Shown here: positions 1 through 4,119 of the stretch, one piece after another | Layout: each line of letters starts with the position of its first letter | Position numbering within the stretch: the stretch's first letter is position 1 | IMG/VR virus record: IMGVR_UViG_2660238209_000014 | Source of the DNA: a virus | Lineage: Duplodnaviria > Heunggongvirae > Uroviricota > Caudoviricetes | Reading direction: 5' to 3' (one strand) | Length of the DNA stretch: 4,119 nt | Position numbers and translations under genes: made by a program | Notes under the pieces: model-generated | Databases searched by the model: none | What the model saw: the letters and a program-made list of their open reading frames with translations, nothing else | Told to the model about the DNA's origin: nothing

Positions 1-314
1 CACATAAAAATTTGTACCTACGGCGGGATCCGGAGGGTTCGCGACTAAGCATTATCGCCACCGTGCCGCCCGGTTGCCCCAGAGGGAAAAATAACACCCC
101 CGCCATGCTGACCGCCGCGCCATTTCGCGGATTGCCACAACCGGAAGCGCACGATCGAATTAAATTTAACGACGACCTATACAGAGAGACTAACTTCGCC
201 GGGCGCTTTCGTGTTATGCCCTGACTTTTCAGGGATATATCCTTTTCAGTAAACTGTCAGTGCCGGATTCTTATCCGTGTCCGGCGCACGCACTCTACCT
301 CACCTGTGAATAAA

Positions 315-689
315 TTAATGATTAATTGATATTTTGTTGTTTGATTCAACTTTCCCATCGGATGTGTGATGCTTTAAATCACAGGAATTAATACTGCTCG
401 CTGTAAAATGATTTTCAAGGGGAGCTATTCGAATCCCTTTCTTTTTCATTAACAAGCCAAATCCTTTATTAATGATGTCCATTAATTCCAGGAAGTATTT
501 TTCATGTAAATCCTGGTTATCAGAGAGCTGCTTCTCTTCGTACAGACCGATAAAGGCACGACGCACGTTACCGGATATAGTATCGATGGTTTCTTTTTCT
601 ACGGTACTCAGGTCAAGAGTCGCCAGTTGAGAGCGAACCACATTCGATGCCATTTCCTGGAATGGTACTGGTAAATCTTTAAATTCCAT
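315..689 (-). CDS. hypothetical protein, second gene of the leftward two-gene cassette (124 aa from ATG at 689; 128 aa if the upstream ATG at 701 is used); no family recognised
   Basis: ORF track 315..701 minus. The ATG at 689-687 is preceded by GAGG with a 6-nt spacer (minus strand TGAGGTTGACGATGG); the ATG at 701 has no Shine-Dalgarno but overlaps the upstream stop (TGATG). Stop TAA at 317-315. The 3' half (about 321-540) is about 34% G+C by hand count, clearly lower than its neighbours. The C-terminal tail is low-complexity (Ser/Asn/His/Lys-rich). Confidence 0.55.
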   Translation of the reverse strand: MEFKDLPVPFQEMASNVVRSQLATLDLSTVEKETIDTISGNVRRAFIGLYEEKQLSDNQDLHEKYFLELMDIINKGFGLLMKKKGIRIAPLENHFTASSINSCDLKHHTSDGKVESNNKISINH

Positions 690-700
690 CGTCAACCTCA

Positions 701-940
701 TCAGTCAGTGTTTCTGGTTAACCAGCGACGCGCGCCAGCTTCAGTTTTAAACGTTTTGCTTCTGGTATACGTCATCGCGGTAAACGTGCCGTCCTGGTTG
801 GGAAACACGCCGTACACCAGAGATTCGTTGTTGCCAAGATCGATAGTATCCATGCTGACCTCATTTCCCCTTAACGCTGGGGTAGCGGAACTAAAAACCT
901 GCTGCGCTGTTATACAAAGTGTTCCCGCCGTCATGTTCAT
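701..940 (-). CDS. small hypothetical protein, first gene of the leftward cassette (79 aa longest form; alternative starts at 934 and 853, the latter giving 50 aa)
   Basis: ORF track 701..940 minus. GAGG lies 3 nt before the ATG at 940 and 9 nt before the ATG at 934. The internal ATG at 853 has the best ribosome-binding site (GAGG, 5-nt spacer). Stop TGA at 703-701 overlaps the next ATG. It sits just downstream (in the transcription direction) of an operator-like palindrome. No family recognised; a competing plus-strand ORF 708..983 has a GTG start and no RBS. Confidence 0.45.
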   Translation of the reverse strand: MNMTAGTLCITAQQVFSSATPALRGNEVSMDTIDLGNNESLVYGVFPNQDGTFTAMTYTRSKTFKTEAGARRWLTRNTD

Positions 941-1034
941 ACGCCTCGGGCTGGCTACTTACCCCCTGACCACTGCTTGGTAACTCGAAGTATTGCCCGG
1001 CGTTCTGTGGGGCGGGGTGGGTTGGTATGTTGTT

Positions 1035-1054
1035 AAGGTAACAAGAGTTACCTT
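1035..1054. promoter_or_regulatory. operator-like palindrome AAGGTAAC-AAGA-GTTACCTT (putative OL-type repressor binding site)
   Basis: Perfect 8-bp inverted arms with a 4-bp spacer. The core GTAAC-N4-GTTAC is the same as the two palindromes between the repressor and cro genes (1801-1814, 1849-1862). This 14-bp core pattern occurs exactly three times in the window, all at regulatory positions. Weaker half-site-like sequences lie nearby (980-993). Confidence 0.55.
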
Positions 1055-1096
1055 TTGGGTTAATACAATGTTGCAAAAGGTACATTTGAGGGCATG

Positions 1097-1120
1097 AAAA
1101 ACCCGCAATGAATGCGGGTT
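1097..1120 (-). terminator. Rho-independent terminator just downstream of the repressor gene (minus-strand orientation)
   Basis: 8-bp GC-rich stem (1100-1107 AACCCGCA pairing with 1113-1120 TGCGGGTT) and a 5-nt loop, followed on the minus-strand RNA by a U-run (A-run 1097-1101 on the plus strand). It begins 5 nt after the repressor stop at 1126-1128. No U-tract follows it on the plus strand, so it looks unidirectional. Confidence 0.65.
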
Positions 1121-1125
1121 CTGAC

Positions 1126-1800
1126 TCAGTCTAAGTATTGATGTATTTGTGAAACTTTACCTTTAATGGTGTAACCACCATTCAGTTCGATGGGTTTGTA
1201 AAGCGGATTCAGTGACAACAGATAGATGTTTGGTCCGTCAATCGCAACTTTTTTTAGTGTTACGTTTGGCGTTCCTTCCAATTGGATTAAGATTATTTTT
1301 CCCACCAGTTCTCTAATGTTACTTGAGCATGGTGTGATCAGCACGGTAGATCCGTCGGGGATGGTTGGGAGGCCGTTAGAGTTTGTCATCGCATCTCCCT
1401 CAACATGCAATAAAAAAGAGTTTTCAGCGGTTTTTGTCATGACATCAACCCAATTCTTAATACCAGGAATCTCGGTTACTGGACAACTCATATCCCAATA
1501 ACCAGCCTGTTCCCACGTTAAAACGGGCAACCGGGCGATGTTGTCACTAATGTAAGGGTACTGATTCAGACGCAGATCATCGGCTTTATCGTGACCGTCC
1601 TTTCCATAAAGAATCCATTCAGGAGATTTGGAAAGCAATTTTGACAGTAGATACAAATTCTCACCGTCAGGTTTTGAAGAGCCATTTTCCCATTTTGTTA
1701 CGGATACACGAGATATGCCGATTGCTTTCGCAACCTGCTGTTGGGTTAATCCAACGTCTTTTCGACGATTCCGAATACGTTCGCTGATAGTGTTTTTCAT
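1126..1800 (-). CDS. cI: CI/C2-type prophage repressor: N-terminal XRE-family HTH plus C-terminal LexA-like (S24) domain, with Ala at the catalytic Ser position
   Basis: ORF track gives 1126..1842 (238 aa). I favour the ATG at 1800 (224 aa): that N-terminus (MKNTISERIRNRRK...) matches the start of P22 C2/434-type repressors as I recall them, and it places both operator palindromes and a consensus TTGACA in the intergenic region. HTH: LTQQQVAKAIGISRVSVTKWENG. Ala-Gly cleavage-site motif (WEQAGYW) present. The S24 motif reads VEGDAMT where LexA, lambda CI, UmuD and P22 C2 have G-D/N-S-M. Lys of the dyad is retained (VTLKKV). Tail LNPLYKPIELNGGYTIKGKV parallels lambda CI [20 protein letters not shown]. 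Confidence 0.9.
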   Translation of the reverse strand: MKNTISERIRNRRKDVGLTQQQVAKAIGISRVSVTKWENGSSKPDGENLYLLSKLLSKSPEWILYGKDGHDKADDLRLNQYPYISDNIARLPVLTWEQAGYWDMSCPVTEIPGIKNWVDVMTKTAENSFLLHVEGDAMTNSNGLPTIPDGSTVLITPCSSNIRELVGKIILIQLEGTPNVTLKKVAIDGPNIYLLSLNPLYKPIELNGGYTIKGKVSQIHQYLD

Positions 1801-1891
1801 GTAACCAATGTTACTACCAAGTGATGTTGCTATGGTTGACATTGTTATGTAACTATTGTTACCCTTCTACTCGAAATAACAGGAGAGTTTT
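1798..1891. promoter_or_regulatory. OR-type divergent operator/promoter region between the repressor and cro genes
   Basis: Two near-identical sites, ATGTAACCAATGTTAC (1799-1814) and ATGTAACTATTGTTAC (1847-1862), each a GTAAC-N4-GTTAC palindrome. Consensus -35 TTGACA at 1836-1841 faces rightward, with a weak -10 candidate TACCCT at 1860-1865 (18-bp spacer) overlapping the second operator. AGGAG at 1881-1885 lies 6 nt before the cro ATG. No Shine-Dalgarno precedes either candidate repressor ATG, so the repressor mRNA may be leaderless as for lambda cI from PRM. The leftward promoter hexamers could not be assigned confidently. Confidence 0.6.
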
Positions 1892-2107
1892 ATGTTCAAA
1901 GATGATGTTCTGCGCTATTTCAAAAAAAAGCGACTAGTAGCTGAGGCTCTTGGAATTTCACATGTGGCTGTTGTGCGGTGGAAAGCAGTTATTCCCAAAC
2001 TTCGCGCAATGGAACTGGATGAAATTACTAACGGTGAATTGAAATACAACCCAGAACTTTACAAGAAGCAGGATAGCACCTCAAACGAAGGAAAGAATGA
2101 TTCATGA
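1892..2107 (+). CDS. cro: Cro-like small HTH regulator (YdaS-like)
   Basis: 71-aa ORF with a good RBS (AGGAG, 6-nt spacer). HTH segment RLVAEALGISHVAVVRWK. Divergent from the repressor gene across the operator region. Its stop TGA (2105-2107) overlaps the next ATG (2104-2106) as ATGA. Confidence 0.8.
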   Translation: MFKDDVLRYFKKKRLVAEALGISHVAVVRWKAVIPKLRAMELDEITNGELKYNPELYKKQDSTSNEGKNDS

Positions 2108-2529
2108 AAATCAAGCATGAACACATCCGCATGGCGATGAATGTCTGGGCGCATCCGGACGGCGAAAAAGTACCGGCTGCGAAAATTACCAAAGCGTATT
2201 TCGAGCTGGGAATGACGTTCCCGGAACTGTATGACGACAGCCATCCGGAAGCCCTGGCCCGTAATACCCAGAAAATTTTCCGTTGGCTGGATAAAGACAC
2301 CCCTGATGCTGTTGAAAAAATGCAGGCTCTGTTACCGGCGATCGAAAAGGCGATGCCGCCTTTGCTGGTGGCCCGTATGCGCAGCCACAGTTCTGAATAT
2401 TACCGTGAGATCGTCGAACGGAGGGATCGGCTGGTGAAGGATGTCGATGATTTTGTTGCGTCAGCGGTTGTTTTGTATGACCAGATGAATCGCGGCGGCC
2501 CGGCAGGGAATGCTGTGGTGATGCACTAA
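2104..2529 (+). CDS. ydaT: YdaT-like protein (CII functional analogue; family formerly annotated as a putative toxin)
   Basis: 141-aa ORF, translationally coupled to cro. The N-terminus MKIKHEHI and the C-terminal ...VVMH end match my recollection of Rac prophage YdaT; its position right after cro is the cII position. Identity is from memory and needs a search to confirm. Confidence 0.75.
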   Translation: MKIKHEHIRMAMNVWAHPDGEKVPAAKITKAYFELGMTFPELYDDSHPEALARNTQKIFRWLDKDTPDAVEKMQALLPAIEKAMPPLLVARMRSHSSEYYREIVERRDRLVKDVDDFVASAVVLYDQMNRGGPAGNAVVMH

Positions 2530-2551
2530 AAGCACGGTGTTCGGGGGTTTT

Positions 2552-3514
2552 ATGAGCAGCAAGCTTCATGGTCTTGTCTGGGAAGGGTGCGCCTTCACCG
2601 GCATGATCTTATCCAGGGTGGCGGTTATGGCCCGTCTTGCAGACTACAGCAATGACGAGGGCGTGTCATGGCCTGCCATTGAAACTATCCGGCGTCAGAT
2701 CGGTGCAAGAAGTGAATCCACAGTGAAATCGGCTATTGCAGAACTGGCGAAAGAGGGCTGGCTGACGAAGGAAGAGCGTAAGGTCGGTGGGCGTAATGTA
2801 AGCAATATCTATCGGCTTAATGTGGAAAAACTCGAAGCAGCTGCTGCGGCGGCGCGTGAGTCATATAAACCGAAAAGAAAAATTAGCCCGGCAAAAAATG
2901 ACCCGTTAACAGTTGACCCGTCAAATATTGACCCCTCAACGGTTGACCCGTCAAATTTTGATGGATCAACTGTTGATAAAAAACTGCCGATTAGGGGGGC
3001 GATGATTGACCCCGATCCGTCAGTATTAAAACCTGATCCGTCAGATAAAAGATCTTCTTGTCCGGACGCTTCGCAACCGGACCCGCAGACGGCTGAACAG
3101 GATTTTTTAACCCGACACCCTGACGCGGTTGTGTTCAGTGCGAAAAAACGCCAGTGGGGAAGTCAGGAAGATTTGGTGTGCGCACAGTGGATCTGGGGAC
3201 GAATCGTGAGTCTTTACGAGCAGGCGGCCAGCGATGATGGCGAGATCACTAGACCGAAAGAACCCAACTGGACAGCATGGGCCAATGACGTTCGCACAAT
3301 GCGGATGCTGGATGGCAGAACTCACAGACAAATTTGTGAAATGTTTGGGCGTCTCCAGCGGGATTCGTTCTGGGTAAAAAACATCATGAGTCCGGCAAAA
3401 CTCCGGGAAAAATGGGATGAACTGGTTATCCGCCTGGGGCGTTCGCCTGCGCAGCGTTGCGTGAATCACATTTCTGAACCGGACACTGAAATTCCGCCGG
3501 GCTTCAGGGGGTAA
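2552..3514 (+). CDS. phage replication initiation protein (lambda O-like role; N-terminal winged-HTH DNA-binding domain, Pro/Asp-rich linker, C-terminal domain)
   Basis: ORF track 2537..3514 (GTG start). I favour the ATG at 2552, preceded by GGGGG with a 4-nt spacer (320 aa). N-terminal segment LSRVAVMARLADYSNDEGVSWPAIETIRRQIGARSESTVKSAIAELAKEGWLT has the pattern of phage replication-initiator HTH domains. The origin iterons lie inside the coding sequence and encode the repetitive linker DPLTVDPSNIDPSTVDPSNFDGSTVD, as lambda ori lies inside O. Confidence 0.85.
   Translation: MSSKLHGLVWEGCAFTGMILSRVAVMARLADYSNDEGVSWPAIETIRRQIGARSESTVKSAIAELAKEGWLTKEERKVGGRNVSNIYRLNVEKLEAAAAAARESYKPKRKISPAKNDPLTVDPSNIDPSTVDPSNFDGSTVDKKLPIRGAMIDPDPSVLKPDPSDKRSSCPDASQPDPQTAEQDFLTRHPDAVVFSAKKRQWGSQEDLVCAQWIWGRIVSLYEQAASDDGEITRPKEPNWTAWANDVRTMRMLDGRTHRQICEMFGRLQRDSFWVKNIMSPAKLREKWDELVIRLGRSPAQRCVNHISEPDTEIPPGFRG
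2899..2988. repeat. replication-origin iterons: tandem ~15-bp repeats, consensus TGACCCGTCAAnnnT (4 good copies, 2 degenerate), followed by an A-rich stretch
   Basis: TGACCC(G/C) begins at 2899, 2914, 2929 and 2944, an exact 15-bp period; degenerate copies begin at 2959 and 2974. Iterons 2 and 4 (and iteron 3 with one mismatch) contain an internal dyad TTGAC-CC-GTCAA. Related repeats GATCCGTCAG occur at 3014-3023 and 3035-3044, with an A/T-rich stretch at 2974-2990. Confidence 0.7.
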
Positions 3515-3554
3515 GTGTTAATTTCTGGTCATGAGGTAATTTTCAGGAGGGCTT

Positions 3555-3977
3555 GTGGCAAAAGTTTTTACACAAGAAGAGCAGGAGAAAATTAAAGGGC
3601 AGGTTGTTGAACTCGTACGCCAGAGTGGGCGCGAGACGTTACGACAACTGGAAACTAAAACTGGGGCAACAAGATATCTGATGAGCGTTCTGGCCAGAGA
3701 GCTGGTTGCCAGTGGCGATGTATACAACTCTGGTTACGGGTTATTCCCGTCTGAACAGGCGCGTAAGGACTGGCAAAATGCCCGTAAAAAGCTCTCAAGG
3801 GCAAAGCTGAAGAAACCATCTGCGGTTGATCCGGACCTTATCTGGTCATTACCTGACGGAGAAATACGTCGCTACGACAGGCGTCTGAACATAATCTGTC
3901 TCGAGTGCCGGAAGAGCGAAGTTATGCAGCGCGTACTGGCGTTTTATCAGGGGAATTTTGAGGAGGTGGTGCGGTGA
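3555..3977 (+). CDS. hypothetical protein (140 aa) immediately downstream of the replication initiator; function unknown
   Basis: ORF with GTG start at 3555 preceded by a strong AGGAGG (3545-3550, 4-nt spacer). Basic, Lys/Arg-rich; no family recognised. It sits where lambdoid phages usually carry a helicase loader or helicase gene but is far too small to be a DnaC/P/DnaB-type protein. Confidence 0.6.
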   Translation: MAKVFTQEEQEKIKGQVVELVRQSGRETLRQLETKTGATRYLMSVLARELVASGDVYNSGYGLFPSEQARKDWQNARKKLSRAKLKKPSAVDPDLIWSLPDGEIRRYDRRLNIICLECRKSEVMQRVLAFYQGNFEEVVR

Positions 3978-3987
3978 GTGAATCAAA

Positions 3988-4119
3988 ATGCCAGTGAACC
4001 GCCCCGGGTTTCCTGGAGAGTGTTTTATCTGTGAACTCAGGCTGCCAGATCATCGTTTCCGATGGAAGCATAATAAGCTTTTTCTGCTTCTGCCGGAGGA
4101 GTATGGCCCAGCCTTCCCA
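3988..4119 (+). CDS. 5' end of a further rightward gene (partial; runs off the window)
   Basis: ATG at 3988 opens a frame that stays open to the window end (44 codons: MPVNRPGFPGECFICELRLPDHRFRWKHNKLF...). A GGTGAG SD-like sequence lies about 9 nt upstream, overlapping the stop of the preceding gene. Too short to identify. Confidence 0.3.
   Translation, partial: MPVNRPGFPGECFICELRLPDHRFRWKHNKLFLLLPEEYGPAFP

Follow-up and report, generated by a model that had tools for sequence, protein, structure and literature searches.

A G+C step inside a gene for a hypothetical protein in a Qin-like prophage operon, and the probable recombination joint that it marks

Module boundaries in the mosaic genomes of lambdoid phages were reportedly described by Hendrix, Juhala and colleagues from comparisons of HK97 and HK022. 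Phage accessory ("moron"-like) DNA is expected to be AT-rich, and morons themselves are accessory genes of deviant, usually AT-rich composition that lie between conserved genes. A further kind of modular locus is that of the polymorphic toxin/immunity systems, which combine a conserved N-terminal region with a variable C-terminal domain and a cognate adjacent small gene. The locus described here also has a counterpart in the Qin cryptic prophage of Escherichia coli K-12, namely its dicBF operon, which has the order ydfA-ydfB-ydfC-dicF-dicB-ydfD and in which expression of dicF and dicB is toxic (PMC5069750).

We analysed a stretch of 4,119 nucleotides (the window; IMG/VR record IMGVR_UViG_2660238209_000014) that comprises the immunity and early region of a lambdoid, Qin-like prophage and in which the base composition changes sharply inside one gene. 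This gene, called X here, is the second gene in the dicBF-type early-left operon of the prophage. Both the layout of the operon and its orientation relative to the repressor are as in K-12 Qin; ydfA is 94.7% and the dicF leader 94.1% identical between the two, and the ydfA-like gene shows 93-95% identity when set against K-12 ydfA and against comparator locus L005. Over positions 98-1200 the window matches a prophage of E. coli O111:H- 11128, and many other STEC genomes, at 99.8% identity. Further to the left in the O111 and STEC genomes come dicB and then a DUF1482 (ydfD-like) gene, so that the near-identical O111 locus resembles K-12 Qin in its downstream genes as well. The two operons differ in that the K-12 slot (309-721) holds ydfB and ydfC, which are unrelated to X, and in that the repressor here is of the LexA-family, cI-type, where Qin has DicA. 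The K-12 proteins YdfB and YdfC were considered as homologues of X and were rejected, their sequences being unrelated. The features to which we refer below are as follows.

98-308, minus strand: left anchor, the untranslated leader that separates dicF/dicB from the variable slot; conserved at 87-98% identity in all comparators, K-12 Qin among them
309-529, minus strand: AT-rich, probably exchangeable cassette, made up of a 6 nt spacer, the stop codon and codons 55-124 of X
315-325: 11-mer TTAATGATTAA; in Y-carrying relatives X (stop codon TTA on the plus strand) and Y (stop codon TAA) converge and overlap within it
315-689, minus strand: gene X, operon gene 2, 124 aa (RefSeq WP_000394557.1, hypothetical protein)
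318-404, minus strand: variable tail of X, codons 96-124, predicted to be disordered (pLDDT below 50 for aa 91-124)
405-527, minus strand: C-terminal module proper of X, codons 55-95, a short linker and predicted helix 3, 33% G+C
528-689, minus strand: N-terminal module of X, codons 1-54, with two predicted helices; its 3' boundary is the putative right recombination anchor
701-853, minus strand: ydfA-like DUF1391 gene, operon gene 1, within the right conserved flank (Pfam DUF1391, E = 1.5e-27; RefSeq annotation)
1126-1842, minus strand: LexA-family, cI-type repressor gene
1892-2107, plus strand: cro-like gene
2104-2529, plus strand: YdaT-family gene
2537-3514, plus strand: helix-turn-helix replication-initiator-like gene (O-like)
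3555-3977, plus strand: DUF977 gene
Y, plus strand, in relatives of the window: small ORF of 63-101 aa, convergent to X

The start of X was placed at the ATG at 689-687. A 128-codon ORF with its ATG at 701, where it overlaps the ydfA stop codon as TGATG, was rejected in favor of the start at 689, because homology with loci that carry a different upstream gene ends exactly at 689, because all database homologues begin MEFKDLP, and because GAGG stands 6 nt upstream of that ATG.

The first-pass annotation had described a sharp drop in G+C inside a single ORF, with a hand count of about 34% over 321-540, and both statements held: the computed value is 34.1% for 321-540 and 33.6% for 315-540, against 47.7% for the whole window. 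Its estimate of roughly 50% in the genes to the right is accurate for the YdaT-like, O-like and DUF977 genes (50-53%) but not for the repressor and cro genes, which have 42% and 41%. The lowest G+C over 226 nt anywhere in the window is 32.3%, in the stretch starting at 294-299, and a minimum this low was reached by one of 2000 mononucleotide shuffles (shuffle mean 39.3%, sd 1.5). We applied a two-change-point maximum-likelihood segmentation to positions 1-1125, and it returned a low segment at 309-511 with 30.0% G+C between flanks of 53.9% and 48.9% (log-likelihood gain 15.5); the support intervals of the change-points are 292-313 on the left and 487-542 on the right. The left side as a whole is G+C-rich (53.7-53.9% over 1-308), and the 221 nt of 309-529 have 31.7% G+C. 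Inside the minus-strand ORF at 315-701, G+C is 32.6% over 315-529 versus 45.3% over 530-701 (Fisher p = 0.012), a within-ORF contrast that by itself is only moderately significant (Fisher p = 0.012-0.034). The fall occurs at all three codon positions of the ORF: in the 128-codon ORF, GC1/2/3 are 0.52/0.37/0.46 in codons 1-54 and 0.40/0.24/0.36 in the rest. The tail of X is rich in S, N and H and is predicted to be disordered (pLDDT 30-40). It had also been called low-complexity, which in the strict sense it is not, since its Shannon entropy of 3.51 bits over 33 aa lies inside the range of 3.47-3.84 found in the other 33-aa windows of the protein.

To place the step relative to the sequences of other prophages, we used a search of positions 300-720 against 5426 complete E. 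coli genomes, which gave matches in 1858, with at least 80% coverage in 598; the other matches cover the right-hand part only and start at 530, 510, 577, 648 or 670. Representative loci were mapped on the near-identical O111 locus, and the limits of their homology are given here as window coordinates.

L002: left homology up to 308, right homology resumes at 530; X of type B
L003: left homology up to 290, right homology resumes at 510; X of type C
L004: left homology up to 308, right homology resumes at 577
L005: left homology up to 229, right homology resumes at 670; a fourth X type
L007 and L010: left homology up to 308, right homology resumes at 373; same helix 3, different tail
L008: left homology up to 308, right homology resumes at 315; same X type, 89% identical
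K-12 Qin: left homology up to 308, right homology resumes at 722; ydfB and ydfC occupy the slot at 309-721

The left homology, from dicB up to 308, has 87-98% identity in L002, L004, L007, L008, L010 and K-12 Qin, and the left joint falls at 308/309, 6 nt beyond the X stop codon. To the right of 530, 510, 577 or 670 the respective comparators are 89-94% identical to the window, with unrelated sequence in between, and 309-529 showed no DNA homology to the comparators of type B, C or D. Similarity is lost abruptly and at defined coordinates in all eight comparators, on both sides of the slot. A mosaic joint or recombined 3' end had been among the suggestions made at first reading, and the alignment of homologous prophage regions bears it out: homology to prophages that share the 5' part of X stops at 530, 510, 577 or 670, and it does not return until 308 (290 in L003, 229 in L005), inside the conserved leader that precedes dicF.

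Alleles of the same type as that in the window also point to a mosaic joint. We retrieved 80 IMG/VR loci with type-A X genes, among which 40 distinct haplotypes share the arrangement of the window. Mismatches between these 40 haplotypes and the window make up 0-4% of haplotype-sites per 20-nt bin over about 220-539 and 5-7% in most bins from 540 on, with the first cluster at 546-582, giving a divergence step near 540. The joint at about 510-545 is thus placed by three independent lines, namely the G+C change-point, the loss of homology and the divergence step. Moreover, the N- and C-terminal identities of individual loci are discordant. In one locus, for example, identity is 98% for the N module, 89% for codons 55-95 and 71% for the tail, whereas in a second the three values are 94%, 98% and 99%; the database protein P0016 is identical over aa 33-124 and has a different helix 1. 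A sub-joint within the tail, at about 373, divides the "...ISINH" from the "...SKQEN" tail variants. To judge from these alignments X is a patchwork, with a major seam at codons 50-54 and minor seams near codons 7-8, 32 and 95. Genes of type A have ydfA or ydfC as their neighbour and accompany at least four different types of repressor, and in some STEC prophages the order is ydfA-ydfB-ydfC-X.

The protein family to which X belongs has a modular architecture. The full length of X matches only phrog_6937, a phage protein family of no known function (residues 1-124 on positions 1-124 of 124, E = 1.3e-76), and its first 55 residues match five PHROG families that differ in their C-terminal part. 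In a profile-free scan of 1.84 billion representative proteins, the N module (53 residues) matched 34 clusters, and in 32 of these the match begins at residue 1 of a protein of 31-208 aa. Among the full-length examples that we read there are at least ten unrelated continuations after residue 50-54: X-type proteins have the common start MEFKDLP...NVRRAFIGLYEEK and then pass into unrelated sequences (types A, B, C, D and others). An AlphaFold2 model of X, built from a 37-sequence alignment, predicts helices at aa 8-23, 32-53 and 59-83 and disorder from residue 91. The right joint, at aa 50-54, falls in the loop between predicted helices 2 and 3 of this model, whose mean pLDDT is just 61.8, and tentatively the joint may therefore coincide with a protein domain boundary. 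Foldseek comparison of X with the PDB returned generic helical matches only (E > 1), in keeping with a generic three-helix arrangement. Searches of Pfam, PADLOC and PDB sequence profiles gave no meaningful match for X, for the other X types or for the Y proteins; no X or Y exceeded a curated Pfam cut-off, and PADLOC produced two marginal, non-significant matches. A search for a donor of the AT-rich C-terminal module found the module solely within the X family, in Escherichia and Salmonella.

We believe that the G+C step is probably a recombination joint, and that about 309-529 is an exchangeable AT-rich cassette between two conserved anchors. The right anchor would consist of the N-terminal coding sequence of X (50-54 residues) together with ydfA, and the left anchor of the G+C-rich leader upstream of dicF. 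Homologous recombination at these anchors, among co-resident or co-infecting prophages, would swap the DNA that lies in between. Prophages of the dicBF type are abundant and often present in several copies per genome, which would supply the substrate for such recombination: window positions 1-1200 were matched in 4275 of the 5426 complete E. coli genomes (median two, maximum nine copies per genome), in matches that are mostly partial and largely to the conserved left anchor, with coverage of at least 80% in just 176. X would accordingly be a chimera of a two-helix N module and, from the loop before helix 3 onward, any one out of ten or more unrelated C-terminal continuations, and the G+C step would be the visible seam of that chimera. 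The AT-richness of the cassette may reflect a separate origin, which phage accessory DNA typically has, and not selection for a function at the level of the DNA; it is composition that points to a foreign origin. Both modules presumably contribute to a protein function that is expressed after derepression of the prophage.

The age of the joint and the mobility of the cassette are to be distinguished. The same G+C step is present in all 38 distinct type-A alleles, with 44.1% in codons 1-54, 33.4% in codons 55-95 (range 30.9-35.8%) and 35.9% in the tail. Because all alleles have this step and they occur with several immunity regions, the fusion long predates this prophage, and the first-pass suggestion that the 3' end was recently acquired does not apply to the fusion itself. 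It retains some force for the cassette allele. In most same-type loci that lack Y, positions 309-529 are 98-100% identical to the window, as compared with 83-94% in the left anchor and 91-96% in the N module; a cassette this similar amid flanks of 83-96% points to continuing exchange, and on this evidence the cassette allele still appears to be moving between backgrounds. Stronger constraint instead of recent transfer could in principle account for the higher identity of the cassette, an alternative that is weakened because synonymous diversity (pS) across the whole type-A family amounts to 0.20-0.31 in the cassette against 0.15 in the N module.

The variable segment of the window, at 221 nt, is shorter than that of most comparators, which measures 250-570 nt and also holds Y. 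The Y genes have 35-43% G+C, and their 3' ends overlap those of X by 11-41 nt. Four of the six comparator Y genes (L002, L004, L007 and L008) have the identical upstream sequence ACCAACCCTCAGGAGGGTGAA-ATG, a strong ribosome-binding region that starts just past the left anchor; the upstream sequences in L003 and L005 differ from it. The Y proteins are mutually unrelated, and five of the six match a PHROG family of their own without known function, the Y of L007 matching none. There is no Y in the window, where the ribosome-binding motif has zero matches at up to three mismatches. In the window 6 nt separate the stop codon of X from the anchor; 60 of the 80 type-A loci have this spacing too, and in another 17 a gap of 247-280 nt holds Y. 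In alignment with L008, whose two genes overlap by 11 nt, the 11-mer TTAATGATTAA is seen to have been kept in the window despite the absence of Y. We considered whether an ancestor like L008 had recently lost Y by simple deletion; this is not demonstrable, as the junctions share only TTAAT microhomology and the tails are 69-71% identical.

The variety of the slot invites a functional reading, in which it is a diversity hotspot where the variable C module of X works with or against Y, possibly as effector and antagonist, toxin and immunity protein, or defence and counter-defence, and where the variant in the window has lost Y. Ten or more unrelated C modules share one conserved N module, and among 120 IMG/VR loci retrieved by the ACCAACCCTCAGGAGGGTGAA-ATG motif the type of Y and the C-terminal type of X are associated almost one-to-one. 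Y genes with an identical ACCAACCCTCAGGAGGGTGAA-ATG region yet encode unrelated proteins of separate PHROG families, and the overlap of the X and Y 3' ends would also be in keeping with such a pairing. We nevertheless consider this reading improbable. The C-terminal module of X and Y are adjacent between the same anchors, so that linkage alone suffices to explain their association. The type-A helix-3 module, moreover, occurs with two different Y genes or with none, and Y therefore tracks the abutting tail and not the folded module. All X and Y were searched for a toxin or defence domain and none was found, nor was any other known domain, and the window has neither Y nor the Y ribosome-binding motif. 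A more specific proposal is that X is a polymorphic adaptor: the fixed N module would dock on a conserved partner, the swappable C modules and the convergent, lysogen-expressed Y would give matched effector/antagonist specificities (e.g. exclusion/anti-exclusion or toxin/immunity), and the window would be a minimal variant from which Y has been lost. This proposal, too, we regard as unlikely.

The chromosome of E. coli has about 51% G+C, and the AT content of the 221 nt at 309-529 is well above that of the host. The tract lies upstream of dicF and dicB, which are toxic when expressed (PMC5069750), and it might be kept because H-NS nucleates or silences there and so holds down leaky transcription of these genes. 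Such a role would suit the relative AT-richness of all slot inserts; the alternative inserts, with 37-46% G+C, are all richer in AT than the left anchor, with 52-56%. However, the published high-affinity H-NS motif is not enriched, with 5 matches in the window versus 5.06 expected, and the two matches within 300-540 have two mismatches each. The tract is also short, its sequence is under protein-coding constraint, and the K-12 Qin insert in the same slot has 46% G+C, and we think it unlikely that silencing is what maintains the composition.

Other DNA-level elements were sought with similar results. An Rfam scan of the whole window at E <= 1 found nothing in 1-1000 and two sub-threshold matches elsewhere. 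A consensus search of 1-1200 gave no terminator and a single weak promoter-like site, on the plus strand, where shuffled sequences gave more; as promoter and terminator sites are no commoner than in shuffled sequence, we rejected an embedded transcription unit. The search for inverted and direct repeats in 250-760 yielded four short AT-rich inverted pairs, about the chance level. One inverted pair, 303-314 / 374-385, brackets the tail segment and was judged not significant. A plus-strand ORF of 52 aa at 472-630 lies inside the AT-rich region and has no supporting evidence.

A quite different account would dispense with the joint and regard the G+C step as a compositional quirk of a vertically inherited family, whose C-terminal half is rich in K, N, I, F and S. 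This account draws on the step common to all 38 type-A alleles, and on the especially low GC2 of the C-terminal part (0.24). We looked for homologues of the same composition in unrelated prophages, and full-length, 124-aa X with that composition does occur in prophages with different immunity regions. Such homologues do not discriminate between the two accounts, as the mosaic joint is real too. The quirk is very unlikely on other grounds: GC3 falls as well (from 0.46 to 0.36), homology to other prophages ends at most 20 nt from the compositional change-point, and alleles of the same type show both the divergence step near 540 and the discordant N- and C-terminal identities.

Both halves of X are under purifying selection. 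Nei-Gojobori dN/dS, pooled over non-independent sequence pairs, is 0.18 in the N module, 0.22 in codons 55-95 and 0.34 in the tail (codons 96-124), and the length of X is 124 aa in all 38 distinct alleles. Given these ratios and the fixed length, the 3' half is constrained coding sequence and is not decaying, and the degenerating C-terminus that the first-pass annotation had allowed for is not supported. The tail is the least constrained part of X, with tail subtypes that are 69-71% identical to each other in nucleotide sequence, and truncated or frameshifted relatives occur (L004; P0074, P0062 and P0078). The weakest reading is that the 3' half is a decaying or read-through end, where the original gene end was displaced and the ORF runs through non-coding AT-rich DNA to a chance stop; the predicted disorder of aa 91-124, the variability of the tail, the switching of tail variants along with the neighbouring Y cassette and the broken relatives speak for it, but with dN/dS well below 1 in codons 55-95 and in the tail alike, exactly 124 aa in 38 distinct alleles, a confident-looking predicted amphipathic helix at aa 59-83 and the last five codons (ISINH) conserved across tail subtypes, it is most unlikely. 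Only for the final 20-30 residues may it be partly true.

If the step is a recombination joint, as we favor, then a compositional step seen by eye can place a recombination seam within about 20 nt. The seam is intragenic and reused by many unrelated 3' modules, and the operon that holds it is among the most widespread of E. coli prophages, with the conserved flank of the slot present in most of the 5426 complete genomes searched. There are also consequences for annotation: the "hypothetical proteins" of the slot form a modular family with a shared N module and a variable C module, and the neighbouring convergent small ORFs are to be annotated as real genes.

The joint resembles the mosaic boundaries of lambdoid phages in that pairwise identity switches abruptly, from about 90-99% to no similarity, in that the same segment occurs in otherwise diverged genomes, and in that composition changes across the joint. 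Whereas lambdoid mosaic joints coincide with the limits of genes or domains, one of the joints here is found within a 124-aa gene, in a predicted inter-helix loop. Unlike those boundaries, the single joint described here is reused by many unrelated 3' ends.

A second comparison is with morons. At 31.7% G+C the segment deviates from its flanks, which have 54% and 48%, and what fills the slot varies among all comparators; as with morons, AT-rich DNA may be there, be missing or be different while the neighbours on both sides are conserved. The moron idea suits the Y genes of relatives well, since these are on the opposite strand and have a strong ribosome-binding site of their own. In the window, by contrast, Y is absent and the segment makes up the 3' part of a gene within an operon, for which 1-1200 yielded neither promoter nor terminator.

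Polymorphic toxin loci share with the X family a conserved N-terminus, a swappable C-terminus and a sharp junction between the two, and in relatives of the window an adjacent ORF co-varies. The differences are that no toxin or delivery domain was found, in proteins of 47-208 aa, and that the partner gene is convergent and not downstream in the same orientation; it is absent from the window, and linkage explains its association with X. Taken together, the feature is ordinary, well-established lambdoid mosaicism with AT-rich accessory DNA, and what is somewhat unusual about it is the reused intragenic seam, in a modular family beside a variable convergent gene slot.

Four related prophage loci (L002, L004, L007 and L008) carry a small, highly variable convergent gene, which we term Y, and the window is without it. 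Y in these loci encodes 73-92 aa at 35-37% G+C, and in all four the sequence immediately upstream is invariant, ACCAACCCTCAGGAGGGTGAA-ATG. The gene occupies the same slot as the C-terminal part of X (the 124-aa gene at 315-689 on the minus strand), with an overlap of 11-41 nt at the 3' end of X. There are at least six mutually unrelated types of Y, which pipelines annotate as hypothetical proteins. An example of Y and the repeats found around the 3' end of X are as follows.

L008, 1254-1511: Y, example
Window, 315-325: TTAATGATTAA, within the near-palindrome at 310-330
Window, 303-314 and 374-385: 12-nt inverted repeat, 83% complementary, CCTGTGAATAAA / TTAAATCACAGG

The near-palindrome reads ATAAATTAAT-G-ATTAATTGAT and encloses TTAATGATTAA. 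This inner sequence holds the X stop codon and, where a relative has Y, the Y stop codon on the opposite strand; it is kept in the window despite the absence of Y. The inverted repeat flanks the variable tail segment of X, near the joints at 308 and 373, and is probably a chance occurrence in AT-rich DNA.

At the other end of X, window 699-703 reads TGATG, in which the stop codon of the ydfA-like gene (701-853, minus strand) overlaps an in-frame ATG upstream in the frame of X. Such a stop/start overlap is a typical arrangement for translational coupling. The annotated start of X, also the conserved one, lies at the following ATG (689), and this ATG is preceded by a GAGG of its own. Some STEC prophages that have the repressor and cro genes of the window show the gene order ydfA-ydfB-ydfC-X (L009 and L211, compared with window 690-721), and homology breaks at 689 and 722, between ydfA and X. 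The insertion of ydfB and ydfC in some STEC prophages thus makes the ydfA-X slot a further presence/absence joint.

Over window 98-3994, identity to STEC prophages is 98-99.8%; blastn matched 1-97 to none of 5426 complete E. coli genomes and to none of 50,697 phage records. In an ungapped alignment with the sequence of the comparators at this place, the 5' flank of dicF, identity is 49.5% for 1-97 and 99.1% for 98-308. Possible readings of the leftmost segment are a further mosaic joint, at 97/98, an allele that has diverged very far, or an alteration at the end of the window. On the right, the window closes with the terminus of an IS1203/IS629 element of the IS3 family (about 3995-4119), which has inserted just past the DUF977 gene. 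Up to 50 sites in a single genome match this terminus at 100%, and O111:NM FWSEC0005 has the same DUF977-IS junction, there beside another immunity region.

Two further features were observed in the interior of the window. Directly downstream of the repressor gene, at 1093-1125, lies a G+C-rich hairpin, AACCCGCAATGAATGCGGGTT, which is probably the terminator of that gene; a simple scan for terminators passed it over, and the only Rfam hit there, to the Trp leader over 1093-1186, was sub-threshold. By eye, the pattern TTGACCC(G/C)TCAA can be seen four or five times in direct orientation at 2890-2990, inside the replication-initiator-like gene (2537-3514, plus strand). These copies look like putative origin iterons embedded in that gene, and we liken them to the lambda O gene, within which the origin iterons lie.

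Follow-up and report, generated by a model that had tools for sequence, protein, structure and literature searches.

The window analysed here, a stretch of 4,119 nucleotides, comes from a lambdoid Escherichia coli prophage of the Rac/Qin/CP-933 kind, of which it forms the region for immunity and early replication. Judging from its sequence and from comparison with related loci, the site at positions 1038-1051 is very probably OL1, the principal operator on the left side of a cryptic lambdoid prophage (Qin/Rac/CP-933-like), at which bound repressor would silence an operon of the dicBF type. Most likely, we are dealing with an ordinary lambdoid left operator/promoter of standard design, belonging to an uncharacterised but common immunity type. 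The mechanism itself is textbook.

In the mechanism that we propose, a repressor dimer (HTH plus S24) would recognise GTAAC-N4-GTTAC as it would at the strong OR sites, and the same probably holds for Cro. OL1 would lie in the 17-bp spacer of a leftward sigma-70 promoter, pL, and would supply its TGn element and the first three bases of its -10 hexamer. On the minus strand, pL is predicted to consist of a -35 hexamer at 1063-1058 and of TG-T-TACCTT at 1043-1035, with a start near 1028. Repressor on OL1 would block RNA polymerase and so keep the operon silent, from a leader of about 170 nt through ydfA onward, and a weak site at 1070-1083, 32 bp upstream, may aid this by cooperative binding. 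Four things set out below were observed directly: the sequence features, where the module ends, the promoter geometry that is conserved, and which bases are kept among alleles. The features concerned are as follows.

315-701, minus strand: gene for a 128-aa protein (phrog_6937), second leftward gene
701-856, minus strand: ydfA-type gene, DUF1391 (Pfam PF07151, 1.5e-27), first gene of the leftward operon
857-1029, minus strand: untranslated leader of the pL transcript, common to all immunity types; contains 980-993
1035-1054: OL1, strong operator palindrome; conserved core 1038-1051 (GTAACAAGAGTTAC), with the outer arm bases outside the conserved site
1035-1043, minus strand: predicted extended -10 of pL, TG-T-TACCTT, formed by the right half of OL1
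1058-1063, minus strand: predicted -35 hexamer of pL, TTAACC here; 21 of 24 related loci have TTGACT
1070-1083: OL2 candidate, weak; minus strand GTACC-TTTT-GCAAC, 7 of 10 core positions
1096-1120, minus strand: cI intrinsic terminator, AACCCGCA-TTCAT-TGCGGGTT plus a T-run; -15.6 kcal/mol, z = -3.9
1126-1800, minus strand: repressor, HTH_3 (DicA/P22 C2-like) plus Peptidase_S24 (LexA/cI-type)
1801-1814: OR3-like strong operator (GTAACCAATGTTAC), adjoining the repressor start and overlapping a putative PRM -10, TAACAT at 1813-1808
1826-1839: OR2 candidate, weak; GTTGC-TATG-GTTGA, rank 11 of 4102 in the matrix scan
1849-1862: OR1-like strong operator (GTAACTATTGTTAC), inside PR
1892-2107, plus strand: Cro, P22_Cro family

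The palindrome and its position

The perfect inverted repeat AAGGTAAC-AAGA-GTTACCTT has its arms at 1035-1042 and 1047-1054, around a centre of 4 bp. A preliminary description of this DNA had noted that the repeat shares the core of the two OR sites, and this is indeed so: the core, GTAAC-N4-GTTAC, has exactly three matches in the window, one on the left and two on the OR side. The similarity is confined to this 5+5 core, and the three outer bases of each arm differ from those of the OR sites. It had also been stated that such a pattern should occur by chance far less than once in 4 kb. Our own arithmetic gives an expectation of about 0.004 (4119/4^10), and none of 200 dinucleotide-preserving shuffles of the window contained any match.

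The motif scan was extended to L001, a 98%-identical prophage with its flanks (28.3 kb), in which the exact core occurred only at the same three places; a single match with one mismatch elsewhere is within chance. We also built a weight matrix from the two OR sites alone and scored 4102 positions of the window with it, and the site at 1036-1053 ranked third.

The earlier placement of the palindrome between the repressor terminator and the cassette agrees with the gene order. On the minus strand, the stop codon of the repressor (1126) is followed by the terminator (1120-1096), the palindrome, the leader of about 170 nt and the ydfA-type genes, so that the palindrome lies downstream of the terminator and upstream of these genes. 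The cI terminator insulates pL from cI transcription.

An inverted repeat in this position could also act as an RNA hairpin, that is, as a second or bidirectional terminator or as a stability element after the repressor gene. The 8-bp stem has a calculated energy of -8.8 kcal/mol on the plus strand and -9.9 kcal/mol on the minus strand, and a TTTT follows the repeat on the plus strand. However, the minus strand, which is the one transcribed from cI, has no U-run, a strong terminator is already present 40 nt before the repeat, and there is no rightward transcription into it. Moreover, three alleles (L010, L011 and L012) have lost outer stem pairs with no compensating change, and yet keep the 5+5 core identical to OR. 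Across alleles, the outer arm bases are not conserved on the left side and show no compensation on the right side; such uncompensated loss argues against selection for an RNA hairpin. A hairpin would also leave the two OR copies of the core unexplained, as well as the OR palindromes that heteroimmune phages carry in the same slot. We therefore regard this explanation as highly improbable, and prefer the operator reading. An intrinsic terminator in particular was rejected, given that only 3 of the 8 pairs are G-C, that the minus strand lacks a U-run and that a terminator scan did not call the palindrome.

Module boundary and the conserved promoter slot

BLAST comparison with three heteroimmune phages (L002, L003 and L005), which have ydfA and the replication genes in common with the window, showed that the homology on the left side ends at window positions 1029, 1019 and 1017, respectively. 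Homology with heteroimmune phages resumes only at 2048-2099, inside cro/ydaT. The break thus lies 6-18 bp from the palindrome. Given that it falls between the ydfA side and the palindrome, the palindrome travels with the terminator-cI-OR-cro segment and not with ydfA. Inheritance of OL together with the immunity module is a defining trait of lambdoid immunity regions. The immunity module was found in 702 E. coli genomes, all with a coverage of at least 80%, and in varied contexts.

Another reading is a chance palindrome, or a functionless recombination scar at a mosaic junction, for which the closeness of the mosaic boundary (6-18 bp) speaks. We consider the probability of this to be close to negligible. 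The shuffles yielded no match, the core is invariant in divergent alleles whose flanks vary, and other immunity types show the same pattern. For a chance palindrome, the shuffle statistics amount to an effective refutation.

To return to the operator reading, we compared the corresponding slot in other immunity types by anchoring the loci on the common leader. About 11 immunity types share one promoter slot, which consists of a -35 hexamer (TTGACN or TTTACN), a spacer of 16-18 bp, a -10 hexamer (TAnnnT), a few nucleotides and then the leader. The -10 hexamer of pL aligns with TAGATT, TAAACT and TAAATT of the heteroimmune relatives and with TAATCT of Qin dicBp. Most of the roughly 11 types carry their own OR-type palindrome in the pL slot, and the slot palindromes that match the cognate OR in heteroimmune relatives include CTAAATACTTTTAG, GTTTT-N6-AAAAC, TGAGAAAACT(C/A)AA and TAGGC-N3-GCCTA. 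These relatives also have a terminator of their own at the place of the cI terminator.

We then compared own and other types more generally, using 12 representatives from 85 loci with enough upstream sequence. From their pL regions, 52 perfect 5+5 palindrome patterns were taken, and the 1.65 kb upstream of each (repressor and OR) was used as its own DNA. The 52 patterns gave 16 exact recurrences in their own upstream DNA and a single recurrence in the upstream DNA of the other types (about 17 kb for each), and at least one exact recurrence was found for 9 of the 12 representatives. A comparison of ungapped 16-mers separated own from other types only poorly: the mean was 14.3 for own and 12.5 for cross comparisons, and own was best in 7 of 12 rows. 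This is due to the central bases, in which the operators differ, and the arms-only test was used instead.

One of the slots belongs to CP-933P. Locus L047 is of the CP-933P immunity type, with upstream genes that encode PaaA2 and a ParE toxin. Both of the published primers for cloning PL933P match L047 exactly and define a 118-bp fragment, which ends directly before the common leader (ACCAACCCACCCC...). Either the cI-like PaaR2 or the Cro-like YdaS represses PL933P about 100-fold; the element had been noticed because it resembles the OR operators, and three operators, OL1-OL3, have been reported (PMC8630535). Promoter activity and repression are thus established experimentally for two homologous slots, those of CP-933P PL933P and Qin dicBp, and for the window allele we infer repressor binding, occlusion and promoter activity. 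All of the comparative tests agree with the suggestion that the cassette is under repressor control, as the equivalent of OL/pL.

The leader was examined in 102 loci, which contain 79 distinct sequences. Its first approximately 100 nt (930-1029) are almost invariant, and more conserved than the genes behind it, even where ydfA has been replaced. Degenerate half-sites had been proposed at 980-993, and these are not operators: the sequence there, GAGTTACC, is invariant in 102 of 102 loci and in every immunity type, because it lies within the transcribed leader common to all of them, and so it is not an operator of the GTAAC/GTTAC-type repressor. An Rfam search over the window (E<=1) gave only two matches at chance level and none in the leader, and the 12 phage records that contain the leader carry no annotation of it. 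RNAalifold predicted stems in 56 distinct leaders, with no compensatory changes; this is therefore evidence neither for nor against an RNA structure. A small hairpin, CGCU-ACCCC-AGCG at about 868-880, precedes the ribosome-binding site of ydfA, and one of its pairs occurs in U-A, U-G and C-G variants.

For the ydfA-type gene at 701-856, the RefSeq annotation of L001 and of L009 agrees. Starts at 940 or 934 were rejected, given that the nucleotides are conserved there, the frames differ and the length differences are not multiples of three. In the window allele, ydfB and ydfC are absent, and the phrog_6937 reading frame abuts ydfA with a stop/start overlap at 701. In L001 and L009, ydfB-ydfC lies between the two (window 690-722 versus 12593-13016 of L001), and L011 and L013 are without ydfA and have a gene of the ECs_2282 family on the opposite strand. 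Searches of Pfam, NCBIfam and PADLOC with the 128-aa phrog_6937 protein gave no match.

The best full-length relative (98% identity, 94% coverage) is a prophage adjoining ompW, with a left arm of ydfA-ydfB-ydfC-...-dicB-exonuclease-xis-int. In L008, the immunity module is 100% identical over window positions 1030-1895, and DicF (Rfam, 76.7 bits) and dicB lie further downstream in the operon. The module is likewise 100% identical over 1030-1895 in O111 STEC genomes such as E2855, and a 301-bp sub-segment of it is 100% identical in strain 11128. Homology to L001 and L008, which are otherwise collinear with the window, is missing at about 1-68. In these relatives DicF comes just past that point (2429-2480 in L008), and the window may start at a rearrangement or mosaic junction. 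To the right of cro, the window encodes a YdaT/CII-like protein, an O-like replication protein and a DUF977/Ren-like protein. Inside the gene for the O-like protein, at 2885-2965, there are four to five tandem TTGACCCGTCAA-like repeats, which are presumably origin iterons, as in lambda ori.

The predicted promoter, its alleles and the repressor

The extended -10 of pL can be read directly from the sequence, with TG at 1043-1042 and the hexamer at 1040-1035, and the start is predicted at about 1029-1027 on the minus strand. The spacer is 17 bp long, and the operator lies in its promoter-proximal part, where OL1 takes up positions 7-17 of the spacer together with the first three -10 bases. The TGn element is formed by the last central base and the G of the right arm of the operator. 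The hexamers are weak: TACCTT agrees with the consensus at 3 of 6 positions, and TTAACC of the window at 4 of 6. A consensus scan of the window for promoters and terminators missed pL, PR and the cI terminator alike, its thresholds being set too high for hexamers as weak as these.

We examined the constraint on these elements in 24 loci that encode the GTAAC/GTTAC-type repressor. The core is invariant in all 24, and the -10 hexamer is TACCTT in 23 and TACATT in one. By contrast with this core, the six bases between it and the -35 hexamer vary (TGAAAG, CGAAAG, CTAATG, CAACGA, TCAATG, CAAAAG, CAGATG), and the central four bases of the operator are TCTT or TTCT. The left flank of the palindrome differs among alleles (AAGG, ATGG, CGAG), and its right flank, CTT, belongs to the -10 hexamer and is fixed for that reason. 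Even in L010, a divergent allele with only 77.7% identity over the segment from OL to the 3' part of cI, the core and the -10 hexamer are still kept. As far as the sequences tell, the functional unit is the 14-bp core. No covariation between repressor and operator was seen within the GTAAC/GTTAC type, in which the core never varies among the 24 loci. A search of species-representative genomes for repressor relatives gave only two distant HTH matches, with 34-41% identity over about 60 residues, which were unusable for covariation.

The earlier remark that only one strong site is visible here holds insofar as OL1 is the single strong site, but a weak second candidate is present at 1070-1083. 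This OL2 candidate lies 32 bp from OL1 from centre to centre (about three helical turns), and its end is 6 bp upstream of the -35 hexamer. It ranked fourth of 4102 in the matrix scan, which is not significant by itself. Its promoter-distal half, ATGTA(A/C)C, is kept across alleles, and in L010 this half is a perfect GTAAC. Both this site and the OR2 candidate at 1826-1839, whose centre is 25 bp and 23 bp from those of the two strong OR sites, are suggestive only as operators. The OL2 candidate is also connected with the right half of OL1 by a perfect 9-nt inverted repeat, TACCTTTTG at 1049-1057 and CAAAAGGTA at 1074-1082. Only the TTAACC (O111) allele has this repeat in its perfect form, and in the TTGACT alleles it is shorter.

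The common form of pL in this immunity type is TTGACT, CGAAAGGTAACTCTTGT, TACCTT, and the window departs from it in its -35 hexamer. TTAACC occurs in the window, in L008 and in L095. The nearest allele, L015, differs from the window only at two bases of the -35 hexamer, and both changes in the window are away from the consensus. The TTAACC allele was found in 44 genomes, essentially all of which are O111 STEC, and it is a clonal, lineage-specific change. This suggests that pL of the window allele may be weakened by a degraded -35.

A stronger version of this idea is that the site is genuinely bound by repressor or Cro but that the promoter of the O111 allele is dead, so that the site would be an OL-OR looping partner or a relic. 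The two unfavourable -35 bases and their restriction to the 44 O111-type genomes point in this direction. With OR about 760-810 bp away, a loop would help repression as well as autoregulation at OR, and the repressors of lambda and CP-933P are known to octamerise and loop (PMC8630535). However, the TGn extended -10, the core, the -10 hexamer and the leader are all intact in the window allele. Furthermore, the allele is clonal, and its two changes may reflect drift without functional loss. Extended -10 sigma-70 promoters in general rely less on the -35 hexamer. We therefore consider a dead promoter unlikely.

The same arrangement of operator and promoter recurs on the right. PR has a -35 hexamer TTGACA (1836-1841), an 18-bp spacer and TG-T-TACCCT (hexamer at 1860-1865), and the operator at 1849-1862 is placed relative to it as OL1 is to pL. 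The operator at 1801-1814 is invariant in 10 aligned alleles. Cro probably binds the same operators as the repressor, which is also the case in lambda and CP-933P.

The repressor probably starts at the ATG at 1800 and is 224 aa long, whereas the RefSeq annotation places the start at 1842 (238 aa). A start at 1842 would put the 1801-1814 operator inside the gene and the start codon inside the PR -35. In an alignment, the N-terminus obtained with the start at 1800 is within one residue of that of P22 C2, and phage homologues also fit this start. Together with the -10-like TAACAT at 1813-1808, it would give an almost leaderless repressor mRNA. The lambda cI mRNA is almost leaderless too.

In the S24 domain of the repressor, a Lys (LKKV) and a QAG cleavage site are present. 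An Ala (VEGDAMT; GCG at 1390-1392, minus strand) aligns with Ser149 of lambda cI (VEGNSMT, 3bdn). A 41-mer around this Ala codon has an exact match in 681 of the 702 E. coli genomes bearing the module. The Ser is kept in the rare alleles L012 and L033; L010 also keeps the Ser, and has QVG (Val-Gly) in place of QAG. Work on LexA S119A and on lambda cI indicates that loss of the catalytic Ser should abolish self-cleavage. Given the Ala at this position, the common repressor is probably not self-cleaving and thus not SOS-cleavable. Repressors that do not respond to SOS are known in cryptic prophages, as in the cases of DicA and PaaR2 (PMC10448788, PMC8630535), and the Ala-for-Ser repressor is another route to this known outcome.

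Given that about 97% of the E. coli carriers lack the catalytic Ser and that the O111 -35 is degraded, a more tentative proposal is that of a switch domesticated by the host. In addition, the start of the leader, which follows the promoter slot in every immunity type, could be a cis-acting RNA element of a new kind. We regard this combined proposal as possible rather than probable. If it is true, OL/pL would hold the dicBF-type operon, which encodes the cell-division inhibitor DicB and the sRNA DicF, in an SOS-blind manner, and would not serve SOS induction of a phage. The only routes of release would then be Cro-type bistability or an antirepressor, in line with a proposal made for DicA. The nearly invariant stretch of about 100 nt in the leader could, for example, act in antitermination without N protein, or as a processing signal.

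Whichever of these applies, the operator sequence and the likely promoter layout are now defined for a common immunity type, which 13% of complete E. coli genomes carry, the ST131, O26 and O111 lineages among them. The result predicts which prophages are homoimmune and how the toxic dicB/DicF operon stays silent in carrier strains. It also provides an annotation rule for Rac/Qin/CP-933-like prophages, namely one slot before one leader, with about 11 types that each have a different operator. In a tblastn search against phage genomes, the repressor had no relative with more than 43% identity, and there is therefore no characterised phage with GTAAC/GTTAC immunity among them. A full-text literature search with six operator variants (three sites, both strands) returned no matching paper, and topic searches on this immunity type found nothing.

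Relation to known systems

One close parallel is dicBp of the Qin prophage in E. coli K-12, which drives the same kind of operon, with ydfA as its first gene; DicF and dicB are found downstream in L008. In Qin, the last approximately 35 nt of the leader are as in the window and are followed by ydfA, and the leader of the window is the long form of about 170 nt. Qin dicBp consists of TTGACC, a spacer of 17 bp and TAATCT, with a DicA Oc-like TGTTAGTCATGGCTAA in the spacer and -10 hexamer. Deletion of dicA derepresses dicBp 22-fold (PMC10448788). The HTH domain of the repressor is 57% identical to that of Qin DicA, and Cro is 39% identical to DicC. The recognition helix of the repressor reads SRVSVTKW, and that of DicA SHVSVSQW. 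The DicA operator Oc is TTAGT-N4-ACTAA (PMC3441716); its 5+4+5 geometry is the same as that of OL1, but sequence and specificity differ, the core being GTAAC/GTTAC here. DicA is a 135-aa protein with an HTH only, whereas the repressor of the window has 224 aa and a C-terminal S24 domain. It scores 79.5 bits against the NCBIfam DicA model, below the cutoff of 101, and Cro is also below the DicC cutoff. On the grounds of length and S24 domain, HMM score and core sequence, we rejected the identification of the repressor as DicA with an Oc-type operator.

CP-933P of E. coli O157:H7 EDL933 has the identical slot and the identical leader, and its right arm is also of the YdaS/YdaT type. Its operators, of which there are three, contain repeats of the GTTTAGTAA type, compared with one strong site and one weak candidate here. 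It further differs in that PaaR2 has no peptidase domain and that paaA2-parE2 lies between the repressor and PL.

The logic of OL/PL in lambda is the same: operators that match OR lie beyond cI, overlap the leftward early promoter, which in the window is a predicted one, and are inherited as a member of the immunity region, by which heteroimmunity is defined. The lambda repressor also has the HTH plus S24 architecture (3bdn). On the other hand, lambda has three strong 17-bp sites of unrelated sequence, as against one strong and one weak site here, and only a terminator separates cI from OL in the window, without the rexAB of lambda. A lambda-type pL with N and nutL was rejected; the first genes are ydfA and the phrog_6937 gene, and the leader contains no recognisable nutL and no Rfam match.

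The HTH of the repressor is also similar to that of P22 C2 (1adr and 2r1j, E about 1e-12), and the Cro of the window belongs to the P22_Cro family. The operators of P22 are 18-bp pseudo-palindromes with TTAAG/CTTAA arms and four central base pairs that are not contacted. OL1 has the same arm-N4-arm design, although the arm sequence and the residues of the recognition helix differ. Lambda, P22 and CP-933P have three strong left sites each, and the immunity type described here has one.

Follow-up and report, generated by a model that had tools for sequence, protein, structure and literature searches.

Organization of the immunity region

The window, i.e. the whole stretch of 4,119 nucleotides analysed here (IMG/VR record IMGVR_UViG_2660238209_000014), is a lambdoid immunity and early region (Table 1). 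Its minus strand encodes a CI-type repressor, and its plus strand a cro gene and a ydaT-type gene, beyond which lie the genes of an O-like replication initiator and of a DUF977, Ren-like protein. To the left of the repressor gene are found ydfA (DUF1391) and an ORF of unknown function. The repressor thus combines an HTH domain with a divergent cro gene and operators on both sides, as is typical of a lambda-type CI immunity repressor. The candidate operators are perfect GTAAC-N4-GTTAC palindromes, of which the window contains three against 0.09 expected by chance, and they bracket the repressor gene as predicted OL-like and OR-like sites.

Table 1. Position of the main features of the immunity region in the window
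Feature	Position	Strand	Remarks
Operator-like palindrome GTAACAAGAGTTAC	1038..1051		Upstream of the leftward ydfA-dicB-type operon, PL-like position
Intrinsic-terminator-like hairpin and U tract	1096..1123	-	Just past the repressor stop; RNA fold -16.7 kcal/mol, z = -4.0
CI-type repressor ORF, 238 aa as annotated	1842..1126	-	From the ORF list; stop codon 1126-1128
S24 (LexA-like) C-terminal domain, residues 105-238, nucleophile missing	1129..1530	-	Pfam PF00717
Lys197, homologue of the general-base Lys	1252..1254	-	Invariant Lys column (lambda K192, LexA K156, UmuD K97)
G-D-A-M motif, residues 149-152	1387..1398	-	Ala151 (GCG, 1392-1390) in place of the Ser nucleophile
Ala113-Gly114	1501..1506	-	Homologue of the scissile bond of lambda (Ala111-Gly112) and LexA (Ala84-Gly85)
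HTH_3 domain of the repressor	1606..1788	-	Pfam HTH_3, 3.8e-17
Operator-like palindrome GTAACCAATGTTAC	1801..1814		Directly abuts the Met15 ATG; position conserved in Ala and Ser lineages
Operator-like palindrome GTAACTATTGTTAC	1849..1862		In front of cro
Divergent cro (P22_Cro family)	1892..2107	+	Pfam PF14549, 2.9e-16
YdaT-family, CII-like regulator	2104..2529	+	Pfam PF06254; phrog_163, CII-like activator, 3e-47

The true start of the repressor is probably Met15 (ATG at 1800-1798), giving a protein of 224 aa, since residues 1-15 are modelled with a pLDDT below 50, an operator abuts this ATG in every lineage, and the 224-aa form is found in some records. The 14 additional N-terminal residues of the longer annotation (1798-1842, MSTIATSLGSNIGY) overlap the operator palindrome abutting that ATG, and the conservation of 'NIGY' in these residues across distant homologues is best explained by the operator DNA (GGT AAC ATT GGT TAC), not by the protein.

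Several other features of the early region can be noted. The leftward early operon is mosaic (window positions 315-701 compared with positions 20218-21148 of locus L001): in the window, ydfA (701-856) is directly followed by an ORF of 124-128 aa of unknown function (phrog_6937), and in strain 2013C-3181 ydfB and ydfC are inserted between these two genes. Both ends of the window (1-97 and 3995-4119) are without match to 2013C-3181. The O-like gene contains 15-bp-spaced direct repeats of the TTGACCCGTCAA type and two copies of CC(C/T)GATCCGTCAG (2878-2952 and 3011-3044), which resemble the iterons of a replication origin located inside the initiator gene, as is the case for the lambda ori. The DUF977 protein (3555-3977) matches phrog_142, 'Ren-like exclusion protein' (8e-47), and may provide a superinfection-exclusion function within the replication module. 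Rfam returned no match in the window, hence no DicF.

An S24 domain lacking the Ser nucleophile

In the AlphaFold model of the repressor (mean pLDDT 76.7), a five-helix HTH domain is connected by a disordered linker (residues 84-100) to a beta-rich C-terminal domain. The N-terminal domain is about 41% identical to that of P22 C2 (rmsd 0.7 Å). The Peptidase_S24 signature (PF00717) is matched with 61 bits for a cut-off of 23.3, and Foldseek ranks lambda cI (3bdn) highest among the matches of the model, together with the lambda cI C-terminal domain structure 1kca (target TM 0.80, rmsd 2.0 Å), before LexA structures. Signature and predicted fold are thus both those of the S24 domains of lambda cI and LexA.

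The active site of this domain is incomplete. The plus strand at 1387-1398 reads CATCGCATCTCC, whose reverse complement GGAGATGCGATG (GGA GAT GCG ATG) encodes G-D-A-M. The first-pass annotation had placed this Ala at the catalytic Ser of the autocleavage domain, with the Ala-Gly cleavage site and the Lys of the dyad retained, and had named an alignment in which the nucleophile would fall on another residue, such as Thr153 or Ser155, as the result that would speak against it. The motif and its codon were confirmed by direct reading of the strand, and two comparisons uphold the assignment. In a phmmer search of the PDB, hveGDAMt of the repressor was aligned to eveGNSMt of lambda cI. In a MAFFT alignment with the authentic lambda cI, P22 C2, E. 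coli LexA, and UmuD taken from public records, Ala151 falls in the invariant Ser column of the G-x-S-M motif (lambda S149, LexA S119, UmuD S60, and the P22 C2 Ser), so that it is Ala151, and neither Thr153 nor Ser155, that occupies the nucleophile column of these four characterised autoproteases. The same alignment places Lys197 in the column of the general-base Lys, and Q-A113-G114 opposite Q-A-G of lambda, A-A-G of LexA, and Q-C-G of UmuD, that is, at the Ala-Gly or Cys-Gly scissile bond. The repressor therefore lacks the Ser of the Ser-Lys dyad and keeps both its Lys and the cleavage site.

The standard example of a non-cleavable mutant is LexA S119A, which is inactive and was used for PDB entries 1jhh and 1jhc. 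By analogy with LexA S119A and with lambda ind- genetics, the repressor very probably cannot cleave itself, and both RecA*-stimulated and alkaline self-cleavage are predicted to be absent because the nucleophile is missing.

Distribution and evolution of the Ala and Ser alleles

The repressor gene is present in 702 of 5426 complete E. coli genomes (about 13%, or roughly 1 in 8), at 99% identity or more in 679 of the 702. Carriers include EHEC O26 and O111 and one ST131 strain, and the median number of places per carrier genome is 1. A 71-nt probe centred on codon 151 matched 683 complete E. coli genomes: the exact GCG probe was found in 681 of them, the exact TCG probe in none. Codon 151 is also GCG in all 80 IMG/VR loci examined, which represent 20 distinct alleles and, being mostly from isolate genomes, are silent on virion production. 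These exact matches exclude a sequencing error. Ala151 has been fixed in a widespread lineage and is not the private lesion of one decaying prophage.

When the homologues are grouped into 90% protein clusters, the state of the nucleophile is uniform within each cluster, and K-K is kept in all members read. The E. coli/E. albertii cluster (499 members, with the exact window protein on at least 1000 contigs) carries GDAM and QAG. GDAM is also found, with codon GCA, in a 68%-identical Salmonella cluster (20 members), together with QAG in all but one member, which has QVG. By contrast, the E. coli sister cluster (87% identical, 39 members, with the Ser-type repressor WP_024173670) carries GDSM, with codon TCA, and QAG; this Ser-type allele is found in only about 8 of the 5426 complete E. 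coli genomes, such as O178:H19 strain 2012C-4431. Between 44 and 65% identity, Ser is found in every relative except a decayed copy from Arsenophonus nasoniae, in which the motif is fully scrambled (PDDKTDN). The survey of homologues called for by the first-pass annotation thus finds Ala fixed in the window and Salmonella lineages and Ser in the sister lineage and nearly all distant relatives. The single-base change between Ser and Ala that it had envisaged also fits these relatives, with TCG in the Ser-bearing P0006, TCA in the nearest Ser lineage, GCG here, and GCA in Salmonella.

Among 127 full-length representatives of the nearest 50% clusters, 106 have Ser, 9 Ala (4 of them from this clade), 7 Thr, and 5 another residue, i.e. 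Ser is absent in about 17%; among 61 relatives from species-representative genomes, 57 have Ser and 4 do not. On these counts, nucleophile loss is uncommon but recurrent in this family of HTH and S24 repressors. Ala-bearing relatives outside this clade are devoid of the A-G site, whereas this clade keeps it. Independent losses of the nucleophile (to Ala, Thr, Lys, Pro, and others) are seen in P0021, P0041, P0104, P0109, and further representatives, usually with loss of Ala-Gly. No close relative was found in the genomes of isolated phages, the best match being a protein of Pantoea phage AH07 at 43.8% identity. This absence was rejected as evidence of non-inducibility, since the Ser-bearing sister is absent from phages too.

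The C-terminal domain has a dN/dS of 0.053 at a dS of 0.69 between two E. coli Ala lineages, and among the 20 alleles of the main Ala lineage 13 of its polymorphic codons are synonymous-only and 3 nonsynonymous. Both figures point to strong purifying selection on this domain, not relaxed after the Ser/Ala change.

A neighbour-joining tree, for which the nucleophile column was left out of the alignment, groups the window lineage (Ala) with P0002 (Ala) and P0003/P0187 (Ser) in an E. coli clade (100% support). The Salmonella Ala lineage is its sister (99-100%), P0006 (Ser) branches next (83-96%), and Ser outgroups lie beyond. At least two changes are needed on this tree: Ala was either gained independently more than once, or gained once and reverted to Ser. 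With 40% bootstrap for the branching inside the E. coli trichotomy, the tree is equally compatible with both. The palindromes of the OR position (GTAACCAATGTTAC, or GTAACCGATGTTAC in P0003, and GTAACTATTGTTAC) do not differ in position between the Ala lineages and the Ser-bearing L003, P0003, and P0006, except that only the second is kept in the Salmonella lineage. Since they share operators, the Ala and Ser forms should be homoimmune.

These data allow a further, rather doubtful proposal, namely that codon 151 (TCN versus GCN) could be a one-nucleotide evolutionary toggle of SOS inducibility within one homoimmune phage group. On one equally parsimonious path, the ancestor shared by the E. coli and Salmonella lineages would have exchanged Ser for Ala, and the rare E. 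coli sister lineage would have regained Ser. Such a reversion would explain the retention of Ala-Gly and Lys across Ala lineages that are only 68% identical, which is not expected if catalysis has long been irrelevant. This retention leaves room for recent independent losses and for two less likely readings, a toggle and cleavage in trans. If a toggle did exist, the Ala repressor would be trans-dominant and would lock both homoimmune inducible relatives and superinfecting phages in an SOS-proof manner.

The immunity module is found in mosaic prophages with several integration sites and differing replication modules. Prophages at the ompW site (strains 2013C-3181 and S2) contain integrase, excisionase, exonuclease, replication, Q, and lysis genes, and that of 2013C-3181 also has head and tail genes, with IS elements among them. 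Some of the prophages carrying the Ala repressor thus look largely intact from their gene content. The copy at yccA in E2855, on the other hand, is degraded, with a frameshifted integrase gene and IS1203 insertions. Prophage Sp4 of O157 Sakai, which occupies the same yccA site as one carrier, encodes an unrelated short repressor, and published induction data on it are of no use here.

The context of the module bears on the possibility that Ala151 is a degenerative lesion in a decaying prophage, whose repressor would be kept only as long as toxic early genes remain. Clearly degraded carriers such as E2855 are consistent with decay, as are the lack of this immunity type in isolated phages and the sporadic, recurrent loss of Ser among the 50%-cluster and species-representative relatives. 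However, the allele is fixed over about 680 genomes, in several integration sites and with several replication modules, and the same Ala state is found in the Salmonella lineage. Together with the strong purifying selection on the C-terminal domain after the change and the largely intact-looking prophages among the carriers, this makes decay an unlikely explanation.

Function and derepression of the repressor

The product of the gene is probably a functional immunity repressor of the CI type, in which the S24 domain persists as a pseudo-peptidase, i.e. a natural 'ind-' repressor that RecA does not inactivate directly. Its N-terminal HTH domain would bind the three GTAAC-N4-GTTAC operators flanking the divergent cro gene and the leftward early operon. 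The fold similarity to lambda cI and the purifying selection suggest that the C-terminal domain has been kept for dimerisation and cooperative operator binding. In the predicted absence of RecA*-stimulated self-cleavage, the prophage would not be directly coupled to the SOS response. The Ala allele would have been fixed by selection, not by drift, the likely advantage being that the host avoids lethal induction and the expression of toxic DicB-type early genes. A lambda cI ind- allele lowered induction 1000-fold and removed the fitness cost of lysogeny in the mouse gut (PMC4752277), which makes selection of a natural ind- allele plausible.

Beside decay, it is conceivable, if quite improbable, that the repressor is still cut at Ala113-Gly114, but in trans, by a Ser-bearing S24 partner such as a co-resident homoimmune Ser-type repressor, the CI of another prophage, or a protease. 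The cleavage site and Lys would then have been kept for trans-cleavage, and every member read of the two Ala clusters indeed has QAG and KK, apart from a single A-to-V exchange. The operators of the Ser-type sister are identical, so that mixed oligomers on DNA are conceivable, and intermolecular cleavage by the C-terminal domains of LexA and lambda cI is generally known to occur in vitro, as reportedly described by Kim and Little in 1993. Such cleavage is, however, inefficient in vitro, most genomes harbor only one copy of the gene, and the Ser-type allele is rare. Moreover, Ala-Gly and Lys may be kept for structural reasons, and A-G has been lost in the more distant Ala-bearing relatives. Self-cleavage through another nucleophile such as Thr153 or Ser155 is very hard to sustain: a Thr does follow the motif (G-D-A-M-T) and Thr occupies the nucleophile column itself in 7 of the 127 related representatives, but the same Thr follows the motif in lambda cI and P22 C2 (G-N/D-S-M-T) and is therefore ancestral, not compensatory, Ser155 has no conserved counterpart among the characterised S24 proteins, and LexA S119A is, as is generally known, inactive.

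If the repressor is a non-cleavable pseudo-peptidase, derepression would follow a RecA-independent or indirect route. The first-pass annotation had found no LexA box in the window and had left the choice between a domesticated prophage and induction by another means, such as an antirepressor to be sought in the rest of the prophage. The first point holds, since the window contains no CTGT-N8-ACAG sequence even with one mismatch allowed. As for the choice, simple decay is disfavored by a fixed and selected allele, and a search for antirepressors that covered the window and prophage stretches of four genomes, one prophage from end to end, found none. Derepression might come from an antirepressor acting in trans from another prophage, for which there is a precedent in Salmonella (PMC3121763), or from stochastic or stress-driven, SOS-independent switching by Cro, as shown for DicA/DicC of Qin (PMC10448788). 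Both routes are possible by analogy.

The prophage stretches L001, L002, and L014 contain no perfect LexA box, the single match in L002 lying by the host gene sulA. A relaxed scan yielded the LexA-box-like sequences CACTGTAAAAATATCCAGTT and AACTGGATATTTTTACAGTA, at 33323-33342 of L001 and 368-387 of L014, with 15-16 of 20 consensus matches. The former coincides with the beginning of the prophage DNA-methyltransferase gene that is found downstream of Q, and the latter is located within a methyltransferase gene cut by the locus end, L001 and L014 being independent carriers of the Ala repressor. A small ORF between hokD and the DUF968 gene, at the position of rem in Qin, was rejected as a Rem homologue (20-25% identity in a poor alignment) and matches only a PHROG of unknown function.

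Public records name the repressor 'LexA family protein', 'S24 family peptidase', 'RecA-mediated autopeptidase', or 'SOS-response transcriptional repressors (RecA-mediated autopeptidases)', in spite of the missing catalytic Ser and of the very probable inability to self-cleave. Domain annotation alone would thus lead to wrong predictions of the response of this prophage group to SOS-inducing antibiotics. As a natural counterpart of lambda cI ind-, the repressor would also allow testing, in wild strains, of gut selection for SOS-uncoupled lysogeny, a comparison that the Ser-bearing homoimmune sister makes clean. A literature search, including protein accessions, found no paper on this repressor or on a natural Ser-to-Ala CI repressor.

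Comparison with known systems

The repressor shares with lambda cI and P22 C2 an HTH_3 domain, a flexible linker, an S24 domain, the Q-A-G motif, and the catalytic Lys, in an immunity region that likewise has a divergent cro and palindromic operators on both sides. It differs from them by the Ala in place of the Ser nucleophile and by its low identity (26% with lambda cI and 38% with P22 C2), and the CII analogue of its prophage is of the YdaT type. With the CI repressors of Stx phages it has in common the HTH and S24 architecture and a location in mosaic lambdoid prophages of E. coli, but in clades I-VII of these repressors the autocleavage Ser is conserved throughout (PMC8951638).

Another group of temperate elements relies on short, non-cleavable repressors without an S24 domain or an Ala-Gly bond, namely GfoR/GftR of the Gifsy prophages, DicA, and RacR (PMC3121763, PMC10448788). 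Like these antirepressor-controlled proteins, among them Qin DicA (with Rem) and Rac RacR, the repressor studied here is predicted to escape cleavage by RecA, and its neighborhood has ydfA, dicB, and ydaS/ydaT-like genes in common with Qin and Rac. Unlike them, it has the whole S24 domain and the A-G bond, with only the nucleophile lost, and neither a cognate antirepressor nor a LexA box was found in the regions searched.

Finally, the closest functional parallel is provided by the laboratory mutants LexA S119A and lambda cI ind-. The lambda ind-1 mutation affects a residue other than the nucleophile Ser. By analogy, these mutants would share with the repressor the same functional lesion, in a protein whose S24 domain otherwise folds and which still binds DNA. 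In contrast to them, the Ala151 repressor is natural, is fixed in a widespread prophage lineage, and is maintained under purifying selection.

Follow-up and report, generated by a model that had tools for sequence, protein, structure and literature searches.

Where does the repressor gene of this prophage begin, and is the DNA in front of its start codon translated into protein or bound as operator? The stretch discussed here (the window, 4119 bases from end to end) covers immunity and early replication in a lambdoid Escherichia coli prophage, and its repressor offers two in-frame ATG codons, one at 1842 that opens the longest reading frame and another at 1800. I will argue that the shorter frame is the true one and that positions 1798-1865 very probably serve as right operator (OR) to the P22-C2-type repressor of this lambdoid prophage. 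The first-pass annotation had already pointed out that a start at 1842 would put an operator and the TTGACA at 1836-1841 inside the reading frame, and the coordinates behind that observation hold. The genes and their immediate signals are arranged as follows.

701-853/940, minus strand: DUF1391 (ydfA-like) gene
1096-1121, minus strand: intrinsic terminator, a hairpin and U-run directly after the repressor stop codon
1126-1800, minus strand: repressor, true reading frame of 224 aa on the start-codon evidence
1126-1842, minus strand: repressor, longest ORF, 238 aa, with HTH_3 and Peptidase_S24 domains and an in-frame internal ATG at 1800
1801-1842, minus strand: the 14-codon "extension" of the longest ORF, non-coding, made up of OR3, spacer and OR2
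1892-2107, plus strand: cro, P22_Cro family (Pfam E = 2.9e-16), with the Shine-Dalgarno sequence AGGAG at 1881-1885
2104-2529, plus strand: YdaT/cII-like gene
2537-3514, plus strand: O-like replication gene, an HTH_36 protein
3555-3977, plus strand: DUF977 gene

The relatives described below share this order, in which a divergent cro precedes the cII-like and replication genes. Positions 690-2110 are 100% identical to the chromosome of E. coli E2855 (NZ_AP018796, with the relevant stretch at 1108473-1109189), and at least 80% of that segment is present in 702 of 5426 complete E. coli genomes. The leftward operon of E2855 runs on to dicB, and the prophage itself is decayed, with a frameshifted integrase and an IS element within its exonuclease gene. 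Among phage records, megablast returned mosaic pieces only, none of them spanning repressor and OR at high identity, and an Rfam scan gave two sub-threshold chance matches and nothing else. The terminator at 1096-1121 was absent from a generic consensus terminator scan, and folding (-15.4 kcal/mol, z = -3.7) supports its hairpin. Literature searches for the operator sequence and for similar repressor switches gave nothing specific to this family and supplied only precedents for the switch (PMC8630535; PMC4488713; PMC10491246).

Two 16-bp palindromes with two differences and a common GTAAC-N4-GTTAC core had been described in the first pass, and the sequence readout confirms them: ATGTAACCAATGTTAC at 1799-1814 and ATGTAACTATTGTTAC at 1847-1862 are mismatched at positions 8 and 10 of 16. 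The perfect core, with its ten specified bases, occurs three times in the 4119 bases (1038-1051, 1801-1814 and 1849-1862) and in none of 200 dinucleotide-preserving shuffles of the window, and when up to two mismatches are allowed there are six matches against a mean of 1.44. The copy at 1038-1051 lies outside the interval that the earlier annotation covered and is not mentioned in it. The putative operator sites are these.

1849-1862: OR1, GTAAC-TATT-GTTAC, perfect, overlapping the PR extended -10
1826-1839: OR2, TCAAC-CATA-GCAAC on the minus strand, with 6 of 10 core bases matching and the end nearer OR1 overlapping the PR -35
1801-1814: OR3, GTAAC-CAAT-GTTAC, perfect, directly adjoining the repressor ATG and holding the proposed PRM -10
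1038-1051: OL1, perfect, about 75 bp beyond the repressor stop and past the terminator, overlapping the PL extended -10
1070-1083: possible OL2, tentative, GTTGC-AAAA-GGTAC, with 3 mismatches, 32 bp from OL1

The centres of OR1, OR2 and OR3 fall at 1855.5, 1832.5 and 1807.5, which gives spacings of 23 and 25 bp, so that three related candidate operators are found between repressor and cro, about two helical turns apart, and the same site is also found at the leftward promoter (OL/PL). The middle site deserves particular care, as its four mismatches make it not significant by sequence alone and its left half cannot be told apart from the PR -35; it is accepted at 1826-1839 because of positional homology only, since it stands in the register of the CAAAC-N4-GTTAC middle site of its relatives, and it would be the third, degenerate operator whose existence the first-pass annotation had left as a possibility.

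The relatives that allow such a judgement comprise 20 divergent loci from other Enterobacterales genomes, the phages ZF40, AH07, mEp390 and vB_EcoS-733R5, four intermediate relatives (65-89% identical) and 80 near-identical viral contigs. One layout is common to 25-28 related loci from many Enterobacterales, with repressors that are 43-89% identical. Read on the repressor strand, the members with this specificity have GGTAAC-N4-G(G/T)TAC as OR1, then 8 nt to an OR2 of the form (G)CAAAC-N4-GTTAC or a weaker variant, then 11 nt to OR3, GTAAC-AT(T/C)(G/A)-GTTAC, with ATG AAA immediately after. The end of OR3 meets the conserved ATG-AAA in 27 of 28 aligned loci, the exception having a 3-nt insert, and the 28-locus alignment as a whole consists of three conserved palindromic blocks with unconstrained spacers between them, columns -14 to -1 being nearly invariant. 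When 25 loci of about 3.5 kb each were scanned with up to one mismatch, all 25 had an OR3 site ending exactly at the ATG, 24 had an OR1 site at -48 from it, and 23 had one to three OL sites 38-121 bp beyond the repressor stop (of the other two, one has sites about 1.1 kb downstream and none were found in the second); elsewhere in these loci there was one stray 1-mismatch match, within coding sequence. The OL sites of the relatives are often paired, 32-35 bp apart. Both 16-bp elements start with the dinucleotide AT, and in most relatives, read along the repressor strand, an AT comes after OR1 (columns -48 and -47) as well as after OR3. In mEp390, with a related repressor, a different palindrome (GTAGG-N4-CCTAC) occupies the same place and adjoins the ATG, and an in-frame stop lies seven codons upstream. 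Conservation of both position and sequence across related loci thus backs the earlier proposal that the palindromes act as operators, and GTAAC-N4-GTTAC is apparently an immunity specificity uncharacterised so far, with predicted OR1-3 and OL sites.

The promoters assigned around these sites are the following.

1836-1841, plus strand: PR -35, TTGACA, assigned from the sequence
1857-1865, plus strand: PR extended -10, TGtTACCCT, 18 bp after the -35
1063-1058, minus strand: PL -35, TTAACC, assigned from the sequence
1043-1035, minus strand: PL extended -10, TGtTACCTT, 17 nt after the -35, with OL1 in the same register as OR1 at PR
1808-1813, minus strand: proposed PRM -10, TAACAT, inside OR3, 4/6 consensus, ending 7 nt before the A of the ATG

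OR1 spans the PR spacer and -10 and OR2 spans the -35, and the final T of the PR -10 (column -65) is invariant in 28 loci though it lies outside the operator core. Since neither -10 hexamer in 1790-1890 fits the consensus, a generic sigma-70 scan called no promoter there, and with PRM, PR and PL all uncalled the assignments rest on TTGACA, the TG of the extended -10 and comparative conservation. For the repressor, that conservation points to OR3 itself: the TA...T within it is invariant across the family (columns -13 to -8), and mEp390 has TAGGAT there. A -10 element in the OR2-OR3 spacer was also considered and rejected, as the spacer is unconserved in the 28-locus alignment. From the register of TAACAT and the annotated PRM start of P22, the 5' end of the PRM transcript is predicted at A1802 (a 2-nt leader) or at A1800 (leaderless), and a repressor mRNA of one of these two kinds, though still a prediction, is well supported.

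It could be argued instead that the start at 1800 is right but that the message comes from farther up, for example from a PRE-like promoter activated by YdaT and located within cro or past it, with translation from an internal AUG that lacks a Shine-Dalgarno sequence and with OR3 serving as a roadblock instead of a promoter element. The proposed PRM -35 is admittedly poor (ACCATA, within OR2), the consensus scan calls nothing at PRM, and the YdaT-activated PRE between ydaS and ydaT of CP-933P (PMC8630535) means that read-through transcripts probably exist during establishment. However, such a promoter would leave unexplained the zero-distance fusion of OR3 and ATG in 27 of 28 loci as well as the invariant TA...T in OR3 and the constant ATG start; in the homologous P22 arrangement the mapped PRM start precedes the AUG by 4 nt; and in a lysogen no maintenance promoter situated past OR1 could escape being blocked. 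I consider this alternative unlikely.

The preferred reading, a promoter inside OR3 and a start at 1800, has to be set against the view, carried by most database entries, that the 238-aa frame is the real repressor, in which case 1801-1814, 1826-1839 and the TTGACA would be coding DNA and the residues NIGYM a functional N-terminal arm. The long form is the PGAP annotation and stands on at least 1000 contigs, tblastn alignments extend into the upstream region, and a protein alignment shows 12 of 21 database homologues annotated with extra N-terminal residues that include a seemingly conserved xxTxxTxxxxNIGYM. Aligning the N-termini was a check that the first-pass annotation had itself proposed, and its outcome is deceptive: the 14 extra residues do look conserved, which taken at face value would count against the short start, but the pattern is that of operator DNA read as protein. 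NIGY-M is AAC ATT GGT TAC ATG, that is, the right part of OR3 and the start codon, and the T..T of the apparent motif is OR2 DNA. In the 28-locus alignment the 11-nt OR2-OR3 spacer is essentially random and the extension lacks codon periodicity. Between the window and four closer relatives the changed codons of the extension comprise 21 nonsynonymous and only 2 synonymous ones, with differences spread evenly over the codon positions and no relaxation at the third, whereas the first 80 real codons show an evident surplus of third-position differences and a synonymous-to-nonsynonymous ratio of 101:77 (Fisher p = 9e-6, for pairs that share one reference and are not independent). Conservation that comes in blocks, is palindromic, follows no codon periodicity and tolerates changes that are nearly all nonsynonymous is not that of a peptide.

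Nor could most relatives make the extension. Stops and missing start codons leave none encodable in 13 of 24, where the frame in front of the conserved ATG can be followed back to its first stop (often a TAG 14 codons away) without meeting an ATG, GTG or TTG, and wherever a start does exist the length varies, with possible starts at -6, -8, -14, -16 or -26/-30 codons. The ATG at 1842 is itself the complement of the PR -35 and the next base (TTGACA-T, or ATGTCAA on the minus strand); TGTCAA is invariant among the five closest sequence types, and the base that makes the ATG varies, giving GTG in the locus L108. The repressor start at 1800, on the other hand, is ATG in 28 of 28 loci and never GTG or TTG. 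Neither ATG is preceded by a Shine-Dalgarno sequence: there is none before 1842, and none before the conserved ATG in any of the 28 loci, whereas cro has its AGGAG. In the case of the conserved ATG the reason is that the operator itself takes up the bases in front of it, the last 14 being ...ATTGGTTAC or ...ATTAGTTAC. Finally, residue 5 of the short form, which would begin MKNTISE and weigh about 25 kDa (the long form, of 26 kDa, would begin MSTIATS), pairs with residue 6 of P22 C2, so that the two N-termini coincide within one residue.

Together with the alternative palindrome and close upstream stop of mEp390, these observations make the long repressor highly unlikely. The missing starts, the codon-change ratio and the palindromic conservation show ATG 1800 to be correct and the short start therefore real, as the first-pass annotation had maintained; the OR3 abutment and the P22 C2 N-terminus agree with it. 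RefSeq/PGAP and most database entries carry the long form, and some annotators had already picked the short one, which is found on 111 contigs (e.g., BAI35000.1). In the five closest sequence types the frame stays open with an ATG or GTG upstream, and a minor long isoform may be made there. Least probable of all is that the palindromes are bound by Cro or another factor only and not by the S24-domain repressor, for although cro and repressor genes are always together in these loci and their co-variation cannot separate them, OL has the same site as well, a short way behind the repressor gene, where it overlaps PL (the classic repressor target needed for immunity), and repressor and Cro are known to share their operators in every characterised lambdoid switch (lambda, 434, P22).

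With repressor and short start thus in place, I infer which protein occupies the operators, and in which order they fill, as follows. Repressor dimers, and presumably Cro also, would bind GTAAC-N4-GTTAC. Occupancy of OR1 would cover the extended -10 of PR, and the weak OR2, probably filled cooperatively with OR1, would cover the -35, the two together shutting off the cro-ydaT-O operon; at the other end of the repressor gene, occupancy of OL1 would cover the PL -10 in the same register and block PL. Repressor would be made from a weak maintenance promoter with its -10 (TAACAT) inside OR3, from an mRNA that would begin at the AUG or 2 nt before it and be translated without a Shine-Dalgarno sequence, the 14 codons at 1801-1842 remaining untranslated. 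Since OR3 holds this -10 and ends at ATG 1800, its occupancy by excess repressor or Cro would turn repressor synthesis off.

The repressor itself raises a further possibility. It matches Pfam HTH_3 (E = 3.8e-17) and Peptidase_S24 (E = 1.1e-16), it has PDB matches to P22 C2 and lambda cI, and both the Ala-Gly cleavage site (EQAGYW) and the Lys of the catalytic dyad are present. The catalytic Ser, however, is replaced by Ala (Ala137, in VEGDAMTN, codon GCG at 1390-1392), and the Ser-Lys dyad needed for RecA-stimulated self-cleavage is incomplete in the repressor of the window. This Ala is found in 84 loci of the window's sequence type and in 2 Salmonella loci, and the Ser is kept in all other relatives, in lambda and in P22. 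One might therefore entertain, tentatively and with rather more doubt than conviction, the joint proposition that the switch in this E. coli lineage is now a permanent lock and that the fusion of operator, -10 and 5' end is a design rule of the P22-C2 superfamily. The lineage in question amounts to about 700 of 5426 complete genomes. It would have kept the operators, the autoregulated near-leaderless promoter and the Ala-Gly site while changing the catalytic Ser to Ala. If the first half of the proposition is true, RecA-stimulated cleavage would not act on the repressor, which would keep the DicB/Kil-type leftward operon silent in a decaying prophage whatever the state of SOS; if the second is, one 14-bp element ending at the AUG would be found across at least three operator specificities.

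What is gained here lies mainly in annotation, as this is an ordinary lambda-like on/off switch of an E. coli prophage and our understanding of such switches is unchanged. The corrected start codon matters all the same, because RefSeq/PGAP and most databases place it 14 codons too early for a repressor that is present in hundreds of E. coli genomes. The error also illustrates a general trap, namely that conserved regulatory DNA which happens to be open in frame can pass for a conserved N-terminal peptide in protein alignments. And the repressor gene joins, as a candidate, the few E. coli genes known to be naturally leaderless.

How, then, does this locus compare with the switches already known? 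The first-pass annotation had likened the abutment of operator and start codon to lambda OR3 and cI, and here it was mistaken: between the end of lambda OR3 and the ATG there are 10 bp, and the PRM -10 (TAGATT) is located there, whereas the proposed TAACAT of the window is inside OR3. Lambda shares with the window a tripartite OR between divergent repressor and cro genes and the same operators at OL, and its PR likewise has a -35 overlapping the edge of OR2 and a -10 overlapping the edge of OR1. The lambda repressor mRNA is leaderless, with a leader of 0 (PMC10491246). Relative to the transcript start, however, the lambda operators are centred at -19, -42 and -66 and those of the window at about -6, -31 and -54, and the full-length lambda repressor matches the window repressor much more weakly (E = 5e-14) than P22 C2 does, the N-terminal domain of P22 C2 alone (76 residues) reaching a score comparable to that of the whole lambda protein.

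Adjacent operators and leaderless repressor messages are also known from two other systems. In CP-933P (Sp12) the repressor PaaR2, encoded next to ydaS-ydaT and with an adjacent operator, is leaderless by 5' RACE and N-terminal sequencing (PMC8630535). Its rightward module is that of the window, with a P22-type Cro (YdaS), the cII analogue YdaT and replication genes, and its palindromes likewise overlap PRM, PR and PL; in contrast, PaaR2 is unrelated in sequence to the window repressor and has no S24 domain, and the locus has four 18-bp repeats of another consensus and a downstream toxin-antitoxin pair (PMC8630535). In PY54 the cI mRNA starts at the AUG by RACE and the operator is adjacent, but this is a telomere phage and of a different type, with different repressor and operator sequences and a Cro that binds OR3 only (PMC4488713).

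P22, and not lambda, is thus the exact precedent. P22 C2 is 36% identical to the window repressor (E = 1e-43) and both cro products belong to the P22_Cro family. The two loci differ in operator specificity (14-bp GTAAC-N4-GTTAC in the window, an 18-bp ATTTAAGA-N2-TCTTAAAT type in P22), in OR2, which is degenerate in the window and a good palindrome in P22, and in the S24 catalytic residue, Ala in place of the Ser of P22. They also differ in the position of PR, which in the window lies about 15 bp nearer cro in the operator frame, with its -35 at the edge of OR2 that faces OR1 and its -10 at the edge of OR1 that faces cro, as in lambda and unlike P22. Around PRM, on the other hand, the correspondence is close to complete. 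The last base of P22 OR3 is adjacent to the c2 ATG, just as the OR3 of the window adjoins its repressor ATG; the P22 PRM -10, TAAGAT, lies inside OR3 with TAACAT of the window in the same register; and the PRM hexamers (AGGAAT/TAAGAT in P22, ACCATA/TAACAT in the window) each match 6 of 12 consensus positions. The 5' nucleotide of the P22 PRM transcript is annotated in the RefSeq record 4 nt before the ATG and 6 nt after the -10 hexamer. P22 has the same spacings of 25 and 23 bp between operator centres, and these centres stand at -5.5, -30.5 and -53.5 from its transcript start, as they would in the window if transcription began at A1802. Lambda-style activation geometry was rejected for the window, where with ATG 1800 in the mRNA the centre of OR2 can be no further out than about -32 and never at -42. 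Activation as in lambda, from -42, is thus geometrically impossible with OR2 centred at about -30 to -32. Poteete and Ptashne, in 1982, reportedly found that P22 repressor at OR2 stimulates PRM, as OR2-bound repressor may also do in this family. The apparent conflict with lambda geometry is resolved by the identical numbers of P22, a homologous switch that has been characterised.

The longest open reading frame of the repressor gene, starting at 1842, is the one chosen by RefSeq/PGAP (WP_000103686.1) and by most gene callers, and as a consequence of this choice operator DNA (1801-1842) enters the protein databases as translated sequence, where it shows up in alignments of the database repressors P0001-P0020 as a conserved N-terminal motif. 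Contigs with the long form number at least 1000, against 111 for the short form. The first-pass annotation described the operators as 16-bp rather than 14-bp repeats because the dinucleotide AT follows both OR1 and OR3 on the repressor strand: after OR3 it is the AT of the repressor ATG itself (1799-1800), and after OR1 it is conserved in the 28-locus alignment of repressor upstream regions (columns -48/-47; window 1847-1848), where it may be part of the operator, a spacer feature of PR or the relic of a duplication.

A third perfect GTAAC-N4-GTTAC lies about 75 bp beyond the repressor stop. This site overlaps TGtTACCTT, the extended -10 of a leftward promoter, in the register that OR1 shows at PR, and we therefore assign the pair as the predicted left operator and PL:

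1038-1051 and 1035-1063, leftward promoter: predicted OL (perfect palindrome) and PL (extended -10)

A second OL site is possible at 1070-1083. Directly 3' of the repressor stop, at 1096-1121, the minus strand folds into a strong hairpin with a U-run on its 3' side (-15.4 kcal/mol, z = -3.7), a likely terminator; this hairpin was not called by the consensus terminator scan of the window, and in the Rfam scan it gave a weak chance match to the Trp_leader family.

Within the repressor itself, the S24 self-cleavage domain has alanine in place of its catalytic serine (VEGDAMTN, codon GCG), with the Ala-Gly site and the lysine retained:

1390-1392, minus strand: Ser-to-Ala codon, number 137 in the short form and 151 in the long form

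Alanine occupies this position in 84 loci of the window's sequence type, a set made up of the window itself, its near-identical contigs and loci L111 and L112, as well as in two Salmonella loci; serine is kept in all remaining relatives, in lambda cI (GNSM) and in P22 C2 (GDSM). The substitution predicts a repressor that RecA would not inactivate, in a decayed prophage with dicB.

Five to six tandem units of 15 nt (or 30 nt), of the type TTGACCC(G/C)TCAA, are found at 2878-2976 inside the O-like replication gene, encoding the peptide repeat DPS(N/T)(I/V); they look like origin iterons within the initiator gene, as in the lambda ori. The related repressor locus of phage mEp390 (L004, 1470-1545) carries a different palindrome, GTAGG-N4-CCTAC, which contains TAGGAT and ends exactly at its ATG, and in P22/21 the operator likewise ends at the repressor AUG, so that three operator specificities (window type, mEp390 and P22/21) share this placing of the operator right up against the AUG.

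Follow-up and report, generated by a model that had tools for sequence, protein, structure and literature searches.

Tandem 15-bp repeats inside the O-like initiator gene of an E. coli lambdoid prophage: a probable replication origin

The window analysed here, a stretch of 4,119 nucleotides, is the immunity and early-right region of an E. coli lambdoid prophage (Table 1). About 94% of its length is matched, at ~98% identity, in STEC-type chromosomes such as NZ_CP027312, where ompW adjoins the prophage. The replication initiator gene belongs to the early-right operon, 3' of the cro and cII-like genes, and carries the RefSeq label 'helix-turn-helix domain-containing protein'; no promoters or terminators internal to positions 2500-3600 were found. 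Initiators of this PHROG 391/HTH_36 'O-like' kind are commonly annotated as 'primosomal protein I'. With regard to operator spacing, N4 fits and N5 does not.

Table 1. Genes and sequence features of the window, with positions counted from its first nucleotide
Feature	Position	Strand	Basis or remark
phrog_6937 gene	315-701	-	
ydfA-like gene	701-940	-	
CI/LexA-type repressor	1126-1842	-	
cro	1892-2107		
cII-like (YdaT-family) gene	2104-2529		
O-like replication initiator gene, 320 aa	2552..3514	+	ORF; PHROG 391 'replication initiation O-like', E 2e-115, aa 1-320
N-terminal winged-helix DNA-binding domain, aa 1 to ~105, presumed iteron reader	2552..2866	+	Pfam and AF2 model
A-rich left flank, possibly two degenerate units (AAACCGAAAAGAAAA ATTAGCCCGGCAAAA)	2867..2896	.	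15-bp register reaches back to 2878, ~70% identity
Iteron array: six 15-bp (5-codon) units, dyad TTGAC-NN-GTCAA	2897..2986	.	Repeat finding, family position weight matrix and synonymous-site conservation
Nucleotide-conserved block common to the family	2990..3068	.	AGGGGGGCGATGA-TTGACCCC-GATCCGTCAG-TATTAAAACCT-GATCCGTCAG-ATAAAAGATCTTCTTGTCCGG in the window
Solitary left half-iteron TTGACCCC, abutting the first GATC	3006..3013	+	Read directly in the sequence
GATCCGTCAG copy 1	3014..3023	+	Exact match
GATCCGTCAG copy 2	3035..3044	+	Exact match
Most AT-rich stretch right of the iterons, candidate strand-opening site	3024..3054	.	GC ~0.33, dG z = 1.7
C-terminal domain, homologous to the lambda O C-domain, aa 182-300	3095..3451	+	BLASTP
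C-terminal tail, aa 300-320, ...VNHISEPDTEIPPGFRG	3449..3511	+	Near-identical to the host DnaT C-terminus
DUF977/Ren-like gene	3555-3977		Directly after the O-like gene

Pfam HTH_36 matches the N-terminal domain of the initiator at aa 25-71 (E 2e-6, above the gathering threshold), beside a weak DnaD_N match. In the AF2 model of this domain (pLDDT 82), helices at residues 3-15, 20-32, 43-50 and 55-67 precede a wing of two strands (71-89), after which comes a long C-terminal helix (91-105), and the nearest solved folds are winged-helix regulators of the MarR/ArsR/PadR type (TM 0.5-0.6). Regulators of this type are mostly known dimers. BLASTP aligns the C-terminal domain with lambda O aa 171-277 at 39% identity over 119 aa (E 5e-26), and detects no similarity between the N-domain and that of lambda O. 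The tail corresponds to positions 159-179 of the 179 in NCBIfam DnaT and matches the DnaT chains of PDB entries 2ru8, 6aep and 9zbt; when the whole protein was searched against PDB sequences, this DnaT tail was the sole match. Such a tail occurs in ~50 of the 83 family members described below, on two different C-domain types. Contacts of the extreme DnaT C-terminus were not found in a 2026 preprimosome paper.

In this prophage, O is not followed by any P-, DnaC- or DnaB-like gene, and none is annotated downstream in L001; the DUF977/Ren-like gene has no similarity to lambda P. Loader and helicase genes are also absent from the stretches examined downstream of O in the viable phages SfIV, YeP1, Flotzy, 733R5 and HannyBb, which implies that the module can be a complete replication module. 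The initiator of phiP27 does have a DnaC-like gene after it, and a 16-kb circular record shows such a gene after the same O allele. This record came from a PLSDB search for the module, in which the matches were mostly prophages in large replicons or mislabelled chromosomes. It contains prophage early-right genes without a typed replicon, with frameshifts in O and in a cII-like gene; as an autonomous replicon it is ambiguous, being either lambda-dv-like or an assembly artefact, and we did not count it as evidence. A 15-kb match was an excised e14-like element, and no clean natural plasmid with the module as its sole replicon was found in PLSDB.

In the coding sequence, the repeats fall after the winged-helix domain (aa 1-105) and before the lambda-O-like C-domain (aa 182-300). 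Matches to TTGACNNGTCAA with at most two mismatches start at 2898, 2913, 2928, 2943 and 2958, exactly 15 bp apart and with 2, 0, 1, 0 and 2 mismatches in that order; the whole window holds 7 such matches against 2.15 expected, a number reached by 0 of 200 shuffles. Units 2-4 are good, units 1 and 5 are those with 2 mismatches (the centre of unit 5 being inverted, GG), and the sixth unit (2972-2986, GTTGATAAAAAACTG) has the left half-site only (TTGAT). An earlier note on this DNA, made from the sequence alone, had described four well-conserved and two degenerate iterons on a 15-bp period, each with an internal dyad, and this is a fair account: TTGAC-NN-GTCAA is found in the units, and the family matrix is likewise symmetric, at pairs 1-14, 3-12, 4-11, 5-10 and 6-9. 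The reading frame and the DP..VDPSN-type linker peptide were also given correctly, as the array runs in frame with five codons per unit and encodes NDPLT VDPSN IDPST VDPSN FDGST VDKKL. TRF reports a period of 15 over 2878-2961 (71-73% matches) and a better-fitting period of 30 over 2887-2976 (80-84% matches), because the spacer codons alternate (AAT-ATT / ACG-GTT). The GC content of the left flank (2860-2899) is 0.325. The true site may be the dyad TTGACCCGTCAA or the alternative dyad GTCAA-NNN-TTGAC.

Right of the array lies a block of ~80 bp (consensus TTTTGACCCGTCAGAATCTGGnGGGGATCCGTCAGTAAAtTCAAAAcaaGATCCaTCAGATAAAAAACCTTCTTGTCCGG) that is the most nucleotide-conserved part of the family, with most columns of the 83-locus alignment 80-99% identical, third codon positions included. 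For conserved residues, the frequency of the top codon is 0.89 in the block versus 0.52 in the N-domain of the same sequences. Alternative C-domains start directly after the block, which presumably both serves for unwinding/loading and forms the joint at which C-domains recombine. The two GATCCGTCAG repeats to which the earlier note had drawn attention are both real, with exact copies at 3014 and 3035; the larger conserved block around them had gone unrecognised. These copies are spaced by 21 bp in the window versus 24 bp in most relatives, and each combines one Dam site with CCGTCA, the right half of an iteron. With at most one mismatch, GATCCGTCAG has 3 matches against 0.25 expected, and 0 of 200 shuffles reach 3. 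The solitary TTGACCCC is, in relatives of the window's sub-lineage, part of a 17-bp palindrome, GGGTCAA-TGG-TTGACCC. Four GATC sites form a conserved cluster in 2964-3054; over the whole window GATC is not significantly enriched (19 versus 15.7 expected).

The A-rich tract that the same note had placed after the iterons is present, at 2976-2983, but it is short (~8 nt) and weak. Of all 30-bp stretches in the gene, the three with the lowest stability adjoin or overlap the repeats (2856-2886, 2953-2983 and 3024-3054), but they are only moderately unstable (dG z 1.7-2.0), less so than the AT-rich intergenic DNA of the window. On the right-hand side of the iterons, 30-40 bp have a GC content of ~0.33, as against the pronounced AT-rich unwinding region of the lambda type. 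DnaA boxes occur at chance level in the window (6 versus 3.5 expected) and do not cluster at the repeats.

Our comparison set consisted of 80 loci from 80 Enterobacterales species (one genome per species), and we also collected 80 near-identical viral contigs and seven phage loci; for the period count and the alignment we used 83 full-length relatives (phages plus one genome per Enterobacterales species). This comparison with related prophages, which the earlier note had called for, places the array at the same position in 77 of the 83, the dominant period of the linker being 15, 30 or 45 bp and the number of units 2.5-9. Close E. coli relatives differ by whole units, gained or lost in frame, and some close relatives carry an arm substitution in unit 3 (IDPST -> IAPST). 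As few as 51% of N-domain residues are shared between the compared genera (median 78%).

In the large 'B' sub-family, the unit matrix reads TCTGAC-nnn-TCAAAA. Its fourfold-degenerate third positions 3 and 12, which belong to two Ser codons, hold 1.38 and 1.64 bits, and the middle codon varies freely, as does the amino acid that it encodes. TCA and TCT make up 50% and 33% of Ser codons in the linker versus 11% and 9% in the N-domain of the same genes, and AAA accounts for 93% of Lys codons in the linker versus 59% in the N-domain. Within the sub-lineage of the window (Erwinia, Mixta, Edwardsiella, Morganella), the 12-mer TTGACCCC(T/C)CAA encodes IDPS and its reverse complement TTGAGGGGTCAA encodes VEGS, and both are present in frame; since the peptide changes with the orientation of the word, selection appears to act on the DNA word and not on the peptide. 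The core TGACNNGTCA is found 18.2 times per kb in the linker versus 0.41 per kb in the flanks (80 loci, 240 kb), a 44-fold difference, and no other repeat cluster or iteron-like motif was found in the window or in the 3-kb flanks of the 80 relatives. These comparisons speak for an element that acts in cis as DNA more than for a peptide repeat.

The gene is modular. In the mEp460-type phage HannyBb, the C-terminal half of the gene has 87% nucleotide identity to the window gene, and the N-domain is unrelated to that of the window. At the equivalent position HannyBb has five 23-bp repeats and a pair of TACAGAGAATA repeats, 24 bp apart; a 23-bp period is out of frame, and these repeats therefore cannot be a peptide repeat. 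Among the relatives, A-type N-domains pair with TTGA-type units and B-type N-domains with CTGA-type units, a co-variation that lends weak support, since it comprises essentially two clades and thus one evolutionary event. Repeat type co-varies with N-domain type, and the C-domains behave as exchangeable modules.

We propose that the repeats are very probably the initiator-binding part of the prophage replication origin, placed inside the initiator's own gene. It is likely that the array (2897-2986) and the block (~2990-3068) together form this origin, written into the linker-coding part of the gene. The likeness to the ori-within-O arrangement of lambda, already put forward in the earlier note, is supported by several independent comparative tests: the nucleotide-level constraint, the family-wide position of the array, the concentration of the core motif in the linker, the co-variation of the array with the N-domain, the homology of the C-domain and the winged-helix nature of the N-domain. 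The functional origin probably includes the conserved block right of the array, and unwinding most likely takes place in the AT-richer part of the block, ~3020-3055. Many of these prophages, including that of the window, may be defective.

We infer the following scheme for binding, dimer stoichiometry, melting site, route of helicase recruitment and origin activity. The N-terminal winged-helix domain, probably as dimers, would bind the 12-14-bp dyads (TTGAC-NN-GTCAA). With dyads every 15 bp, neighbouring sites would nearly abut, lying by simple arithmetic ~154 degrees apart around the helix; winged-helix dimers seldom have half-site centres as close as 7-8 bp or sites that recur at 15 bp, which makes the stoichiometry uncertain. 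The packed array and the isolated half-sites (TTGACCCC and the two GATCCGTCAG) could then distort the DNA and open the AT-richer stretch. The lambda-O-like C-domain and the DnaT-like tail would recruit the host helicase (DnaB with DnaC), a role that we assign to the initiator because no loader gene adjoins O. Given the lack of a P gene and the presence of the DnaT-like tail, helicase recruitment must differ from that of lambda.

A more elaborate version of this scheme, which we offer tentatively and hold to be rather unlikely, is that the O-like family works without a phage loader because the C-terminal 17-21 residues mimic the DnaT C-terminus and feed the melted origin into the host primosome and DnaB-DnaC loading. 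The ~80-bp invariant block with its two GATC half-iterons would here be devoted to melting and loading, perhaps under the control of Dam methylation/SeqA, and the 15-bp array would set only specificity and strength. If true, this would be a phage origin hijacking the replication-restart machinery, not one using a lambda-P-type loader.

Several other explanations of the repeats have to be weighed against an origin. They might be protein-binding sites with a regulatory role only, in roadblock autoregulation, handcuffing copy-number control or exclusion of related phages, with strand opening and helicase loading at a separate site. Nucleotide constraint and N-domain co-variation do speak for a cis-acting binding array and not for initiation as such, and the adjoining AT-rich tract is weak. 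We nevertheless consider this improbable, as the 3-kb flanks of the relatives and the window itself offer no second repeat cluster, the array sits where the origin of lambda sits relative to the homologous C-domain (as does the array of HannyBb), and the most conserved DNA of the family comes directly after it. The possibility that the array is a low-complexity flexible linker (xDPSx) made by slippage, with no DNA function, would account for a period that is a multiple of 3, for in-frame changes in copy number, for the free middle residue and for a Pro/Ser/Asp-rich peptide of the kind seen in many linkers. It leaves unexplained the synonymous third positions that are near-fixed across genera with divergent N-domains, the single DNA word that occurs in both orientations with different peptides, the 23-bp repeats of the sister gene type at the same position and the dyad symmetry of the units, and we regard it as highly unlikely.

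The array might also act mainly through its DNA structure: a cruciform, or a hairpin of single-stranded DNA, could serve for instance in primosome assembly or PriA entry, an idea that ties in with the DnaT-like protein tail. An imperfect palindrome with 33-nt arms does span the array (2908-2940 / 2942-2974, 79% complementary), and its single-stranded fold has a z of -3.5, with 0 of 200 shuffles equally stable. However, tandem dyad units automatically yield a long palindrome, the large B sub-family has direct units and no conserved long-range palindrome, and copy number varies freely; a mainly structural role is therefore very improbable in our view.

Read as an origin, the array would probably be where replication starts and initiator specificity is set in a replication type widespread among Enterobacterales prophages, seen in ~80 species (one locus each), in several phages of Shigella, E. 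coli, Klebsiella and Yersinia, and in prophages of STEC. It would also be a case of natural dual coding, in which a protein linker and a DNA-binding array are written on the same bases, and its 5-codon period would let the origin gain or lose sites with the frame of the gene unbroken. In practical terms, the module offers a testable minimal replicon and a marker for prophage replication or incompatibility types. The loader-less initiator with its DnaT-like tail may be the more interesting lead, on the recruitment of the host helicase. The literature that we searched contained no account of the 15-bp repeat family or origin, or of its binding or initiation; an earlier mention in Weigel and Seitz 2006, 'Bacteriophage replication modules', is possible.

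Among known systems lambda is the natural reference. As in the window, its O gene follows the cro and cII genes in the early-right operon, its repeats are contained in the initiator ORF where the N- and C-domains meet, each repeat is dyad-symmetric, and the C-domains are homologous. The differences are equally clear. Each of the four lambda iterons measures 18 bp, with 20, 24 and 23 bp from one start to the next, whereas the units of the window abut at 15 bp. The period does differ from that of lambda, as the earlier note had stated, but the 18-19 bp that it used for lambda is the length of an iteron, and the proper contrast is 15 versus ~22 bp. Lambda has a strong 40-bp AT-rich region, which we read in the lambda sequence, and the equivalent in the window is weak; its N-domain is not detectably similar to the winged-helix HTH_36 N-domain of the window; and it has the P loader and its own tail, whereas the prophage of the window has no P gene and a DnaT-like tail. 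An alignment of the right arm of the lambda ori (CGTCAGAGAATTCTGGCG) with the family block was at chance level, its score being reached by 116 of 500 shuffles.

Gene 18 of P22 and gene 18 of phage L encode distantly related ori-binding proteins with in-gene repeats of their own, six imprecise 11-bp repeats in L and four of ~20 bp in P22, and for lambda, P22 and L it is standard to infer the origin from such in-gene repeats (PMC8022706). The repeats of P22 and L differ from those of the window in sequence and period, and their initiator is paired with a DnaB-type helicase (gene 12), whereas the window has no helicase or loader gene. Stx phages, lambdoid prophages of pathogenic E. coli, are reported to have O/ori variants in which an O protein binds iterons in the origin region, and replication regions highly similar to that of lambda (PMC7466680); the window differs from them in its N-domain family (HTH_36) and repeat geometry. 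Phages of the mEp460/HannyBb type share with the window the DnaT-like tail and the downstream DUF977/Ren-like gene, and have 23-bp repeats and the TACAGAGAATA pair where the window has the 15-bp array and the GATCCGTCAG pair. Iteron replicons of plasmids (RepA / pi / RepE) have 17-22-bp iterons with ~22-bp phasing outside the rep gene, together with DnaA boxes and an AT-rich region; in the window, by contrast, the repeats lie within the gene, 15 bp apart, and DnaA-box matches are at chance. The locus is thus a further example of the well-known in-gene origin arrangement, with an unusually tight 15-bp spacing.

The initiator of phage HannyBb (L008) shares its C-terminal domain with the O-like protein of the window and has a different N-terminal domain. 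At the equivalent positions of its gene it carries two sets of repeats of its own (see table). Among the loci most closely related to the window gene (L089-L168), one 15-bp unit of the iteron array is missing in four, and one GATCCGTCAG repeat is missing in a single locus, as a 21-bp deletion. Several of these loci have IAPST in place of IDPST in unit 3, and several continue into a different C-terminal domain immediately after ...SSCPD.

Repeats, protein tail and palindromes located in the window and in the HannyBb locus
Feature	Position	Remark
Five 23-bp repeats (CATCGGGTCAAAATGGCCTGATG), HannyBb initiator	L008 2346-2461	Position equivalent to the window's 15-bp array
Two TACAGAGAATAnAA repeats, 24 bp apart, HannyBb initiator	L008 2466-2503	Position equivalent to the window's GATCCGTCAG pair
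DnaT-like C-terminal tail of the O-like protein, aa 300-320 (AQRCVNHISEPDTEIPPGFRG)	window 3449-3511	Almost identical to the very C-terminal end of E. coli DnaT
Perfect GTAAC-N4-GTTAC palindrome	window 1849-1862	Between the starts of repressor and cro
Perfect GTAAC-N4-GTTAC palindrome	window 1801-1814	Just within the repressor 5' end
Perfect GTAAC-N4-GTTAC palindrome	window 1038-1051	Downstream of the repressor gene

The DnaT-like tail of the O-like protein recurs across the family of full-length O-like initiators, about 50 of whose 83 members end in (I/V)PxGFR(G/S/T), and it is found on lambda-O-like as well as on DnaD-like C-terminal domains. The remaining members have other tails, namely WNxIWK..., HWNSPEAWENTL or the lambda-like NTDWIDG. 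Judging by this distribution, the (I/V)PxGFR(G/S/T) tail looks like a portable motif, putatively for interaction with the host.

Four GATC sites fall within 91 bp at the repeats (window 2964-3054), and the two inside the GATCCGTCAG repeats are kept in almost all of the 83 relatives; across the window as a whole GATC is not enriched (19 in 4119 bp). It is possible that the candidate origin is under Dam/SeqA control.

Matches to GTAAC-N4-GTTAC with up to two mismatches number 6 versus 1.4 expected, a count reached in 1 of 200 shuffles. The three perfect palindromes are probably the operators of this prophage's immunity type. For the gene in the cII position (2104-2529), Pfam and RefSeq give 'toxin YdaT family', and PHROGs gives 'CII-like transcriptional activator' (E 3e-47). 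By its position and its PHROG match, this gene would be no less compatible with a cII-type regulator than with a toxin.

The same repressor/cro/O module is present, with no typed replicon, in NZ_CP148542.1 (L170), a 15,977-bp 'plasmid' record whose content is solely prophage early-right-to-lysis genes. Its cII-like and O genes carry frameshifts. This record could be a lambda-dv-like circle, or else an assembly or long-read artefact.

Downstream of the initiator, no helicase-loader or helicase gene was found in window 3515-3977 or in 9810-11500 of the prophage locus beside ompW (L001), and the first gene after the initiator in the window is DUF977/Ren-like. In L170 genes for a DnaC-like ATPase and a DUF1627 protein come after the same O allele, and in phiP27 a related initiator is followed by DnaC-like and DnaB-like genes. 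Either the loader is optional, or it was deleted from the window's prophage.
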